Source of the DNA: Candidatus Eremiobacteria bacterium
Lineage (GTDB): Bacteria > Vulcanimicrobiota > Vulcanimicrobiia > Vulcanimicrobiales > Vulcanimicrobiaceae
Assembly (NCBI GenBank): GCA_963758295.1
Contig: CAVWUU010000001.1
Span: 1-64,000 of the forward strand
DNA: 64,000 bases
Direction of reading: 5' to 3'
Part shown: positions 1 to 64,000 of the stretch, piece by piece
Layout of the letters: each line of letters begins with the position of its first letter
Numbering within the stretch: position 1 is the stretch's first letter
The notes under the pieces: model-generated
The model's input: the letters and a program-made list of their open reading frames with translations, nothing else
Told to the model about the DNA's origin: nothing
The model's database searches: none
Position numbers and translations under genes: made by a program

Positions 1-79
1 GCCGGTACATGGGAGGCGACGGCCTGGCTCAGCAGGCTCGTGATCGCGTCGATGGATTGATTGTAATCGATCGAACCAG

Positions 80-255
80 GTGGCGATCCGCTACGAGCTG
101 ACCAGGGCGGAAGCCGACATCCTGACGGCCGGCCTCCGCACCAACCCGATCCTCAACGCCAGCGGCCAGTATGTGCCCTACGGCGAGTACTCCGCCCAGG
201 CCCGGGGGGCAGCGGCGGCCAGCCCCAGTATGCCATCAACGTGAGCATTCCCCTC
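80..255 (+). pseudogene. TolC/CzcC-like outer membrane efflux protein fragment, 5' of the IS66 insertion
   Basis: Translates VAIRYELTRAEADILTAGLRTNPILNASGQYVPYG...QYAINVSIPL (one indel). The frame resumes at 6821 as PLDVTRKRGA.VGVAEHARRVL, resembling planctomycete TolC proteins. Confidence 0.65.
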
Positions 256-391
256 GTATGCGTATTCCAGACCACACCCATCTCGATCCGGCGACAAGGC
301 TATACTGCCTCGCGGAGCCGCGTGTGGCTGAAGTCAGTGATCGGCTACCGCCACGACCGCCAAGCGGTCGAGGCAGTCGAGGTTCTCGTGA

Positions 392-3300
392 TTAGGGTTC
401 CCCATTTGTTGGGGCCATTTCAGTCAGGGCACTCGGCAGCCGCCCGTCCCGTACTTCGCCCTTCTCGTTAGCTTGCCAGTACTGGCCGGAGCCCACGTCC
501 AGGGCAGTCAGCCACCCTCCGCCGTTGCAGTAGGTGTCGATGCAGACGAGGTACCCCAAGTCAAGGATTTCGCCGGTCTTCTGCGGCGTGTGGCCCACGA
601 CAGCGACCTTGCCTGTGAAGTGCGCCACTGGCTGCTCGCTGTCGAGCGACTGTCGCCGTAGGACGGCTCCCGGCTGGTATCTCAGAGGCAGCCCCGCCCG
701 ATAGTTGGCGTGAACGAAGAAGTGCGTGTCAGTCTCGTGGCGATCCTCGCACCTAGTGAGAAAGGTGCGGTGCAACTCTGGGAGGTCGCTCGGATGATGG
801 ACGCGGTAGGAGCGAAGTGTCTGGTCCCCCCCGGCGCTGTGCCAGCGGCCGAGGGCATCTTGCCCTCCCAGGGCAGCCAGGAATAGCTCCTCGTGATCGC
901 CCTTCAACGGCACCAGCGTGCAGCCACCCACCAGACCCAGCAACAGCTCAACCACACCCTTGCTGTCGGGGCCGAGGTCGATGTGGTTCCCGAGTGTGAC
1001 AACCGTGTCGCCCAGCTGGGGAGCGACGGCCCTGAGCAGGGCTCTCAATGCCTCAGAGCAACCATGGATGTCCCCGATAGCAATCGTTCTGACCCTTGTT
1101 TCGGCCCCGCTCGTTGAGACGCGCCCCTTGGCCCCCTGATCCGCTTTCCCCAGACGGCCACCACGATAGAAGCCCGACGGGTAGATTTCGAGGCCAACAG
1201 GATTCTTTTTCTTCCGCCCCCGGCGGCAGTAGGCATCAATATCCTCCTCACCCGAGAGAAGGAATTTGAGGAAGCTGATGCCGCGGTACTTGCACGTCTG
1301 GCGGACGCTCAGCAGCACGAGAAAGTCGGACAGTCCCTCCTTGCACATGAGACCGTCGGACACAGGGCCATCGCACTACGTTTTCCCCTTGATTTTTAGG
1401 GAATCCTCCAAGGAGCAAAAGACGATGACATGATAGATGGATTATTAATAATTTTATAAGATGAATTTTAGTTTTATTTTGATGTCGATCTGCACTTCTA
1501 AACCTTCGCTATCACGTGGTCCTGAATGCTTCTCTTCGGTCTGGGTTCACTTTTGTTGTGCGATGGCCCTGCCGTCGGACACCTCGCGAGACCAGGCGAA
1601 CGCCTTGATCGCGTGTTCGCCGTGTTGTTGTTCCAGGGTACTCCGTCGTGGTCCAGGAAGGTGAAGAGCCTGCCCTCGTTCTTGAGGAACCGCTTCTGGT
1701 AGCTCTCGGCCAGCTCGGAGCGGTAGACGCGGGCGGTCCAAGTCGCGGAAGAAGCGGGCGACCTCGGCCTTGTGCTTGTGCAGGTGACGCCTCTTCAGCC
1801 CGTATTTGTCGATCGTGTCCGACGATGGACCTGAGCAGCTTGCCGAACTCCCCGCCAGGGCCTTGAACTCCTCATCGTAGGGGCTGCCCATCAGGTCGTC
1901 GTTGATGTCCCGGATGAGGTGGAAGAGGCACGTCTGCTGCTCGCAGGGCAGCGACTCGTAGCCAGGGTAGAAGTCGGACACGAGTACCCCCTTGAAGCCG
2001 CGGAGAAGGTCATGGAGGAAGTCCGCCTCCCGGTTGGGCCGGTAGAAGTACACCACGTCCTCCATGTTCGTCAGCACCCAGACATACCCCTTGCCCTTTT
2101 GCAGGTTGACCTGGGTCTCGTCGACGTGGACCAGCCCGCCCGCCACGATCCTCGCCAGGATTCCTTCCATGTCTGGCCGGTAACGTCTGGCCATCAGGGT
2201 CTTGATCATCAGAAGCTCCATGATGCCGACACGTCAGGCCGAAGCAGTCCTCGAACATGGCCTCCAGTTGCTGCAGGCTGATGCGGTGGACGATGTGCTG
2301 GTACATAGCCCAGCTCTTCAGCCCGTGCAGGTGCTTGTCTCGCCTCTTGTACCGCTCGGGCAAGAACCGCTCTGCAGTCCTCGCACCGATGGCGGACGGC
2401 GGTGCAGCGGATCACCTGCCGGCGGATGCCCCCCGCGGTGAACTTGAGGTCGTAGGCGAGTTTGGACATGCATTCTCTTGCCGAGCTGGGTGATTCGGTT
2501 GCCCTTGCAGAAGGGGCAGGAATCGCTCGTGATCTCGACCTCTCTGTTCACCGGCGGCTTCGACCGCTTCCTTCGCTTCCGCGGCGGCTCAGGCAGGCCC
2601 GCCTGACCGCCTTGCTGGTGCGGACGAAGACCTTGTCGCGTTGGTAGTCGAAGTAGGAACAGCGGTTGACGTGGTCGAAGTCCTGGAGTGCGAACTTGGG
2701 CCGGCACCACTCGCGGCGGCTCGACGGAGCGACCTCGTCCGCCCAGGCGACGGCTGGGCTGAAGACGAGGCACCTCTGTTGCCTTCGCCGCGGCTTCGTG
2801 CCGCCTCACCGATGGCCTGGACGAACTCCGTGACTTTCCTCAAGGCGGCACAGTCCTCGGCGTTGTAGGTGAGCAGCTTGTCCTTCCAGGCGGGATCCCG
2901 GTCCTCCTCCCAGCGTGCCCGCCACACCAGGCTCTGAAGACCGGAGGCGTTCTCCTCCGTCCAGGTGCAGCCGAGGTAGCGGCCGACGTCCTTCAGCCCG
3001 TTGGAGAAGGTGGGGAAGTACACGCTGGCGTGGATCGCGGACAGGACGTTCACGGCGTTGGCGAGCAGGCGGTCCACGAGCTTCTTCCGCTTCACCACCT
3101 TCCTCATCCGCCGCAGCAACTTCTTCTCGTAGCTGCCGTAGTGGAACAGGGCGAAGTCCTCGCGGCCGTCCAGGAGGTCCAGGAAGGCGTCGAACGCCTG
3201 CACCTCTTGGTCCGGGCCATCCGCCCAGAAGGAGTGCATCTTCTGATTGTCGCCCTCGACGACGAGGACGCCCAGCAAGTAGGCGAAGCCGCCGTCCTCG

Positions 3301-4188
3301 CTGCCCTCGGCGTCGAGGAAGACCTGCACCGGCTTCCGCGGGATGTCGGGCGTGCCGTAGACGTGGACCTTCTTCTCGCGGATGGCCAGGGCCTGCAAGG
3401 CGGGGTAGCGGTTGTGGTCTGGTCGCTTGACCCGCTTGCCCCTCTTCCGCGGGCGGAAGGTGCAGGACAGCTGGGTGAGGGTGAAGATGCCCTTGCGGTT
3501 GATAGCGTCCGCAGCTCCTTCTCGCCCACGGTCTCCAGCAGGCTGATGTCGTCGGCCTGCTCCGCCTGCTCGCGGCACCGCTGCCGGAACTCGCAGACCT
3601 GGCAGTGCCCGTTCAGCATCAGTCTGCGGCGGCTCGCCGCCAGCCTGGAGCCGCTCGAGTTCTCCAGCACCTGCTCTGCCTGCCGGTAGAGCTTCGAGTC
3701 CAGGCGGACCTTCCCCAGCCGGCCCTCGGGGCCGCGGGCGACCAGCCCGGCGGTGGGCCGCACTCCCTGCACGCGGGCGAGGGCGAGCCCGAGCACGGCC
3801 AGCAGGACCTTCTGCTGATCGGCCGACCTTATCCCCGTGGTCGTGGAGTACGGGGACGATAGTGGTGGTCCCCCAGCTCGAGGCCCCGTCCGCCCGCTTC
3901 AGCGCGTCGAAACGGAGCGACAGGCCCTCGTCCTCGACGATGGCGTCCGCCAACAGCGGTGTCCCCTCTTCAGCGTCGCGGCGGTGATGGTGGTCCCCCC
4001 GGTGGGCTCCTTCGCCGGAGCGGGCGACGAGCTTGGCGAGGGCCTGCTCCCGCGACGCCGCGTCTGGCCGCCTTGGTCATGGCCTCGTAGTCCGACTCGG
4101 TACCGGTCTCGCCGGCGAGCTTCAGGTGGCCCTTGGTCTTACAGTTCAGATACGCTTCCAGGACTTCCCTCGTGATCTTCATGGCCAT
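392..4188 (-). pseudogene. Passenger fusion: TM0106/RecB-like nuclease + RNase H-like exonuclease + IS66 DDE transposase domain + metallophosphoesterase (frameshifted, MITE-interrupted)
   Basis: Consecutive ORF pieces give MAMKITREVLEAYLNCKTK, HCQVCEFRQRC, VFLDAEG..FHYGSYE..LKDVGRYLG..YNAEDC, CPFC/CEDC, HVDET..VSDFY..CLFHLIRD..EHAIK, then GDIHG..GNHIDLG..GDHE..VGHT..IDT. Confidence 0.8.
1363..1571. mobile_element. 209-bp MITE with ISAs1-like ends
   Basis: Perfect 14-bp terminal IR CAGGGCCATCGCAC (1363-1376 / 1558-1571). 10-bp direct repeat CCGTCGGACA at 1353-1362 and 1572-1581. Interior about 37% GC by hand count, with no transposase. Confidence 0.9.
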
Positions 4189-4397
4189 GATCCCGCCCCC
4201 GAGGTCGGCTCGGGACCGTCCCGCCCGGCGAGCCGTTCCGATGAGGTAGCATGCGCCGCCGACACGGCGCGCCATGGCAAGGACGACCTCATCTGGATCT
4301 GTCTGGTCAGCCTACCCGGCCGGGAGTGGGAAATCGCGGGTGCATCGCCAGCCGCACCGGGATCGATCGCCAGCCATCGGCATCCCGGTCCGTCGGT

Positions 4398-5945
4398 TCA
4401 CGCGGCTCTCTTGCGTCGTGCCGAGGGGTGCGACGCGAACCAGACGTCGGGCAGCAGCTCCTCGAGCTGATCCGCGGGATGGGACGGCAGGCGACGGAGG
4501 ACGTCCTGGAGGTAGGCGAAGGGATCGATGTCGTGGTGCTTGCAGGTGCCGGTCAACGAGTAGAGGACGGCCGCCGTCCGGCCGCCGCGGTCGCTCCCGA
4601 GGAAGGTCCAGTTGCGGCGGCCGATCGCCTGGGCACGGAGCATCCGCTCGGCGAGGTTGTTGTCGATGCTCAGGTCCCCGTGCTCGGGGTAGCGGCAGCA
4701 GCGCCGCCCAGTTGGACTGCGCGTAGGCGATCGCCTGGCCGATCGGGCTCTTGGGCAGCGCCCGGCGGCCCTGCTCGGTCAACCACTCCTCGAAGGCGTT
4801 CAGCAGCGGGACCGCATCCCGCTGGCGCAGGGCGCGCCGGTCCTCGGCCGACAGCTCCGCGGCGTCATGCTCGATCTTGTAGAGCTGCCGGATGCGGGCC
4901 AACGCCGCGTGCGCCGGCACCGGCGCCGAGGTCCGCGACTCGTAGAACTTCCTCCGCACGTGGGCCCAGCACGCGACCTCGATCACGCCCGAGCCGGCGC
5001 AGATCCGGTCGTAGCCGGAGAACGCGTCGGCCTGGAGGTAGCCGCGAAATCCCTTGAGGAACGCCTCCGGCCCGTCCCGCGTCCGCCGCGGCGTGTAGTC
5101 GTAGACCACGTAGGGATGGCGGACGTCCCCGACGTAGACCCAGAACCGCCCGGTGCGGGTGTGCGGCAGCGTCGGGTCCCACACCGGCACCGTGGTGTCG
5201 TCGGTATGGATGACCAGCGAGAGCAGCACCCGCTTGACCATCTCGTTGAACAAGCGGGGTGAGCAGCTCGGCGCAGGAGGCCATCCAGCCGCAGAGCGTG
5301 GCCCGCGACAGCTCCACGCCGTGGCGGGCGAAGATGTCCTCGAGCCGGTACAGCGGCAGGTGGTCGCCGTACTTGCTGGTGATCGTCTGGGCCAGCAGCC
5401 CGGGGCCGGGCAGCCCCTTGTCGATCGGCTGGGGCGGCTTGGCCGCGATCGCGACGTGCTCCTGGCAGGCCCGACAGGCGTAGCGGAAACCGGACGTGCT
5501 GAAGGACCCGCATCGAGGCGGGGACGTACTCGAGCTGCTCGCTGACCTCCTCGCCGATCTTCATCCGCACGCAGCCGCAGTCCGGGCAGGCCAACTCCTC
5601 GGCGGTCAGCTCGTACTCGATCCGCTCGCGGGGCAGGTGCTCGGGGAGCCGCTGCCGCCCACGCCGGCGCCAGCGGCGGCGGCTCGGGCGCCGCGTCCTG
5701 TGGCTCGGGAGGCGCGCCGGGATCGCCCTCGGCGAGTCCTCGGGCTCCTCGTCGGCGAAGAGCCGGAGCTGGTCGGGATCGACGCTCTCCCGCCGGGGGC
5801 CATACTGGCGGCGGAGCAACTGCTCGACCTGGTGCTCCAGCTGCTCGATCCGCCGTTGCGACTCCCGGATCGTGTCCGCCTGCTGGCGGATGATCTCGTG
5901 GCAGAGGGCCAGGTCGTCGGGAAGGGGCTCGTCGGAGTCGCTCAT
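4398..5945 (-). CDS. tnpC: IS66 transposase TnpC (frameshifted in this sequence)
   Basis: Leucine zipper with RRQYGPRRE, LPEHLPRERI, CPDCG, HTDDT, YLQADAFSGY, ACWAHVRRKF and GRRNWTFLGS...LEELLP. Pieces lie in several frames. Confidence 0.92.
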
Positions 5946-5954
5946 GCCAAGATT

Positions 5955-6356
5955 CTACAGTCGAGCCGGACTTCGAAAAGGGGCCTCTCCGGGGATTTCG
6001 ACGGATTCTCGCGAGTAGCGCCGCTGCCGTCGGACGCTGCCGAGATCGACCCCGTCGAGGATCATCATCAGGTCCGCCGCCTTGATCTCGACATGCCCGG
6101 TCGCCTGAGCCGCCGCGGCCGGGAAGCGGACGTTTCCTCTCTCCAGCCGCTTGTACCACATGGCGTACCCATCCCTGTCCCAGTACAGGATCTTTATCCG
6201 ATCGCCACGACGGCTGCGGAAAACGAACAGGTGGCCCGAGAACGGATCGAGCGCCAGGGACGATTCGATGAGATGCGCGAGCGAGTCGAATCCCTTTCGC
6301 ATGTCGGTCGCGTCGGAGCAGAGGAAGACCTTCACGGTCGGGGGCCAGCTCAGCAT
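5955..6356 (-). CDS. tnpB: IS66 accessory protein TnpB (Orf2)
   Basis: TDMRKGFDSL, LFVFRSRRGDRIKILYWDRDG, KRLERG motifs. Confidence 0.95.
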   Translation of the reverse strand: MLSWPPTVKVFLCSDATDMRKGFDSLAHLIESSLALDPFSGHLFVFRSRRGDRIKILYWDRDGYAMWYKRLERGNVRFPAAAAQATGHVEIKAADLMMILDGVDLGSVRRQRRYSRESVEIPGEAPFRSPARL

Positions 6357-6742
6357 GATCGGCCCTCCAGCACGGCCAGGACCTGACCGAGGGTGCGCGG
6401 GTCGAAACCCGAAGGGACCCGGACGGTCGGGCCGGTCGGCAGGACGATCTCGATCGGAGGCGAGGGACGGGGCGAGGCCGCCTCCAGGTCCACCAGCCGC
6501 ACCGGCAGGAAGGCCGGGGCCGCTTCGGTGGGCTCGCCATCCCGGTCAGCCTGGGTCGTGGCCGACGCCTCGCGGTCGCGGCGGGCCAGCGCCTGCCGCC
6601 ACCAGCGGAAGGCGCCGTCCTTCAGCCCCTCGCGGAGGCAGAAGGCGCGGACGGTGAGCCCGCTGCGCTGCTGCTGTCGGATCGTCCGCCGCCAGAACTT
6701 CTCCCGGATGGGATCACGCTGTCTGCCGCCGCGTCTGGCCAT
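6350..6742 (-). CDS. tnpA: IS66 accessory protein TnpA (HTH)
   Basis: FWRRTI..QQRSGLTVRAFC..WWR, FLPV, IEIVLP..VRV motifs; overlaps the tnpB start. Confidence 0.9.
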   Translation of the reverse strand: MARRGGRQRDPIREKFWRRTIRQQQRSGLTVRAFCLREGLKDGAFRWWRQALARRDREASATTQADRDGEPTEAAPAFLPVRLVDLEAASPRPSPPIEIVLPTGPTVRVPSGFDPRTLGQVLAVLEGRSC

Positions 6743-6820
6743 GCTGGGGTCTCCTCGATACCGAAGGATCGGCTCGAGGCGATCGTACCATGGCCATCAA
6801 GATGGGGTTCGTAAAGCGAC

Positions 6821-6886
6821 TTCCCCTCGACGTCACGCGGAAGCGCGGCGCGGGTGGGCGTGGCCGAGCACGCCAGGCGGGTCCTC
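6821..6886 (+). pseudogene. Continuation of TolC-like fragment after the IS66 element
   Basis: PLDVTRKRGA.VGVAEHARRVL follows directly on VSIPL at 255, then breaks off. Confidence 0.6.
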
Positions 6887-6989
6887 CACGCCAGGGGCCG
6901 GGGCACGGGCAACGTCTCGGCGATCTTCCGCGGGACGCTCATCCTCAACGGCAGCGCAACCCGCTGCGGCTCAATTCGGCCTGAGCCGG
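6883..6989 (+). repeat. Diverged copy of 10062-10169 (3' end of a paralog of the LEPR-xLL protein)
   Basis: Both encode LHARGRGTGNVSAIFRGTLIL..G..NPLRLNSA-stop, with mostly synonymous differences. Confidence 0.85.
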
Positions 6990-7064
6990 TCGGAGAGCCC
7001 GCCCCCGCTGCCCATCGGCGCGGAGGACGATGGAGATCAGGAAAGGGTTTGCTCCGGACCCGGC

Positions 7065-8926
7065 TCAGTGGCCGGGCTCGGACGGCCCCGCGCGGACCCG
7101 GCCGGGGCGACGGCGGGGATCGTCGTACCCCGGGAGCTTGCCCCCGAACGACTTCTGGATCGCCCCCATGGTGCTGCTGGCGCCGCCTTTTCGGGGTCGG
7201 ACACGCTCCGGATCCTCGGGACGCCGCGACGGACCATCAGGGGCCGCGCGCCCCGTCAGCCGGGCCGGTTCCGCCCTCGGCAGGGCGATCGTGTCGGGGG
7301 CGAGGGCCTTCTTCGGGAGGCTCGCCTGGAGGCTCGTGCGCTGCGCCGGCGTCATCTTGGCGAGCAGCGCCTCGAGTCGGCTCTCCGCGTTCTCTTCCAC
7401 CTCCGCCGCCGCGGGGGCGGCGACGCCGACGGCCCGGCGACCGGGCTTCCTCGGCCAGGACCCGCGGGTTGACCTCGGTCCAGCGGAGATGCAACTCGCC
7501 GTTGATCCGCCCGCGGTCCTCGGGCCTCGGCAGGGCGAAGGACAGGACCACGCCCTGCTCCTCGCCGTACGAGACGGTCGGCCCCGACACCCGGGCGTTC
7601 GCGGTCGTCTTGAATTGCGAGTCGATGACGGCGACGGCCGAGGCGCCGCCCCGCCAGGGCAGGCGGAGCGTGTACGTGTTATTGAACAGGTCGAGGTAGT
7701 GCTGCGACTGGCTGCAGAACCCCTCGTTGCCCCAGTTCCGCACGAAGATCGCCCAGGTCTCGTCGGCCGGGTCGTCCTTGACGCGGATCGCCATCACGTA
7801 GACCGGGTGCAGTTCGGTCGGGCAGTCGTGCTCGCAGTCGAGCCCCAGCAGCCCGGTGACGATCGCGTAGCTGCCGTCGACCAGGGCCCGGGCGTCCTTG
7901 TCGGACTTGTCCACGGCCTTGTGGAACGCGTTCCACCAGGGCGTGTCGAAGTGGTCGATGGTCTCGCCGAATCGAACTCGAGGCCGAGCCCCAGCCCGCT
8001 GGCTTGGACGTGGTCATGCCGGCCCGGTTCGGGGGGAGGAGCCGGAAGTTGTAGTCGTCGTCGGCGATCGGGTCGGAGTGCGATTCCCAGGTGATCGGGC
8101 CCTCGTAGGTGGCGGGCATCCAGTTGACGTGCCCGTGGGTCTCGCCGATCTCGCCCCGCTTCAGGGCGTCGGCCGTGCAGAGGATGTTGACGAAGGTCCC
8201 CGCGGTATCGATCGAGGGGGCCTGGGTCGTGCAGGGGGCCTGGACCACCTTGCCGCAGAGCTGGTGGACGTCCGGCGGGGCGCCGGCGTGGTCGACCTGA
8301 TAGGCCCAGCGGGGGTTGAGCGGGATCGCGTTGTCGTCGACGGCGTCCCAGACGAGGTCCATCGGGGCCGCAGGCGGCGGCGAGCCGGCCGTCGGCCCGG
8401 ACTGCGACCGTCACGATGACGAAGGCGTTGCCGAGGCCCTTGCACTGGTCGCCGGTGCCGTCGTCGCCGGAGCGGCCCCAGTAGCCGTTGTCGCTGTAGC
8501 CGTCGTCCTCGTACCCGAGCCGGAGGAAGAGCTGCGCGGGGTCGACCCCCTTGGGGATGACGGCCGGGCGGCCGGCGACCCCCTGGATCCGCACCAGCCC
8601 CGACTCGGCGCCGGGGATCCAGACCAGGCCGTGATAGAGCCGGTCGGCGTTGGGGCCCCGCGGGTCGACGTAGCGCTTCCACGTCTTGCCGTGCCCCCCC
8701 GTCTGGGCGCAGCCCCCGGCGGTGACCGTCACCGTGTCCCCCGGCCGGAACCGGATGCTGCCGTACTCGGTCAGACGCTGCTTGACGTTCGGCTCGTCGA
8801 TCCGCCAGCGGACCGTCGTCGCGTTGACGACCTGGCACGTGACGTGCTCGTCGGCCCGGGCGGTCGTGAGACCGCCGAGCGAGGCGGCGGCCAGGAGGGT
8901 CGGCTGTCGTTCCCGAGGTTCGCCAT
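7065..8926 (-). CDS. Hypothetical secreted protein (several frameshifts)
   Basis: Signal-like start (LLAAASLGGLTTARA) followed by successive GC3-biased ORF pieces 7794-8996, 7679-8362, 7237-7914 and 7065-7400. Confidence 0.6.
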
Positions 8927-9422
8927 GGCATGGTCCTCGATCCCTGTCGAGGCGGGGGCGCGGGCGGTACGCAAGACGCCCCGGACCGGCATGCACCCGC
9001 GAGTCCGTCCCCGCCGCAGGGCCACTCCTCTGAGAGCGGTGGCTGGTCGGCGGCTATGCTCGAAATCGGAGGAATCGCGGGTCGAATCCCCGACGGAAAT
9101 GGGTCGGCCGCGCTTCCTCCGGGCGAGGCCGAGCCGGATCCCCGGCTCTCTACGGCCTCCGATGTGCCGGCAAAACGCTCGATGACCCGGGAGCGTATTC
9201 CGCCGCCTCGCATTCAGGGTCGTCAAGAAAAAACAAATTGCCATTGCGCTTTTTCTTAGGGATTGTGGCCGGATCGATGCCGGATCGCGACCCGACCCTT
9301 CAAGGGGATGTCGGCCGCCGGGTCCCGGAGTGGGGGCTCCTGGACCCGGGTCCCGCGATCATCGATCCGATCCGTTGTTGATACCGAGGCGACGGGAACG
9401 GACCGGAGGAGGAGCGATCACC

Positions 9423-10164
9423 ATGAAACGGAAGAAGCACAGGGGCTCCCGCGGCCCCGGTCGGCCGGACCCTCGAGAGTCCTGGAGCCGCGGAATCTGC
9501 CGTCGGCGTCCACGCCCTCATCGCGGGCCGCGGCCGGCGCTGGGGCGCAGGCCCGCGTCGGGCCCAGGCGGCGGGACGTTCGCGCTGGGCCAGACGCAAC
9601 TCAACCTCGCGGCACAGCGTCGACCGGCTCGCTCGACCGTCGCGCAGGTCAGCGGCTCGCCGACGCCCACGAGCGGCTGCGCGACGAACTTCACCGCGGT
9701 CTTCTACGGGCCGTACATCATCGGCCCGCCGCGGTTCTCCGGCGATTCCTCGCAGACCTACACGAATCGGGCGGGACCTCCAGCTCGTTCCTGCACGGCA
9801 ACCTCCAGCTCGGCTTCCAGACGCCGTCGTCGGCCGTCGCAGGGCCCCGAGCGGCACGCGCCACGCTGTATCCCAAGAATTACCTGATGACCGGCAACTA
9901 CCTGGACCTCCAGCTCCAGGGCGACCCCACCGACTCCCGCGACGGCGCGCCACGTCGTTCACCTGGATCGTCAGCTCGGCCAGCTCGGGGATGTACGCCA
10001 ACGCCTCGGGCTCGGGGACGGTGCAACTGGTCTACCACCCGGGCAGCCGCGGCGGCGGCTACCTCCACGCCCGCGGCCGGGGCACCGGCAACGTCTCGGC
10101 GATCTTCCGCGGGACCCTCATCCTCGACGGCACCATCAACCCCCTCCGCCTCAATTCGGCCTGA
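9423..10164 (+). CDS. Planctomycete-type extracellular protein with LEPR-xLL-like N-terminal motif (frameshifted)
   Basis: GGAGGAG RBS, MKRKKH...LEPRNLPS, beta-rich body; ends NPLRLNSA-stop. Confidence 0.65.
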
Positions 10165-10253
10165 GCCGGCGCCGGGGAGCGGGGGCGCGGGCTCGTCCGC
10201 GCCCGACCCCCGCCGACGCCCGCGGACCGCGGCGGTGAAGGCTTTGTAGGTTC

Positions 10254-11069
10254 ATGAACCGGCTGCACGCCTACCTGAGAAGAATAGAATACGGCGGCCC
10301 GCTCTCTCCATCGCGTCAGACGCTGCACAATCTGCATCGCGCGCACCTGCTTGCGATTCCGTTTGAAAATCTCGAAGTGCAATTCAACCGCGTACCGTCG
10401 CTCGACGTCGATCGCATCTTCGAAAAGATCGTCGTCGCGAAGCATGGCGGCTGGTGCTTCGAAATGAACGCGCTCTTCGCGTGGGCGCTGCGCGAGATCG
10501 GGTTCGAGGTGGATTATCTAGCCGCTGCGGTAGGACGCGAAAAGCGCGGATCGAGCGCGCACATGAACCATATGGCGCTGGTCGTGCATCTCGATCAGCC
10601 GTTTCTGGCGGACGTCGGTTTCGGGAACGGCCCGCTGATCCCGATGCCGTTGAAGGTCGGCTCATCGAGCGACATGCGGTTCGAGTTTCACCTAACGCGA
10701 GACGGGGACTGGTGGCGCTTCCACAATCACCGGTATGACGGCACCACGTATGATTTTCTCGAGCTTCCGGTAACCCTCGAATCGTTCGCCGAAACGAATC
10801 AGTGGCTCGCGACGTCGCCCGAATCGTACTTCGTGCAAAACCTCGTTTGTGCACGCCTTACCGAAGACGGGATGATGCGCTTGACCAACGCTCTGCTGGA
10901 GCGCTTTACGACCTCGGCCATCAAGGAAGAGGCCGCCGTGAGCGCGCCCGCGCTGCAGCAAATTCTCGACGAATGCTTCGCTCTGCACGTCGAGCGCATC
11001 GCTGAATTGTGGACGCGGGTCTCCACGCAACACAAGGCTATGTTACGCAAACGCATTCGCGGCTTTTAA
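10254..11069 (+). CDS. Arylamine N-acetyltransferase
   Basis: IPFENL, GGWCFEMN (catalytic Cys), HMAL, ADVGFG. Confidence 0.92.
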   Translation: MNRLHAYLRRIEYGGPLSPSRQTLHNLHRAHLLAIPFENLEVQFNRVPSLDVDRIFEKIVVAKHGGWCFEMNALFAWALREIGFEVDYLAAAVGREKRGSSAHMNHMALVVHLDQPFLADVGFGNGPLIPMPLKVGSSSDMRFEFHLTRDGDWWRFHNHRYDGTTYDFLELPVTLESFAETNQWLATSPESYFVQNLVCARLTEDGMMRLTNALLERFTTSAIKEEAAVSAPALQQILDECFALHVERIAELWTRVSTQHKAMLRKRIRGF

Positions 11070-11581
11070 GCTCTCTCGTGCCGGGACATCAACGCGGCGG
11101 CGCCGATAAGCAACGGCACGAAGATGTCGCCGAACCAAAGGACGACGATTCCCGCGTTTGCGGGAGCGTAATTATGCAGCTTCAGGATTTCGTCCAGATG
11201 CTGCGCCGCCGCGGCAAGTGAAAAAATCACGAACGGCACCGTGATGGCAGCACGATACCCGTTGCCGTAACGGCGGCTAAAAAGTGCCGCGACGCCGAGC
11301 CCGATTTCGAACCATCCCAGCTCGTATTCGAACGGACTGGGCTGCCAACCGATTTGCGGAGCCGCTATCGACTGGAAATAGGCATGAAAAATGCCGGCCC
11401 AAATCATAGTCAACCCGACGTAGTAAAATGTCAGTTCCGTCCAAACGATCGTTGTGGAGGGAATCGGACGGCGCCCAAGGCCCGCGCGCCGGATCTTCGC
11501 GATAACCGCGGCAAGCGCCATGATGAAGAACAGCACCGGAAGGTTGCCGAGAACCGTTCGAATGACGTCCGCTATCAACAT
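11066..11581 (-). CDS. Multi-pass membrane protein (DUF6790-like)
   Basis: Hydrophobic helices, IGWQPSPFEYELG and NYAPANAG motifs. Confidence 0.7.
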   Translation of the reverse strand: MLIADVIRTVLGNLPVLFFIMALAAVIAKIRRAGLGRRPIPSTTIVWTELTFYYVGLTMIWAGIFHAYFQSIAAPQIGWQPSPFEYELGWFEIGLGVAALFSRRYGNGYRAAITVPFVIFSLAAAAQHLDEILKLHNYAPANAGIVVLWFGDIFVPLLIGAAALMSRHERA

Positions 11582-13212
11582 CGCTCTTCCCCTCGCAAGC
11601 GGTTCGTGATAATGGCGAGTGCTCCCAGATGTAGGAGCGTGTCTCCCGGCCCGTAAGTCGAGTGCCAGAACCAATCGTCGGATAGATAGTCGGAGTGGAG
11701 AACGGGATGGACCAGCGTAGCATGTTTATGCCCACGTTCGTTGCGACAGATCGGCCGGCCGCGACGATCGTCTTGCCACTCGGGATCGCTCTGTCGTTGG
11801 AGGCGCAGGGTGCGCGCCGATTCGATCGACTCACCCGGCCTCAAGAACGAGCGAAACGAACGGATCTCGTTGCAGATGGCGTCCTGGAAATACCAATAAT
11901 TCGCCCAGAAGATGCCGCGGCCGTTGGGATCTTCCAATACCGACGGATCGCAGCAAAAGAGGGTTCCGAAGACGTCGTTGCGCCATTGCTCGAAGGAAGC
12001 CGACGGCGACACGCCGGCAACGTCGAAAAAGTAACGCGTCTTTTCGAGCGACGAACCGAGCGTGAGGAACGCGCGAATTCGACCGAACTCTTCAGTCGTG
12101 AGGCCGCCTTGCAGCGCGAGTTGCGAAACACGAACGAGCGCATCCATTGCGATCGTCGCTCCTAGGCTGTGGGCGAGGATGACCACTCGATCGTAGGCCT
12201 GGCCGCCGTTCAGTCGCGGCGAGATTGCCCTCAAAATTGCATCGACGGTAACACGAAGAATGCCGTCACGCAGTTCGAAAAATCGGGAATCGTTTTCGTC
12301 GCGCGTCGTGTAGATTTGCACGTCGCCGAAGATATTGATGATGAAATCAACAAAAATCGCGCGTCCCAAAGAGTAAGCGATGAAGATCAGCAGCAAGAAC
12401 ACGATGCCGCGCCAGCCCAGCGCGCCGTTGGGGAACCGCACGACCGCCATGGAGTAGACAAAAAGCACGCCCATCACGGAAAGCACCGTTATGGCGACCG
12501 CGCGGTGCCAGATCGCTTTGGAGTTGTGACGAAGCGCAGCGCGCTGTTGGAAGAGTTTAATTAGCGCGGAGATCGCCTGGGTCACCAGAAAGGCGCCGAT
12601 CAGGCCCACGAAAAGCCAGACGCCGATTTTGATCGGGATGCCGCCGGGCGCATTCGCGTTGGCATTCAGCGTCGTTATCACGTCGCCGGCAGCGGAGTGT
12701 CGCAAAATCCCGGTAACGTCGAGAATTCGAAGGAACGATTGCCAAACCGCCGTCAGCGAAACGAAAAACAATGCAAACGAAATCACCAGCGCGCCGCCGA
12801 TGAAGCCGTAGTCAAAGAATTGCTTTCCCGCCGTGGCGTCGTAGCGTGCGGTCGTATTCAGCGGGACGAACACCACCCGAAAAATCCACGCGAGGATGCC
12901 CCACCACTTGGTCCGGCCTTTGTCGATGGCGCTCCAATATGCTTCCATCACGTCGTAATAGGTGCCGCGCGGATGGCTTGGGTCGTCGCCGTCCTGGTGT
13001 ACGCGGCTGATCGTCGGGACCGGATCGTCCGCGCCATGTTCCAAAACGTTGCCCGGATTAACCGCGTCGATTACCCACTTGCCGTTGCCACCCGCTTCAT
13101 TCAAGCGTTTAGCGAGTTCGCTCGAGCATTGATCCTGAAACTCGTAGCGCGGATGCGGCGATACTCCGTGAACGACGACGAGGGCTACCCGTTCGCCCTT
13201 TAAATCTTCCAT
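11575..13212 (-). CDS. Membrane-anchored alpha/beta-hydrolase-fold protein
   Basis: VVVHGV, central TM helices, LAHSLG nucleophile elbow, C-terminal HSDY. Confidence 0.65.
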   Translation of the reverse strand: MEDLKGERVALVVVHGVSPHPRYEFQDQCSSELAKRLNEAGGNGKWVIDAVNPGNVLEHGADDPVPTISRVHQDGDDPSHPRGTYYDVMEAYWSAIDKGRTKWWGILAWIFRVVFVPLNTTARYDATAGKQFFDYGFIGGALVISFALFFVSLTAVWQSFLRILDVTGILRHSAAGDVITTLNANANAPGGIPIKIGVWLFVGLIGAFLVTQAISALIKLFQQRAALRHNSKAIWHRAVAITVLSVMGVLFVYSMAVVRFPNGALGWRGIVFLLLIFIAYSLGRAIFVDFIINIFGDVQIYTTRDENDSRFFELRDGILRVTVDAILRAISPRLNGGQAYDRVVILAHSLGATIAMDALVRVSQLALQGGLTTEEFGRIRAFLTLGSSLEKTRYFFDVAGVSPSASFEQWRNDVFGTLFCCDPSVLEDPNGRGIFWANYWYFQDAICNEIRSFRSFLRPGESIESARTLRLQRQSDPEWQDDRRGRPICRNERGHKHATLVHPVLHSDYLSDDWFWHSTYGPGDTLLHLGALAIITNRLRGEERC

Positions 13213-14789
13213 GATCCCGCGTTCCACGTCGGCAAGAACGCGTTCGGCTTAAATCCGCTCAGGCGGTCGCTGGACGCGTAGATGTAATTGGCGTTGAACA
13301 AATACAGCACTGGGACTTCGCTTGCCACGATTCGCGCAATTTCGCTGTAGAGCTGCCGGCGCCGAGGTTGCGACATCGAGACGATAGCCTCTTTTTCAAG
13401 CGCGTCGACGCGCTTGTTGCACCAGCGCATGTAATTTGAACTTCCGTCGCAGGAAAGCACGAACGAATCGTCCGGATCGGCGCCCATCGTAAAGGGCACG
13501 TACGCAAGATCGAACGTGCCGGTTGCCAGCGTGCCGGTTTTTGGCAAAAAGAGTTGCGCGTTGCTTACGCTTTTTACCGTTACGTCGATCCCGCGCTGAT
13601 GCAGCTGGGCTTGTACCGCCGTTGCTACGCGAACGCCGGTCGTCGATTCGGGAAACTGCACGTAGACCAAGCGAAACGTCTGCCCACCGTGGCGTCGCAT
13701 TCCATCAGTTCCGCGCGGCCAGCCGGCGCGATCGAGAAGCGCGTCGGCGCCTGCGGGGTCGAACTGCGGCTCGCGGACTCGCCCGTCGTACGCCCACGAG
13801 AACTGCGGCTGAAGCACGTTCGTAACGGGATACTTTCCGAGCGTAATCTTCGCGCTTATGCCGGCACGGTCGACCGACATGGCAAGCGCGCGGCGAACCA
13901 GCACATCATCGAGCGGCGCATGCTGAGTGTTGAAGACCAGTCCCGCAACGACGGCTGTCGGCACGGTAGTAAACCGCAGGTGCGCATTCTTGCCGACGAT
14001 CTGCAACTGCGCGGGCGCAATCAAGTTCCAGTCCAGCCCGCCGGATTGTAGCATCAATAGATTCGTGGACGGGTCCGGTGCAATCCGAACGTCAAGTTTT
14101 TCGACAGCCGGCTTCCCGCGCCAATACCGGGCATTGGCAACATACTGCAGTGCCTCGCCCCGATGCCACGAAACAAATGTGTACGGTCCGTCACCAACGG
14201 ACGGCGCCGCGTTAAACGAAGCTAGCGCGAGAGGCGCTTGCTTCTCGAGGACGTGAGCGGGCAAAACGAACTGCGGAGACGTCCCATACGAAAAGTACGT
14301 CATAACCGCCGGCGCCCAGGCCTTCTTTAAGTGAAAGACGACCGTATGCGCATCCGGTGCGGACGCCCGGTCGATCAGCTCGTAGCCTTCGTGCGAGCGA
14401 ACGGGATTGCGCGGATCGAGAATTGCGTGCAGTGTGAAGAGCACGTCGGCGCTGGTGACCGGGCGGCCGTCGCTCCACTTCACACCGGGTCGAAGGTGGT
14501 AGGTAAGCCTCCGGCCGCCGGCCGAGACACCGCCGTTAGCCACGCTCGGTAGCTCGCGTAGAAGCGCCGGCACCGGATGGCCGCCTGGATCTAGATCGAT
14601 GAACGGCTCGAAGGCCAGCCGTGCGACTTGCTGCTCGACCGAAGCAGCATCAGGGTGCAGGAAGAGCGGATTGAGCGAAGCGGGGTCCGCCGCCAAGTCG
14701 AAGCGGACCGTGGACGCTTCCGGGGCACTTGGGCCCGAACACCCCGCCGCTAAGGCGAGCGCCAGCATGAAAGCAGACCGAAGTCTCAT
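13200..14789 (-). CDS. Peptide ABC transporter substrate-binding lipoprotein (family 5)
   Basis: Lipobox LAAGC, LRPGVKWSDG.PVTSADV.FT, GDGPY. Confidence 0.92.
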   Translation of the reverse strand: MRLRSAFMLALALAAGCSGPSAPEASTVRFDLAADPASLNPLFLHPDAASVEQQVARLAFEPFIDLDPGGHPVPALLRELPSVANGGVSAGGRRLTYHLRPGVKWSDGRPVTSADVLFTLHAILDPRNPVRSHEGYELIDRASAPDAHTVVFHLKKAWAPAVMTYFSYGTSPQFVLPAHVLEKQAPLALASFNAAPSVGDGPYTFVSWHRGEALQYVANARYWRGKPAVEKLDVRIAPDPSTNLLMLQSGGLDWNLIAPAQLQIVGKNAHLRFTTVPTAVVAGLVFNTQHAPLDDVLVRRALAMSVDRAGISAKITLGKYPVTNVLQPQFSWAYDGRVREPQFDPAGADALLDRAGWPRGTDGMRRHGGQTFRLVYVQFPESTTGVRVATAVQAQLHQRGIDVTVKSVSNAQLFLPKTGTLATGTFDLAYVPFTMGADPDDSFVLSCDGSSNYMRWCNKRVDALEKEAIVSMSQPRRRQLYSEIARIVASEVPVLYLFNANYIYASSDRLSGFKPNAFLPTWNAGSWKI

Positions 14790-14867
14790 TAGGAACGCCC
14801 GTTCGCCTTGGGATTGCGCGGGCCCGCCCGGGAAATCTCGCCTCGCCCCCTGGTGACTACATAGGGG

Positions 14868-14918
14868 TTGTCCGAATAAATCGTCGGTGCTATAGTCATT
14901 TTACCGAATAACTGTCGG
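14868..14918 (+). promoter_or_regulatory. Sigma70-type promoter with two CCGA-N7/8-TCGG operator-like boxes
   Basis: TTGTCC (14868-14873), 17-bp spacer, TATAGT (14891-14896). Boxes CCGAATAAATCGTCGG at 14872-14887 and CCGAATAACTGTCGG at 14904-14918. Confidence 0.7.
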
Positions 14919-14941
14919 GGAAAAGGCGCAACCTGTCGAAT

Positions 14942-15412
14942 ATGGTACTGCTCACGGACGATCTCGATGAGCTGGACGTCCAGCTCTTAGAGGCGCTGCA
15001 ACGCAACGCGCGCTCCACTTTCGCAGAGCTCGGCGCGCTGGTGGGACTCAAGCCTCCCGCCGTGCACGACCGGGTGAAGCGGCTGGAACAACGCGGGCAT
15101 ATCCGCGGCTATTCAGCACAGCTCGACAGTAAGCGCCTTGGGCTCGAGCTCGTCGCATTCGTCAGTTGCTACACGGCTCCCGACTGCAACTACGACGACT
15201 TCACGCGAACGCTTAGTGGATTGCCGGAAGTCTGCGAAGTGCATTCGGTCGCCGGCGAGGAGACCTTCATGTGTAAGGTCGTCACGCGCTCGACGCAACA
15301 TCTCGACGAACTACTGGCGCGATTGAAATCGATGCGCGGTATGGCACGAACGAAGACGACGATCGTGTTGACCACGCCGTTCGATCGCGGGGGAATCTCA
15401 ATCGTTTCATGA
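14942..15412 (+). CDS. Lrp/AsnC family transcriptional regulator
   Basis: LDELD..LL..LQRNAR.TFAELG HTH, RVKRLE..G.IRGY, C-terminal RAM domain. Confidence 0.95.
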   Translation: MVLLTDDLDELDVQLLEALQRNARSTFAELGALVGLKPPAVHDRVKRLEQRGHIRGYSAQLDSKRLGLELVAFVSCYTAPDCNYDDFTRTLSGLPEVCEVHSVAGEETFMCKVVTRSTQHLDELLARLKSMRGMARTKTTIVLTTPFDRGGISIVS

Positions 15413-16476
15413 GCATCGTCTTCGATAGAACGTTACATCCGCTCGGCACGCACCGCGTGGTGGAGCCCGCGGGCGCCATGCCGCAAAGCGCCTGGAAGCT
15501 CGATAACACGCCGATCGCCTTCGACAACGAAATTTTGTGCGATGTCGAAGTCCTGAATATTGACTCGGCGTCTTTCAAGCAAATTTCCGACGAATGCGGC
15601 GCAGACGCCAAAAAGATCGAAGCGCACATTTTGAACATCGTTCGTGAGCGCGGCAAGCAGCACAATCCCGTGACCGGAAGCGGCGGCATGTTCATTGGAT
15701 ACGTGCTGAAAATCGGCGAAAAGCTGCGCGACAAGATCGATTTGAAGCCCGGGGACCGCATCGCGTCGCTCGTATCGCTAACGCTCACGCCGTTGCATGT
15801 CGAGGCCATCACTCGGATAGACGTGAGTACCGGCCGCGTATGGATTCGCGGGAAAGCGGTGCTTTTTGAATCCGGCTTGTGGTCTAAACTACCCGACGAC
15901 ATCGACGAAAACGTCGCCCTCGCGGTCTTGGACGTTGCCGGCGCTCCGGCTCAAGTGAAACGGATGTGCCGCCCGGGACAGTCGGTGGTCGTTGTCGGTG
16001 CCGACGGTAAGAGCGGCATGCTTTCGTGCGCGCAAGCGAAAGCGCAAGTCGGTGCAAGCGGAAAAGTGATCGGCATCGCCCCCTGGGACGACACGCCGTC
16101 GGCGAAACTGCTGCAACAAAACGCGCTCGTGGACGAGTTCATCGTCGCCGACGCGCGAAACACGCTGGAGCTGAGCGAAAAAGTTCGCGCCGCGTTGCCC
16201 GAGCTTGCAGACATCGTCATAAATTGCGTGAACGTGCCCAACACGGAACTGGGTTCGATTCTCTGCACGAAAGACGACGGCATCGTGTACTTTTTTTCCA
16301 TGTCCACGTCGTTCACGGCCGCCGCACTCGGCGCCGAAGGCGTCGGCAAAGACGTGACCATGATCGTCGGCAATGGATATGCCAAAGGGCATGCCGACAC
16401 CGCACTGCAGACGCTGCGCGACAATCCGGCGATTCACGCATACTTTAATTCGAAGTACGCGACCAAGGAGCAATAG
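15409..16476 (+). CDS. kdd: L-erythro-3,5-diaminohexanoate dehydrogenase
   Basis: GTHRVVEP, LNIDSASF, RGKQHNPVTGSGGM, LVSLTLTPL, LDVAGAPA, FFSMSTSF; adjacent to kamA. Confidence 0.88.
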   Translation: MSIVFDRTLHPLGTHRVVEPAGAMPQSAWKLDNTPIAFDNEILCDVEVLNIDSASFKQISDECGADAKKIEAHILNIVRERGKQHNPVTGSGGMFIGYVLKIGEKLRDKIDLKPGDRIASLVSLTLTPLHVEAITRIDVSTGRVWIRGKAVLFESGLWSKLPDDIDENVALAVLDVAGAPAQVKRMCRPGQSVVVVGADGKSGMLSCAQAKAQVGASGKVIGIAPWDDTPSAKLLQQNALVDEFIVADARNTLELSEKVRAALPELADIVINCVNVPNTELGSILCTKDDGIVYFFSMSTSFTAAALGAEGVGKDVTMIVGNGYAKGHADTALQTLRDNPAIHAYFNSKYATKEQ

Positions 16477-16486
16477 GCGAGGACTT

Positions 16487-17860
16487 ATGAGCGAGATCAA
16501 ACATCTCAAACCGCCGGCATCGCCCGAGCAGTTCGAATACAAGAACCTCAAACAAGGCGAGTTCTGGCGCCACATTCCGGCGTACAAAGAAATCGACGAA
16601 GCAACGTTTCTCGATCATCTCTGGCAGCAGAAGCATGCGGTGAAGACGCCGCAAGAGCTGCTCGAAACGATCAAGGACGTTTGTTCGCCCGAGTTCTTCG
16701 CCGACGTGGAAGCGGGATTCCACAAGGCGCCGATGGCGGTACGCGTGTCGCCGTACGCGATGTCGCTGATCGACTGGAGCGATCCGGTAAACGATCCGAT
16801 CCGCCGTCAATTCATTCCGCTCGCCTCGACGCTGCTTCCCGACCATCCGCGCCTGACGCTCGATTCGCTGCACGAACAGGACGACTCGCCCGTTCCCGGC
16901 CTCGTGCACCGCTACGTAGACAAAGCACTCTTCCTTCCGCTGAACACGTGTCCCGTGTACTGCCGCTTCTGCACGCGCAGCTACGCGATCGGCCCCGACA
17001 CCGAAAACGTCGACAAAGTCTCGCTCGCAAAGACCCCCAAGCAGTGGGAAGAAGCGTTCAAGTACATTGCGGAACGCCCGGAACTGGAAGACATCGTCAT
17101 CTCGGGCGGCGATACGTATCAGCTGCCGGCAAAAAACATCTCGCTCATCGGCAACGCGTTGCTGGACATTCCGCACGTTCGCCGCATGCGCTTCGCCACC
17201 AAAGGCCCGGCGATCATGCCGATGAAGATCATCACCGACGCGCCATGGCTCGACGCGCTCACGGGCGTCGTCGACCGGGGTCGCAAGATGGGCAAAGACG
17301 TCGTGTTGCACACGCACTTCAACTCGCCCGAAGAGATCACGTGGATCACCGAAAAAGCAATGAACATGCTTTTCGAACGCGGCATTTACACGCGCAATCA
17401 ATCGGTGCTCATCCGTGGAGTGAACGACACTCAAGAACGCATGCATCGGCTCGTCAAGCGCCTCGAATACGTGAACGTGCATCCGTACTACGTCTACATG
17501 CACGACATGGTTCGCGGCGTCGAGGAACTGCGCACGACCGTGCAAACCTCGTGCGACATCGAGAAGTTCGTCCGCGGCAGCACCGCCGGCTACAATACGC
17601 CGCTCTTCATCTGCGACGCGCCGGGCGGCGGCGGCAAGCGCGACATCCACTCCTTCGAGTACTACGATCGCGAAAACGGCATTACGGTTTACGCGGCGCC
17701 GAGCGTCAAAGCCGGTAAAGCGTTTCTGTACTTCGATCCGATCGACAAGCTCTCACCGGACGCGCAAGCCCGGTGGGCCGTCAAAGAGATCCAAGACGAC
17801 ATGATCCACGATGCCATCCGCAAGGCGGGCGTGGGCGATGAAGAACTGGTGCTCGCCTAA
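16487..17860 (+). CDS. kamA: Lysine 2,3-aminomutase (KamA radical SAM)
   Basis: GLVHRY.DK, CPVYCRFC, ISGGD, NQSVLIRGVND, PYYVY, DAPGGGGK (PLP Lys). Confidence 0.88.
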   Translation: MSEIKHLKPPASPEQFEYKNLKQGEFWRHIPAYKEIDEATFLDHLWQQKHAVKTPQELLETIKDVCSPEFFADVEAGFHKAPMAVRVSPYAMSLIDWSDPVNDPIRRQFIPLASTLLPDHPRLTLDSLHEQDDSPVPGLVHRYVDKALFLPLNTCPVYCRFCTRSYAIGPDTENVDKVSLAKTPKQWEEAFKYIAERPELEDIVISGGDTYQLPAKNISLIGNALLDIPHVRRMRFATKGPAIMPMKIITDAPWLDALTGVVDRGRKMGKDVVLHTHFNSPEEITWITEKAMNMLFERGIYTRNQSVLIRGVNDTQERMHRLVKRLEYVNVHPYYVYMHDMVRGVEELRTTVQTSCDIEKFVRGSTAGYNTPLFICDAPGGGGKRDIHSFEYYDRENGITVYAAPSVKAGKAFLYFDPIDKLSPDAQARWAVKEIQDDMIHDAIRKAGVGDEELVLA

Positions 17861-17884
17861 CGCGAGCTCGACGCTTCAAAGCAA

Positions 17885-17910
17885 AAACGGCCCGGCCGCA
17901 AGGCCGTTTC
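17885..17910. terminator. Hairpin between convergent genes
   Basis: AAACGGCC...GGCCGTTT stem. Confidence 0.55.
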
Positions 17911-17912
17911 TC

Positions 17913-17940
17913 GTCATCCTGAGCCTGTCGAACGAAGGAC
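17913..17940 (+). repeat. REP-like element GTCATCCTGAGCCTGTCGAA
   Basis: Related copies at 49769-49790 and, degenerate on the minus strand, at ~40907-40928. Confidence 0.55.
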
Positions 17941-17961
17941 GGGCGCATACCAGCACGATCC

Positions 17962-18435
17962 CTAGGTGCCGAGTTCGGTCAAGCCGGGGTGGTCCGCCGG
18001 TCTTGCAGCCGGCGCCGTCCAGCGGAACTTGCGGTCTTCTTCGCGGATCGGCACGTCGTTGATGCTGGCTTCGCGCCTGCGCATCAAGCCGTCTTCGTCG
18101 AACTCCCATTGCTCGTTCCCAAACGCGCGATACCAATTTCCCGAGTCGTCGTGGTACTCGTATTGGAAGCGCACGGCAATGCGGTTTTCGTGGAAAGCCC
18201 ATAATTCTTTGACGAGCCGATAATCGAGTTCGCGCGCCCACTTACGCTTGAGGAAAGCCACGATCTCCGAGCGGCCGGTGAAAAACTCGGCGCGATTGCG
18301 CCAGCGGCTTTTTTCGGTGTATGCCAACGACACACGCTCGGGATCGCGTGAATTCCACGCGTCTTCGGCCATGCGAACCTTTTGGACGGCCGTTTCATAC
18401 GTAAACGGCGGAAGCGGGGGCCGTTGCTGCATCAT
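17962..18435 (-). CDS. DUF1348 / NTF2-like family protein
   Basis: [44 protein letters not shown]. Confidence 0.9.
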
Positions 18436-18718
18436 TGGCTCGACTTCGTCTCGGCGACCTCGATCAGCGCGAGATTGATTTCCGGCCGGTGCGTTCGCTG
18501 CAATACGAGCAGCATTTCGCTAAGATCGTTCGTTCGCTCTACGTTCCCGGTGATCGAGACCGCTCCCACTTGTTCCTCAACCCGATACTCGCATGCCTTT
18601 TTTCCAATCGAAATAGCGAGCCCAATTCGAAATAGGCGAACGTGCGCGGGGCGGCTTGGCGACAACTGAACGTATCGCATGCCGCATTATACCATGCGTT
18701 GTGGGGAACAAAGCGCAA

Positions 18719-19750
18719 ATGGCCGGCTTGCCGTTGTGGTCGATTGTTGCGCTCTTCGTACTCGCAGGTGCCGTGATTTGGTGGGCGGGAACGGTTCTTG
18801 CTTTCTCGACCGATGCTATAGATGCATACGCGGGATGGGGCGAGGGAATGGGCGGCGCCGTCTTCCTCGCGATTGCAACGAATCTTCCGGAAGTCGCGAT
18901 TGTTGCGGGCTGCGTGTACACACATACGATGTCGCTCGCGGTCGGCAACATTCTCGGCGGGATAGCCATACAGACCGTCGTGCTGGTGCTGCTCGACGGG
19001 CCGGGATTGCGTAGCAAAGTGCCGTTGATGTCGACGGTCCAATCGCTGACGATCGTTCTGCAAGGAATGGTCCTTGTGGGCATCTTGATGTTTTGCATCC
19101 TGGGCGCGCTGATGCCGCGTACGCTCATCGCTTTTCGTATGACACCCGCTGAAATCGCTATTGTCATCGCCTGGTTCGGCGGCCTGTGGCTCGTTCAGCA
19201 AAACGAAGATCGCGCCGCTTGGCGCACCGGGCATGAAGCGCTGGCCGAAGCTTCGCACATGCCGCTAACCAAAGGGCGATCGCTAAAGAAGGCGATGATC
19301 TATTTCGCCGTCGCGGCGCTTGCCACGCTGCTCTCGGGCGTCGTCATCGAGCTTGCGAGCGCCGAGATCGCTACGCGCATGCACTGGCAAGGCGTGTTGT
19401 TCGGCGCAACGATTCTCGCTGCAGTTACGGCGCTTCCCGAAGTTACGACCGGGCTCGCCGCGATTCGAGCCGGAAAGTTCGAGCTTGCGATAAGCGACAT
19501 CGTGGGCGGAAACGGATTTCTGCCCGTGCTGTTCTTATTCGGAACGCTTCTGAGCGGCGAAGCACTCTTGCCCGACGCGCAGGGTCCCGACTTGTATCTG
19601 ACAGCTCTGGGTGCGCTCCTGACGGTGGTCTATTGCGCCGGCGCGGTCTTGCGCTCAAAGCGGCTGATTTTCGGCGCCGGCGTAGATTCCATGATCGTTC
19701 TTGCGCTCTACATCGTCGGCATCGGCGGACTCTTTTTCGTCAAGAGCTGA
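18719..19750 (+). CDS. Sodium:calcium antiporter (CaCA) family protein
   Basis: Two alpha repeats ATNLPE..GNILGG and VTALPE..SDIVGGN; about 10 TM helices. Confidence 0.88.
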   Translation: MAGLPLWSIVALFVLAGAVIWWAGTVLAFSTDAIDAYAGWGEGMGGAVFLAIATNLPEVAIVAGCVYTHTMSLAVGNILGGIAIQTVVLVLLDGPGLRSKVPLMSTVQSLTIVLQGMVLVGILMFCILGALMPRTLIAFRMTPAEIAIVIAWFGGLWLVQQNEDRAAWRTGHEALAEASHMPLTKGRSLKKAMIYFAVAALATLLSGVVIELASAEIATRMHWQGVLFGATILAAVTALPEVTTGLAAIRAGKFELAISDIVGGNGFLPVLFLFGTLLSGEALLPDAQGPDLYLTALGALLTVVYCAGAVLRSKRLIFGAGVDSMIVLALYIVGIGGLFFVKS

Positions 19751-19886
19751 CGGCGCGCGAAGCGAATGTAAGATTGCTCACAATAACGTTCTTGAGCATG
19801 AACACACTTCTATTTCATGCCGGAGCGGGCGCAGAATCGAGGAGCATTGTTTTTTCCTTCCTGCGATCTTTGGGGGCATACGCACT

Positions 19887-20925
19887 ATGTCGGACCTCGA
19901 TTTTTTTGCTAAAGTCAATCGACGCCAAGCTCTCTCCGTCGGGGTGACGGTTGCCGGTGGGTTTGCAGGAGCAATGATCGCCGGCTGCGCCTCTCCTAGA
20001 GTGGGCGCCGGCGACGGATTGCCCGCAGCCGATTCGGCAGGCGGAGCCGTTTCCGCGACAAACGCATCCACTCGGTTGAGCACGGCGGCGCTTTCCACCA
20101 GCGTCGTTCATGAAATCGAGTCGATCATCAATGCGCAAGGCACGGTCGATAATGGTGTCCTCAATATCGAGATCGACCGTGAAGATATTCCTAACGTTAG
20201 ACTACACGGTGTTCCGATTTTGCCGTCATTCGAAATAAACGGCAATTTGTATTTTCAGTGCATCGGCGGCGACGACGTCATGATGAACGCCGGACCTCGC
20301 TTTGAAACCAAGCGAGACCCAGTCTTTCCTCGACGAACTGCTCCGGCACGGCATCGTATTTCAAGCATTCCATCAGCACTTTTACGATTTTGAACCGATG
20401 GTGTGGTTCATTCACTTCCGCGCACGAGGCGATGCAACCACGGTAGCCCGCGGGACCAAAGCGGCACTTAATACAACGTCTACGCCGTTTCCCCAGGCGC
20501 CACCGGCTCATCCAACCACGCCTTTGCCGGCTGAAGAATTGGGCGACATCCTGGGCGCAAAACCGAGCATTGGGGCAAACGGCGTCGTATCGTTTGACGT
20601 GCCGCGGGACGATTCGATTACGCTGGGCGGCGTACGGATCAACCCTTACTTGAATGTCGCAACGTCCGTTGCGTTTGAGCCGTACGGCGGAGGCCGCAAC
20701 GCCGCCGCAGTGCCCGATTATGGAATGATTTCGTCGGAGATTCAGCGCGTCGTGGGTCTACAACGCTCCCGCGGGTGGGACATCGGTTGCCTCTACAACC
20801 AGGAAACCGACGAACAACCGCAGCTTTTCTTTTCGCATCAATTCAAGACCGGCGATTCGCTCGGACTCGCGCGGGAAATCCGTGCGGCGTTGAATCTCAT
20901 GGACATGAAGTTCGAGAGCGTCTGA
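19887..20925 (+). CDS. Tat-exported DUF1259 (LppY/LpqO-like) protein, one frameshift near 20290
   Basis: NRRQAL twin-arginine signal; AFHQH..P.VWFIHF and CLYNQETDEQPQLFFSH repeats. Confidence 0.75.
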
Positions 20926-20975
20926 ACGGCCATCCGCCAATGCGAAGAGAACGCGATTGATTCCACGGCGCCGCA

Positions 20976-21464
20976 CTAAGCGGCGCCGTGTTTCTTCTGT
21001 GATTGCAGCCACGCGAAGGTTTCGTCCGCTCGAGCCGGTGGGACACGAAAGGCGATCGCGAAGCGATTCCACGAGTTGATCGTCGTAATGGCAAGCGTCA
21101 GGTACACGAGTTCTTCGGGCGAAAAGACGTTGGAGACGCGCGCGTACACGTCGTCCGGCACATGCGTCTGCGCTACCAGCGTCAACGCTTCGGTCCATTC
21201 CAATGCGGCGCGTTCCCGCTCGCTATACCACGGCGCTTCATGCCATGCAGCCAGTCCATTGATGCGATCGCCCTTCTCGCCGAGCGCCTGTGCCTCGCGC
21301 CAGTGCAGCGCAAGACAAAACGCGCATCCGTTAATTTGCGACGCCCGTTGATGCACGAGCGATAAGAGTTCCGGTTCGAGCCCGCTTTTTTCCAAGAGCT
21401 GGTTCGCGCGATAGAGCGGCTCCATCGCCTGCGGCACGCGAGTTGCAAAGTCGAGTCTATCCAT
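20976..21464 (-). CDS. AhpD/carboxymuconolactone decarboxylase family protein
   Basis: RASQINGCAFCL..H, ERAAL.WTE, INSWNR. Confidence 0.92.
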   Translation of the reverse strand: MDRLDFATRVPQAMEPLYRANQLLEKSGLEPELLSLVHQRASQINGCAFCLALHWREAQALGEKGDRINGLAAWHEAPWYSERERAALEWTEALTLVAQTHVPDDVYARVSNVFSPEELVYLTLAITTINSWNRFAIAFRVPPARADETFAWLQSQKKHGAA

Positions 21465-21586
21465 GGTTGTTGTTTCTCCCTCCGGCCCTAGACGGAACCG
21501 GCCCGCGGAACGTGACACGAGAGGACTTTCGTCCGGCAAATCGTGAAACGGACGCCTACATGATCACCGGCCCGCTTTCCGGACGA

Positions 21587-21787
21587 ATGCCCGAACCGCG
21601 TTGGCTACGTATTTTTAAAGTCGCCGGAGTCGTTGCCGAACTCGTCGCTGTAGTGCTGATGTTCTGCAAAGCTTCTTTCGGCATGTGGCCGCATCAATGG
21701 TGGCTCGATATTATCATCATGACGTTGATGCTGTTATTCATCGCGCCACTTTCCGTTTCGATGTTCTCGAGTAAGCGGCGCCGTTAA
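21587..21787 (+). CDS. Small two-TM membrane protein
   Basis: Fills an intergenic gap; two hydrophobic helices and a basic C-terminus. Confidence 0.5.
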   Translation: MPEPRWLRIFKVAGVVAELVAVVLMFCKASFGMWPHQWWLDIIIMTLMLLFIAPLSVSMFSSKRRR

Positions 21788-22116
21788 CCGCCCGCGATTT
21801 TTGCTTTTCGACCCTGCTCCGCGAACCATGCGGCGATTTTTTCGCGGTGATCGCCTTGAATTTCGACGATGCCGTTCTTACTGGTGCCGCCGGTGCCGCA
21901 GAGACGCTTGAGCGTCTTGCCGGTTTCATTGACTTCGCCGGGCGCCAATCCGTGGATTAACGTCATCACGCTTCCACGACGCCGCTCGCGCGCAATGCGA
22001 ATGATGCCGTCGTCGGGCATCGCCGGTTTTCCCTTCTGTTGCTTGCCGGGTTTCTGCTTCGGCGGCGCCTGATAGCCCGTTTCACTGGAGTAGACAAGTT
22101 CGCGATCGTCACGCAT
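21784..22116 (-). CDS. yciH: SUI1/YciH translation initiation factor family protein
   Basis: LVYSS, LKRLCGTGGT, VEIQGDHR, K.AGG C-terminus. Confidence 0.92.
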   Translation of the reverse strand: MRDDRELVYSSETGYQAPPKQKPGKQQKGKPAMPDDGIIRIARERRRGSVMTLIHGLAPGEVNETGKTLKRLCGTGGTSKNGIVEIQGDHREKIAAWFAEQGRKAKIAGG

Positions 22117-22169
22117 TACGAACCGATACTTCGGCAGGCGGCATGCGAGTCATGGCGTAAACGCGAGGC

Positions 22170-22703
22170 GTGCCACGGCTTTGCGTTTTTTGCGGCGCTC
22201 ATGGCGGCCGCCATCCCGACTATGCTTCGATCGCTGCGGAGGCGGCGGAGCGCATCGTGAAGGCCGGCTATGGGATCGTGTACGGCGGCGGGCGCGTCGG
22301 ATTGATGGGGACGATTGCCGATGCGGCTTTGGAAGCGGGCGGAGAAGTAATCGGGGTCATTCCGGAATCGCTGGCTACCGAAGAAGTGGCGCATCCGGGC
22401 GTCACCACACTCCACGTCGTTCAGACCATGCACGAACGCAAAGCCCTTATGGCGCAGCTCAGCGACGGTTTCATCGCGCTTCCCGGCGGGTTCGGAACGA
22501 TGGACGAATTCCACGAAATTCTCACGTGGCGCCAGCTGCGCATTCACGACAAGCCCATTGGACTATTGAACGTCAACGGCTACTACGACGATTTGCTCGC
22601 GCTGTACGACCGGATGAGCGGTGAAGGTTTTTTAAACGACCGGGCGCGTTCGCTTTTTGCTTCCGCAGACGGAATCGAAGCGCTGCTCCTGCGCATGGCC
22701 TAA
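22170..22703 (+). CDS. LOG family protein (TIGR00730)
   Basis: VYGGG.VGLMG, MHERK, ALPGGFGTMDE. Confidence 0.93.
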   Translation: MPRLCVFCGAHGGRHPDYASIAAEAAERIVKAGYGIVYGGGRVGLMGTIADAALEAGGEVIGVIPESLATEEVAHPGVTTLHVVQTMHERKALMAQLSDGFIALPGGFGTMDEFHEILTWRQLRIHDKPIGLLNVNGYYDDLLALYDRMSGEGFLNDRARSLFASADGIEALLLRMA

Positions 22704-22867
22704 GCGTTTGGCTTTCGCAAACGCCTCCAGAGGCACCGTTTAAAGCAAGAAGTAGCGCGCTTCGCCGCCTCTGGAGCGACATAGTCCGAACGAACTACTT
22801 CGTAGGAGAAACAAGCAGGCTGCGCTACGATAGCACGAGGTGTGCTCGTAACGGAAAGGACGACATC

Positions 22868-23791
22868 GTGCAGGTCATAGTCATGCTGGTATTCGCGTTA
22901 ATAGCCGGCGGGGTTTATTATTGGACGTTCCGGAGTCACGGCGCCGTTGTAGCTCGTACTTCGGGCGTCGTCGCCGCGGGCGTGATTCTTTTGATCGGCT
23001 TTCTCATCGACGGATCGCTTGTCTTCGTCCCATTCGGAAGCGCCTACATCGTTACACAGAATAGCGCGTTAACGGACCGGATTCTGCAGCCCGGCATGAA
23101 TTTCAAAGTACCGTTCGTGCAAGGCGTGTGGCCGATGAACACGCAGGTTCGCGCAATGGAGGTTACGCACAGCAGCGTCTTCACGAAAGATCAGCAGAAC
23201 GCCGACACTGACTACGTCATCAACTTTTCGCTTGCCGACGGCCGGCTGAAAGAAATCGCGGAAAACTTCCGCGGCACCGAAGGCGGCGATACCAGCATTG
23301 CCGACCGCCTGATCCGGCCTCGCGCCGAGTATTGGTTGAAGCAGATCGAACCGACGTATAACGCCGCCGATCTGCTGACTCACCGCTCGCAGGTGGCGAG
23401 CGAGCTGCAAAAAGACCTCGACAACGACTTAAAGCCTTACGGGATCAACCTGGCGTTCGTATCGATTACGAATATCTCGTTCGGCCCGCAATACCAGCAA
23501 GCATCAGAGGCGCGCGCCGCGGCCGAGCAAGAGTATCAGAAAGAGCTGACCGTGCTAAAAACCAAGAAGGTCATCGCTCAGCAGAACGAAGCGATCGCCG
23601 AAGGGCAAGCTGCGGCCAATGCGCGCTTGCGCTCGTCGTTGCCGTCCGATCCCAACGCCGCCGACGCCATCGTTCAAATGCAGATGATTCAGCTGCTGCG
23701 AGACAAATGGGACGGCGTAATGCCGGTGTCGCTTGGGAGCCAATCGCTCTTGAACATTCCGCAATCCATGCTGGGGCACGCGCAACACTAA
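22868..23791 (+). CDS. SPFH/prohibitin family protein
   Basis: N-terminal TMs, PGMNFKVPFVQ, TKDQQ, coiled coil, KWDG.MP. Confidence 0.85.
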   Translation: MQVIVMLVFALIAGGVYYWTFRSHGAVVARTSGVVAAGVILLIGFLIDGSLVFVPFGSAYIVTQNSALTDRILQPGMNFKVPFVQGVWPMNTQVRAMEVTHSSVFTKDQQNADTDYVINFSLADGRLKEIAENFRGTEGGDTSIADRLIRPRAEYWLKQIEPTYNAADLLTHRSQVASELQKDLDNDLKPYGINLAFVSITNISFGPQYQQASEARAAAEQEYQKELTVLKTKKVIAQQNEAIAEGQAAANARLRSSLPSDPNAADAIVQMQMIQLLRDKWDGVMPVSLGSQSLLNIPQSMLGHAQH

Positions 23792-23848
23792 AGGACACAG
23801 GCTCCGCGATAGGGCGCGTCATAACTCCCGTACGGTAAGGAGGCCCCA

Positions 23849-25999
23849 ATGACGCGTCTTTTTCGCGCGAGCGCAGCTCTTGCTCTCGCCGCAGCCCTCA
23901 TCTCTTCATACGGTCTGTCCGCTCGTGCAGCGGCAACTGCCGATTCTCAGCGCACCATCGCCAAGGCGCCCGCGACAACATCTTCGCAGGACCCGTTCCT
24001 TTGGCTAGAAGATGTCCACGGCGCCCGCTCGATGCAATGGGTCAACAGCGAAAACGAAAAGACGCTGGCGGTCTTGGAGAAAGATCCGCATTATAGCGCG
24101 CTTTACGCTGATGCATTGAATATTGCGCAGGCCAAAGATCGCATTCCGATGCCCGAGTTTCTTCACGGGCAAATCTATAATTTCTGGCAAGATGAGAATC
24201 ACGTTCGCGGCATCTGGCGCATGACGACCCGCGAAGACTATGCGAACCCGTCCCCTTCGTGGACGACCGTGCTGGACTTAGACGCGTTGGCGAAGCAAGA
24301 AAAGGCCAACTGGGTCATGGAAGGCAGCGATTGTAATTGGCCGGCAGAGCAGCGCTGTCTGATCAGCCTTTCCGACGGCGGTGAAGACGCCGTAACGGTT
24401 CGCGAATTCGATTTGGCGTCGCGGCAATTCGTCAAGGGCGGTTTCGTTTTGCCGCACGGCAAGCAGAATGCAACGTGGGAAAACCGCGACACTCTGCTCG
24501 TTGCACGGGCATGGGAGCCCGGAGAGCTTACCGCGTCCGGATATCCGTACGTCGTCAAACGATTGAAGCGTGGCCAACCGCTGAGTAAAGCCGTCGAAGT
24601 TTTCCGCGGCCAGAAGAGTGACGTCTCCGTCGATCCGTTCACGCTCCACGACGGAGACGGCGACAACGCGACTTTCGTGCGGCGCGGCGTCTCGTTCTTC
24701 GTCTCGGAATACTACGTCCAAACGCCGAAGGGTCTTCAAAAGCTTGGTATTCCGGGGAAAACGGAGATTTCCGGACTGCTTCGCGGACGACTGTTGCTGA
24801 AGCTCAATGAAGCGTGGAACGGCATTCCGCAGGGGTCGCTCGCCTCCGTCGATCTTCATGCAGCGATGAGCAATCCCGCGAACCTCAAGCCCGCTATCGT
24901 TTATGTTCCTGAAGCGCGTGACTCGCTCGAAGGCGTTGCGGTGACGCAATCGCACCTCGTCCTTACGACGTATCACAACGTACGCGGCCGGGCGCTCATT
25001 TATACGCCGGCGCAAAGCGCTTGGAACGTTAGGCCACTCGATCTCCCGGACAATTCCTCGATCGGCGTGGTCGATTCGGATCTGCGCGGTGAGAACGTCT
25101 ATCTGCAATCTACGAGCTTCTTGTCTCCGAGTACGTTGTGGCTCGCGAACGCAAACGACGGGAGCTTGAAAACCGTCAAGGCGATCGCGCCCAAGTTCGA
25201 CGCATCGAAGGACGAAGTCGAACAGCACGAAGCGACGTCTACGGATGGAACGCAGATTCCGTATTTCATCGTCCATCCCAAAGCGATGAAACTGGACGGC
25301 GCGAATCCGACGATTCTGTACGCCTACGGCGGGTTTCAAGTTTCCGAAACGCCCAGCTATTCGGCCACTCTCGGAAAGCTTTGGCTGGAACGCGGCGGCG
25401 TTTACGTTCTTGCGAATATTCGCGGCGGCGGCGAATTCGGTCCGGCATGGCATGAAGCCGGCTTGAAAACGCATCGCCAGCGCATCTACGACGATTTTGC
25501 GGCGGTCGGCAAAGACCTCATCGCTCGTAAGATTACGAGCCCCCGACGCCTCGGCATCGAGGGCGGCTCGAACGGTGGCCTGCTGATGGGCGTGGAGTTC
25601 ACCCAGCATCCGGAATTGTGGAACGCCGTGGACATCCAGGTTCCCCTGCTCGACATGCTTCGTTTCGAACAAATCGCGGCCGGCGCGTCGTGGGTGGGCG
25701 AGTACGGTAGCGTTTCGATCCCGGAACAGCGGGCGTTCCTGGCCTCGATCTCCCCGTACAACAACCTCAAGCCGGGCGTGGCTTACCCGAAACCGCTGAT
25801 CTGGACGACGACGAAAGACGACCGCGTCGGGCCGCAGCATGCGCGCAAGTTTGCCGCAAAGCTCGCGTCGATGGACGTGCCGTATCTCTTCTACGAAGTA
25901 ACGGAAGGCGGCCACGGCGCCGGCGCAAACCTCAAAGAACGCGCGCATACGTCGGCTCTCGAGTATACGTACTTCACGCGGAAACTGATGGATCCGTAA
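23849..25999 (+). CDS. Secreted prolyl oligopeptidase (S9A)
   Basis: Signal peptide, DPFLWLE, GGSNGG, DDRV, GGHG catalytic triad motifs. Confidence 0.95.
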   Translation: MTRLFRASAALALAAALISSYGLSARAAATADSQRTIAKAPATTSSQDPFLWLEDVHGARSMQWVNSENEKTLAVLEKDPHYSALYADALNIAQAKDRIPMPEFLHGQIYNFWQDENHVRGIWRMTTREDYANPSPSWTTVLDLDALAKQEKANWVMEGSDCNWPAEQRCLISLSDGGEDAVTVREFDLASRQFVKGGFVLPHGKQNATWENRDTLLVARAWEPGELTASGYPYVVKRLKRGQPLSKAVEVFRGQKSDVSVDPFTLHDGDGDNATFVRRGVSFFVSEYYVQTPKGLQKLGIPGKTEISGLLRGRLLLKLNEAWNGIPQGSLASVDLHAAMSNPANLKPAIVYVPEARDSLEGVAVTQSHLVLTTYHNVRGRALIYTPAQSAWNVRPLDLPDNSSIGVVDSDLRGENVYLQSTSFLSPSTLWLANANDGSLKTVKAIAPKFDASKDEVEQHEATSTDGTQIPYFIVHPKAMKLDGANPTILYAYGGFQVSETPSYSATLGKLWLERGGVYVLANIRGGGEFGPAWHEAGLKTHRQRIYDDFAAVGKDLIARKITSPRRLGIEGGSNGGLLMGVEFTQHPELWNAVDIQVPLLDMLRFEQIAAGASWVGEYGSVSIPEQRAFLASISPYNNLKPGVAYPKPLIWTTTKDDRVGPQHARKFAAKLASMDVPYLFYEVTEGGHGAGANLKERAHTSALEYTYFTRKLMDP

Positions 26000-26032
26000 G
26001 GCGCAGTGCCGGAAAATGAAACGGGCGGGGAG

Positions 26033-26419
26033 TTAGCTCCTCGCCCGCTTTTCTATTACACGTTTCACGACGGCCATCGCGTTTAGCGCTTTTGGAAAAC
26101 CAACGTATGGAATCAGCGTCATTACCGCTTCGACGATCTCACCTTCGGTGAGCCCAACGTTGAAGGCGCCGTGCACGTGCGTCTCCAGTTGCGCATCGCA
26201 GCCGCCCATCGTCGCGAGCGAGCTTATTGCCACCAGTTCGCGCTGACGTAAATCGCCTTCGCGCGCGTAGACTTCGCCAAACGCAAACTCTATCAGATAA
26301 CGCGAAAAATCGGGCGCAATCTCGGCATAAGCCGCGACGAGATTGTCGGTGACCTTGTCGCCGTCGACTTTCCGCATCAGGTCTTCACCACGCTCGAATT
26401 TTTCGTTATTCATACGCAA
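26033..26419 (-). CDS. Carboxymuconolactone decarboxylase family protein
   Basis: EFAFGEVYAR, REL, QLETH, PYVGFP. Confidence 0.88.
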   Translation of the reverse strand: MRMNNEKFERGEDLMRKVDGDKVTDNLVAAYAEIAPDFSRYLIEFAFGEVYAREGDLRQRELVAISSLATMGGCDAQLETHVHGAFNVGLTEGEIVEAVMTLIPYVGFPKALNAMAVVKRVIEKRARS

Positions 26420-26455
26420 TAGTGTTTATCGTAACACCGTTGTGATCGCGAGCGG

Positions 26456-29400
26456 TTACTCCGAAAGCGCCATGGTGATGACGCGTTCCTGTTCGACGGC
26501 GTGCGCGCCCGGATAGCCCTCCGAAGGCGAAGCGCGGTAGCCGCGGCCGGCGTAGCCGATGTCGAGCGGCTGTTTGAGTTTCTCGAGCAGACGGCGACGC
26601 ACGTAGGCACGCGCGCCCATGTTCTTCGGCTCTTCTTGCACCCAGACGAGCTGCTTGAGGTTCGGATACGACGCGAGTAGTGCGTTGATTTCGTCGCTCG
26701 GCATCGGCGAAAGCTGCTCGATGCGAACGATGGCCGTCTTCTTCATGTCGCCATGTTGCTCGGCGTTAATGAGATCGTAGTAGATCTTGCCCGTGCACAG
26801 GAGAATCCGCTCGATCTTCTTCCTGTCGGTAACATTCGGGTCGTCGATGACCGGCTTGAACGACCCGGTTGCCATGTCGTCGATGGAACCGGAAGCGGCT
26901 TCGGCACGCAGCAAGGACTTCGGCGTCATGACGACGAGCGGCAGCGCATTCGCCGCGCTCGCCTGCATGCGCAACAAGTGGAAGTAGTTGCCCGCGTTCG
27001 ACGGATACGCTATGCGAATGTTGCCTTCGGCCGCCAATTGCAGGAAGCGTTCGAGACGCGCGCTCGAGTGTTCCGGACCCTGGCCTTCGTAGCCGTGCGG
27101 CAGGAGCAGCGTCAGACGCGACGTCTGTCCCCATTTGGCTTGGCCGGCCGCGATAAATTGATCGATGATGATCTGCGCACCGTTGACGAAGTCGCCGAAC
27201 TGCGCTTCCCAAAGCACGAGCGAATTCGGAACCGCGGCGGCATAGCCGTACTCGAATCCTACGCACGCGTACTCGGAGAGGGCGCTGTTATGGATTTCGA
27301 AACTGGCCTTTGCACCAGGAAGATGCTGCAGCGGCACATATTCGGTGTTGGTTCCGGGATCGTGCAAGACCGCATGGCGATGGCTGAACGTTCCGCGCTC
27401 CGTGTCCTGGCCGGTGATACGGATCGGCACGCCGGAGCTCAACAACGACGCAAACGCCAGCGCTTCCGCCATGCCCCAATCGACGAGGCCTTTCTCGGCA
27501 ATAAGAGCTTTACGGCGATCGAACTGTGTCTGGAGTTTCTTGTTTAACGTGAAGCCGTCGGGAACGGCAACCAGTCTGTTCGACCAATCGAGCAGCTTCT
27601 CCCGATCGATCGGCGTAAGAGGCGCCGTTTCCGGACGCGCCGCGAGCGCGATCTTCTCGATCATGCCGTTACCGTGCTGTTCCTTGACGTTGCGATACGC
27701 CTCTTGCAAACGCGCCGTAGCGTCCGCAATCATCTGGCTCGCCTGTTCGGCGGTGATGGTGCCTTGCGCGATCAGTTTGTTTGCGAAGAGTTCGCGCGCT
27801 GTCGGATGCGACTTGATCTTTTCGTACATCAACGGCTGAGTGTATGCCGGCTCGTCCTGTTCGTTGTGGCCCGAACGGCGGTAGCCGATGAGATCGATAA
27901 GCACGTCGCGATCGAAGCGGCGGCGGAATTCAACGGCAAGATGAACGGCGGCGATGCACGCGTCGATGTCGTCGGCGTTCACGTGCACGATCGGCATGTC
28001 GAAGCCTTTGGCAAGATCCGAAGCATAGCGCGTCGACCGTGAATCGCGGTAGTCGGTCGTGAAGCCCACCTGGTTGTTGGCGATGAAGTGGAACGTGCCG
28101 CCCGTTGCATAACCCGGAAGCGACTGCAGGTTCAGCACTTCGGCGACGATGCCCTGACCCATAAAGGCGGCGTCGCCGTGAATGAGGATCGGCGCAGCGT
28201 TCTGCACGGTCTGCTGCGGAACGTTTTGCGAATGATCGGTTTGCAGCGCCCGAGTGCTGCCTTCGACGACCGGATCGACGGCCTCGAGGTGACTCGGGTT
28301 GTGCGCGAGCGTTACCGTAATCGATTTGCCGTTTTCGGTTTGATACGTGCCGGTTGCGCCGTGATGGTATTTTACGTCGCCCGTCACGTCGTCGTCACCC
28401 ACCTCGCCGCGTTGATGCGCTGCTTCGAATTCACCAAGCAGTTCTTCATACGGCATATTCACGACGTGCGCGATGACGTTCAACCGGCCGCGGTGCGCCA
28501 TGCCGAGCACGGCGTTCGGCGTGCCGTCGTCGGCAAGCATCTCGAGCATTTCTTCGAGCATCGGAACCATGACGTCGAGACCTTCGCCCGAAAACGTCTT
28601 CTGACCGAGGAACGTCTTGCGCAGATAGCGTTCGAACGTTTCTACCTTCGTCAACCGCTGCAAGAACTGAATCTGCCGGTCTTTCGAAAGCGCGACTTTA
28701 TGCGCACCGGCTTCGATGTACTCACGCAGCCAGCGGCGTTGTTCCGTGTTTGAAATGTGCTCGACTTCGTACGCGATCGTCGACGCATACGTGTCGTGCA
28801 GTTTTGGCAGAATGTCGGCAAGCGTATTTCCCGGCACTTTGACATTCAGCACGGAAGCCGGAATCGCGGCTTGCAGCGCCGGCGTCAGGCCGTAGGTTGC
28901 CGGATCGAGTTTCGGATCGCCGACCGGTTGCGAGCCGAGCGGGTCGAGACTCGCCGCTAGGTGTCCGTGCGTGCGATACGCGGAAACGATCGCCATTGCC
29001 GCGGCGACCGCACGCAGCATTTCGTCCGGCTGCGAAGCCGGCGCTGTAGTGGCCGCAACGATCGACGGCATCGCGGAGACTTCCGCATGCGGCGCGGGAC
29101 CGGCGGTAAGGCCGAGCGCGCTGAACAATACTTCGTAAAAACCGTCGGCGCCTTGCAGCAACTGATCGACGCGTCGCAGATATTCGCCCGACTGCGCGCC
29201 TTGAATGACGCGATGATCGTACGTGCTCGTCATCTGCATTACTTTGGAAACGCCGAGCGAGCGCAGCGTCGATTCGCTCACGCTTTGGAATCCCGGCGGA
29301 TAGCCGATCGACCCGGTCGCGAGAATCGCGCCCTGTCCGGCCATCAATCGGGGAACAGATGCGACCGTGCCGATACCGCCCGGATTGGTCAGCGTACAAT

Positions 29401-30743
29401 GACGCGCCTTGCAGATCGTCCGCGCCGAGTTTATTGTCGCGCGCTTTGGCGACGAGTTCTTGATACTTGCCGTAGAACGCCCCGAAGTCCAAATCGGCGG
29501 CGTTCTTGATCACCGGCACGACGAGGAAACGCGAACCGTCTTTGCGCTCTGCGTCGACGGCAAGCCCGAGATGCACGCCGGGTTCGATGCGAAGCGGCGC
29601 GCCTTTTTCGTCGCGCCGGAAGCTGTAAGTAATAAACGGCAATTCTTTCGCGGCGCGCACCATTGCATAGGCGACGATGTGCGTGAAAGAAATCTTCTCG
29701 CTGCGCTTCGCGCTCTTGATCGCGTTGTTCAGTTCCTTGCGACGCGCGTCCATTACGTCGACCGCAAGCGTACGGAAACTGGTCGCCGTGGGAATCGTTA
29801 GCGACTGCTCCATGTAGCCCGTGAGCGCGGCGGCGGGGCCTTTGAGCGGCGTCACGTTCGCGCCGGCTGCAACCGGCGGCAGCGGCGGCTGATTGGCGCC
29901 GCCCGTTGCGGCAGACGGTTTACGCCTTGCGGTCGCGGCTTGCGAATGCACGTCGGAACGCAAGATCATGCCGTTGGGTCCGGAGCCGTTCACCAGCCCC
30001 AGATCGACTTCTAGTTTGCGCGCAATGCGGCGCGCTTGAGCCGAAGCGACGAGGTCGCCGGTGCGCGGTTGGGCGGGCGCTGACGATGCTACGGGTGCCG
30101 GTGCGCTCGCGGCTTTCGGCGCGGCGACCGTTACGCCGGCGGCTGCAGACGGCGCGGCGTTTGCATCGATTTGCGCGAGCTTCGCGCCGACGGCGACCGT
30201 GTCGCCATCTTTGACCAGCAGCGACGTTACGAGTCCCGCGGACGGCGCGGGCACTTCGACGTCGACTTTGTCCGTGGTAACCTCGACGATTGTATCGCCT
30301 TCGTTGACGAAATCGCCCGGCTTCACGCGGAATTCGACTATGGAACCCTCGGTGACGGACTCGCCCATCTCGGGAAGCACCACGTCAACGATTTTCGGAG
30401 GACCGCTCGGAACGGGCGCGGCAGCGGGCGCCGTCGCGACGGCGTCAGCTTTCGCGGCGCCGTTCTTCGATGCGCCGTTCGTTTGCGCCTTAGCTTTGCT
30501 CGTGTCGATTTCAGCCAAAACGGCACCGACGGCGACAGCGTCGCCTTCTCCACCGAAAAGCTGAGTGATGACGCCGGATGCGGTCGCGGGAACTTCCACG
30601 TCCACTTTGTCGGTCGTCACGTCGACGAGAGTGTCGCCCTCGTCTACGAAATCGCCGACGTTCTTACGCCATTCGACGATGGAGCCTTCGGTGACTGACT
30701 CACCCATCTCGGGCAACGTCACTTTCACCATCGCGTCCGCCAC
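26456..30743 (-). CDS. sucA: Multifunctional 2-oxoglutarate dehydrogenase: two lipoyl domains + E2 succinyltransferase + E1 (one frameshift near 29397)
   Basis: Two LPEMGESVTEG..TTDKV lipoyl domains, a PSBD-like segment, (F)TLTNPGGIGT, TYDHRVIQGA, GMAHRGRLN, HGDAAF.GQG, WEAQFGDF, GPEHSSAR. Confidence 0.93.
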
Positions 30744-30877
30744 GTTGATTTGTACTCCGTCCTGCAGGGAAAAAGACCAGTCCGAGTGTGCACCCCGGAT
30801 CGACTCTTTGTTTTACGCCAGATATTCTAACCCCGCCCGCGCGCGAGAGGCTACGACAGGGGACGACTTCAATCGCA

Positions 30878-31048
30878 ATGAGCACACCAGGAGTAGACGG
30901 TAGCCAGCCTTCCGTGCCAGCGCAACCGCCGGCCATCTACCGCCCTGCACTGCCCGCAGTCGCCGTTCGCAAAATACGCGTGGAAGAATCCCGCTCCACA
31001 TGGCTCGCCTGCCCTGGCCTTGGTTCGATCGTCGATACCTACGCTTGA
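30878..31048 (+). CDS. Small hypothetical protein with YjfB-like C-terminal motif
   Basis: 56 aa ending LGSIVDTYA; fills the gap between sucA and the YeiH gene. Confidence 0.45.
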   Translation: MSTPGVDGSQPSVPAQPPAIYRPALPAVAVRKIRVEESRSTWLACPGLGSIVDTYA

Positions 31049-31053
31049 GAGCG

Positions 31054-32022
31054 CTAGATTCTCAAAGCCGCCGCTATGACCAGGCTCGAGACCGCGATGG
31101 CTGCCCAAAGAATCGCTCCAAGGGCCAGCGGCCGAAACCCGGCCGACTTGATCTTCGCGACGTCGGTTCCGAGACCGACGCCGGCCAATGCCACGACGAT
31201 GGCAAAAAGCGCAACGTCTTGCAACGGCGTTTGCACGATGCCCGGGATAAGGCCAAGCGAGTTGAGCGTCGCCGCGATGAGGAACCACAAAACGAACCAC
31301 GGCATGATGGCGCGCCAATCGACGCCCCGTCCTTCAGCGCGCAACGTTTGCATCCGACGCCACGCATAAAACACGACGATCGGCACGATGAGCAGCGTAC
31401 GCGTCAGCTTCACGATGACGCCCGCCGTCCCGGCTTCGTGTCCGTACCCAAATGCTGCCGCCACAACCGATGACGTATCGTTGATGGCCGTGCCCGCCCA
31501 CAAGCCGAACGAACTTTGCGACAGATGCATCAAATGACCGAGCACAGGAAACACCAGAACCGCCACGACGTTAAACAAGAATACCGCGCCGAGCGCGTAG
31601 GCTATGTCGGCCTGATCCGCTTCGATCACGCTAGAGAGCGCCGCAATGGCCGAGCCGCCGCAAATAGCGGTTCCAACGCCGAGCAAACGCCGCAAGTCCC
31701 GGTCCAAGCCAAGCGCACGCCCCACGAAAAACGCGAGCGTAAGCGTTATCACGAGCGTTCCGAGCATCACGGGAAGCGAACGCGCACCGCCGTGCGCGAT
31801 CTCGGCAACACTCAGATGCGCGCCGAGCAGGACGATCGACCACTGCAATAGCGTCTTGCTTGCGAAACGAATGCCGGTGCGCCATTCCGCCTTCGGTGTT
31901 GCAAAGACGGCAATCGCAACGCCGAGCAAAATGCTGAAAACCGGCGCACCTACGACCGGCACGAAATGCCCGAACACCGTCGCTACAAGAGCGACGGCGA
32001 CGCAAAGGAGAAAACCCATCAT
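31054..32022 (-). CDS. YeiH family (putative sulfate/sulfite exporter) membrane protein
   Basis: SIVLLG, GTAICGGSAIAA, WAGTAINDTSSVVAA, VKLTR. Confidence 0.9.
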   Translation of the reverse strand: MMGFLLCVAVALVATVFGHFVPVVGAPVFSILLGVAIAVFATPKAEWRTGIRFASKTLLQWSIVLLGAHLSVAEIAHGGARSLPVMLGTLVITLTLAFFVGRALGLDRDLRRLLGVGTAICGGSAIAALSSVIEADQADIAYALGAVFLFNVVAVLVFPVLGHLMHLSQSSFGLWAGTAINDTSSVVAAAFGYGHEAGTAGVIVKLTRTLLIVPIVVFYAWRRMQTLRAEGRGVDWRAIMPWFVLWFLIAATLNSLGLIPGIVQTPLQDVALFAIVVALAGVGLGTDVAKIKSAGFRPLALGAILWAAIAVSSLVIAAALRI

Positions 32023-32031
32023 GTGATTACG

Positions 32032-32862
32032 TCAAAAATATGAAGCGGCTGCGGGCGGAAATTGCAACGCGCGAGTTTTATCGAACGCCGGCCGTTGGTG
32101 GCTAAGGACGAACTGCGCAACGTCGTAAGCGTCTCGCATCGAGAGCGATCCCGGCGCGTTCTGCGGCATGTTGTAGCGGATGAATCCGGCCATGCGGTCG
32201 ATGTGCGCCATCCCCGCGCCCTTATTGAAAGACGTAGCGCCCCACAGCGGCGGAAAGGGTCCGTTTCCCGCACCGCCGGCGCCATGACAGGACGCGCACT
32301 TTTGGCCGTACAGTGCTGCGCCGTCCTTCGCGTCAGGCGTGGTGGACGGAAGGGGGACGAGAAAACGATCGTCCTTCGCCTGAGCTTTCCCAACCGGGAC
32401 GTCGCGCGATAAATACGAGATGTAAGCGACGAGCGCTACCATTTCCTTACTGGAGTAGGCCGGCGGCGTACCATTCATACTGTACAGAAAGCACTCGGCA
32501 AGGCGGTCTTGCAATGCAATAACGCGATGCGCGCGCTTGTTCCATTGCGGAAAGCGTCCGTAGACGCCGACGAAGCTTCCGCCGCGCGCAACGGTACCCG
32601 CGCCAAGATGACAAGCTTCGCACGACATGCGCGCGGTGACGTTCTTCGGCAAGCGCTTCTGCGTGTCGACGATGATGTCGTGGCCAAGACGGATGGAATC
32701 GCCAAGGCCGCCCGTCGGCAACGCCTGCGGATCGTAAGCCGCTTGTGAAGCCGCAGAACTCGCCGTCTCACCCGCGTTCGTCTGCGTTCCGGAACCGCCG
32801 CCGCACGCCGCTAAAACCGCGACGCATGCGAGCGCGGCGATGCTAGAACGTAAGCGCAGCAT
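32032..32862 (-). CDS. tsdA: Diheme cytochrome c, thiosulfate dehydrogenase TsdA-like lipoprotein
   Basis: Lipobox LAAC, CEACH, RLAECFLYSMNG (active-site Cys motif), CASCH, PPLWG..SFN.GAGM, NMP. Confidence 0.8.
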   Translation of the reverse strand: MLRLRSSIAALACVAVLAACGGGSGTQTNAGETASSAASQAAYDPQALPTGGLGDSIRLGHDIIVDTQKRLPKNVTARMSCEACHLGAGTVARGGSFVGVYGRFPQWNKRAHRVIALQDRLAECFLYSMNGTPPAYSSKEMVALVAYISYLSRDVPVGKAQAKDDRFLVPLPSTTPDAKDGAALYGQKCASCHGAGGAGNGPFPPLWGATSFNKGAGMAHIDRMAGFIRYNMPQNAPGSLSMRDAYDVAQFVLSHQRPAFDKTRALQFPPAAASYF

Positions 32863-33556
32863 ACGTGTAGTTGTACTTTGCTTGCAGCACGGCGACCGTT
32901 GCGACCATCGACGGAACGACGATGGCACCCGGAATTAAATGCATTAGAATATCGTTTGCAACTTCGGTAGCCGTCATGCCCGACGGCGCCAATTCTTGTT
33001 TCACGAGTTTGCGCGCCTGTTCTTCGATCGCGGTGTGGCAGGTGAGCATCAATACGCCGCGCTTCTGGAGCGCTTCGATGGACGTATCTTGATAGAAGCC
33101 TTTGTCGTCGTTGGCGTCACCGGAGACGCTAAGGTTGCTCTTCGCTTTGAGAAACGTATTGCTCGTAAGCGTCGCGCCCGATGCGTCCTTAGCGTTGATG
33201 AAGTCGCCGATCTTGTATTTTTGCCAAACGTAGTCGCTAAAGCCGTACGCGGCCGACGCTCCGTGGCCGGCGATGGCCATAACGATACGATCCGCGGGAT
33301 AACCGAACCCGAACTGCAGTCCGTTTAGCGCGTTTTTGACGTTATTTAAAAGACCCGGTTGAAACGCGACCGCTTCGAAAACCTGACGGATGTCGGCCGT
33401 CTTTCCGACGAGACGCGCAAATTCGGCCTCGTCGAAATTGCCTTTCCGCTCGACGAATGCCGTGCCGCCGGGAACATTTTGGGCCAGCACCGGCGCTGCG
33501 GTTGCGCCGGCGGCCAATACGGTCGCGGACGCGGCTAGGAATCCGTTGCGGTTCAT
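32843..33556 (-). CDS. Exported DsrE-like protein with Tat-like signal
   Basis: MNRNGFL signal, NNVKNALNG, LQKRGV.MLTCHTA, GAIVVPSMV...LQ.KY.Y. Confidence 0.6.
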   Translation of the reverse strand: MNRNGFLAASATVLAAGATAAPVLAQNVPGGTAFVERKGNFDEAEFARLVGKTADIRQVFEAVAFQPGLLNNVKNALNGLQFGFGYPADRIVMAIAGHGASAAYGFSDYVWQKYKIGDFINAKDASGATLTSNTFLKAKSNLSVSGDANDDKGFYQDTSIEALQKRGVLMLTCHTAIEEQARKLVKQELAPSGMTATEVANDILMHLIPGAIVVPSMVATVAVLQAKYNYTYAALTF

Positions 33557-33557
33557 G

Positions 33558-34484
33558 TTACCCCTTCGTCTGCAGCGGCTCGGTGAAGCCATAGGAACGA
33601 TAGATCGCTTGTGCGGTGTCTGTTGTCAAAAAGTTCACGAACGCCTTCGCGGCGTCGGGATGCGGCGCGCGCAGCACGGCGGCGGCCTCATACGTCGCAA
33701 GCACGTTGTCTTTCTCGGGAATACGCACGGCTTCTATGCCGCTGTGAATTCGCTCCTGATACAGCGCTTCGGAAAGCCACACCGGGCCGGCGTCGGCTTT
33801 GCCCTCTTGAATCCAAATTGGCGTTTCCCGATGATGGATTCGCGTAAGCATCGTCGTGCCGTCGCGAAGCTTTACATCCATGATTTCATGAACGAGCGCT
33901 TTGCCGCCGGCATTCTGAAACGAAATCTCGATCTGCTTCGCCACGCCTTCCGTTTGCGGGTTCGGCATCGCCACGCGGACGTCGCTGCGACCCAAATCAC
34001 GCAGCGATTCGATGTGCTTGGGGTTTCCGCCGCGGACCATCAGCGCGAGGTCGTTCGTTGCATATGCGACCGGAGCACCTACGCTGCCGGCCTGGCGTTC
34101 TTTATCCATGCGGCCTTTGCCGGCGAGAAAAACGTCCGGCTCTACGTTGATGAGCAGCTCGCCGATGCGCAGCGACGCACCGTTATCCATCTGCTCCGCG
34201 AGAATACCCGGAGGCAGCGTTTGATAATAGACGTTGCGCACTTCGGGATGATCTCGCCTGAACGCCGCGATCAGATCCGGCAGAACCATCCACTGATTGC
34301 CCGCAGCAAAGATTACAAGGTCGGCAGTCATCGGGTTACCATGAAGGTCCATGTCGTCGTCGACGCCGCGAATCGTAAAGTTGACGGGAGGCGCCTGTGC
34401 CGCAGCGGCTGATGGAACTGCGGACGGCGCCGGCGTTGCGCCAAGCATTACGACGGCAAGCGTGAGAGCGGCGAGAAACTTCAT
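33558..34484 (-). CDS. Molybdate/sulfate/thiosulfate-type extracellular solute-binding protein
   Basis: Signal peptide, DLHGNP, AAGNQWMV, QTLPPGIL, GNPK.I..L.DL, MPNPQTEG, IHHRETP. Confidence 0.8.
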   Translation of the reverse strand: MKFLAALTLAVVMLGATPAPSAVPSAAAAQAPPVNFTIRGVDDDMDLHGNPMTADLVIFAAGNQWMVLPDLIAAFRRDHPEVRNVYYQTLPPGILAEQMDNGASLRIGELLINVEPDVFLAGKGRMDKERQAGSVGAPVAYATNDLALMVRGGNPKHIESLRDLGRSDVRVAMPNPQTEGVAKQIEISFQNAGGKALVHEIMDVKLRDGTTMLTRIHHRETPIWIQEGKADAGPVWLSEALYQERIHSGIEAVRIPEKDNVLATYEAAAVLRAPHPDAAKAFVNFLTTDTAQAIYRSYGFTEPLQTKG

Positions 34485-34491
34485 AAGGTGT

Positions 34492-34520
34492 AGCCTAGGG
34501 CGGCTACTCGATTAAGTCAA
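34492..34520 (-). promoter_or_regulatory. Sigma70-type promoter giving a probably leaderless transcript
   Basis: Minus strand TTGACT, 17-bp spacer, TAGGCT, then 7 nt to the ATG at 34484; no Shine-Dalgarno. Confidence 0.65.
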
Positions 34521-34543
34521 ATCACTTTCTTGGAGGGCTGAGC

Positions 34544-35386
34544 ATGCGCGAGCCGATCGATCCCACCAAAGCGACGAGCGTGCAAATGGATCGGAAGACC
34601 TTCACCGGATTGTCCCTTGGCGCCGCGGCGGCCGGTCTAACCAGCAATTTTGGTCGTCCTCACGCGCCGATCGTGAATGAAGACGATCCGGCGATCGTCG
34701 TAGAGCGCGTGCGCTTATCGCGTCCCGGCGGGACGATAGACGCGTACAAGGCCTCGCCGAAGAATGCGACTGCAAACGCGCCGGGGGTCGTGCTGACCAT
34801 GCACATTTGGGGCGTTGACGCGCAGATCCGCGACGTCGTGCGACGCTACGCAAAAGCCGGATATTGCGCGATTGCGCCAGATCTGTATTCTCGTTGGAGC
34901 CCGCCCAGCGGCGATGGTCTAACGGACATTTCGATATTCCGGCCGTTCGCTGCAAGGCTGGAGCGCTCGCAGTACTCGGGCGACCTTCTTGCGGCCGCCG
35001 AACACCTCAGCGAAAAGGCGCCGCAAGGCAAGCTGGCCGTCACAGGTTTCTGCATGGGCGGCCACCTTGCTCTGCAGCAAACCGTGGACAACGCGGGCAC
35101 CTTCACGGCGGTAGCGCCGTTCTACGGTGCGGTGAAAGATATCGATCCTGCCGCGGTTCACATGCCGGTGTGCGGCAGCTACGGCGAGCGCGACAGCAGT
35201 ATTCCGGCCGACGGCGTTCGCGCGTGGAGAAATGCTTTACGAGTGGCGAATGATATAAAGATCTATCCGTCCGCCGGCCATGCGTTCTTCGATGACACGC
35301 GCAATTCGTACGTCGCATCGGCTGCCGAAGACGCGTGGAGTCGTACTCTTACCTTCTTCAAGGGACAACTCGGGTTACAATCGTGA
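34544..35386 (+). CDS. Dienelactone hydrolase family protein
   Basis: HIWGV, APDLY, GFCMGG, YPSAGHAF. Confidence 0.92.
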   Translation: MREPIDPTKATSVQMDRKTFTGLSLGAAAAGLTSNFGRPHAPIVNEDDPAIVVERVRLSRPGGTIDAYKASPKNATANAPGVVLTMHIWGVDAQIRDVVRRYAKAGYCAIAPDLYSRWSPPSGDGLTDISIFRPFAARLERSQYSGDLLAAAEHLSEKAPQGKLAVTGFCMGGHLALQQTVDNAGTFTAVAPFYGAVKDIDPAAVHMPVCGSYGERDSSIPADGVRAWRNALRVANDIKIYPSAGHAFFDDTRNSYVASAAEDAWSRTLTFFKGQLGLQS

Positions 35387-36633
35387 CGATCGCTGTGGAT
35401 TTCGTTCTACTCTTAGCCGGCGTGGCCGCCGGCGGTCTTATCGTTTTTTTCGCGCAACGCGCGAAGGTCGTTCAGTTGGAAGAGCGGCTCTCGGCCGAAC
35501 GTCTTCGTGCCGAGGATGCCAAGCACGGCCAGCAGCATGCGGTAGAAGCGCTGCTGGAACGGGCTAAGAACGAGTTACGCGAAGCAACGGCTTCGCGCGC
35601 GACCGAACGGGTCGGCGAAATCGTCGCACCGATCGCGGCGAAGCTTGGCGAGTTCGACCGGCTCGTGCGCGAAATCGAAAGCAAGCGCAACGAAGACACC
35701 GGGAACCTCAAAGCGCAGATCGAGAACTTGCTCACGCGAGCCGACAAAATCGAAACCGCAACGGTCGCGCTCACGAATCAAACGTCGACACTCGTGACGG
35801 CGCTTAAGAACCCCACGACGCGCGGCAAGTGGGGCGAGATTCAACTGCGCAACGTCGTCGAAAAAGCCGGCATGCTTTCGTACTGCGATTTTGCCGAGCA
35901 GCAAACGATTGCCGTCGAAGCCGGCCGCGCACGACCGGACATGACTGTCAATCTTCCCGGTCAGCGGCGCGTTTTCGTCGATGCGAAAGCGCCGACCGAT
36001 GCGTTGCAGGCTGCTTTTGAAGCGGTCGACGAAGCGGCGCGCAAAGACCTCGTGCGGCGGCACGCGCGGGCGTTGCAAGACCATGTCGATGCACTAGCGC
36101 GCCGCAGCTATCACACGACGGAAGGCTCGGCCGACTTCGTCATCATGTTCGTGCCGGGCGAAGCGTTCCTCAGTGCCGCGTGCAACGAGAATCCAATGCT
36201 CATCGAGTACGCGCTCGACAAAGGCGTATTGGTCACCGGACCGCTCGCGCTCATCAGCCTGCTTCGTTCCTTCGCAATGGGTTGGCAAGCGGTGAAGCAG
36301 GAAGAAAACTCCAAGCGTATCGCCGCTATCGGGCGCGAGCTCTACGAGCGCACTACCCGGTTCGCGGAAAAGCTTTCCAAGCTCGGCCTGAACCTCGAAC
36401 GTTCCGTCAGCGCGTTCAACGAAACGATTGGATCGTACGAATCGCGGCTGTTACCGCAGGGGCGAAAGCTCAAAGACGAAGCGGCGCTTCCCGCAGACGA
36501 TTTGCCGGAGATTTCGGTGATCGAGCTTGCGCCGCGCGCAATCACTTCACTGGAAACCGAACAACCGCGCGACAAGCGTTCCAAGCGTGCGCCCGCGGCT
36601 CCGAATCTCTTCCAAAACGACGAAGCGGGCTAG
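35383..36633 (+). CDS. rmuC: DNA recombination protein RmuC
   Basis: N-terminal TM plus coiled coil, RGKWGEIQL, RPD..V.LP, VDAKAP, DFVIMFVPGE. Confidence 0.93.
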   Translation: MTIAVDFVLLLAGVAAGGLIVFFAQRAKVVQLEERLSAERLRAEDAKHGQQHAVEALLERAKNELREATASRATERVGEIVAPIAAKLGEFDRLVREIESKRNEDTGNLKAQIENLLTRADKIETATVALTNQTSTLVTALKNPTTRGKWGEIQLRNVVEKAGMLSYCDFAEQQTIAVEAGRARPDMTVNLPGQRRVFVDAKAPTDALQAAFEAVDEAARKDLVRRHARALQDHVDALARRSYHTTEGSADFVIMFVPGEAFLSAACNENPMLIEYALDKGVLVTGPLALISLLRSFAMGWQAVKQEENSKRIAAIGRELYERTTRFAEKLSKLGLNLERSVSAFNETIGSYESRLLPQGRKLKDEAALPADDLPEISVIELAPRAITSLETEQPRDKRSKRAPAAPNLFQNDEAG

Positions 36634-36653
36634 AGTTTAGAAGCCCCGGCTTC

Positions 36654-37280
36654 TTATCGCAATTGGGCACGTGCGAGGGGCAAAGAGCCGTCGCGCAGTT
36701 CCAAACTTTGCATCGGCGTAGCGCGCGTAACGAAAAGTTCGCTCGTTGCGCCGGATGACTTCGTCCGACCTATGAATTGGGCGGATCGGCCCGTTCCGGC
36801 GTACACGCCATACGAACGCGCACTTTTTACCAGCACGTAAAGCCACGAACGGTCGCGCGCGTAGATCACTTTCGCTGCCGGCGCATCGGCGCGTACGGCC
36901 GTAAATTGCGAATGATTGAAGTGGCTGTCGATCATTGCAACGATTGCGGGATTCCCGGGATTCGGCCGATGGAATAACGCGGCGAACAGGAACGACGTAA
37001 GCATCGCGCCGAGGACGAAGGCCGCCGCTAAGCGGGCCCAGTGCGCGAACGCGGACGACGGAGAGGAACGCGCGAAAAGCATCTTCCGATCGAGCGAAGC
37101 CGGCGTTGCGCGTTCGCTCCGCGCCCGCTCGAGCGATAGGACGGCTTCCTCCGCTTCACCGATGCGGAGGCGGCATTCGGCGCAGCCGGCAGCGTGTGCG
37201 TCGACGGCGCGGCGTTCGACTTCGCTCAACGCTCCAAGCGCATAGAGCTCGGCGGCATCGCCGACGTGCCGGTCATTCAT
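36654..37280 (-). CDS. Zinc-finger anti-sigma factor
   Basis: LYALGAL, H...C..C motif, one TM helix; coupled to the ECF sigma gene. Confidence 0.85.
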   Translation of the reverse strand: MNDRHVGDAAELYALGALSEVERRAVDAHAAGCAECRLRIGEAEEAVLSLERARSERATPASLDRKMLFARSSPSSAFAHWARLAAAFVLGAMLTSFLFAALFHRPNPGNPAIVAMIDSHFNHSQFTAVRADAPAAKVIYARDRSWLYVLVKSARSYGVYAGTGRSAQFIGRTKSSGATSELFVTRATPMQSLELRDGSLPLARAQLR

Positions 37281-37803
37281 GTGGAGCGCCTTCCCTTGCG
37301 AGCGACGTCCGCAAGGCGCGTAATGCCGCCGAGAGATGACTTTTCACCGTGCCGAGCGGCTTTTGCATCTTCTCCGCCGTTTCGGCCAACGTCATGGAAC
37401 GAAAGTAAGCATAGTCAACGGTTTGCCTTTGCAATGGCGTGAGCGCTTCTATTGCCCGCGCAATACGCGCAGATTCGATGGGATCGGTTTCTTCCGGATC
37501 GGCCGCTTCATCGTGCGCTGGGTCGAGCGGCATTTCGCGAACCGTCTTCCGCAGCCGCCCGAGCGCCTCGTTTCGCACGCATACCACGAGAAACGCTTCG
37601 AGACTGCCGCGATCGACGGTATAAGCGCTTGCGCGTTGCCACATTCGCAGGAGCACGTCGTGCACGCAATCCTCCGCTAGTGACTCGCTCTTTAATAGGC
37701 GAAGCGCTACGGCATAAAGCCGTCCGCCGAAGCGGCGGTATGCCGCTTCGTACGCTGAACCTTCGCGTCTCGCAAACGCGCGCTCGAGCGCCTCGTCGCG
37801 CAC
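37273..37803 (-). CDS. ECF RNA polymerase sigma factor (SigK-like)
   Basis: AEDCVHDV..RMW, AYF..MT..E.A, PLGTVKS. Confidence 0.9.
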   Translation of the reverse strand: MRDEALERAFARREGSAYEAAYRRFGGRLYAVALRLLKSESLAEDCVHDVLLRMWQRASAYTVDRGSLEAFLVVCVRNEALGRLRKTVREMPLDPAHDEAADPEETDPIESARIARAIEALTPLQRQTVDYAYFRSMTLAETAEKMQKPLGTVKSHLSAALRALRTSLAREGAPHE

Positions 37804-37804
37804 G

Positions 37805-38689
37805 TTACGAGAGCGAAGTGTCCTCGATCCGAGCGTCGCCGTCATCTACCTGAACCGTCCGGTAGCCGAGAACGCGCAGCAGATCGTCGTGCGGCAGGGT
37901 CACGGGTCCAGGCTTCGGCGCCGTCCCGGGTTTTGGCTGCGGATAAGCCGTAGCCGCCGCGCTGGCAAAACGGATATTTCCCTCCGAATGCGTGACGATT
38001 TGATGGATGTGCCCGTTTAGGACCGTTACGCGATCGAACTTCTGCAGCAAAGCGAGGGCTTTCGTGCCGTCTTCGGTGGTCCAGCCCCATTGCGGATAGA
38101 GCGCGTAGAGCGGCACGTGGGTGAAAACCACTACGGGCGTCGTCCGGGGAACGGCTGCCAGATCCGCGCGGAGCCAATCGAGCTGGTCTCCTCCGAGCAG
38201 CCCGAGCTTCTCGAAGTTGAAAACGTTCAGCAATGCGACGTAATGGATGCCGCCGTCGTTCCAAGATGCCCACCCGCCATCCCGCGATTGCGGAATCTTG
38301 AAGTTGTTCAAGTAGCCTTTGAAATCGTTGCTGACAACGTCGTGTTCGCCGGGCAACGCAATGAGCGGGGCTTTCAACTCCGATAAGATGGCACGCGCGT
38401 CGTCGAACTGTTGCGGCGTCGAAAGATGCGTGATATCCCCGGTGTGCACGACGAACTTCGGCGGCATCTTCATCGCGTTGATGCGATCTACCGCAGCTCT
38501 CAGCGTGCCGGCAACGTCCATGTTAGCCGCCTGATGAAATCCGATGTGACTGTCGCTAATTTGAACGAATTCAACCGACGGGGCATCGGCTGCGACCGCT
38601 CGGCCGAGGAGCAGGCCGCTTCCCGCGACCGTATATGCAATGCCCGCGCCGGTCCATGCAATGTGCTCGACGAATTCCGAACGTTTCAT
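37805..38689 (-). CDS. Exported metallophosphoesterase
   Basis: QISDSHIG, HTGDITH, PGEHD, FTHVP, NGHIHQ. Confidence 0.9.
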   Translation of the reverse strand: MKRSEFVEHIAWTGAGIAYTVAGSGLLLGRAVAADAPSVEFVQISDSHIGFHQAANMDVAGTLRAAVDRINAMKMPPKFVVHTGDITHLSTPQQFDDARAILSELKAPLIALPGEHDVVSNDFKGYLNNFKIPQSRDGGWASWNDGGIHYVALLNVFNFEKLGLLGGDQLDWLRADLAAVPRTTPVVVFTHVPLYALYPQWGWTTEDGTKALALLQKFDRVTVLNGHIHQIVTHSEGNIRFASAAATAYPQPKPGTAPKPGPVTLPHDDLLRVLGYRTVQVDDGDARIEDTSLS

Positions 38690-38690
38690 T

Positions 38691-39017
38691 TTACTTGGCG
38701 CCTTTCACGATAACGACGCCCTTCATGAACGGATGCATCTCGCAGAAATACGCGTACGTCCCGGATTTACTGAAGGTGTATTGCCAGGACGCGCCCGTGT
38801 CCATGCCTTTCGAATCGAAACGATTGTCCGTCGCGGTGACCGTGTGGGCGTCATCGTCGTCGTTTACGAAAAGCACCGTATCCCCGGTGTGGACCGTTAC
38901 GCGTGCAGGCGTATACGCGTCGTCTTTGATATGAACCGTCGCCGCTGCCGGCGGCGCGGGCGTTTGAGCGGTGAGGCCGGCAACGAGCACGGCCAAGAGC
39001 ATCGACTTGAGTCTCAT
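38691..39017 (-). CDS. Cupredoxin (plastocyanin/amicyanin-like)
   Basis: Signal peptide, N.D..AHTV, YFCEMHPFMKG type-1 copper ligands. Confidence 0.92.
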   Translation of the reverse strand: MRLKSMLLAVLVAGLTAQTPAPPAAATVHIKDDAYTPARVTVHTGDTVLFVNDDDDAHTVTATDNRFDSKGMDTGASWQYTFSKSGTYAYFCEMHPFMKGVVIVKGAK

Positions 39018-39054
39018 GCTCTCTCTATGCGTGAGGGCGCTTCCCGGTTCGGAT

Positions 39055-39888
39055 TTACTTGAACGGAGTGGGAGAGGCGGCTGCCGTCGCCGACCACGAG
39101 GTCCCGCCGGCATACTCCACATGAACGATACGATAGCTTGCGAGGCGCGCTTGCAGCAACGGTAAGGCCGGTTCAGTGAATTGGCGTTCGATGCAATTCT
39201 CGCCACGCAGTCGCGCGCCCGGGGCATTTTGCTGCCATTCGCTCAACGAAGCATACCCGGCAACGTCGGTACCCGGGGCGAATTCGCCTCGCCGGTCGAG
39301 CACGAGATCGCCCAAAGCCTGATCGGCGGCAGAAAGCAACGGGAAATCAACGACGACGCGCGTCGCCGGTAAAAGCGCCAGATTTTTGAACGAAACGCAG
39401 GCGATAAAGGCCGTACCGTCCCGCTTCGCCGCGGCAAACCCGTTTAAGATTTGCGTACGTCCTTGAACGCGGCCGTCGAGCGCTGAATTTACCAGCGGCA
39501 ATCCGCGCCAGGCGTTGAGCGTCGCGGCTTCGGCCGGAGAGACAAGCCGGTATTTCGGACCGATTTGTTCGTCGGTAACGCCTTGCGCATAGAGCGCGGT
39601 GCGGCCTTTTCCTTGCAGCCATGACATCACGGCACGCCGGTCGGCATCTTCAAGGGAAACAATATCCGTCTCGGCTTTATCGGGTTGAAACGACGACTCG
39701 ATAGGCGTGGGCGGCGTTTTGTTGCTCGCCCAGACGACAACGCGCTTGAAGTCGCTGTCGGATAGCGCGCGCATCTCCGTGAGGACGCTCACCAGGCCCG
39801 GCGAAGCGTCCGCGTGCGCGCGCGCCGCACCAAGCGCGGCCATCGCCGCGAACGCCAACGCTTGCAGCAGCGCGATGCGCTTCTTTAT
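39055..39888 (-). CDS. Hypothetical secreted protein (possible ATA start)
   Basis: Open frame; a full signal peptide KKRIALLQALAFAAMAALGAARAHA appears only if the start is the ATA at 39888. Confidence 0.65.
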   Translation of the reverse strand: MKKRIALLQALAFAAMAALGAARAHADASPGLVSVLTEMRALSDSDFKRVVVWASNKTPPTPIESSFQPDKAETDIVSLEDADRRAVMSWLQGKGRTALYAQGVTDEQIGPKYRLVSPAEAATLNAWRGLPLVNSALDGRVQGRTQILNGFAAAKRDGTAFIACVSFKNLALLPATRVVVDFPLLSAADQALGDLVLDRRGEFAPGTDVAGYASLSEWQQNAPGARLRGENCIERQFTEPALPLLQARLASYRIVHVEYAGGTSWSATAAASPTPFK

Positions 39889-40424
39889 TGTTGTTTATCT
39901 TTCCAGGCTTTGAGCGCCGCGAGCGTGTTCTCCACATGTTTGTCGGGCTGCAAATTGGTGTAGCTGTAAATCACCGTACCGTCGGGGACGATTACGTAGG
40001 ACGTGCGGTTGGCGTATTCCGGATTCTGCGTCAACACCGCGTCGTAGGCTTTCTCGACCGTTTGATCCGTGTCTGCGGCGACGGCAAATTTGCTGCGGCA
40101 ATCGCTTACCGAAAACTTTTGCAACTTGTCGATTGGATCGTGGGACACGCCGATCACGGTTGCGCCCAGCGCCTTATACTGCTCGATCGCATCGGCGAAC
40201 TCGTGCGCCTCGATCGTGCAGCCCGGCGTAAACGCCGCCGGATAGAAATACAGGACGACCGGTCCTTTTTTTAGGGCATCGGCCAGCGAAAAACTGAAGA
40301 CTTTGCCGCCTTGAGAAGCTTGCAAAGTAAAGTCCGGCGCTTTCGCTCCGTTATCGAGCGCTGCGGCAGCGGGCGCAATGGCGAGAGCAGCGAGAGCGAG
40401 CACACCGAGAACACGACGTACCAT
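39885..40424 (-). CDS. bcp: Exported peroxiredoxin (Bcp-type)
   Basis: APDFTL, VLYFYPAAFTPGCTIEA, IGVS.D; GGAGG RBS. Confidence 0.88.
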   Translation of the reverse strand: MVRRVLGVLALAALAIAPAAAALDNGAKAPDFTLQASQGGKVFSFSLADALKKGPVVLYFYPAAFTPGCTIEAHEFADAIEQYKALGATVIGVSHDPIDKLQKFSVSDCRSKFAVAADTDQTVEKAYDAVLTQNPEYANRTSYVIVPDGTVIYSYTNLQPDKHVENTLAALKAWKDKQQ

Positions 40425-40475
40425 GAATCTCCTCCAAAGCAAGCGTTTTCACTATAACACAGAGAACGTTGCGTC

Positions 40476-40865
40476 ATGGCTAGTTGGTTCACGTTCCTAC
40501 GCTCGGAAGAGAACGTCACCGCAACGGTAACGGTAAATTACGGCATCGATGCCGCGGCGGAGATTCCGCAGCGCCCGATGCTCTTTCTCGTCGTCCGGAA
40601 TCTGGATCAGCCGTCGGATCGCACCCCGGAAGAGCTGGAAGCGCTGATCTGCACCGATTTGGAAAACGGCGGCGCGCTGGTCGTCGGCGGCCTCACGATG
40701 GATCGAACGCGAACGATCGTCGCGTACGGGAGCGACGAAATGCAAGCTCGCCAGGCGCTCGGCGCTTATGACGGCGGCGTCGCTTTTCAAGCGAAGGCCG
40801 ACCCCGAGTGGCAAATCTACCGCACGCTTTTACCGACCGACCCGGAACTGACTTCTGCTCCTTAG
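40476..40865 (+). CDS. Hypothetical protein (DUF695-like)
   Basis: Fills the gap; W near the N-terminus, VG..T...R, DPEW..Y..LLP C-terminus. Confidence 0.55.
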   Translation: MASWFTFLRSEENVTATVTVNYGIDAAAEIPQRPMLFLVVRNLDQPSDRTPEELEALICTDLENGGALVVGGLTMDRTRTIVAYGSDEMQARQALGAYDGGVAFQAKADPEWQIYRTLLPTDPELTSAP

Positions 40866-40935
40866 GACGCCCTTGTCATAGGGAAGCAACGCCGATATGC
40901 GCCTCTGCTTCGACAGGGGCACCCATACGTGAGAG

Positions 40936-42084
40936 CTACAATCCCATTAAGCGGGCGATCACCAGACGTTGAACTTCGTTGGTGCCTTCGCCGATTTCGT
41001 TGATCTTTTGATCGCGGTACATGCGCGAGACCGGATACTCGTCCATGAAGCCGTAGCCGCCGTGAATTTGCACGGCTTCGTTGACGACGCGGCGTGAAAC
41101 TTCGGCTGCGTAGAGCTTTGCAAGCGAAGCGGTTTGCACGTAATCGCGGCCATGGTCTTTCTCCCACGCGGCCTTCAGAATCATGAGCTTTGCGTGCTCG
41201 ATTTCGCACAGCATGTCGACGAGCTTGAATTGAATCGCTTGGAACTTGCTGATCGGGCTGCCGAACGCGCTGCGATCCTTAGAATACTGAAGGGCTTCGT
41301 CGTAGGCACCCATCGCGAGTCCAATCGAAAGCGCCGCGACCGAGATTCGGCCGCCGTCCAAGATGGTGAGGAATTGCTTGTAGCCCTCGCCTCGTGGTCC
41401 AAGCAAGTTTCCTTCGGGAACCGCCGCATCGTTGAAGCTCAGCTCGCGCGTGTCTGATGCGCGCCAGCCCATCTTCTTGTACTTCTTGCTACGCGAGAAA
41501 CCGGGCGTTTGCTGATCGACGATGATGTTCGAAATCTCGGTTCGGCCGTCCGGGCGCGTGCCGGTGGCCGCCGTGATCGTCGTGCCGCCGCTCATGTCGG
41601 TGCCTGAGTTGGTGATGAAAGCTTTCGTGCCGTTGATTACCCACTTGCCGTCTTTGAGCTGGGCCTTCGTTTGAACGTTGCCCGCGTCGCTGCCCGCATT
41701 GGGTTCGGTGAGGCCGAATCCCCACAGCATTTTTCCCTGCGCCAGAGGCACGAGGTACTTTTGCTTTTGCTCTTCCGTGCCGAAAAGATAAAAAGGCGTA
41801 GCCCCAAGCGACACGTGCGCAGCCATCGTAATAGCGGTGGACGCATCGGCTCGTGCGATTTCCATGACCGCCAGTGCATAGCTCACCGTATCGCCGCCGG
41901 CACCGCCATACTCTTCGGGGAACGGCAATCCCATAAAACCGAGCTCGGCCATCTTGGTCACGAGTTCGTAGGGGAATCGCTCCTCGCGGTCCATCTCCTC
42001 GGCACGCGGCTTCACTTCTTGTTGAGCGAACTCGCGAGCAAGGCTTTGAATCGCTTTCTGCTCGTCGGTCAAATCGAAATTCAT
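40936..42084 (-). CDS. Acyl-CoA dehydrogenase
   Basis: GLTEPNAGSD, INGTKAFITN, KMGWRASDT, QIHGGYG, IGEGTNE. Confidence 0.96.
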   Translation of the reverse strand: MNFDLTDEQKAIQSLAREFAQQEVKPRAEEMDREERFPYELVTKMAELGFMGLPFPEEYGGAGGDTVSYALAVMEIARADASTAITMAAHVSLGATPFYLFGTEEQKQKYLVPLAQGKMLWGFGLTEPNAGSDAGNVQTKAQLKDGKWVINGTKAFITNSGTDMSGGTTITAATGTRPDGRTEISNIIVDQQTPGFSRSKKYKKMGWRASDTRELSFNDAAVPEGNLLGPRGEGYKQFLTILDGGRISVAALSIGLAMGAYDEALQYSKDRSAFGSPISKFQAIQFKLVDMLCEIEHAKLMILKAAWEKDHGRDYVQTASLAKLYAAEVSRRVVNEAVQIHGGYGFMDEYPVSRMYRDQKINEIGEGTNEVQRLVIARLMGL

Positions 42085-42131
42085 AGCCCGGAGGTATAGC
42101 TCGTGCCCCTAAGAAAAACCCTTTTGCAGCG

Positions 42132-42842
42132 ATGATCTCTTTGCGTGGCGTCTCACTCGTGTATCCCAACGGTGTGCGCGCTCTCGACAATGTAAGTCTG
42201 GAGATCGGCAAGGGAGACTTTGTCTTCCTCGTGGGCCACTCCGGCACCGGGAAATCCAGCCTCCTCCGCCTCCTCTACCGCGAAACGATCCCGACGACGG
42301 GTGATATTACGGTAGACGGCATTCGCGTTGACAAGTTGAAGCGCGGGCGTGTCCCTGCGCTCCGCCGTCACCTCGGCGTCATCTATCAAGACTTCAAGCT
42401 CTTGAGCGAAAAGACGGTCTGGGAGAACGTTGCCTTCGCGATGCAAGTCACCGGCGCGCATACGAAGGACATTATGCGGCAAGTGCCGCGCGCGCTAGAT
42501 CTCGTCGGGCTCTCTCATAAGAGCCGCATGTTCCCGGGCGAACTCTCGGGCGGCGAACAACAGCGGACCGCCATTGCACGCGCGCTCGTTAACAATCCGA
42601 AGATTCTTCTCTGCGACGAGCCGACCGGCAACCTCGATCCGTCCAACACGACGGAAATCATGGAGCTTCTGCTCCGCATCAACTTAAAGGGCACGACCGT
42701 GATCGTTGCCACGCACAACCAAGCCGTCGTCGATCGCATGCGGCGTCGCGTCATTCGCATGGAAGACGGCAAGATCGTTACAGACGAAGAACGGGGCTAT
42801 TACTATCTTGGACTGGGGCAAGGTCAAGTTCTTTCTGGGTGA
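42132..42842 (+). CDS. ftsE: Cell division ATP-binding protein FtsE
   Basis: GHSGTGKS, QDFKLL, LSGGEQQR, DEPTGNLD; upstream of ftsX. Confidence 0.95.
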   Translation: MISLRGVSLVYPNGVRALDNVSLEIGKGDFVFLVGHSGTGKSSLLRLLYRETIPTTGDITVDGIRVDKLKRGRVPALRRHLGVIYQDFKLLSEKTVWENVAFAMQVTGAHTKDIMRQVPRALDLVGLSHKSRMFPGELSGGEQQRTAIARALVNNPKILLCDEPTGNLDPSNTTEIMELLLRINLKGTTVIVATHNQAVVDRMRRRVIRMEDGKIVTDEERGYYYLGLGQGQVLSG

Positions 42843-43689
42843 GGTGTTGCGCAATTTCACGCGCAACGCCGGGATGCAAGCGACGGCCATCGGAACCGTC
42901 GCCATCACCATCATCCTCCTCGGTGCCTTTCTCTTCATCCGCGCAACGCTCGCGGGATTAGGCAACGAAGTCCTCAATCAAATCGAAATCTCGGTCTATA
43001 TGGACACGAGTGCTTCAACGCAAGCTCTCGATTCCGCGCGGGCGACGATTTTGCACGATCCGCGCGTGATGTCGGTAGACTACGTTTCCAAGAAGCAGGG
43101 CCTCGTAGAGCTGCGCGATCGCACCCGCGGCATCATCGACACGTCGCTGCTTACGGAAAACCCGCTTCCAGATAAGCTTCGCGTGCGGGTAAAAGATCCC
43201 GCAAGCGTCACGAACGTCGCCGCGCAGATTCGCAAGATCAAAGGCGTCGGCAACGTCGTCTATCCGCAAACGATCGTCGAACGGCTGCTCCAGCTCGGCA
43301 ACGTGCTACGCCGCATCGGCCTCATCGTTATCGGCGTGTTCCTGCTCGTCGCGGGAATCATCATTTCGAATACAATCCGCTTGACCGTGTTCGCGCGCCG
43401 TCGCGAAATCTCGATCATGCAACTGGTCGGCGCGACCAACATGTACATCCGCGCGCCGTTCATCTGCGAAGGCTTCCTCGACGGACTGCTCGGTTCGCTG
43501 GCAGCCGTCATAGTGCTTGGAGTCGCCCGCACCGTTTTGTGGCCGAAACTGCTGATCGCTATTCCGTGGGTACAGCTCAACGCAACGACGGTCGACCTGC
43601 CCATCCTGATCGCGGAACTCTTCGTCGCAGGCGGCGCCATCGGCGTCATAGCGTCGTGGATTTCGGTCGGGCGGCACCTGCGGACGTAG
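42808..43689 (+). CDS. ftsX: Cell division permease FtsX
   Basis: ENPLP, ISNTIRLTVFARRREI.IMQLVGAT..YIRAPF. Confidence 0.95.
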   Translation: MDWGKVKFFLGEVLRNFTRNAGMQATAIGTVAITIILLGAFLFIRATLAGLGNEVLNQIEISVYMDTSASTQALDSARATILHDPRVMSVDYVSKKQGLVELRDRTRGIIDTSLLTENPLPDKLRVRVKDPASVTNVAAQIRKIKGVGNVVYPQTIVERLLQLGNVLRRIGLIVIGVFLLVAGIIISNTIRLTVFARRREISIMQLVGATNMYIRAPFICEGFLDGLLGSLAAVIVLGVARTVLWPKLLIAIPWVQLNATTVDLPILIAELFVAGGAIGVIASWISVGRHLRT

Positions 43690-44688
43690 ATGAGCTTTTT
43701 GCGGGTCGATATCGGCTTTGATGCGCTCGCTCACCTCATCTCGGACGGCATCGTCTTTGTCGGGCTAGATGAGCGCGTCGTCGCGTGGAGCGACGCCGCG
43801 GCGAGCATCACGGGAATCGGCGCCATTCAAGCAATCGGAAGAACTCTCGACGAGCTATTCGCGCATCTCGAGCCCGCATTGCAGTTCGCGGCCGTGCCTC
43901 AACCGGCGAAGCTGTGGACGCGCGACGAAAACCGCCGCGGCCTGCACGCGACGATTCTCTCCGTCGAAGACGGGTGGGTGCTCTCGTTCGGGCGGCAGCA
44001 ACAGTACGCGCAAATCGAAACGCTGCGAGCGGAAATCGTCGCCGCGGTTTCCCACGAGTTGAAAACACCCATCGCGACGATCAAAGCCTTTGCAACGACG
44101 ATGCGCGCGAACGCCGAGGCCGTCTGGACCGATCGCGACGAGTATCTCGGAACGATCGAAAAGGAAGCCGATCGTTTAGCGCACGCGGTCGACGACCTTC
44201 TGAGTGCCGGTCGCGTCGAGGTGGAACATCTGCCCGAGCACCGCGGCCGTTGTGAGGTCAACAGCGTCGTGGATGCCGCACTGGAACGCTTGGACTACTC
44301 GGCGCGTCCCCGCCTGATTCGCAAGGTGGACGGCGTGAGCATTACCGCAGATCCCGGCCAAATCAGTACCGCTTTGGCTCATGTAATCGAGAACGCGCTG
44401 AAGTTTTCTCCCGACACGTCCGAAGTAGTGGTCGAGGCCACGGGTGACGAGCGAAGCACGAAAGTGCGGGTCGTCGACCGCGGAATCGGCATTGCCGAGG
44501 AGCACATGCCCTATGTTTTCGATCGTTTCTACCGCGTCGATTCGCGGCTAACGGCAACCGCCGGCGGAAGCGGCCTCGGCCTCTACGTCGCGCGCTCCAT
44601 TGTGAAAGCGCACGGCGGCACAATCTCTATTGAAAGCAAACCCGGCGCCGGATGTGCCGTCACCCTCACCCTTCCGGTGCGCGAATGA
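43690..44688 (+). CDS. PAS-containing sensor histidine kinase
   Basis: VSHELKTP, ENALKFS, DRGIGI, FDRFYR, GSGLGL. Confidence 0.93.
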   Translation: MSFLRVDIGFDALAHLISDGIVFVGLDERVVAWSDAAASITGIGAIQAIGRTLDELFAHLEPALQFAAVPQPAKLWTRDENRRGLHATILSVEDGWVLSFGRQQQYAQIETLRAEIVAAVSHELKTPIATIKAFATTMRANAEAVWTDRDEYLGTIEKEADRLAHAVDDLLSAGRVEVEHLPEHRGRCEVNSVVDAALERLDYSARPRLIRKVDGVSITADPGQISTALAHVIENALKFSPDTSEVVVEATGDERSTKVRVVDRGIGIAEEHMPYVFDRFYRVDSRLTATAGGSGLGLYVARSIVKAHGGTISIESKPGAGCAVTLTLPVRE

Positions 44689-45641
44689 AGCAATTGAACG
44701 ACCAGGCTCAACACCGCGTCGTCGTCGTAGACGACGATCGCAACCTGCGGAAAATTATCGCGACGAACTTGGAACTCGCGGGGTTCTTCGTGGAAACCGC
44801 GGCCGACGGACACGAAGCACTCGAAAAAATCGAAGCGGTGATGCCGGACATCGTGCTGCTCGACTTGATGATGCCGTTCATGGACGGCTATGAAGTCGCG
44901 CGCCACATTCGCGGACATCAGAATCCGACGATCGCCAACGTTCCGATAATCATTCTCACCGCAAAAGGGGAGACGGAAGACAAACTTCGCGGATTTGAAG
45001 CCGGCGCGGACGACTACATCACCAAGCCGTTCGGTCCGCAAGAACTGCTTGCGCGCGTGCGCGCGAAAATCCGCCGGGTGGAAGTCGACTCGTCGCTCTC
45101 TCCGCTGACGCGCCTGCCGGGCAACCTCGCGATTGAAATGGAGCTGCGCCGCCGGCTCGATGCCGGGGATCCGTTCGCGGTGCTCTATCTCGACTTGGAC
45201 AACTTCAAAGCGTTCAACGACGTCTACGGCTTCACGCACGGTGACGAAGCCATTCAGATGCTCGCTCGCATCAGCGTCGATGCGGTGCGCCGTCGCGGAA
45301 CGATCAATGACTTCGTCGGCCACATCGGCGGTGACGACTTCATTATCGTTACAGAGAACGGCCGCGCCGAAGAGATGGCTCGCGAAATCATCGTTGAATT
45401 CGACCGTGACATTCGCTCCCTCTATTCGCCGAAAGATCTGCGCGCCGGCTACATCGAAACGCGCGATCGCCGGGGCGCTCTTAACCGCTATCCGATTATG
45501 ACGCTCTCAATCGCGATCGTGTCGAACGACAAGCGCCAGTTGACCAATTACGCGCGAGTCGGCGAAGCCGCCGCCGAACTGAAGCGCTTTGCGAAATCGA
45601 TCTCCGGTTCCGTATTCGTAAAGGACAAACGCCGCTCATGA
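44685..45641 (+). CDS. Response regulator with GGDEF-type domain
   Basis: Receiver domain (DDD, DLMMP, TA, KP) plus LTRLPGN, DLDNFK..ND.YG...GD, HIGGDDF. Confidence 0.92.
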   Translation: MKQLNDQAQHRVVVVDDDRNLRKIIATNLELAGFFVETAADGHEALEKIEAVMPDIVLLDLMMPFMDGYEVARHIRGHQNPTIANVPIIILTAKGETEDKLRGFEAGADDYITKPFGPQELLARVRAKIRRVEVDSSLSPLTRLPGNLAIEMELRRRLDAGDPFAVLYLDLDNFKAFNDVYGFTHGDEAIQMLARISVDAVRRRGTINDFVGHIGGDDFIIVTENGRAEEMAREIIVEFDRDIRSLYSPKDLRAGYIETRDRRGALNRYPIMTLSIAIVSNDKRQLTNYARVGEAAAELKRFAKSISGSVFVKDKRRS

Positions 45642-46851
45642 TTCTGCGCCGGACGCTTGCCGTCGTTCTAATTCTGCTGCGTCGCGCCAACGATGACGAT
45701 GGCGAAGACGCACAAGCCGACGTTGCAACAGCGCATCGAACTCGAGCGCGAGAAAAGCGAGGCGCTGCAGGCGCGCCTGCACGCGAAGCGGCAAGATCTC
45801 AACGCGGCAACGCTGCACGTCAACGATCTTCAATCGCAGCTGCACGAAACCAACGCTGCAATCGGGCAAGTGAACGCGCATCTCGACGATCTGTCGGTGC
45901 AGACGCGCTCCACGCAACGAAAGCTCGACTGGAACACGATTCAGCTCGACGCGGCGCCGGCGCAGCTTGAATCTGCACGATACGCTGTTGAAGAAACGCC
46001 TCGTAGACATTTACGAAAACGGCGACATGGGCTATGCGGCCGTGCTGCTTTCGGCGCGCTCGTTCAGCGAGTTTGTCGAACGCTGGGAAGACTTACGGCT
46101 GCTCATCGCTTCCAACGAAAAGGCTGTGCGCACTCGCAAGGCCGCCGAAGCGAAGGTCGCGTCCGTGCAGACCGCATTGCAGAGCGCGCAAGTGGAACTG
46201 GACCACGAACAGCAAGAGCAGCAACAAGCGCGCAGCCAGCTCGACGGTCTTGCAAAAGAGCGCGCTAACTTGGTCGCCATTGCAGACAACCAAAGGCAGC
46301 ACGTCGCGAGCGAAGTCAACGAAATCGAGAATCTGTCGGCCGCCGAAGAGTCGCAGCTCGAGGCGCTGATCCAAGAACGCCAGCGCGAGCTCGAGGCCGA
46401 AAGAGAGCAGGCACGCCGGGCGGCAGGCATCGCGGGCAATCCGATCCCCAAGAGCGAGGGAGCAAGCGGCGGGTTCAGCTGGCCTGTCTCCGGGACGATT
46501 ACATCGCCGTACGGCTATCGCGCGAATCCGTTCGGCGGCGCACCGGACTTCCACCCCGGCTTGGACATCGCGGCTCCGATGGGAACCACCGTCACGGCGG
46601 CCGCCTCGGGCACCGTCATCCTGGCACAGTGGTACGGCGGCTATGGCAATTTCGTGATGATCGATCACGGGGGCAGCATCTCCACCGGCTACGGCCACCT
46701 CTCGGCGATCTACGTCTCGGTCGGCCAGCAAGTTCAGCGCGGGCAGGCGATCGGCGCCGTGGGCAGTACCGGTCACTCGACCGGGCCGCATGTCCATTTT
46801 GAGATCCGCGTCAACGGCAAGCCCGTCGACCCGACTCCCCGGTTACATTAA
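45638..46851 (+). CDS. EnvC-like coiled-coil M23 peptidase/murein hydrolase activator (two frameshifts)
   Basis: Signal, long coiled coil, WPV.G.ITS, H.GLD, YGH, STGPH.HFE. Confidence 0.88.
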
Positions 46852-46915
46852 GAAATAGCAAGTATCTTATCGAGGGTAGAAACCTCGAGGGTACTTCGCC
46901 GGGTAGAGAGGATCA

Positions 46916-48328
46916 ATGACCGCTACATTCCGCGCGCTGCTTGCAGCGCTAATCGTCGTCGTTGTCGCCAGCGCCGGTGCGCTATACGTTGGATATCGCA
47001 ACGGCGTGCAAAGCGCGCGCGCGCACGACCTAGCCTTCAACGTTGCCACTACGGGCGACGTCAGTTCGTTATTTAACGGTCCGCAGGGGGAAGCGCAGCT
47101 TCTCGGCGTTGCGTTGCAGAAACTGGAAACGAACTACTATAAGCCGGTCGATCCTCAAGACACTATTCGCGGAGAAGAGAAAGCCCTCACCGATTTTCTT
47201 CACTCGAAGAAGATCGCGCATCCGACGCTTCCGAACGAAACCGCCGACGGCAATCCGCAAGAAGACAGCACGCGACTTGCAAGCGTTCTGACATACGCGC
47301 AATCGCACTACGCTTCGCAGTTGGGGCTTAACGCCGGAACGGATCTAACCGAAACGGCGCTGCGCGGCGTGATGGATTCCGTCAAAGATCCGTACACCGT
47401 TTATCTTTCCCCCCGCGAAATGCAGGGGCTTTCGGAATCGCTTTCCGGCGGAAACTTCGGCGGAATCGGCGTTTACATCTATCAGTTGAAGACGGGCGAA
47501 ATCGTGCTGCAGCCGATCGATGGCCTTCCGGCATCGCGTGCCGGCATGAAGCCCGGTGAAGTCGTAGACACCGTTGACGGCAAGTCGCTCAAAGGCGTGC
47601 CGATCGATTCCGTCGAGCGTTTGATTCGCGGCGAAGCCGGGTCCGCGGTCCGGATGACGACGCACATGTATAAGAAGAGCAACGAACGCCGCTATACCAT
47701 CGAGCGGGAAATCATTCACGTGCCCACCGTGCGCGCCAAGATCGAGAATGGTTACGACTACATCCGCCTTTCCGACTTCGGCGAAACGTCGGCGTCTGAA
47801 ATGAAGAAAGCGCTGCTCGACGGCAAAGCCAAGGGCGCCAAAGGCTACATCCTCGATCTCCGCGACAATGGCGGCGGCCTGGTAGATGCAGCGGTAAAAA
47901 TCTCGAGCTACTTCATTCCGCAAGGCGTCATCGTCTCCACGATCGACCGCATGGGCAACAAAGAATCGCAAGAAGCCGACGGCGACGCGATCGGCGGCTT
48001 GCAACCGCTCGTTATCTTGGTGAACAAATACACGGCCAGCGCCTCCGAGATCACCTCCGGCGCGCTCCAAGATTACCATTTGGCTAAACTGATCGGAACC
48101 AAGACCTTCGGAAAAGGTGTTGTCCAGAGCATCTACCCAATGCCCGACGACGGCGCCTTGAAGATCACGACGGCGAAATACGTAACGCCGCTCGGCCGCG
48201 ACATTCAGCACAAAGGCATCATGCCCGACGTCCTGGTCAACCAGAGCGTCGACCCGGCGTTGATCGATACGCCGGCCGACAAACAGCTTGCCGCCGCAAA
48301 GGCACAACTAAGCAAACTTCTACGTTAA
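46916..48328 (+). CDS. ctpA: S41 C-terminal processing peptidase (CtpA-like), copy 1
   Basis: DPYT, PDZ GIG, DLRDNGGG, TASASEI, TFGKG.VQ. Confidence 0.92.
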   Translation: MTATFRALLAALIVVVVASAGALYVGYRNGVQSARAHDLAFNVATTGDVSSLFNGPQGEAQLLGVALQKLETNYYKPVDPQDTIRGEEKALTDFLHSKKIAHPTLPNETADGNPQEDSTRLASVLTYAQSHYASQLGLNAGTDLTETALRGVMDSVKDPYTVYLSPREMQGLSESLSGGNFGGIGVYIYQLKTGEIVLQPIDGLPASRAGMKPGEVVDTVDGKSLKGVPIDSVERLIRGEAGSAVRMTTHMYKKSNERRYTIEREIIHVPTVRAKIENGYDYIRLSDFGETSASEMKKALLDGKAKGAKGYILDLRDNGGGLVDAAVKISSYFIPQGVIVSTIDRMGNKESQEADGDAIGGLQPLVILVNKYTASASEITSGALQDYHLAKLIGTKTFGKGVVQSIYPMPDDGALKITTAKYVTPLGRDIQHKGIMPDVLVNQSVDPALIDTPADKQLAAAKAQLSKLLR

Positions 48329-48336
48329 CAAGGCAG

Positions 48337-49698
48337 ATGAATAAAGCGCATTCGCTTCTCCTCGCGGCCCTTTTCGCCGTGACGCTGACTCAGATTCCTA
48401 CGGCTACTCCCGCCGCATCGCCCGATACGCTTCCCGCACTGGAAGCGAGCGAAATTCAGACGAGCTATCAAAATCTGACAACGGAGTTTTACAAGAAGGT
48501 CGACCCGCAAACGGTCCTGGACTCCGTTCACGATCAGCTCGCGGCGAAGCTAAAGCAAGCCGGCGTCGCGCGGGGCGTCGCACCACTTCACGCAACCGGC
48601 GCGCCCTCGACGAACGTTCGCACCATCGACGTCGCCGTTACGAACGCGCAACATGCGGCGGGATCGAAACTTTCCACGCGCGATCTCAGCTACGCCGCGA
48701 TCGCCGGCATAATGGATTCGGTGCACGACCGGTACACGGTTTTCTTAAACCCGAAAGACTTCGCCGACCTGAATCAAGGGTTGGACGGATCGGATTTCGG
48801 CGGAACCGGCATCGTGATTCAGGTCGACGACGCCACGAAGTACATCGATGTAAGCAACGTCGTCCCCGACGGTCCGGCCGATAAAGCGGGCATCCAGCAA
48901 GACGACGTCATCACCGCGATCGACGGCGTCAGCACCAAGGGCATGGCGATGGATAAAGCCAGCGCGCATCTCCGCGGCAAAGAAGGCACCGTTGTTTCGA
49001 TCCAGATTCAGCGCGACGGCAAAACGCTTTCGCCGATCAGCATCACCCGTGAGAAGATTCACCAGCTCAGTGTCTTCGAGAAGATGCTGCCGAACAAAAT
49101 CGGCTACGTCGCGTTGACGGTGTTCGGCCGCGACACCGGAAACGAGCTCGCGATCGCGCTCGATCGTCTGCAGCGGGACGGCGCGCGCGCCATCATTATG
49201 GATCTTCGCGAAAACGGTGGCGGCTATTTGGACGCAGCCGTAGCGGTGAGCTCCAAATTCATCTCTTCGGGCCCAATCGTCTCGATCGAATCGCGCGGCT
49301 CCAGCATCACGACGCGTGAAGCCGACGATACGGCAATCACGCCCGTGCCGCTAGCCGTGCTCGTGAACGGCCACACCGCTTCCGCGTCGGAAATCACCGC
49401 CGGAGCTATTCAGGATACCGGCGTTGGCACGATCATCGGCACGAAGACGTTCGGCAAAGGCGTCGTGCAGTCGATCTTCCCGCTGCCGGATAAATCCGCC
49501 GTGAAGATTACGACTGCCCGTTACCTCACGCCGCACAACCGCGACATCAATCACCTAGGCATCTTGCCGGACATCGTCATCACCGAAAACAAAGGCGCTC
49601 GTTTCGGCGACCCTTCCAAAGACGCGCAACTCAAACGCGCCGTCGACTACATCGACGACCGCGTCGCACACCTCGATGCCGACAACGGCAAAACGTAA
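48337..49698 (+). CDS. ctpA: S41 C-terminal processing peptidase (CtpA-like), copy 2
   Basis: DRYT, PDZ, DLRENGGG, TASASEI, TFGKG.VQ. Confidence 0.92.
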   Translation: MNKAHSLLLAALFAVTLTQIPTATPAASPDTLPALEASEIQTSYQNLTTEFYKKVDPQTVLDSVHDQLAAKLKQAGVARGVAPLHATGAPSTNVRTIDVAVTNAQHAAGSKLSTRDLSYAAIAGIMDSVHDRYTVFLNPKDFADLNQGLDGSDFGGTGIVIQVDDATKYIDVSNVVPDGPADKAGIQQDDVITAIDGVSTKGMAMDKASAHLRGKEGTVVSIQIQRDGKTLSPISITREKIHQLSVFEKMLPNKIGYVALTVFGRDTGNELAIALDRLQRDGARAIIMDLRENGGGYLDAAVAVSSKFISSGPIVSIESRGSSITTREADDTAITPVPLAVLVNGHTASASEITAGAIQDTGVGTIIGTKTFGKGVVQSIFPLPDKSAVKITTARYLTPHNRDINHLGILPDIVITENKGARFGDPSKDAQLKRAVDYIDDRVAHLDADNGKT

Positions 49699-49740
49699 AC
49701 ACACACGCGCGCACCTGGAAAGCGCCCGTAACCTACGCAA

Positions 49741-49767
49741 AAACGCCCGCCTCTTACGGCGGGCGTT
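49741..49767. terminator. Hairpin between convergent genes
   Basis: AACGCCCGCC / GGCGGGCGTT 10-bp stem. Confidence 0.65.
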
Positions 49768-49768
49768 C

Positions 49769-49790
49769 GTCATGCTGAGCTGTTCGAAGC
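49769..49790 (+). repeat. REP-like element GTCATGCTGAGCTGTTCGAAGC
   Basis: Similar to 17913-17932 and in the same position right after a hairpin. Confidence 0.5.
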
Positions 49791-49801
49791 GTAACGAGCG
49801 G

Positions 49802-50431
49802 CTAATCGAATAAAGCGTGTTCGATTTCGGCGAAAGAAGTGAAGGCATCGTGAGGCACCCCGCGTTGCGTGAGGTACGCTTCGAGCGCGCGTCCGGCTTT
49901 GGCGAAACGGCGGCCGGCGGCAAGCGACGCTTCGTAATCGGAAGGGCCGTCGCCGACGAAGACGGTTTGCGATCCACGCGCTTTTGCGGCGCAAACGTCG
50001 GCGGCTTTGTCATGGCCGTTGTCGGAGTCATCGCGGAATTCGAAGCGCCATCCCTCCGGCGACGCGTCGATGCCGTTTGCGAGAATAGCTACGCGTGAGA
50101 GGTTGTTCCGTTCGAAAGCGCGCTCGATGAGCGGCTGAACGCCGGACGACAACACGGTGAGCTTCGCGCCTTCGCGTTCGCAGCGCTCGACGAACGAAGC
50201 GAACGCCGGATCGAAGGCGGTTCTTTCGCGCAAGAGCGCGTCGGCTTCATCGAGCGAAGCGCGAACGCCCAAAGCTTGCGCGGAAAGCACTTCGCGTAAC
50301 GTCATGCTCCCCGCGTGCAGTTTCTCTTCGAGCTCGTCCCATCGGTGCGCGCCAACAAAGGCGCGTACCAGCACGTCAAACGTATCGAGATCCGTTATCG
50401 TCCCGTCGTAGTCGACGAAGACCTCGAGCAT
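49802..50431 (-). CDS. MtnX-like HAD-IB phosphatase
   Basis: DYDGTIT..D, LSSG, DK, VGDG.SD, FAK. Confidence 0.85.
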   Translation of the reverse strand: MLEVFVDYDGTITDLDTFDVLVRAFVGAHRWDELEEKLHAGSMTLREVLSAQALGVRASLDEADALLRERTAFDPAFASFVERCEREGAKLTVLSSGVQPLIERAFERNNLSRVAILANGIDASPEGWRFEFRDDSDNGHDKAADVCAAKARGSQTVFVGDGPSDYEASLAAGRRFAKAGRALEAYLTQRGVPHDAFTSFAEIEHALFD

Positions 50432-53268
50432 TTATTTCTTTTTGCGCGTGGTCGTCGTCGACTTCTTGCGAGTCGAAGTCTTTTTCACGGCCGGTGCGGC
50501 CGCGGACTTCGGCTCTTTCTTAGCGCGCGTCGTGCGCTTTGGCTTCTCCGCGACCGGTTTGGCGGCGGCTGTGGCGGTTGCGGTTTTCTTGGCGCGGGTC
50601 GTGCGCTTCGGTTTTACTTCCGCAGCGGCAGCCGCGGCCGGTTCGGCCTTCTTGCGGCCACGCTTTGGCTTCTGGGGCGCCGATTCGGTGGTGCCGCCGG
50701 AAAGTGCCGGGATGCGCTTTGCAGGCAGTTCTCCGCCCACGGCCGCTGCCGCCGTACGACGGCGACGAGCCGGTTTGGTGGGACGTGGCTCTTCCTCGCG
50801 CACGGTGAGGTGCGGCGGCGGAGCCTCGATGGCCGGCGGATGCGTGCGACGGGCCGGCGCAATGGCTCGCGACGGTTCCGGCGGTGCGGTCGTTCCGGTT
50901 GGATGCGCGGCGCCGTCGGCGCCTACGCGAAACACGTGGCGATCGGGAACCGGCGTCTGCGGTAGCGATCCCGTAAGGGGCTCGACCGGAGCGCCCGCGG
51001 GTGCCGCCGGTTGGCCGTTGGGAGCAAAGCCTTGTCCCGCACCACTGCGTCCGCGGCGACGGCGACGGCGGCGGCGGCGGCGATGACCATCGCCCTGTTG
51101 CTGCTCGTCGGGGCCGGCGAAGCGTTGTTCACCCTGAGCTTGCGGCTGTTGCGCGCCGCTCTCGAGCTCTTCGTCCTCGTCTTCATCCTCGTCGAACTCG
51201 GCGCTCTGCGCGGCGGCGCTCTGCGGCGGAATGCCGACCTGCGCTGCGGCTTCGAAGCCGTTGCCGCGGCCACGACCGCGTCCGCGACGCCGGCGGCGGC
51301 GTTTGCGGCCTTCGCGCGCTTCGTTTTCACCGATGATGATCGCGTCTTCTTGTTGCTCGCCTTTGACCTCGGCAACGAGCGGCGCGGTCTTCGGCTTCTT
51401 CTTCCTCGGTGACCGTCGTAATGCCGATCGGGGGACGCGCCTGGTGTTGAGACGCTGCCTCTTCGGCCAGTTCGCGAAGCTGCTGCGCTTCTTCGGTCGG
51501 CGAAAGTGCGCCCTTGTGCTTACCGCCGCGACGACGCTTCTTCTTCGCCGCCGCTACGCCGGCCGACACGAGTTCGGCAAGCACATAATCTTCGTTATCG
51601 TCGACGTCGAGAATGCGAATGCGCGCCGAGTTGCCCGCGTTGTTCGCGGCATTTTCAACTTCAACGAGATGTCCGCTAACGACCGCTGCGGCCGACGTCG
51701 GATTCGGAAGTCGGTCCCGACAGCAGCTCGACTTCGTGCTCGTCGCCGACACGAATGACGTGCGCCGAGTCGCTTGCGAAGCTCGAGAGCGGCTCGATGC
51801 GGCTGCGTTCGGGATGCAGCATCGGATCGACGCGAACGTGGATTTCGGTGCCGAGACGCTTCGAAAGCGCCACGCACTCGTCGTCGTACCAAAATTCCAT
51901 CTGCGCGCCGACCGACGGCGCGACTTTTACGACGACCGGTTCGTGACCCGATGACGACGCCGTTGCGCGAGAACTCGTCGCGTACGTTGCGGAACGTTTC
52001 GAATGGCGACGGATTGCGAAGACATGACCGTTCCCATGCCGTTGCACGTCGGACACGACCCGCGCAGTTGCGCACCCAGATCTTTGCCGATGCGCTTGCG
52101 CGTAAATTCAAGCAATCCCAAATTCGAAAACGATTGGATCGTCGCGCGCGTGCGATCGCGGCGCAGCCCGTCTTCCAGCGCTTTGATCACGCTGCTGCGA
52201 GACGATTCCGTCGCCATGTCGATGAAGTCGACGACGATGATGCCGCCGATGTCGCGCAAGCGGACCTGTCGCGCGATTTCGCCCGCAGCTTCGAGATTCG
52301 TTTTGAGAATCGTATCTTCGAGATTGCGGCCGCCGGTGAATTTTCCGGAGTTCACGTCGATGACGGTCAAGGCTTCGGTGGATTCGATGACGATGGAGCC
52401 GCCGGAAGGCAGATTTACTTTCGGCTTCATCAATTTCTGCAACTCTTCGGTGATCTTGTAATCGTCGAAGAGATTGCGGCCGGAATTGTAATGCTCGACG
52501 CGGTCGAGATATTGCGGGCCGAGCAACTGCAAAAACTCGCGGACCTTGCGGTACTCTTCTTCGTTGTCGATCGAGCACGCTTATCGACGTCTGCGGTAAC
52601 GAAATCGCGCGCCGCCTTGTACACGAGGTTCATGTCGCGATGCAGCAGCGACGGCGACGGCGCGCGCTTGAACGTTTCCAGAATGCCGTGCCACATGCGA
52701 ATCAGCACGCCAAGGTCGGCGATCAGTTCCGCTTCGCTCACGCCGGCCGCAGCCGTGCGAACGACCGTCGCCATGCCTTCCGGACGAATGCGCTTCATGA
52801 TCGCCTTGAGGCGATTGCGCTCATCGGCGGACTCGATCTTGCGCGAGACGCCGGAGTACTTGCCCGTCGGCATCAGAATCAAGATAGCGGCCGGGCAGCG
52901 AAATGTTGGTCGAAATCCGCGCGCCTTTGAGGCCGCGCGGCTCTTTGACGATCTGCACGAGAACGTCGTCGCCCTTTTTGACCTTCTCGCTGATCGTGAA
53001 GCCGGAATGCCCGTGCGTGACTTCGACGTCGCCGATGTTCAGCGGCTGCTTGTTGATATCGTCGACGTACAAGAAACGCGTTTCGTCCCAACCCGATGTC
53101 GACGAACGCCGCACCCATCCCGGGCAGAACGTTCTGTACTTTTCCTTTGTAGATCGAGCCGATGACTTTCTCTTCGCGCTCGATGTAGAGTTCGGCAAGC
53201 TCGCCGTTCTCCATGATGGCGACCCGGTTTTCCCATGGGTCGCTCGAGATTAAAATCTCGCTCGACAA
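50432..53268 (-). CDS. rne: Rne/Rng family ribonuclease with long disordered C-terminus (many frameshifts)
   Basis: IYKGKVQNVLPGMGAAFVDIG, QIVKEPRGLKGAR, TEALTVIDVNSG, RLRDIGGIIVVDFIDM, CPTCNG.G; followed by Arg-rich and K/A/T-rich tails. Confidence 0.9.
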
Positions 53269-53545
53269 ATTTTCCTCAAACCTCTAAAGGGGCGCCTTAT
53301 AGCAGACACCGGCCTTTAACTTTCGCGGCGACGACCCAGCGGTGATCCGGGATCGCTGCAGCCGCTAAAAAAATCCAAACTCCGTAGCCGGTGGATCTCG
53401 CAAGCTGCGAAACCGCCTCCCCGACGCTCCCGACCTTCACGGCGCATGGCAACCGGACCTTTAACGCAAACCAGGCAGAAGGTCTCTCGACAGATAGGCG
53501 TCGGAGCCTCAAAATTTAAACGAAGCAACCAAGGAGGGCTCCCGG

Positions 53546-54352
53546 ATGGCTGGTCCGGCGCCGGCGACCAATCGCCGGCTGTATTTTCGACAACCGATGT
53601 ACCTGCGGATTAATTTGCGGGTTGCCGGCGCACGCGTTGCCATTCCCGCCACCCTCGTGGATATCTCCGGCGGCGGCGCCCAGATCCATGCGCGAACGTT
53701 GCTCAAACCGCAAGCGTGGGTGGAATTCGAGCTGGCGCGCCCGGACGGCACGCCGCTTCAGCTTAAGGGGAGCATCCGAAAGGTCACTTACACCCCCGCA
53801 GACCGGACGTTCCGATATGCGGTGCATTTCGAATCGCTGGAGCCGGGTGTCCGCGAAACGCTGCTTCGCTTCGTCCTGGAAGAACAGCGCCGCGGGATCT
53901 CCGGTTCCAAAGCCGCGCTTGAGCTCTCGCCGTTGAAGAAAGCCTCAACGCGCCTTCGCGAGCTGCGCAAAGCGCACAGGGTCGAGGTCAACGTGCCGGT
54001 TCGGTACTCCATCGGCGATTCACCGAACGCCCAAGATGCGACGGCCATCGACGTGGGCACAGGCGGAATGCGGCTGATTCTCGATCAGGTCTTGCGCCAA
54101 GAGTGGCACGTTACGATTCGCTTCACCTTGCCGAACGACACCTTGAAAGCGCTCGCCCAATCACGCGGTGCGAGCGGCTCGGCGATGCGCCCGTTCTGCG
54201 AAGTCAAGTTCCTTGCGCGCCCTTTGCCCGGCGTAAAACAGTTGCGCGGACGGTTCGTGCAAAGCTTGGCATTCGTCAATCCCGATGCACGATACGCGGC
54301 CGAGATCGAGCGCTTCGTTCAAGCCACCCGGCTCACGTCACTCGCGCCTTAA
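53546..54352 (+). CDS. Tandem PilZ domain protein
   Basis: RRLYFR...DISGGG and RKAHR...DVGTGG c-di-GMP-binding motifs. Confidence 0.82.
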   Translation: MAGPAPATNRRLYFRQPMYLRINLRVAGARVAIPATLVDISGGGAQIHARTLLKPQAWVEFELARPDGTPLQLKGSIRKVTYTPADRTFRYAVHFESLEPGVRETLLRFVLEEQRRGISGSKAALELSPLKKASTRLRELRKAHRVEVNVPVRYSIGDSPNAQDATAIDVGTGGMRLILDQVLRQEWHVTIRFTLPNDTLKALAQSRGASGSAMRPFCEVKFLARPLPGVKQLRGRFVQSLAFVNPDARYAAEIERFVQATRLTSLAP

Positions 54353-54675
54353 TACGCGGCCGGCGCATAGACGTTGAACGTCAGCGCCTGTTGCGTTGAT
54401 TCATTGCGAAAACGATGCGGAACGTTGGGCGGGACGACGACGCAGTCGCCGGCGTTCATTACGAATTTTCGGTCGCCGATTTCCGCCGTCACCTCGCCTT
54501 CAACAACGTAAAGCACTTGCTCGCTTTGAGCGTGTTCGTTGCCCATCGGACCGCTAGCGGCGCCGGGCTCGAGCAGCATCGTGGCCGTTTGCAATTCGCT
54601 TCCCGTCTGCAAAACGGAGAACCACTCGGAGGAGTCGCGCACGTTGCGCGCTTCGATTTCGTCCTTACTCTGCAT
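54349..54675 (-). CDS. Cupin domain protein
   Basis: H...EQ..YV.EG, GD...VP...PH.F.N. Confidence 0.88.
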   Translation of the reverse strand: MQSKDEIEARNVRDSSEWFSVLQTGSELQTATMLLEPGAASGPMGNEHAQSEQVLYVVEGEVTAEIGDRKFVMNAGDCVVVPPNVPHRFRNESTQQALTFNVYAPAAY

Positions 54676-55735
54676 GCATGAAGCTCTTCCCGTTTCGGGC
54701 GGCTTCCATCACGGACTCGAACGGCCAAGGATAAGCCCAGCGAGCACGCTTGTAGAGTTCGACGTTTTTACGGCGGCCGCCGATATCGACTTTGGCACGA
54801 ACGAGCGCCGGCATCGCGAGCAACGGCTCGACGTCGGGAACGTCGAACTGCCAAAGGCCGTCGAGCTCTAGCTGCTCGAGCTTCTGCAGCCGCACGATCG
54901 GCGCCGGCGACGCAACGGTTAAATGTTCGAGCGATAAAGCCCGCAACGAACGAGGAAGCAGCGTTAAATTGGGCGCGACGCCTGTGTGCGCAAGACGCAG
55001 GGCCAATAAGTCCGGGGCACCGCCCAGGGCGACGGAACGAGCATGACTGCAATCCAAAGCTTGAAGCGTCTGCGGCAAGATCGCCGCGTCAACGTGAATA
55101 TTTCGCGCAGCTATACGAAGAGAACGCACGTTGGGAAATCGCTTCAGTATTGGGACGAGGTCCATCGGCGCCTCAAGCGACAACTGCAAAACCGAAGGCA
55201 ACGGCTCGCCGGCATACGATGCAGAGATTGCCACGCACCGCACCGGCAGGTCTCGTAAGGACGAGAGCTGCGCTACGGCTTCACCGGCAACACGTACGGC
55301 GAGGCTTTCCTGAGTCCGGACGTGTTCGCGAACGCGCTGCAACGTCGAACGGTCGAGTGGCACGTCCCACGAAAGCGTGGACCCGGCCACGTTGTCACCA
55401 TTGCGAATGGACAATACGCGAACCGGTTCTTGCGCGAACGGCAGCCGTTGCAAGCGCGCAGCAACGAGCCGTTCCGCGAGTGAAGCAGGGATCCAGTCAT
55501 GATTCTCTGGGGCGATATCCGGGACGGCGCGCCCTTGCTGCCGCTGCTTCCAGCGGTGGAAGACCAGGGCGCGATCGCTGACGCGCAACGCAGCAACGGG
55601 AGTCGAAGCATCTGCGTCTTCGAACGCGGCAATGTCTACGACGTGATGGCGCACACGTACCAAACAAATCGGCGCAACGGATCGATCTCCGAGCGGCAAA
55701 TCGAACCACTCGCCTTCGCGATACGGCAATTTCAC
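54665..55735 (-). CDS. Hypothetical protein with Imm26-like N-terminus and leucine-rich repeats (start uncertain)
   Basis: KLPYREGEWFDLPL N-terminus; repeated LxxLxL segments. Confidence 0.5.
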   Translation of the reverse strand: MKLPYREGEWFDLPLGDRSVAPICLVRVRHHVVDIAAFEDADASTPVAALRVSDRALVFHRWKQRQQGRAVPDIAPENHDWIPASLAERLVAARLQRLPFAQEPVRVLSIRNGDNVAGSTLSWDVPLDRSTLQRVREHVRTQESLAVRVAGEAVAQLSSLRDLPVRCVAISASYAGEPLPSVLQLSLEAPMDLVPILKRFPNVRSLRIAARNIHVDAAILPQTLQALDCSHARSVALGGAPDLLALRLAHTGVAPNLTLLPRSLRALSLEHLTVASPAPIVRLQKLEQLELDGLWQFDVPDVEPLLAMPALVRAKVDIGGRRKNVELYKRARWAYPWPFESVMEAARNGKSFMHAE

Positions 55736-55778
55736 GGCGTCAAGTGATTGCGGCCATGCCGCGGCGAACCCTGGGGAG

Positions 55779-56381
55779 GTGGGCACGCAGCGCAGCGCAG
55801 GCCGCCGGTTCGATCACGATTACGGCGTCACCACGCAGGCCATTCTGTTTTTGACCGATCTGGATCCCGACGCAGTGGGCGACGCCGGATCGCATGCAAC
55901 CCATTACGAGCCCGTGCCCGTCGGCGATTTCCGCTCGCTCATTTCGCTTGTGCCAAAAGACGTGATCGCGCACTCCACATTCGTCGACGTAGGCGCCGGA
56001 ATGGGGCGCGCGGTGCTCTTGGCATGCGAGTACTCCTTCGCGCGGGTTACCGGCATCGAAGTTTCGCCGGGTCTCTTCGAGGTCGCTCGGGAGAACATTG
56101 CGCGCGCCTCCCGCCGTCGCCGCCGATGCAACGATTTGCGGATCGTGCGCGCCGATGGGCGGATCTGGAATTATCCGCCGGGCGATCTGGTCGTCTTTAT
56201 GTATAACCCGTTCGATTCCGAAGCCATGCGCGCGACGCTCGGCGCGGTTGCGCACCGGCGCAGCCCCGGGGCCACATGGCTGCTGTACCACACGCCGGTT
56301 GAGCGTAAAATAATCGATGATGATCCACATTGGGTCGAAATCGGTGCGACGGCGGCAGGGATCGTCTATCGGCACGACTAG
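55779..56381 (+). CDS. Class I SAM-dependent methyltransferase
   Basis: FVDVGAGMGR, GIE, MYNPF. Confidence 0.88.
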   Translation: MGTQRSAGRRFDHDYGVTTQAILFLTDLDPDAVGDAGSHATHYEPVPVGDFRSLISLVPKDVIAHSTFVDVGAGMGRAVLLACEYSFARVTGIEVSPGLFEVARENIARASRRRRRCNDLRIVRADGRIWNYPPGDLVVFMYNPFDSEAMRATLGAVAHRRSPGATWLLYHTPVERKIIDDDPHWVEIGATAAGIVYRHD

Positions 56382-59065
56382 CGGGCGCACGCTTCCTACC
56401 GGAACCGTCACGTTCTTGTTTTCGGACATCGAAGGCAGCACCGCGCGGTGGGAGGCGAATCACGAGGCGATGCAACGGGCGTTGCGCCGTCACGATGAAA
56501 TCGTGCACGACATCGTCCGCCGCTCCAACGGTTACGTCTTTAAAACCGTCGGTGACGAGTTTTGCACCGCGTTCCAACATGCGGCCGATGCGGTGGCGGC
56601 CGCTCTCGCGATTCAGCAACAACTGGCGGCGGAAGATTTCGACGACGTAAGCGGCTTGCGCGTTCGCATTGCGTTGCACCGCGGAAAGACCGATGAGCGC
56701 GGCGGCGATTACTACGGGCCGCCCGTTAATCGCGTTGCGCGGCTACTCGCCACCGGGCACGGCGGTCAAATACTGCTTTCCGGTGCGGTTGAGGACGCCG
56801 TGTCCCGTGCGCTTCCCGCACAAGCGCATCTGATCGACCTTGGCTGGCACCGTCTCAAAGATTTAGAAGAGCCGGAGCACGTTTTTCAGCTTGGCACGCC
56901 GGAGCTAGAAGAATCGTTCGCCCCGCTCAAATCACTGAATACCGGCGCGCATAATCTGCCGCAGCAGACGACGACGTTCGTGGGACGCGAGACCGACGTA
57001 GCGGAGCTCGAAGGACTGTTAGGGCAAGTGCCGCTTGTGTCGGTCGTAGGCGCCGGCGGCGTTGGAAAAACCAGGCTCGCCTTGCAAGTTGCCGCGGACG
57101 TGTTGCACGATTTTCGCGACGGCGTTTGGTTCGTCGATCTGGCGCCGATCTCGGATCCCGATCTCGTGGAAAGCACTATCCTTACGAGCCTCGGCGTCGG
57201 ACAGAGCGGCAATCGTTCGGCGCGCGACGCGCTCGTGCAGCACGTTGCTTCCCGTCATCTCTTGATCGTTCTCGACAATTGCGAGCATCTGATCCACGCC
57301 GTTGCCGCCGTGGTCGCAGCGGTGCTCGCGGCATCACATTCGCTCCGATTGCTGGCGACAACGCGCGAACCGCTGAATATCTCGGGAGAAACGGTCTACC
57401 GTCTGCAAACCCTCGGCCTCGCGGAAGCGACGCAGTTGTTCGTCGATCGCGCGCGTTCTGCAGCGGCCGACTTTACCGTATCGGAAAGCACGATCCCGGT
57501 CATCGAGGAAATCTGCCGGCGTGTCGACGGGCTTGCGTTAGCGATCGAACTGGCCGCAACGCGCGTACGCGCCCTCTCGCTTCAGGAGATCGATAAACGG
57601 CTGGATGCCCGCTTTAGAATCCTGCGCGGCGGAGACCGAACGGCCTTGCCAAGGCAGCAAACGTTGCACGCTCTCATCGACTGGAGCCACGAACTCCTCA
57701 ACGACGTCGAAAAAATTCTCTTCCGGCGCCTCGCCGTGTTCTCCGGAAGTTTCACGCTCACCGCCGTGACGGAAGTTTGCACGAACGACGATCTCGATGA
57801 ATACGACACTACCGACGTGTTGCTTGCGCTCGTTGAAAAGTCGCTCGTGGTCGTGGATGCATCGAATGCGCGAACAAGATACCGGCTACTGCAGTCGATT
57901 CAAGATTACGCTCACGAACGAATCGACGAGGCGCGGGAATGCGACGCGGTCTCCCGATGTCACGCTATGTACTTCGCCGGCTTCACGGAAGATGCATACG
58001 AAGAGTGGGATACGAATCCGGCCCCCGATTGGCTTGCCCGCACCGGTGCCGAGCTCGATAATATTCGCGGCGCGCTCTCGTGGGCCATTACCGAGAACCA
58101 CGATCGCCCTACCGGCGAGCGGATCGTTGCAAGTGCCTTGCCGATCTTTTTACGTCTTGCATTGCTCGATGAAGCGATCCAATGGGCGCAACGGGCCCTT
58201 TCAAGCAGTGCCGCGATTCCGCTTAACGTCGAGGGCCGTTTACAGCTCGCGCTCTCGATGCTCTACAATAACGAGCTCGACGAAACACAGGCGTTGGCAG
58301 CGGCGGAACGAGCCGCATTGTTACTCTCGCAAACTCCGGACGTCAGTCAAACCGTCCGCGCATACGGGCAGCTCGCGCAAGCCTATGCGAGGCAACAACG
58401 CTGGGAAGATGCGCAACATTATGGATCGGATGCCCTATTCCGCGCAAGGTCGCTGGGAGACCCTGAGACTTCTTGCGATCACGCTGCAACGCGCAGCAAT
58501 AACCTACCGGCCAGACGAAATCTCCGACGCGCGGACACACTTTGCCGAGGCAGTAGCGCTTTTCGAATCCATCGGTAGAAACGACGATACGGGAAAATGC
58601 CTTATGTGGTGGGCCGCAGCCGAAGCCGAAGTACGGAATATGGAACGCGCAATGCAGCTCCTGCAGCGCGCGCTTCCTTTAGTAAGCGGAGACGTGCGTC
58701 TTTTTGCGCTGCTGAATATTGGTGAATACGCCCTGCTTCAAAACGAATATCCGGCAGCTCTTGCGTGGGCGAAGGATGCGTTCAAACTCGCTATGGAACA
58801 CCGGCACACCGGAGCAGAAGCGCTCGCTGCTGCCTTTGCTGCGGCGGCAACCGGCGACGAGACGCTAAAGGCCGTTAGGCTGTACAGCTTTGCGCGCACG
58901 CATTTTCCTGGAAATCAATGGCCGCCGCCGCAATACGGAAGCGCGCCGTTCGAGCGCCTCGAACAATCAATAGCATTGCTGCCTTCTGACGAAAGGGCCG
59001 CAGCGGAGCAGGAGGGACGCGGCTGGAGCGCCGACCGCGCTTTCGCCGAAGTTCTAGACGGCTAA
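56317..59065 (+). CDS. Adenylate/guanylate cyclase + STAND ATPase + helical repeat protein (frameshift near 58465; start uncertain)
   Basis: FLFSDIEGST, KTVGDEF, NRVARL, GAGGVGKT, LDNCEH, GLALAIELAA, RQQTL..LIDWS. Confidence 0.9.
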
Positions 59066-59565
59066 CACGGCAGAATCCCGTGACCGCCTTCCGGTCGCCG
59101 TCGATGCAACGCGCCCGGAATCGAGGGGTCGCTGCATTGCTGCGTCATCGTAAAGCTGCCGGTTTCTCCGGAGCAGCCGCTATACGACGTGTAGGCCCCG
59201 TTGAAATCTCCAGTGCTGTTGTCATACGTTCCGTTGACTTTGAAGCCGCAGGTATTTGCGTTCGACGGCACGGTGGCGATGGCGCTCCCCGTAATGTTTC
59301 CGCTGAGATCGATCGTGATCGCAAGCGAATTCGAAATCGTCGTTGCGCCGAACGTTTCGGTGAGCGTTCCGCCGATCGAGGAAGCGGTCTGCGAGAGCGT
59401 GACGGCCGCACTGCCGCTGCCGAAAACGGAATCCGTTGCGGTTCCGGTATATTCGCCGGCGATCTGCGAAACGGTAGGCGGATTACTCGGCGGGTTGCTG
59501 TTGCCGTTACACGCGGATAGCGTAAGTACGAGAACGAGCAACGCGGCAAGGGACGGGACGCGCAT
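59062..59565 (-). CDS. Hypothetical lipoprotein
   Basis: AAGGAG RBS, lipobox LSAC, Ser/Thr/Gly-rich beta protein. Confidence 0.75.
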   Translation of the reverse strand: MRVPSLAALLVLVLTLSACNGNSNPPSNPPTVSQIAGEYTGTATDSVFGSGSAAVTLSQTASSIGGTLTETFGATTISNSLAITIDLSGNITGSAIATVPSNANTCGFKVNGTYDNSTGDFNGAYTSYSGCSGETGSFTMTQQCSDPSIPGALHRRRPEGGHGILPC

Positions 59566-59652
59566 GGTGTAGCTCCTTGTTTCTACGACGAACGCGTTTG
59601 CGTGCGCGGCAGCGTGCCTCCTTGAGACCTAAGGCCTTACTTGCTACGCGGG

Positions 59653-60786
59653 TTAGGCGTTTCCGAGAACGTCGCGATCTTTTTGCGAGTAAATATTGAG
59701 CAGCACGCCGACTGCCGCGAAATTGGTCAGGATCGCCGACCCGCCATAAGACATGAAGGGCAAGGGAATGCCCGTGATCGGCATGATCCCGATCGTCATG
59801 CCGACGTTTACCATCACATGGAAAAAGAACATCGCGACGATGCCGGCGGCCAGCAAGAAGCCGAAGCGATCGCGCGCCGCAATCATCGTTCGCACGCCGC
59901 CATAGAGAACCAACCCGTACAACGCGATGAGCATCACGGCCCCGAGAAAGCCAAGCTCTTCGGCGAGCACCGTGAAGATGAAATCGCGGGAATGCTCCGG
60001 CACGAAGTTGAGCTGGGTCTGCGTTCCATGATGCAAGCCGCGCCCGAGCCAACCGCCGTTTCCAACAGCGATTTTCGATTGATTCAAGTTGTAGCCGGCG
60101 CCTTGCGGATCGGCCTTCGGGTTCAAGAACACGAATAATCGCGCTTTTTGGAACGGCTTCAGCACCGCGTTCGTCCCAACGGCTGCAGCGGCTGCGGTCA
60201 CGACGCCCATCAAATAAATCGCGAAATCACCGAGCTTCGGTAAGCCGAAAAACAATTCGGAGCTCAGAATCGCCAGCACGACAAGCGAAGTTCCCAAGTC
60301 CGGCTGCTTCAGGATCAACAGGGCCGGAATGGCGACAGTCACGAGCGGCTTCCACAGATCCTGGATGCGGTCGTAGGTCGATCGGCACAACACCGCCGCG
60401 ATGCAAATCGCGAGAATCAGCTTCGCCGGTTCGGAAGGCTGGAACGTACCGAGCGGTCCAAGGGAAATCCAGCGCTGCGCACCGAGCGCCGAATGCCCTC
60501 CGCGCAAAATGAACAGCAGCAGCAGCAAGTTCACGACGTAGAGTCCCGGAGCCCATCGCTGCCAGTTCTTGTAGTCGATGAAGGAGAAGCCGACCATGAG
60601 GGGCACGCCCAGGAACAGGTAGATGATCTGCTTCTTGTATTCGCCGGCGGCGTCGGTATTGTGCAGATCCGCCGACTGGATGCACACGATTCCGAGCAGC
60701 GTCAACACGACGCAGCCGATGGCCAGCGACCAATTGAAGTTTCGCACGTACCGCCGTGCGCCGATATTGAGAGTCAGGCTAGCCAA
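59653..60786 (-). CDS. rodA: Rod shape-determining SEDS protein RodA
   Basis: GAQRWI, FQPSE.AK, KQPDLGT, QSKIAVG.GG, PEHSRDFIF, PITGIPLPFMSYGGS; lies after minE. Confidence 0.93.
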   Translation of the reverse strand: MASLTLNIGARRYVRNFNWSLAIGCVVLTLLGIVCIQSADLHNTDAAGEYKKQIIYLFLGVPLMVGFSFIDYKNWQRWAPGLYVVNLLLLLFILRGGHSALGAQRWISLGPLGTFQPSEPAKLILAICIAAVLCRSTYDRIQDLWKPLVTVAIPALLILKQPDLGTSLVVLAILSSELFFGLPKLGDFAIYLMGVVTAAAAAVGTNAVLKPFQKARLFVFLNPKADPQGAGYNLNQSKIAVGNGGWLGRGLHHGTQTQLNFVPEHSRDFIFTVLAEELGFLGAVMLIALYGLVLYGGVRTMIAARDRFGFLLAAGIVAMFFFHVMVNVGMTIGIMPITGIPLPFMSYGGSAILTNFAAVGVLLNIYSQKDRDVLGNA

Positions 60787-61379
60787 TCTACGTCACCGTG
60801 CGCGACGATGCTGCGGAACGTCAAATTGATCCGCGGCATCTGGACCGTCCGCTGCTTCGGGACGGAATGCTTCCAACACTCCTGTGTCGCGCCGCGCATG
60901 ACGAGCAAGCTGCCGCTTTCGAGGACGATCTCCACCCGATCGCCGGTTTTGCGGTGGCGGAGGAGAAAGCGGCGCGGTGCGCCGAGCGATAGCGAAGCAA
61001 TGACCGGCTGCTCGCCGAGCTCCGGCTCATCGTCGGCATGCCACCCATTGGAGTCGGAGCCGTCGCGATACAGGTTCGCCAGCACGCTGTTGAACGAAAC
61101 TCGCGCCGTCCTCTCGACGCGTTTGCGAAGCGCCTGTAACTCGGGCGTCCAGGGCAGCGGTTCGTGCGCGAGGCCGGAGTAGCTGTAGGCTGCCCCCGTA
61201 TCTCCATACCACGCTTCAAGCCGCGGGGCGTTCACGATGCGCCCGAAGATCCGCAATTGCGGCTGCTGCCACGCCAGCGTCTCATGCAATGCACGGAACG
61301 CGGCTTCCGATTCGCCCTCGGAAAGAAACCGCGCGACGTAGAGTGCTTCTCCGTCGCGCGATAAGAGGCTCGAGCTAAT
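60774..61379 (-). CDS. alkB: AlkB-family 2OG-Fe(II) dioxygenase (possible ATT start)
   Basis: PRL.AWYGD, NLYRDG.DS.GWHADDE, SLSLG..R.F, HSVPK, RINLTFR. Confidence 0.9.
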   Translation of the reverse strand: MSSSLLSRDGEALYVARFLSEGESEAAFRALHETLAWQQPQLRIFGRIVNAPRLEAWYGDTGAAYSYSGLAHEPLPWTPELQALRKRVERTARVSFNSVLANLYRDGSDSNGWHADDEPELGEQPVIASLSLGAPRRFLLRHRKTGDRVEIVLESGSLLVMRGATQECWKHSVPKQRTVQMPRINLTFRSIVAHGDVDWLA

Positions 61380-61842
61380 GTGCGGTCGCCGGTTTCGGCT
61401 GCCCGCCGCCCTTCTTGCGGCGTTTTCGCGGTCTCGCGGGCGGCGCGCCGGAGGCAATCGTCGATTCGCCGGCATCATCGGGCTCTTCGTCCGCGAATTC
61501 AGCCGCGGCCTCAACCGCGACCGGTTCAGCCGGCGCTTCCGCCTTTGGATCCTGGGGCTTGGCTTCGCCGCTACCGCCGCCGCCGCTCGGACGATTGACG
61601 GCGCGAATCGGAATGTTCGCCAGCATCGCGAGCGCCTTGTCCTCGCGCTCGAAGTTCACTTCGACCTTCTCTTGGTCGACCTCGACGTAGCGCGAAATCA
61701 CTTCGACGAGATCGCGCTTCATCTGGTCGATCAACTCCGGCGCTAGCGCCAGATGATCGGTCATCAGCACGAGCCGCAGACGTTCTTTTGCGGTCGCTCC
61801 GGAATTCGATTGCCCGAAAAGCTTTCTAACCCAGTCGATCAT
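61375..61842 (-). CDS. minE: Cell division topological specificity factor MinE with extended C-terminal tail
   Basis: SGATAKERLRLVL..D, LVEVISRYV, ANIPI. Confidence 0.93.
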   Translation of the reverse strand: MIDWVRKLFGQSNSGATAKERLRLVLMTDHLALAPELIDQMKRDLVEVISRYVEVDQEKVEVNFEREDKALAMLANIPIRAVNRPSGGGGSGEAKPQDPKAEAPAEPVAVEAAAEFADEEPDDAGESTIASGAPPARPRKRRKKGGGQPKPATAH

Positions 61843-62684
61843 GAGCGGCGTCCTCCAAAGAGCGCGCTCAACTTGCCGAAGAACGACTGCTTGATCTCGA
61901 CCGTTGGAGCGGGAACGTCTTCACCCGCAACGCGCGCGGCAATTGCATGATACGCAGCGCCGGTTGCGTGCTCTTGATGCAATGCGAGCGGCTCGCCTTT
62001 GTTCGTCGTGACGATAATCTCGGGTTCGTCGGCGATGACGCCCAACAAGGGCAGTCGCAGAATCGCGTTCACGTCCTCAACGGAGAGCATCTTGCCCTTT
62101 TTGACGAGTTCCGGACGCAGGCGGTTGATGATGAGCTGCGGTTTGAACTTGTTACCTAGTAATCCAACGACGCGATCGACGTCGCGAACCGCTGAAACTT
62201 CCGGCGTGCAGACCACGATTGCTTCGTCGGCGCCCGCGACGGCGTTCTTAAAGCCCAATTCGATGCCGGCCGGGCAGTCGATGAGCACGTAGTCGAAACG
62301 CTCCCGCAGCCGCGCAACGAGCGCGCGCATCTTGTCGGTATCGACTTCTTCCTTTTCGCGCGTTTGAGCGGCTGCCAAGAGCATCAGTTTGCCGGTGTGC
62401 TTGTCGGGAACGAGCGCTTCGTCCAGCGTCGCCTTCTCTTCGAGCACGTCGAGAACATGATATTTCACACGGCTTTCGAGCCCGAGCACGATGTCGAGAT
62501 TGCGCAAGCCGACGTCGGCGTCGATCAACGCGACCGTCGCTCCGCGCTTTGCCAATGCGGTACCGAGGTTTGCCGTCGTCGTGGTTTTCCCGACGCCGCC
62601 TTTCCCCGACGTAACTACGATTGCGCGCCCCAGTTTCACCGGTTCGGCAGCCGGAGCATCGGCTTGAATGGGTTGATGCATCAT
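61839..62684 (-). CDS. minD: Septum site-determining ATPase MinD, copy 2
   Basis: TSGKGGVGKTT, DADVGLRNLD, DCPAGIE, TPEVSAVRD, C-terminal amphipathic helix. Confidence 0.93.
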   Translation of the reverse strand: MMHQPIQADAPAAEPVKLGRAIVVTSGKGGVGKTTTTANLGTALAKRGATVALIDADVGLRNLDIVLGLESRVKYHVLDVLEEKATLDEALVPDKHTGKLMLLAAAQTREKEEVDTDKMRALVARLRERFDYVLIDCPAGIELGFKNAVAGADEAIVVCTPEVSAVRDVDRVVGLLGNKFKPQLIINRLRPELVKKGKMLSVEDVNAILRLPLLGVIADEPEIIVTTNKGEPLALHQEHATGAAYHAIAARVAGEDVPAPTVEIKQSFFGKLSALFGGRRS

Positions 62685-63475
62685 TACCCCGCTTTCAGAG
62701 CGCCGAAGAGACGCCCGAAGAAGCCTTGTGAATCGAAGTTGGTAAACGGCACCAGCTCGCCGTCTAGGCGACGCGCGATTTTTTCGTAAATTGCCGCAAG
62801 CTTTGCCGTTTCGTCGAGCACGATGGGCTCGCCGCGATTGGTCGTATCGATGACTTCTTCGTCGTCCGGAACGATGCCCAGTAATTCGACGGAGAGAATT
62901 TCGCAAACGTCTTCAACGGATAGCATGTCGCCGGTGCGCACCATTTCAGGGCGCAGGCGGTTCACGATCAGACGAATAGGAATGTGCTTGTCGTTCAGCT
63001 TCCCAACGACCCGGTCGGCGTCACGAATCGCGCTTACTTCGGGCGTCGTTACGATGATCGCTTCTTTCGCGCCCGCAATCGCGTTACGAAATCCGGCTTC
63101 AATACCCGCCGGGCAATCGATCAGCACGAAGTCGGCGATCTCCGCTGCTTGGTCTACGATTGAAGCGAACTGCGCTTCCGTGATCGCGTCTTTGTCGCGC
63201 GTTTGCGCGGCCGGCAGAATCGAGAGCGATTCGAAGCGCTTGTCTTTGATCAGCGCTTGCCGCAACTGGCAGCGTCCCTCGGCAACTTCCACCACGTCGA
63301 ACACGATTCGCTTTTCGAGCCCGAGCACCAGATCGAGATTGCGCAGCCCGATATCCGCGTCCATTAGAATGACGCGTTTACCGCGCTTCGCGAGCGCGGC
63401 GCCCAAGTTAGCGGTCGTCGTGGTCTTCCCGACGCCGCCCTTTCCCGAGGTAAGAACGATTCTACGAGCGCTCAT
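62684..63475 (-). CDS. minD: Septum site-determining ATPase MinD, copy 1
   Basis: TSGKGGVGKTT, DADIGLRNLD, DCPAGIE, TPEVSAIRDADR, GFFGRLF membrane helix. Confidence 0.95.
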   Translation of the reverse strand: MSARRIVLTSGKGGVGKTTTTANLGAALAKRGKRVILMDADIGLRNLDLVLGLEKRIVFDVVEVAEGRCQLRQALIKDKRFESLSILPAAQTRDKDAITEAQFASIVDQAAEIADFVLIDCPAGIEAGFRNAIAGAKEAIIVTTPEVSAIRDADRVVGKLNDKHIPIRLIVNRLRPEMVRTGDMLSVEDVCEILSVELLGIVPDDEEVIDTTNRGEPIVLDETAKLAAIYEKIARRLDGELVPFTNFDSQGFFGRLFGALKAG

Positions 63476-63476
63476 A

Positions 63477-64000
63477 TCAGCGAGCACCTTTCCTTGAGTC
63501 GTTTGCTTTATCGTGTGGCACGATCGTGATTCTGCCATCGCTCACGAATGCCACCTCCGGTTCAGCCGGAGCTTTGCGCGAGCCTTCATTGGCCGCGATG
63601 CAGGTAGCGATTCTTAACTGCGTAGCGTCGAGATGTACGGCGTAAACGCGAGCGTTCGCATCGCCTTGCGCGCCGGCGTGAGCAACGCCGAGCAAGCGCC
63701 CGAATACGACGACGTCGCCGGTCGCAACGAGTTCCGTGCCGGGATTCACGTCGCCCACGACAACGATGTTTCCGTCGTGATGCAGCGCCTGTCCGCCGCG
63801 CAGCGTTCCGACGTGATACAGCGTTCCGGGCGACGCCACCGGCGGGAGCGCGGGTTGCGCACTTTCGGCGTCCGCTTGAGACTGAGCCGCCGACCCTACT
63901 GAACGGCGCACGCTCGTTTCGCCCCGCTTGCGACGTTCCGCGATGTCCGCCCGCGCGCCGGCGAAGTCGGCAACGAGGGAACGGGCTGCGTCTGAAAGCT
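63477..64000 (-). CDS. minC: Septum site-determining protein MinC (5' end outside the window)
   Basis: TLRGGQ, GDVNPG, G.L.GVAHAG, ATQLRIA, PEVA. Confidence 0.92.
   Translation of the reverse strand, partial: LSDAARSLVADFAGARADIAERRKRGETSVRRSVGSAAQSQADAESAQPALPPVASPGTLYHVGTLRGGQALHHDGNIVVVGDVNPGTELVATGDVVVFGRLLGVAHAGAQGDANARVYAVHLDATQLRIATCIAANEGSRKAPAEPEVAFVSDGRITIVPHDKANDSRKGAR

Follow-up and report, generated by a model that had tools for sequence, protein, structure and literature searches.

Plain IS66 elements measure about 2.5–3 kb and generate 8-bp target duplications. In the 64,000-nt stretch of contig analysed here (the window), an IS66 gene set on the minus strand is followed by a giant nuclease-transposase fusion gene, and two identical octamers bracket the whole: the locus raises the question of whether these genes travelled together as one over-long element or met by another route. 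Our comparison of sequences indicates that positions 256–6820 very probably form a single 6,565-bp IS66-family transporter IS (tIS), which entered a planctomycete-type OEP (TolC-like) gene in one piece and duplicated 8 bp. Read on the minus strand, the order of parts is IRL-tnpA-tnpB-tnpC-cargo-IRR.

The 8-bp target duplication claimed in the initial annotation was borne out: TTCCCCTC is found at 248–255 (left copy) and 6821–6828 (right copy) as a direct repeat flush with both element ends. One extra copy exists in the window (at 11587), its reverse complement is absent from the window, and the probability that two random 8-mers from the first 12 kb are equal is 1.35e-4. Position 256 begins GTATGCGT, which is ...ACGCATAC when read on the minus strand, and the IRR (256–295) consists of the tip GTATGCGTATTCCAGACCACACCC followed by CCCATCTCGAT. 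This tip is identical in 8/8 positions to the IRL tip of a related contig (L111) and equals the IRL tip consensus from 14 related copies, while the first 24 nt of the IRR agree in 19 positions with the right end of the related locus L118 at its position 5219 (counted by eye on the alignment). Judged by these matches, a genuine IS66 right end lies at position 256, as had been claimed. The IRL (6781–6820; minus-strand reading GT, a gap of three nucleotides and CGCTTTACGAACCCCATCTTGATGGCC) was placed through alignment with the 14 related IRLs, whose likeness to the window ends at 6809–6818 (L112 to 6818) and whose flanks all differ. Compared with L112, 3 nt are missing from the window's IRL tip, and soil contigs continue past 6818 with CATAC; the flush fit of the right duplication therefore depends on reading GT as the IRL tip, which is non-canonical and 3 nt short. 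The ISfinder tip of the IS66 family is GTAA, and the terminal inverted repeats of this element are of IS66 type, with GTATGCG in place of the GTAAGCG-like tip of its family and an IRL without 3 nt. The two ends align poorly with each other.

It had also been claimed that no IS66-like inverted repeat follows directly after the tnpC stop at 4398, and a search of 4150–4420 for an IRR-like sequence agreed: the probe score of 10 was equalled or exceeded by 53 of 300 shuffles. The probe does find canonical ends, since it located an IRR in 13 of the 27 more distant IS66 relatives with sequence past tnpC, at 76–246 nt after that gene. Given the length of 6,565 bp and this lack of an IRR in 4150–4420, we regard the element as a tIS rather than a plain IS.

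Excision of the element had been read as rejoining ...INVSIPL to DVTRKR... within a TolC-like gene, a reading that the flanks and homologous genes support. The 5' piece (50–255, plus strand) is in frame 2 up to about position 200 and then in frame 1, where it closes with ...QYAINVSIPL at 255, and the 3' piece (6829–6875, plus strand) begins with DVTRKR..., suffers one frameshift and then reads ARVGVAEHARRVLHA. Protein homologues of the target gene were used in place of a syntenic empty site, as the window at 6829–10300 has no counterpart in genomes G041–G045. With tblastn, seven planctomycete OEP-type ORFs matched window positions 50–193 at 54–65% identity over 34–48 aa, the frame-1 piece fits the QYD.N..P. 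motif of the homologues, and the motif QYD[VI]N[VI][ST].P[LIVF]D[VL]..KR runs unbroken across the junction in 7/7 homologues from two planctomycete genomes. The two of these tested in Pfam (L191 and L196) are PF02321 OEP proteins; the remnant itself is only ~250 nt long (~50–255 plus 6829 to ~6875) with two frameshifts of its own, and a six-frame PF02321 search of the source assembly (G000) gave no direct match at 50–255 or from 6829 onward. From 6864 the sequence copies 10039–10202.

The IS66 gene set lies in order on one strand (PF05717, PF13007, PF13005, PF03050, PF13817 and NF047593). On the minus strand, tnpA (6350–6742) is intact with 130 aa (NF047593 IS66 TnpA, E = 2.9e-15), overlaps the start of tnpB and shows 91–92% identity to its nearest contigs, L111 and L112, which are only 1.2–1.3 kb long. 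Likewise intact is tnpB (5955–6356, minus strand; 133 aa; PF05717, E = 3.1e-35, profile positions 2–100 of 101). Broken, in turn, is tnpC (4398–5945, minus strand; LZ, zf-IS66, DDE_Tnp_IS66 and IS66_C by Pfam), with three +1 insertions near 5487–5490, 5252–5255 and 4694–4698: tblastn with the intact TnpC of locus L124 passes through window frames -2/-3/-1/-2, and related soil contigs have one base fewer at these three places.

The remaining interval, from the tnpC stop to the IRR, holds one 3.8-kb gene as passenger. This cargo (392–4188, minus strand) is a single broken giant gene, identified by tblastn of its relative P0016 and by Pfam, NCBIfam and PADLOC on relatives, and comprises a TM0106 RecB/Cas4-like nuclease, RNase_H_2 (a DnaQ-like, predicted 3'-5' exonuclease), an IS66 zinc finger and DDE domain, a C-terminal tail and Metallophos. 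Its frame changes near 4058, 2752, 2370 and 2234, with about four more changes in 1571–1900; P0016 (1,299 aa) nonetheless covers it in pieces through residues 1–1286 at 50–80% identity, and locus L018 matches 1596–4186 with 89.6% DNA identity. RNase_H_2 and DDE_Tnp_IS66 were matched directly in window ORFs by Pfam, and the relatives P0001, P0016 and P0109 display TIGR03491 (Cas4-like 4-Cys PD-(D/E)XK plus RNase_H_2) followed by NF033517 (zinc finger plus DDE). The unit had been said to carry two IS66-type DDE domains, and these are real: cargo and TnpC align in their D, D and E positions and zinc finger, with 22% identity over 411 aa, a value too low for a recent duplicate.

The fusion gene recognised in the initial annotation is real as well; the downstream metallophosphoesterase ORF, which had been kept separate from it, belongs to the same gene, split by a MITE-like insert. 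This insert (1364–1571) is 208 bp long and AT-rich (GC 0.41), with 13–14-bp terminal inverted repeats, an 11-bp direct repeat CCGTCGGACAC at 1353–1363 and 1572–1582 and a DNA fold z of -3.6. Window positions 1342–1596 stand in place of 36 bp in L018, removal of 1364–1582 (219 nt) leads to a single open frame matching the family consensus, and the first ~80 aa of the ORF at 392–1363 match the family tail in ~70 loci. No second copy of the insert was found in G000 or G041–G045.

The cargo family is large: no fewer than 1,572 proteins with a length of at least 796 aa were found and, in GTDB species genomes, 523 or more stretches that encode a relative (tblastn, E <= 1e-3). With members of ~950–1,300 aa, the family is abundant among soil bacteria of different phyla. 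Its DDE triad is apparently complete. Among the papers reached by our search the family occurs only as an annotation line: a table in PMC3469429 gives "transposase IS66: pfam03050 + COG2251" with 4 copies in Ca. Solibacter usitatus. No IS66 tnpA, tnpB or tnpC match accompanies the fusion gene at 68 of 72 genome loci, where the DNA around each was examined. It is single-copy in G041–G045 and present in 7–8 and 4 diverged copies in G049 and G050 respectively, some of them in tandem; elsewhere, diverged copies are arrayed head to tail, or the gene is bounded by direct repeats of 230–590 nt, and no known IS66 behaviour explains either setting. The upstream regions of 10 copies have at most ~100–130 nt in common.

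We screened 152 loci (L006–L077 and L111–L190) plus the window for exact 8-bp duplications with inverted repeats, which returned 27 rows: only locus L017 is convincing, and the rows for L025 stem from a long inverted duplication. As the window itself failed this screen, the screen is insensitive. A looser inverted-repeat search across 63 of the 72 genome loci (excluding L013, L015, L030, L034, L042, L045, L053, L075 and L077) yielded only L008, L017, long inverted duplications in L047 and L073 and palindromic arms in L050. Around stand-alone fusion genes, these screens and inspection of the sequences revealed no IS66-type inverted repeats.

Comparison of related loci shows how the cargo is placed. 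The closest tnpABC relatives, L124 and L118 (82.4% and 80.6% DNA identity), resemble the window up to 4394–4398, that is, to the tnpC stop, beyond which both carry a different cargo, common to the two and with no Pfam match; in L118, the IRR follows 2,752 nt past the tnpC stop, and no 8-bp duplication was found at this locus. Neither of these two closest relatives ends near the tnpC stop, the outcome that the initial annotation had named as evidence against one unit. The fusion gene, for its part, occurs with other backbones: in L017, inverted repeats that begin with GTAAGCG and match in 19/20 positions delimit a unit of 6,486 bp, which is flanked by the 8-bp duplication AAAAACGC and contains an intact fusion gene and convergent tnpABC; 40-nt inverted repeats flank the fusion gene plus tnpABC in L008; and tnpC adjoins a convergent fusion gene in L180 and L014. 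With one backbone bearing different cargo and one cargo found in different backbones, the site just after the tnpC stop in this IS66 clade is a cargo slot. Further copies with the same ends and different flanks had been called for, and no second copy of the full 6.6-kb element was found: blastn of 1–7500 against G000 gave itself plus a repeat (6876–6989/10054–10169), and the 40 relatives gave four short weak matches only (72–89% identity over 34–119 nt).

In the mechanism that we propose, the unit would be moved via IRL and IRR by the DDE transposase TnpC, with TnpA and TnpB as helpers; TnpC is assigned this role because the two ends are those of the tnpABC lineage. The whole unit would have inserted into the OEP gene, making the 8-bp duplication, with the cargo riding between the tnpC stop and the IRR, the variable-cargo place of the clade. 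The proposal that tnpABC and the fusion gene moved together gains support from the lineage of the two ends and from L017 and L008, which are enclosed alike. Our best guess is that the cargo protein would be a passenger (a nuclease-transposase that processes DNA ends or propagates itself) rather than the mover of the unit.

The exchangeability of the cargo also lends itself to a two-step history, in which a short canonical IS66 made the duplication, the fusion gene later entered the tnpC–IRR spacer by its own IS66-type transposase or by recombination, and the 6.6-kb unit never moved. The other cargo on the L124/L118 backbone, the opposite orientation of the same cargo in the other backbones (L017, L008 and L180) and the intact-looking triad of the cargo family all agree with such a history. 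However, inspection of the sequences by eye showed neither inverted repeats nor a duplication where the cargo begins and ends, L017 shows that a whole composite transposes, and the junction of tnpC stop and spacer is not private to this locus: a soil-metagenome contig from other runs (X3 and X5, which are equal-sized and may be one data set) spans both with 95% identity over 4300–4451. We thus consider a separate entry of the cargo at this locus quite improbable. A broader idea, that the giant gene is a selfish or mobile cassette recurrently entering, in either orientation, the tnpC–IRR spacer of IS66 lineages unrelated to one another, appears rather unlikely to us, albeit conceivable: it would recognise IS66 ends via its own zinc finger and DDE domain, with the Cas4-like and DnaQ-like nucleases serving entry, or else it would aid its carrier as a second-strand nuclease.

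The state and setting of the window copy require caution. The copy looks dead, being decayed and probably immobile: 3 nt are gone from its left tip, three +1 frameshifts interrupt tnpC, and the cargo is broken by some eight frameshifts as well as by the 208-bp insert. The contig starts at position 1, so that the left flank is 255 nt only, and the element lies within a 10-kb stretch of 65–75% GC (genome: 60%) that ends in a GC jump at ~10.2 kb. Frameshift density in the element region is ~2 per kb, far above the rest of the window (open frames of 716–963 aa), and many of the frameshifts adjoin short homopolymers; given the nearby contig end, the high GC and the dense frameshifts, the region is possibly poorly assembled. 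These same features could be read as an artefact, a chimeric or collapsed contig end from a rarer high-GC organism, with an unreal tnpABC-fusion-IRR order or host assignment. This is very unlikely: a misjoin would not produce an exact repeat of 8 bp across which a run of conserved codons is restored, the architecture is matched in other assemblies, and further high-GC stretches occur in G000, among them the terminal ~82 kb of contig C4, suggesting that a real island was divided between two contigs. The final 20 kb of C4 showed no synteny with G041–G045, positions 1–14000 contain no tRNA, and the long ORFs of 6393–10249 gave no Pfam match. In no public sequencing run were more than 12% of the sampled words present, and the four runs examined are uninformative on the window's assembly since they contain relatives only, as short contigs. 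A chance octamer match, with 256 ending a fusion-gene-only element that abuts a tnpABC element minus its right end, is scarcely credible: the fusion family is indeed mostly without tnpABC, but such a match has a probability of only ~1e-4 for any pair of positions, the likeness of the sequence at 256 is to the right end of L118, a locus without a fusion gene, and stand-alone fusion genes showed no IS66-type inverted repeats in the screens.

Returning to the single 6,565-bp tIS as the preferred reading, its tnpA, tnpB (PF05717) and tnpC (LZ, zf-IS66, DDE_Tnp_IS66, IS66_C) have the same order as in canonical IS66 (ISPpa5a, ISPpa7 and L169), with the same tnpA/tnpB overlap, GTA-starting inverted repeats and 8-bp target duplication. 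It differs in length and in its IRR, which lies 4.1 kb past the tnpC stop rather than soon after it as in the 13 canonical relatives; a table in PMC3281130 lists ISPpa5a and ISPpa7 with 2,731 and 2,829 bp and 8-bp DR, so that canonical elements are ~2.7–2.8 kb long. The recognition of an over-long IS66 from sequence alone has hence proved right. In the Tn7 system, TnsA and TnsB pair a restriction-enzyme-like nuclease with a DDE transposase. By analogy, the PD-(D/E)XK-type nuclease and DDE domain of the cargo could in principle cut both strands at ends, although there is no sequence relation to Tn7 and there are no target-selection genes. The cargo family unites an IS66 DDE transposase with a Cas4-like nuclease and a predicted 3'-5' exonuclease, and sometimes also with a phosphoesterase. 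If the cargo acts on DNA ends with or against IS66 elements, it would represent a new type of transposon-associated nuclease. Relatives among the fusions of TM0106 RecB-like nuclease (TIGR03491/COG2251) and IS66, to which the cargo aligns through P0016, carry the annotations "predicted RecB family nuclease" or "IS66 family transposase"; in most genomes such a gene stands alone, whereas that of the window is a broken cargo inside an IS66. Text of the TnCentral preprint describes IS66-family tIS as a kind, and with the tIS of ISfinder/TnCentral the window element shares IS-like ends, transposition genes and passenger DNA inside the inverted repeats, the difference being its passenger, a fusion of a nuclease with an IS66-type transposase. 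The window copy is a decayed relic of little value alone; the element is a further member of the already known IS66 tIS, with an unusual cargo, and, its ends being defined, can serve as a worked example of this kind of element.

All genes located between the two copies of the 8-bp sequence TTCCCCTC (248–255 and 6821–6828) lie on the minus strand: tnpA (6742–6350, NF047593) and tnpB (6356–5955, PF05717) are followed by tnpC (5945–4398), with the LZ_Tnp_IS66, zf-IS66, DDE_Tnp_IS66 and IS66_C domains distributed across three reading frames, and, after a spacer of 205 nt, by a long, broken cargo gene running from 4188 down to 392. The octamer, a third copy of which is present at 11587 in the window, spans the I-P-L codons of the target gene; with a chance of equality of 1.35e-4 for one given 8-mer pair, a coincidental 8-bp repeat is not credible. 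Evidence on the target comes from window 50–193, which shares 54–65% identity with seven OEP-type ORFs from one Singulisphaera genome and one Isosphaeraceae MAG: both of the homologues checked in Pfam (2 of 7) belong to PF02321 and contain two OEP repeats each, and the PF02321 profile gave no match to the target relic itself. The motif QYD[VI]N[VI][ST].P[LIVF]D[VL]..KR is unbroken in all seven homologues, and the window exhibits ...QYAINVSIPL up to 255 and DVTRKR... from 6829, which bears out the proposal of the initial annotation that an 8-bp duplication lies within a TolC-like gene whose frame is rejoined upon excision. This gene is now a relic with frameshifts near 200 and near 6850, and from 6864 onward its place is taken by a copy of a different ORF's 3′ terminus (...GTGNVSAIFRGTLILDGTINPLRLNSA stop): window 6864–7021 aligns with 10039–10202 (blastn: 88.8% identity over 6876–6989 / 10054–10169), the latter copy sitting at the right edge of a high-GC stretch.

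An alignment of four TnpA proteins, used to scan metagenome contigs, yielded 80 loci, 14 of which possess the left inverted repeat (IRL), each with different flanking DNA. Similarity of these 14 loci to the window ends at window 6809–6818, with one of them (L112) extending to 6818, and related soil contigs that reach 6818 run on with CATAC. The tip consensus of the 14 IRLs is GTATGCGTCATACGAACCCCATCTTGATGGCC; the window tip lacks 3 nt (GT---CGCTTTACGAACC versus GTATGCGCTTTACGAACC in L112), with 94% identity between L112 and the window across the next 1,062 nt. At the opposite end, the sequence at 256 is GTATGCGTATTCCAGACCACACCC: its 8-nt tip is identical to the IRL consensus, and 19 of 24 positions (counted by eye) equal those of the right end of the related locus L118 (GTACGCGTATTACGGACTACGCCC, ending at L118 position 5219). 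Because of these two matches, the IS66-like end already noted at 256 is the true right inverted repeat (IRR) of the tnpABC lineage, as opposed to the end of another element.

In 13 of 27 more distant IS66 loci with sequence beyond tnpC, a clear IRR is found 76–246 nt past the tnpC stop codon, and L169, at 2,762 bp, is a canonical example. In the window, an IRR probe of 4150–4420 did not score above shuffles (score 10; 53 of 300 shuffles equally high), in agreement with the absence of such an end reported initially. The closest full-length relatives are L124 (82.4% identity over window 4398–6813) and L118 (80.6% over 4394–6813): in both, all similarity to the window ends at the tnpC stop codon, and neither is a tnpABC copy ending at the equivalent of window 4300–4390. 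Both contain a common alternative cargo of 2.3–2.8 kb after tnpC (L124: 2942–5271; L118: 2468–5219), which in L118 begins with a 228-aa ORF and is followed by an IRR 2,752 nt beyond the tnpC stop; the shared cargo has no Pfam match, and none was obtained with any of the 14 ORFs tested. A further locus, L130 (705–1335), is an internally deleted IS66 copy in which the tnpA region runs directly into the final ~220 nt of tnpC, followed by another, unrelated ORF. Separately, the cargo gene opens with codons (ATGGCCATGAAGAT, minus strand, window 4175–4189) that match the subterminal IRL (6790–6804) in 14 of 15 nt and in the orientation expected of an IRR, with only 1 of 300 shuffles scoring equally high; this likeness may be due to chance, since the same N-terminus is kept in family members that have no IS66 close by.

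The cargo had initially been read as a fusion gene plus a separate downstream ORF, a division that we could not uphold: the first ~80 residues of ORF 392–1363 constitute the C-terminal tail that the fusion family conserves in about 70 related loci, and residues 1–1286 of a 1,299-aa relative (P0016) align to the window, hence a single gene. Relatives are 950–1,300 aa in length and combine a RecB-like nuclease module of the TM0106 family (TIGR03491, E about 1e-64), built from a Cas4-like segment, in which four cysteines are invariant, and an RNase_H_2 domain, with an IS66 transposase module covering positions 3–380 of 387 in NF033517 (zinc finger, DDE and C-terminal part) that is devoid of the N-terminal leucine zipper; some members also possess a Metallophos domain closest to PrpA/ApaH/Pnkp-type phosphoesterases. 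Majorek et al. (2014; PMC3985635) grouped PF13482 of COG2251 with predicted 3′-5′ exonucleases and noted a link to DUF83. The family includes at least 1,572 proteins of at least 796 aa among 8,000 candidates scored, and at least 523 stretches of a species-genome collection code for a relative (tblastn E ≤ 1e-3), their hosts being Planctomycetota, Acidobacteriota, Proteobacteria, Cyanobacteria, Verrucomicrobiota and a few archaeal MAGs.

At the DNA level, the closest relative of the cargo (L018, from an Isosphaeraceae MAG) is 89.6% identical over window 1596–4186. The frame of the window gene changes near 4058, 2752, 2370 and 2234, plus about four times in 1571–1900, and the gene is interrupted by a 208-bp, AT-rich insert (1364–1571; GC 0.41) with 13–14-bp terminal inverted repeats, flanked by the 11-bp direct repeat CCGTCGGACAC (window 1353–1582). 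Once the insert is removed together with a single copy of the repeat (219 nt), the translation reads ...AFAWSREVSDG | LMCKEGLSDF..., which agrees with the family consensus at every residue. The insert looks MITE-like, and an IS66-type duplication would not be 11 bp long; no further copy was found in the source assembly or five other genomes.

The initial annotation had also counted two IS66-type DDE domains. A quick maximum-likelihood tree separates the 21 DDE segments of fusion proteins from the 27 of TnpC with 100% support and places the fusion-carrying IS66 backbones (window, L017, L008/L180 and L014) in different TnpC subclades. TnpC of L124 shares only 22% identity over 411 aa with a fusion protein (P0001), with zinc finger and D, D, E positions in register. 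The DDE domain of the cargo is thus a lineage of its own and an old one, and either the pairing of fusion gene and tnpABC arose more than once or cargo was exchanged. Such pairs are present elsewhere: IS66 tnpA, tnpB or tnpC lie nearby in 4 of 72 fusion-family genome loci (L008, L014, L016 and L017), with a fifth locus, L180, in the metagenome set. The L017 unit (6,486 bp in total) is a textbook case: it has inverted repeats GTAAGCGTCCGGTCG(C/G)CCCC at 7727 and 14212 and an 8-bp duplication (AAAAACGC), enclosing tnpABC and, convergent to it, an intact fusion gene with an open frame of 1,074 aa; L008 exhibits 40-nt inverted repeats around the pair. In all analogues the cargo is located between tnpC and the IRR; it is convergent to tnpC there but co-directional with tnpC in the window.

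Fusion genes also stand alone, and screens of these, which were insensitive, revealed no IS66-type ends. The gene is single-copy in five genomes; another genome (G049) has 7–8 diverged copies and a further one (G050) has 4, some head to tail, and four 'IS66 + COG2251' genes are tabulated for Ca. Solibacter usitatus (PMC3469429). Several stand-alone genes lie between direct repeats of 230–590 nt with 84–99.6% identity (L022: 7348–7611 / 10931–11194; L023: 2399–2663 / 6517–6781; L068: 6635–6889 / 10931–11185; L069: 7308–7893 / 12213–12798; L034: 904–1132 / 7311–7541), the L022 repeat consisting of a gene's 3′ end plus the terminator hairpin; such repeats are not like the trace of an IS66-type insertion. 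Diverged copies with about 70–76% DNA identity are arranged head to tail in L020 (1738–4240 / 5507–8009), L045, L067 (5259–13501), G049 (two tandem pairs) and G050 (three consecutive genes on one contig), which is unusual for an insertion sequence. In L025, from a Blastocatellia MAG, two inverted 1,588-bp copies (99% identical; 4365–5952 and 10834–12420) surround a fusion gene (8001–10712) in an arrangement that looks composite-transposon-like.

The source assembly (3.03 Mb, 6 contigs, 60% GC, completeness 82%), in which the window makes up the initial 64 kb of contig C1, displays 65–75% GC in the first 10.2 kb of C1 versus 58–60% further on, and similarly high GC in the terminal ~82 kb of contig C4 (1317000–1399315), the largest such stretch; thus, both contig ends may be one foreign island of at least 92 kb, split in assembly. 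Further high-GC stretches (66–75%) occur at C1: 444–458 kb, C1: 550–554 kb and C4: 46–52 kb, and the long ORFs of window 6393–10249 have no Pfam match. Around the element, frameshifts number about 2 per kb, a density not shared by the remainder of the window, where the longest open frames reach 963 aa: this contrast is compatible with genuine decay or with poor coverage of the region, and the stretch was not found in any public sequencing run. Provided that the assembly is right, the damage (the IRL tip deletion, three +1 insertions in tnpC where related soil contigs are one base shorter, about eight cargo frameshifts and the MITE-like insert) indicates a dead copy.

The element displays both ends of the tnpABC lineage, an 8-bp duplication and cargo within these ends: TnpC, together with TnpA and TnpB, would have moved the 6,565-bp unit, with the fusion gene presumably carried along as a passenger. 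Neither a nuclease–IS66 transposase fusion as cargo nor evidence for a cargo slot immediately behind the tnpC stop codon appeared in the papers reached by the literature search. Canonical IS66 elements span 2.7–2.8 kb and have 8-bp repeats (PMC3281130), as opposed to the 6,565 bp found here; since transporter IS of the IS66 family have already been described (TnCentral preprint), the element belongs to a kind already known.

Follow-up and report, generated by a model that had tools for sequence, protein, structure and literature searches.

Elements of the IS66 family are characterized by inverted repeats starting with GTA and by 8-bp target duplications. The family includes the single-ORF ISBst12 group (e.g., ISDge4), and its transposase, TnpC, has about 170 residues ahead of its zinc finger (CPxC...CxxC) and carries a DDE triad with the NNNxAE motif. 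For an active ISBst12-group element, a 2026 paper gives GTRAC repeats and an 8-bp duplication, and the same paper calls the transposition mechanisms of the family “insufficiently characterized” (PMC12898284). The fusion proteins considered here share the zinc finger and the triad, and in the relatives PF03050 and NF033517 match nearly the whole model; GTA-starting inverted repeats and 8-bp duplications are also seen around some fusion relatives, with tnpA and tnpB beside some copies. They differ from TnpC in having a TM0106-type module of about 550 residues ahead of the zinc finger and additional C-terminal domains, and a fusion protein is only 23% identical to the tnpC product of the same element. 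Most fusion copies lack tnpA and tnpB, and where these genes are present they usually lie convergent to the fusion gene rather than upstream of it.

The N-terminal part has described counterparts of its own. Proteins of the TM0106 family (TIGR03491/COG2251) show the same order, a Cas4-like CxxC-x5-C domain followed by RNase_H_2 with the motifs DxE, HYxxYE and YNxxD. The chromosomal TM0106-helicase of the host (G000:C4:518192) keeps D-T-K and QxxxY, whereas the motif III positions of the fusion family are occupied by L/R and V/S/H, and the chromosomal protein runs on into a helicase where the fusion runs on into a transposase. MrfB (YprB) of Bacillus subtilis, a characterized exonuclease that we take to be of the PF13482 type, shares DnaQ-like acidic residues with the exonuclease of the fusion but, unlike it, has TPR repeats and a helicase partner in repair. 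In a preprint, MrfB is described as degrading linear dsDNA with Mg2+ (bioRxiv 10.1101/426304). Cas4 (8d3l, 4r5q) has the same fold as the Fe-S domain (Foldseek TM 0.60-0.63 to target) and the same four-Cys Fe-S site, but its catalytic ExK is missing from the fusion family, and in Cas4-assisted adaptation the integrase is Cas1, as opposed to a DDE enzyme. An analogous joining of an end-handling module to an integrase is seen in the Cas4-Cas1 fusions, as described in PMC5704561. At the C-terminus, metallophosphoesterases of the PrpA/PrpB and ApaH types have in common with the tail of the fusion a GDIHGC start motif and an overall Pfam Metallophos match.

Domain Architecture of the Fusion Gene

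The window, by which we mean the whole stretch of 64,000 nucleotides analyzed here (contig CAVWUU010000001.1 of a Candidatus Eremiobacteria bacterium), carries one such gene on the minus strand, running from a first ATG at 4188 to a TAA stop at 394-392 and amounting to about 1,190 codons if it is read as a single gene (Table 1). Its product begins with a Cas4-like Fe-S domain, continues with an exonuclease of the RNase_H_2 (DEDD) type and then a zinc finger plus IS66 DDE core, and ends in a Metallophos tail. Immediately upstream, also on the minus strand, are tnpA, tnpB and a frameshifted tnpC. The gene is broken by one 209-bp MITE and 18 frameshifts. The original prediction of a frame of roughly 1,200 aa from 4188 to 392 proved right in its coordinates: in a frameshift-aware alignment the frame follows the intact homologue P0062 (1275 aa) without an early stop, with residues 47-950 corresponding to window positions 4300-1576 (76% identity over aligned codons) and residues 949-1275 to positions 1362-382 (71%, again over aligned codons). 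All DEDD and DDE codons are kept, as are the zinc-finger cysteines and the Fe-S cysteines, the latter comprising the early Cys and the CxxC-x5-C cluster noticed beforehand. The proposed order of four domains in one chain is borne out by Pfam and NCBIfam matches and by its recurrence in relatives, since PF03050 and PF13482 occur together in 120/120 of the matches listed from a search that found 1432 long relatives, and the Metallophos tail in nine protein clusters besides the window. The phosphoesterase was also correctly placed in frame at the C-terminus, though its metal-site motifs are altered (GD to GN, GNHE to GDHE).

Table 1. Features of the fusion gene and its surroundings in the window, with the evidence for each; match scores are given against the cut-off of the respective model.
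Feature	Position	Strand	Evidence
Whole fusion gene	392..4188	-	P0062 alignment 76%/71%, no premature stop
Cas4-like Fe-S domain	3570..4188	-	TIGR03491 (TM0106 RecB-like), 133.6 bits vs 97.45 (NCBIfam); Cys codons 4143, 3604, 3595, 3577; (D/E)xK absent, window reads VPVLHDH
RNase_H_2/DEDDy 3'-5' exonuclease domain	2826..3323	-	PF13482, 88.4 bits vs 22 in window ORF pieces (Pfam, E 6.8e-25); D 3314, E 3308, E 3128, Y 2867, D 2855
Zinc finger CPxC...CxxC of IS66 transposase part	2376..2520	-	Cys codons 2518, 2509, 2385, 2376
IS66-type DDE core	1572..2230	-	DDE_Tnp_IS66 PF03050, 63.6 bits vs 23.1 (Pfam); NF033517 on window fragment, 84.2 bits, equivalog cut-off 180 (NCBIfam); D 2122, D 1975, E 1618
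Target-site duplicate TGTCCGACGG, upstream copy (10 bp)	1572..1581	.	Sequence reading
AT-rich non-coding MITE-like insert (209 bp)	1363..1571	-	17-nt terminal inverted repeats, 94% complementary; DNA fold z -3.44
Target-site duplicate TGTCCGACGG, downstream copy (10 bp)	1353..1362	.	Sequence reading
C-terminal end of transposase core (LSVRQTCKYRG...FLKFLLS) and linker	1118..1352	-	Translation, P0062 alignment
PrpA/ApaH-like metallophosphoesterase tail	395..1117	-	Metallophos PF00149, 31 bits vs 21.5 (Pfam), weak NCBIfam matches; motifs GDIHG, GNHIDLG, GDHE; no frameshift
Canonical IS66 tnpC, frameshifted	4312..5945	-	At least 3 shifts, near 5489, 5254, 4698
IS66 tnpB	5955..6356	-	NF033819, 107.9 bits vs 50
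IS66 tnpA	6350..6742	-	NF047593, 56.5 bits vs 28
Lead: likeness to L019/L021 inverted repeat	7121..7141	-	Degenerate pattern, 3 mismatches in 18 fixed positions; no partner found

A Large IS66 Subgroup with a Conserved Exonuclease

The window gene is probably a copy of a transposase from a large, unstudied subgroup of IS66. There are thousands of intact fusions, about 950 aa long, that are annotated as “IS66 family transposase”; a phmmer search against 1.84 billion representatives returned 1149 at E<=1e-30, and of the best 150 nearly all align co-linearly along query residues ~1-915. It is not the undescribed system for which it had been put forward, as the family is already named in the databases and the domain pair of the fusion proteins was tabulated in a 2012 genome paper. 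A functional study of the family was not found in the searchable literature, and in this the original prediction, which knew of none either, agrees.

Intact relatives match the constituent models more strongly than the fragmented window copy: PF03050 reaches 90-113 bits and TIGR03491 219-241 bits over its full length (1-461 of 462 at 219 bits), while NF033517 aligns over positions 3-380 of 387 at ~173-200 bits, which places L021 (199.5), P0023 (183.9) and P0121 (182.2) above the cut-off of 180 and P0062 (174.6) and P0001 (172.7) just below it. The TM0106-type module appears to replace the usual N-terminal region of TnpC in this subgroup. The predicted structure of P0025 (pLDDT 82) matches the ISCth4 transposase (E 1e-7), Cas4 and exonucleases of the PolB/DnaQ type in Foldseek.

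Conservation columns were taken from 68 divergent family members. The DDE residues D688, D737 and E856 are each present in 68/68, as are D290, E292 and D443 of the exonuclease, where position 352 is always acidic (E in 55, D in 13) and Y439 is found in 66. Among the Fe-S cysteines C14, C194 and C197 are invariant and C203 is kept in 67; in the zinc finger C556, C600 and C603 are invariant, with C559 being Cys in 61 members and His in six. In the main, none of the three findings named beforehand as refuting the prediction was borne out: the domains are fused in the homologues rather than encoded by separate genes, DDE and exonuclease residues are invariant across the family, and the phosphoesterase join recurs. 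The catalytic motif of the Cas4-like domain is lost. A very large subgroup of thousands of proteins from many bacterial phyla holds a conserved exonuclease and Fe-S domain within the transposase itself.

The N-Terminal Modules and a Possible Mechanism

The Cas4-like domain appears to have retained the four-Cys Fe-S site and lost the cutting residues. Motif III position 113 is L in 35, R in 14, V in five, S in three and F in three of the 68 members, with no acidic residue among these five commonest; the Lys position 115 reads V in 17, S in nine, H in seven, I in six and T in six; and the PVEYK motif of Cas4 aligns to pvlfv. Because the (D/E)xK positions are non-catalytic in this way, the Cas4/RecB-like part is, judged by its residues, not a credible nuclease. 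The D of motif II is retained by 45/68. TIGR00372 (Cas4) scores 20.1-28.7 bits on fusion proteins against a cut-off of 65. The earlier description of a Cas4/RecB-like nuclease thus holds for the fold and the cysteines and fails for the nuclease, whose catalytic motif is absent across the family. The DEDDy 3'-5' exonuclease, by comparison of residues, is predicted to be intact.

On the reading that the fusion is the transposase, the DDE core would cut and join the ends of the element and the Fe-S domain would hold a DNA end. The exonuclease might, conjecturally, trim a 3' strand in the donor or in the excised intermediate, and the tail could bind a phosphorylated ligand or DNA end, or act on it. 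A bolder model, which we regard as quite unlikely, is that of a single-chain machine that trims and integrates. In it the Fe-S domain, dead as a nuclease, would grip a DNA end, the DEDDy exonuclease would shorten the 3' strand to a defined length and the DDE core would then integrate it, with TnpA and TnpB being dispensable in most members; in the clade of the window copy, the phosphoesterase with its swapped Asp/Asn ligands would add further end-chemistry or sensing. If this trim-and-integrate model were true, a DDE enzyme would be doing what Cas4-Cas1 does in prespacer processing. More generally, participation of the exonuclease in transposition would add a new kind of DNA-end preparation to those of DDE enzymes and would be a natural parallel to Cas4-assisted integration.

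Variation at the C-Terminus

The suggestion that the C-terminal domain is swappable fits the wider family, whose members carry no module, an unknown module of ~110 aa, an RRM or a Metallophos domain, scattered over the tree of the core. By its sequence, the window copy appears to belong to a small clade that gained a PrpA/ApaH-like domain with consistently changed metal-site motifs. The window tail keeps GDIHG and has GNHIDLG and GDHE in place of the canonical GDxxDR and GNHE. Of the fused clade (n=10 including the window), 9/10 have GN in place of GD and 10/10 lack the Arg, while GDHE (9/10) or GEHE (1/10) stands where GNHE is expected, whereas all standalone relatives (n=80) keep D and N at those motif positions. 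A metagenome scan with the Metallophos domain yielded 80 loci, all standalone phosphoesterases of <=54% identity, none of which encodes the fusion; the join is not peculiar to this assembly, given the nine further clusters that share it. In the predicted structure the Metallophos tail has pLDDT mostly <50. Being small and defined, and consistent in its Asp/Asn swap, the clade that bears the phosphoesterase tail lends itself to testing the function of such add-ons.

Frameshifts and the MITE Insertion

The window copy is dead. It cannot work because the 209-bp MITE separates the DDE domain from its C-terminus, and because the direct repeat TGTCCGACGG flanks the insert, deleting 1363-1581 removes exactly the insert and one duplicate. 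The call of a MITE stands as far as a short non-coding insert with inverted repeats and a target duplication is concerned; it is a single copy, with no further ones in the host genome G000 (82% complete), and has no match in Rfam.

The 18 frameshifts all lie between 4059 and 1623, with none in 392-1352, and in the P0062 alignment no in-frame stop precedes the true one. We consider them, on indirect signs from the sequence comparisons below, appreciably more likely to be consensus errors than decay. The window frameshifts may be assembly errors because stop codons are lacking, because dN/dS is 0.35 and because comparable loads are seen only on long MAG contigs: 8-12 shifts occur in other copies only for L048, L049 and L052, which belong to the window's subfamily and lie on MAG contigs of 138-516 kb, while 0-1 shifts are seen in six subfamily copies that come from short contigs or a complete genome, and 0-3 in 48 other loci.

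It is somewhat unlikely that the frameshifts are real and the gene an old, decayed pseudogene, as opposed to one that worked until recently and was misread in assembly. Decay would account for a frameshift density ~100 times that of the host genes in the window, where comparison with a relative at 10-20 kb reveals no gaps other than compensated pairs, and for the frameshifts in the adjacent tnpC; the MITE shows the copy to be dead in any case, and dN/dS of the window copy (0.35) is slightly above that between intact copies (0.19-0.29). At 0.30-0.35 the ratio is, however, far below 1, and decay sits poorly with 18 shifts without any in-frame stop, with the retention of all catalytic codons, with the restriction of similar loads to same-subfamily copies on long MAG contigs and with a shift-free stretch at 392-1352, where the rarer Metallophos sequence lies. 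Copies of the fusion gene on long MAG contigs can resemble decayed pseudogenes, but may not be such, which should be borne in mind in annotation.

Distribution and Mobility

Signs of mobility come from relatives. The element L021 measures 3510 bp and is bounded by IS66-type inverted repeats (19/22) that start GTACGC, with GCCCGTTG as its perfect 8-bp duplication; it contains the fusion gene, tnpB and tnpA but no tnpC, and the fusion is its only DDE transposase. One MAG has two copies of 5.56 kb, L019 and L050, which are 99.9% identical and have perfect 22-nt repeats and 8-bp duplications (8/8 and 7/8). The window fusion had been described as IS66-borne, and although tnpA/B/C adjoin the fusion gene, neither an inverted-repeat search nor the L019/L038 repeat consensus revealed inverted repeats or a target duplication enclosing them together with it; local alignments of the candidate end regions gave a best score of 28, equal to the best shuffle. 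The breakpoints of L062/L063 and L048/L049 are likewise without inverted repeats.

The gene occurs sporadically: 0/60 relatives of the host and 3/72,556 records of a plasmid collection have it, window positions 1 to ~10,200 have no counterpart in five genomes of the same genus, and cross-genome DNA homology mostly ends at ORF boundaries. Copy number is low, at 1-3 divergent copies per genome (10 genomes or records): Singulisphaera sp. PoT has one full copy, the MAG of L021 one full copy and, on another contig, a stretch 67% identical to the final ~500 bp of that copy, and G000 no second copy of either the fusion gene or IS66.

That the fusion gene is a passenger in canonical IS66 elements, moved by TnpA/B/C, which is how the IS66-borne label may be understood, seems to us improbable. 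The tnpA-tnpB-tnpC genes directly upstream in the window would agree with it, as would the L019/L050 unit and L038, in each of which a single inverted-repeat pair encloses the fusion gene together with a canonical tnpC, and the tnpA/B genes near L002 and L036. Against this, L021 has intact ends and its perfect duplication without tnpC, 72/78 related loci have neither tnpA nor tnpB within the available flanks, the orientation relative to tnpABC is inconsistent (tandem in the window, convergent in L019, L038 and L002), and a mere passenger would not need the DDE triad that is invariant in 68/68 members.

About as improbable is the notion of a domesticated transposase or defence-like gene, whose end-binding, trimming and DDE chemistry would serve a host or island with a swappable C-terminal sensor or effector: low copy number, a solitary gene at most loci, the scarcity of ends detectable by simple scans and the varied C-terminal modules speak for it, but the gene is sporadic with cross-phylum near-identity (at the DNA level the window copy shares 89.6% identity with one from an Isosphaeraceae-labelled MAG, and the 60 host relatives lack the gene), insertion signatures are clear in L021, L019 and L050, and the defence-like cargo once envisaged finds no more in PADLOC than weak Cas4 matches and no conserved neighbor or partner gene other than tnpA/B/C in 52 loci.

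Some results count against the reading that we prefer, a transposase of the IS66 subgroup: the ends not found around the window copy or, by simple scans, around most relatives, the low copy number, the DNA homology that mostly stops at the ORF, and the NF033517 scores of P0001 and P0062 just below the cut-off. Convincing end repeats were recovered in a k-mer scan of 53 loci at L019 and L038 only. The same scan showed odd long duplications at L013 and L067.

Architecture and frame of the fusion gene

The fusion gene is a dead copy of an IS66-family transposase; its kind is known, though unstudied, and the phosphoesterase-tailed form is the new part. The original prediction is confirmed in what it observed and upheld in part in how it was interpreted. 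Along the gene, profile matches to the ORF pieces follow in the order TIGR03491 (TM0106 RecB-like putative nuclease; 133.6 bits, cut-off 97.45), Pfam RNase_H_2 (88.4 bits, cut-off 22), DDE_Tnp_IS66 (63.6 bits, cut-off 23.1) and Metallophos (31 bits, cut-off 21.5). Aligned by a purpose-written frameshift-aware method with P0062 (1275 aa), an intact homologue, the gene is co-linear over P0062 residues 47-950 (76% identity) and 949-1275 (71% identity), with 18 frame changes between window positions 4059 and 1623, none in 392-1352, and no premature stop codon ahead of the true stop on read-through. The ordered matches and this co-linearity confirm the four-domain gene of the original prediction, whose start and stop coordinates are exact, as is its proposed excision of 1363-1581, which takes out the insert (see Table) with one copy of the 10-bp direct repeat TGTCCGACGG flanking it on both sides. 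The insert folds as a hairpin (z -3.44), and has neither a second copy in the host genome nor a match in Rfam.

Table. Features of the fusion gene (window positions) and residue conservation in the family (P0001, numbering reference; n = 68)
Feature	Position	Strand	Observation
Fusion gene	ATG at 4188 to TAA at 394-392	-	ORF pieces spread over three frames
209-bp AT-rich insert splitting the fusion gene	1363-1571		17-nt inverted ends
DDE triad	D688, D737, E856		68/68 each
Exonuclease acidic residues	D290, E292, D443		68/68 each
Exonuclease, acidic throughout	352		E55, D13
Exonuclease Tyr	Y439		66/68
Zinc-finger cysteines			61-68/68
Cas4-type cysteines	C14, C194, C197		68/68 each
Cas4-type cysteine	C203		67/68
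Nuclease motif II Asp			45/68
Motif III acid position			L35, R14, V5, S3, F3
Motif III Lys position			V17, S9, H7, I6, T6

The 18 frameshifts are probably an assembly artefact rather than decay. They come without any stop codon, every catalytic codon is kept, and dN/dS is 0.22-0.35 when the window copy is compared with others and 0.19-0.29 among intact copies. Comparable loads (8-12 shifts) occur only in L048, L049 and L052; these three loci share its highly abundant subfamily and sit on 138-516 kb MAG contigs that, to judge from size and names, come from long-read assemblies; six subfamily copies from short contigs or a complete genome have 0-1 shifts, and 48 other loci have 0-3, with none in 31 of them. 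True decay of the gene is the less probable explanation, although the neighbouring tnpC is frameshifted too, and host genes at 10-20 kb of the window show only compensated gaps relative to a relative, so that artefactual errors would have to be local.

Size and spread of the fused family

A search limited to proteins of 796-2270 aa gave 1432 relatives. All 120 of those listed contain both PF03050 and PF13482, so these homologues are fused instead of being separate genes; Cas_Cas4 is additionally present in 14 of the 120, most have a length near 949 aa, and one bears the NCBI name 'IS66 family transposase [Singulisphaera sp. PoT]'. With P0001 as phmmer query against 1.84 billion cluster representatives, 8002 matches were found at E<=1e-3, of which 1149 reached E<=1e-30; nearly all of the top 150 are co-linear across the entire query (identity 32-49%). 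Among species-representative genomes, relatives are encoded at 582 of the 601 pattern matches listed, hence at no fewer than 582; the 78 loci kept are labelled Planctomycetota, Acidobacteriota, Deltaproteobacteria, Cyanobacteria, Nitrospira, Omnitrophota, Verrucomicrobia, Bacteroidetes, Alphaproteobacteria and Cupriavidus, with one Nitrososphaerales MAG. The ESM Atlas groups P0001 with clusters whose automatic name is 'IS66 family transposase' and of whose members 100% carry the two Pfam families.

The single-chain fusion is therefore recurrent, but the kind had been recorded before, contrary to the proposal of an undescribed system: in a 2012 study of Ca. Solibacter usitatus, a table has the entry 'transposase IS66: pfam03050 + COG2251' (4x), to which that table adds no comment (PMC3469429). 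Majorek et al. (2014; PMC3985635), in their treatment of COG2251/PF13482, predicted a 3'-5' exonuclease and noted a PD-(D/E)XK partner domain. Our literature search found no paper on an exonuclease-IS66 transposase fusion, in keeping with the predicted lack of functional characterisation.

Conservation, predicted structure and possible mechanism

Conservation was scored over 68 divergent, near full-length members (65 chosen by length and coverage out of the best 150 phmmer representatives, plus P0001, P0062 and P0091). The expected conservation of catalytic residues holds for the DDE core and the exonuclease, and all conserved codons of the table are present in the window copy, but it fails for the Cas4-like domain, whose nuclease motifs are not conserved in the family, judging from the motif II and motif III columns. 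The Cas4 PVEYK pairs with the family's pvlfv in a PDB profile search (8d3l, E 0.0017), and motif III of the window copy reads VPVLHDH. The host's own chromosomal TM0106-helicase, in contrast, retains D-T-K and QxxxY. This ~1,100-aa protein (G000:C4:518192-519466) consists of an intact TM0106 module and then a helicase with weak matches to the PADLOC MkoA and Hhe models; a TIGR03491 search of 18 genomes from the same family was positive in 14 (unpublished G010 and G019 included), a count in which not every match was checked as the long TM0106-helicase form.

The tailed homologue P0025 was modelled with AlphaFold2 (77-row alignment, mean pLDDT 82, pTM 0.65), and the model is confident over residues 1-465 and 550-930; in Foldseek it matched the ISCth4 transposase (E 1e-7), Cas4 within Cas4-Cas1-Cas2 complexes (TM to target 0.60-0.63) and exonuclease domains of the PolB/DnaQ/TREX1 type. 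The observed architecture, residue conservation and insertion signatures of relatives are compatible with a mechanism in which the DDE core would cut at GTA-type ends and carry out the strand transfer there, the Cas4-like Fe-S domain, itself dead, may bind a DNA end, and the DEDDy domain would trim a 3' strand. We take MrfB to be the type member of PF13482. The one assayed relative is MrfB, which degrades linear dsDNA with Mg2+ (bioRxiv 10.1101/426304).

The phosphoesterase tail

PF03050 is joined to PF00149 in nine 90%-identity clusters, six of them full-length (1170-1299 aa) and one with 18 member sequences from 10 contigs; the join is thus not unique to this assembly. C-termini were surveyed in 124 proteins (P0001-P0120, P0271-P0274), 23 of which were excluded as the anchor motif was absent. 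The 101 with a recognisable core end have a short tail in about two thirds, an unknown ~110-aa module in about 22, Metallophos in seven (preceded by the ~110-aa module in two) and RRM in one. On a core-only tree (quick IQ-TREE run of 66 of 121 rows and 2 outgroups, 55 rows without anchors or short-cored being dropped), the tailed proteins occupy three or more positions, so C-terminal modules move between cores; this scatter and the variety of tails agree with the swappable C-terminal domain of the prediction. Within the fused Metallophos domains (window plus nine), GDIHG is retained in 10/10, GN replaces GD in 9/10, Arg is absent in 10/10, and GNHE has become GDHE in nine and GEHE in one, whereas standalone relatives keep D and N in 80/80. 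These consistent changes mark the tail as a derived, conserved variant.

Mobile elements around relatives

Insertion signatures at related loci support the fusion as the transposase of an IS66-type element. In a MAG labelled Gemmatales (L021), a unit of 3510 bp lies between GTACGCCTCCGGTGAACCACGT and GTACGCGTCCGGCGAATCACGT (19/22 match) and is bordered by a perfect 8-bp duplication, GCCCGTTG; it holds a 914-aa fusion gene with tnpB and tnpA convergent to it, both above NCBIfam cut-offs, and no tnpC. Two 5.56-kb units in one other MAG (L019, L050; 99.9% identical) end in perfect 22-nt repeats of this type, carry 8-bp duplications (8/8 and 7/8), and contain the fusion gene and convergent tnpC-tnpB-tnpA, with a 1.5-kb insertion in tnpC of one copy. 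At L038, 30/34 repeats enclose the same gene set. The DDE half of the fusion shares only 23% identity with tnpC of the same element. Several results speak against making this role a general rule: tnpA/B lie nearby at only 6 of the 78 loci, the loci examined have no other conserved neighbour, genomes examined carry 1-3 copies, and a search for the ends of solitary copies found none.

At L067 (5700-9866), a perfect 332-bp inverted duplication flanks the fusion gene and includes a reversed N-terminal gene fragment, and at L036 (5602-11040) two ~1.3-kb insertions break up a gene closely related to that of the window (79-84% DNA identity). L048 (5358-6044) and L049 (5315-6000), from different MAGs, share ~650 bp upstream of the fusion gene at 88% identity; this stretch codes for a fragment from the C-terminus of a helicase, which may be a shared target for insertion.

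Setting in the window

The description as IS66-borne is not confirmed: tnpA, tnpB and the frameshifted tnpC lie directly upstream in tandem, a layout unlike the convergent one at other loci, but no inverted repeats enclosing the fusion gene and tnpABC were found in the window, where one 21-mer resembling a repeat (7121-7141) serves as no more than a lead. The fusion gene occurs in 0/60 host relatives (unpublished G010 and G054 included), window 1-10225 has no counterpart in five same-genus genomes (including G010), synteny beginning at about 10,225, and the nearest DNA relative lies in a MAG labelled Isosphaeraceae (89.6% over 2.6 kb). From these comparisons, the first ~10 kb of contig C1 are probably an acquired, strain-specific island at the contig end; a chimeric join is a possible alternative for the same stretch.

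A ~115-bp direct repeat (6876-6989 and 10054-10169, 89% identical) codes for the C-terminal end of a plus-strand ORF up to its TGA, one copy lying just upstream of tnpA and the other at the inner edge of the putative island, about 60 bp before synteny. Overlapping minus-strand ORF pieces in different frames (7237-7914, 7679-8362, 7794-8996; no Pfam match) may together be one secreted-looking gene that frameshifts have broken, as they have the IS genes beside it. Further along, an E2-E1 fused 2-oxoglutarate dehydrogenase (OdhA/Kgd-like; 26456-30743, minus strand) is split over two overlapping ORFs; the break in its 2-oxoacid_dh domain falls at profile positions 151 and 169 and points to a single frameshift in a housekeeping gene. 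A ~45-bp repeat (17909-17956; G000:C4:706015-706534; and elsewhere) recurs dozens of times across the genome, with some copies in arrays of 96-bp period, and two overlapping ORFs at 56317-59065 (plus strand) encode an adenylate/guanylate cyclase domain, a STAND NTPase (NB-ARC) domain and TPR repeats.
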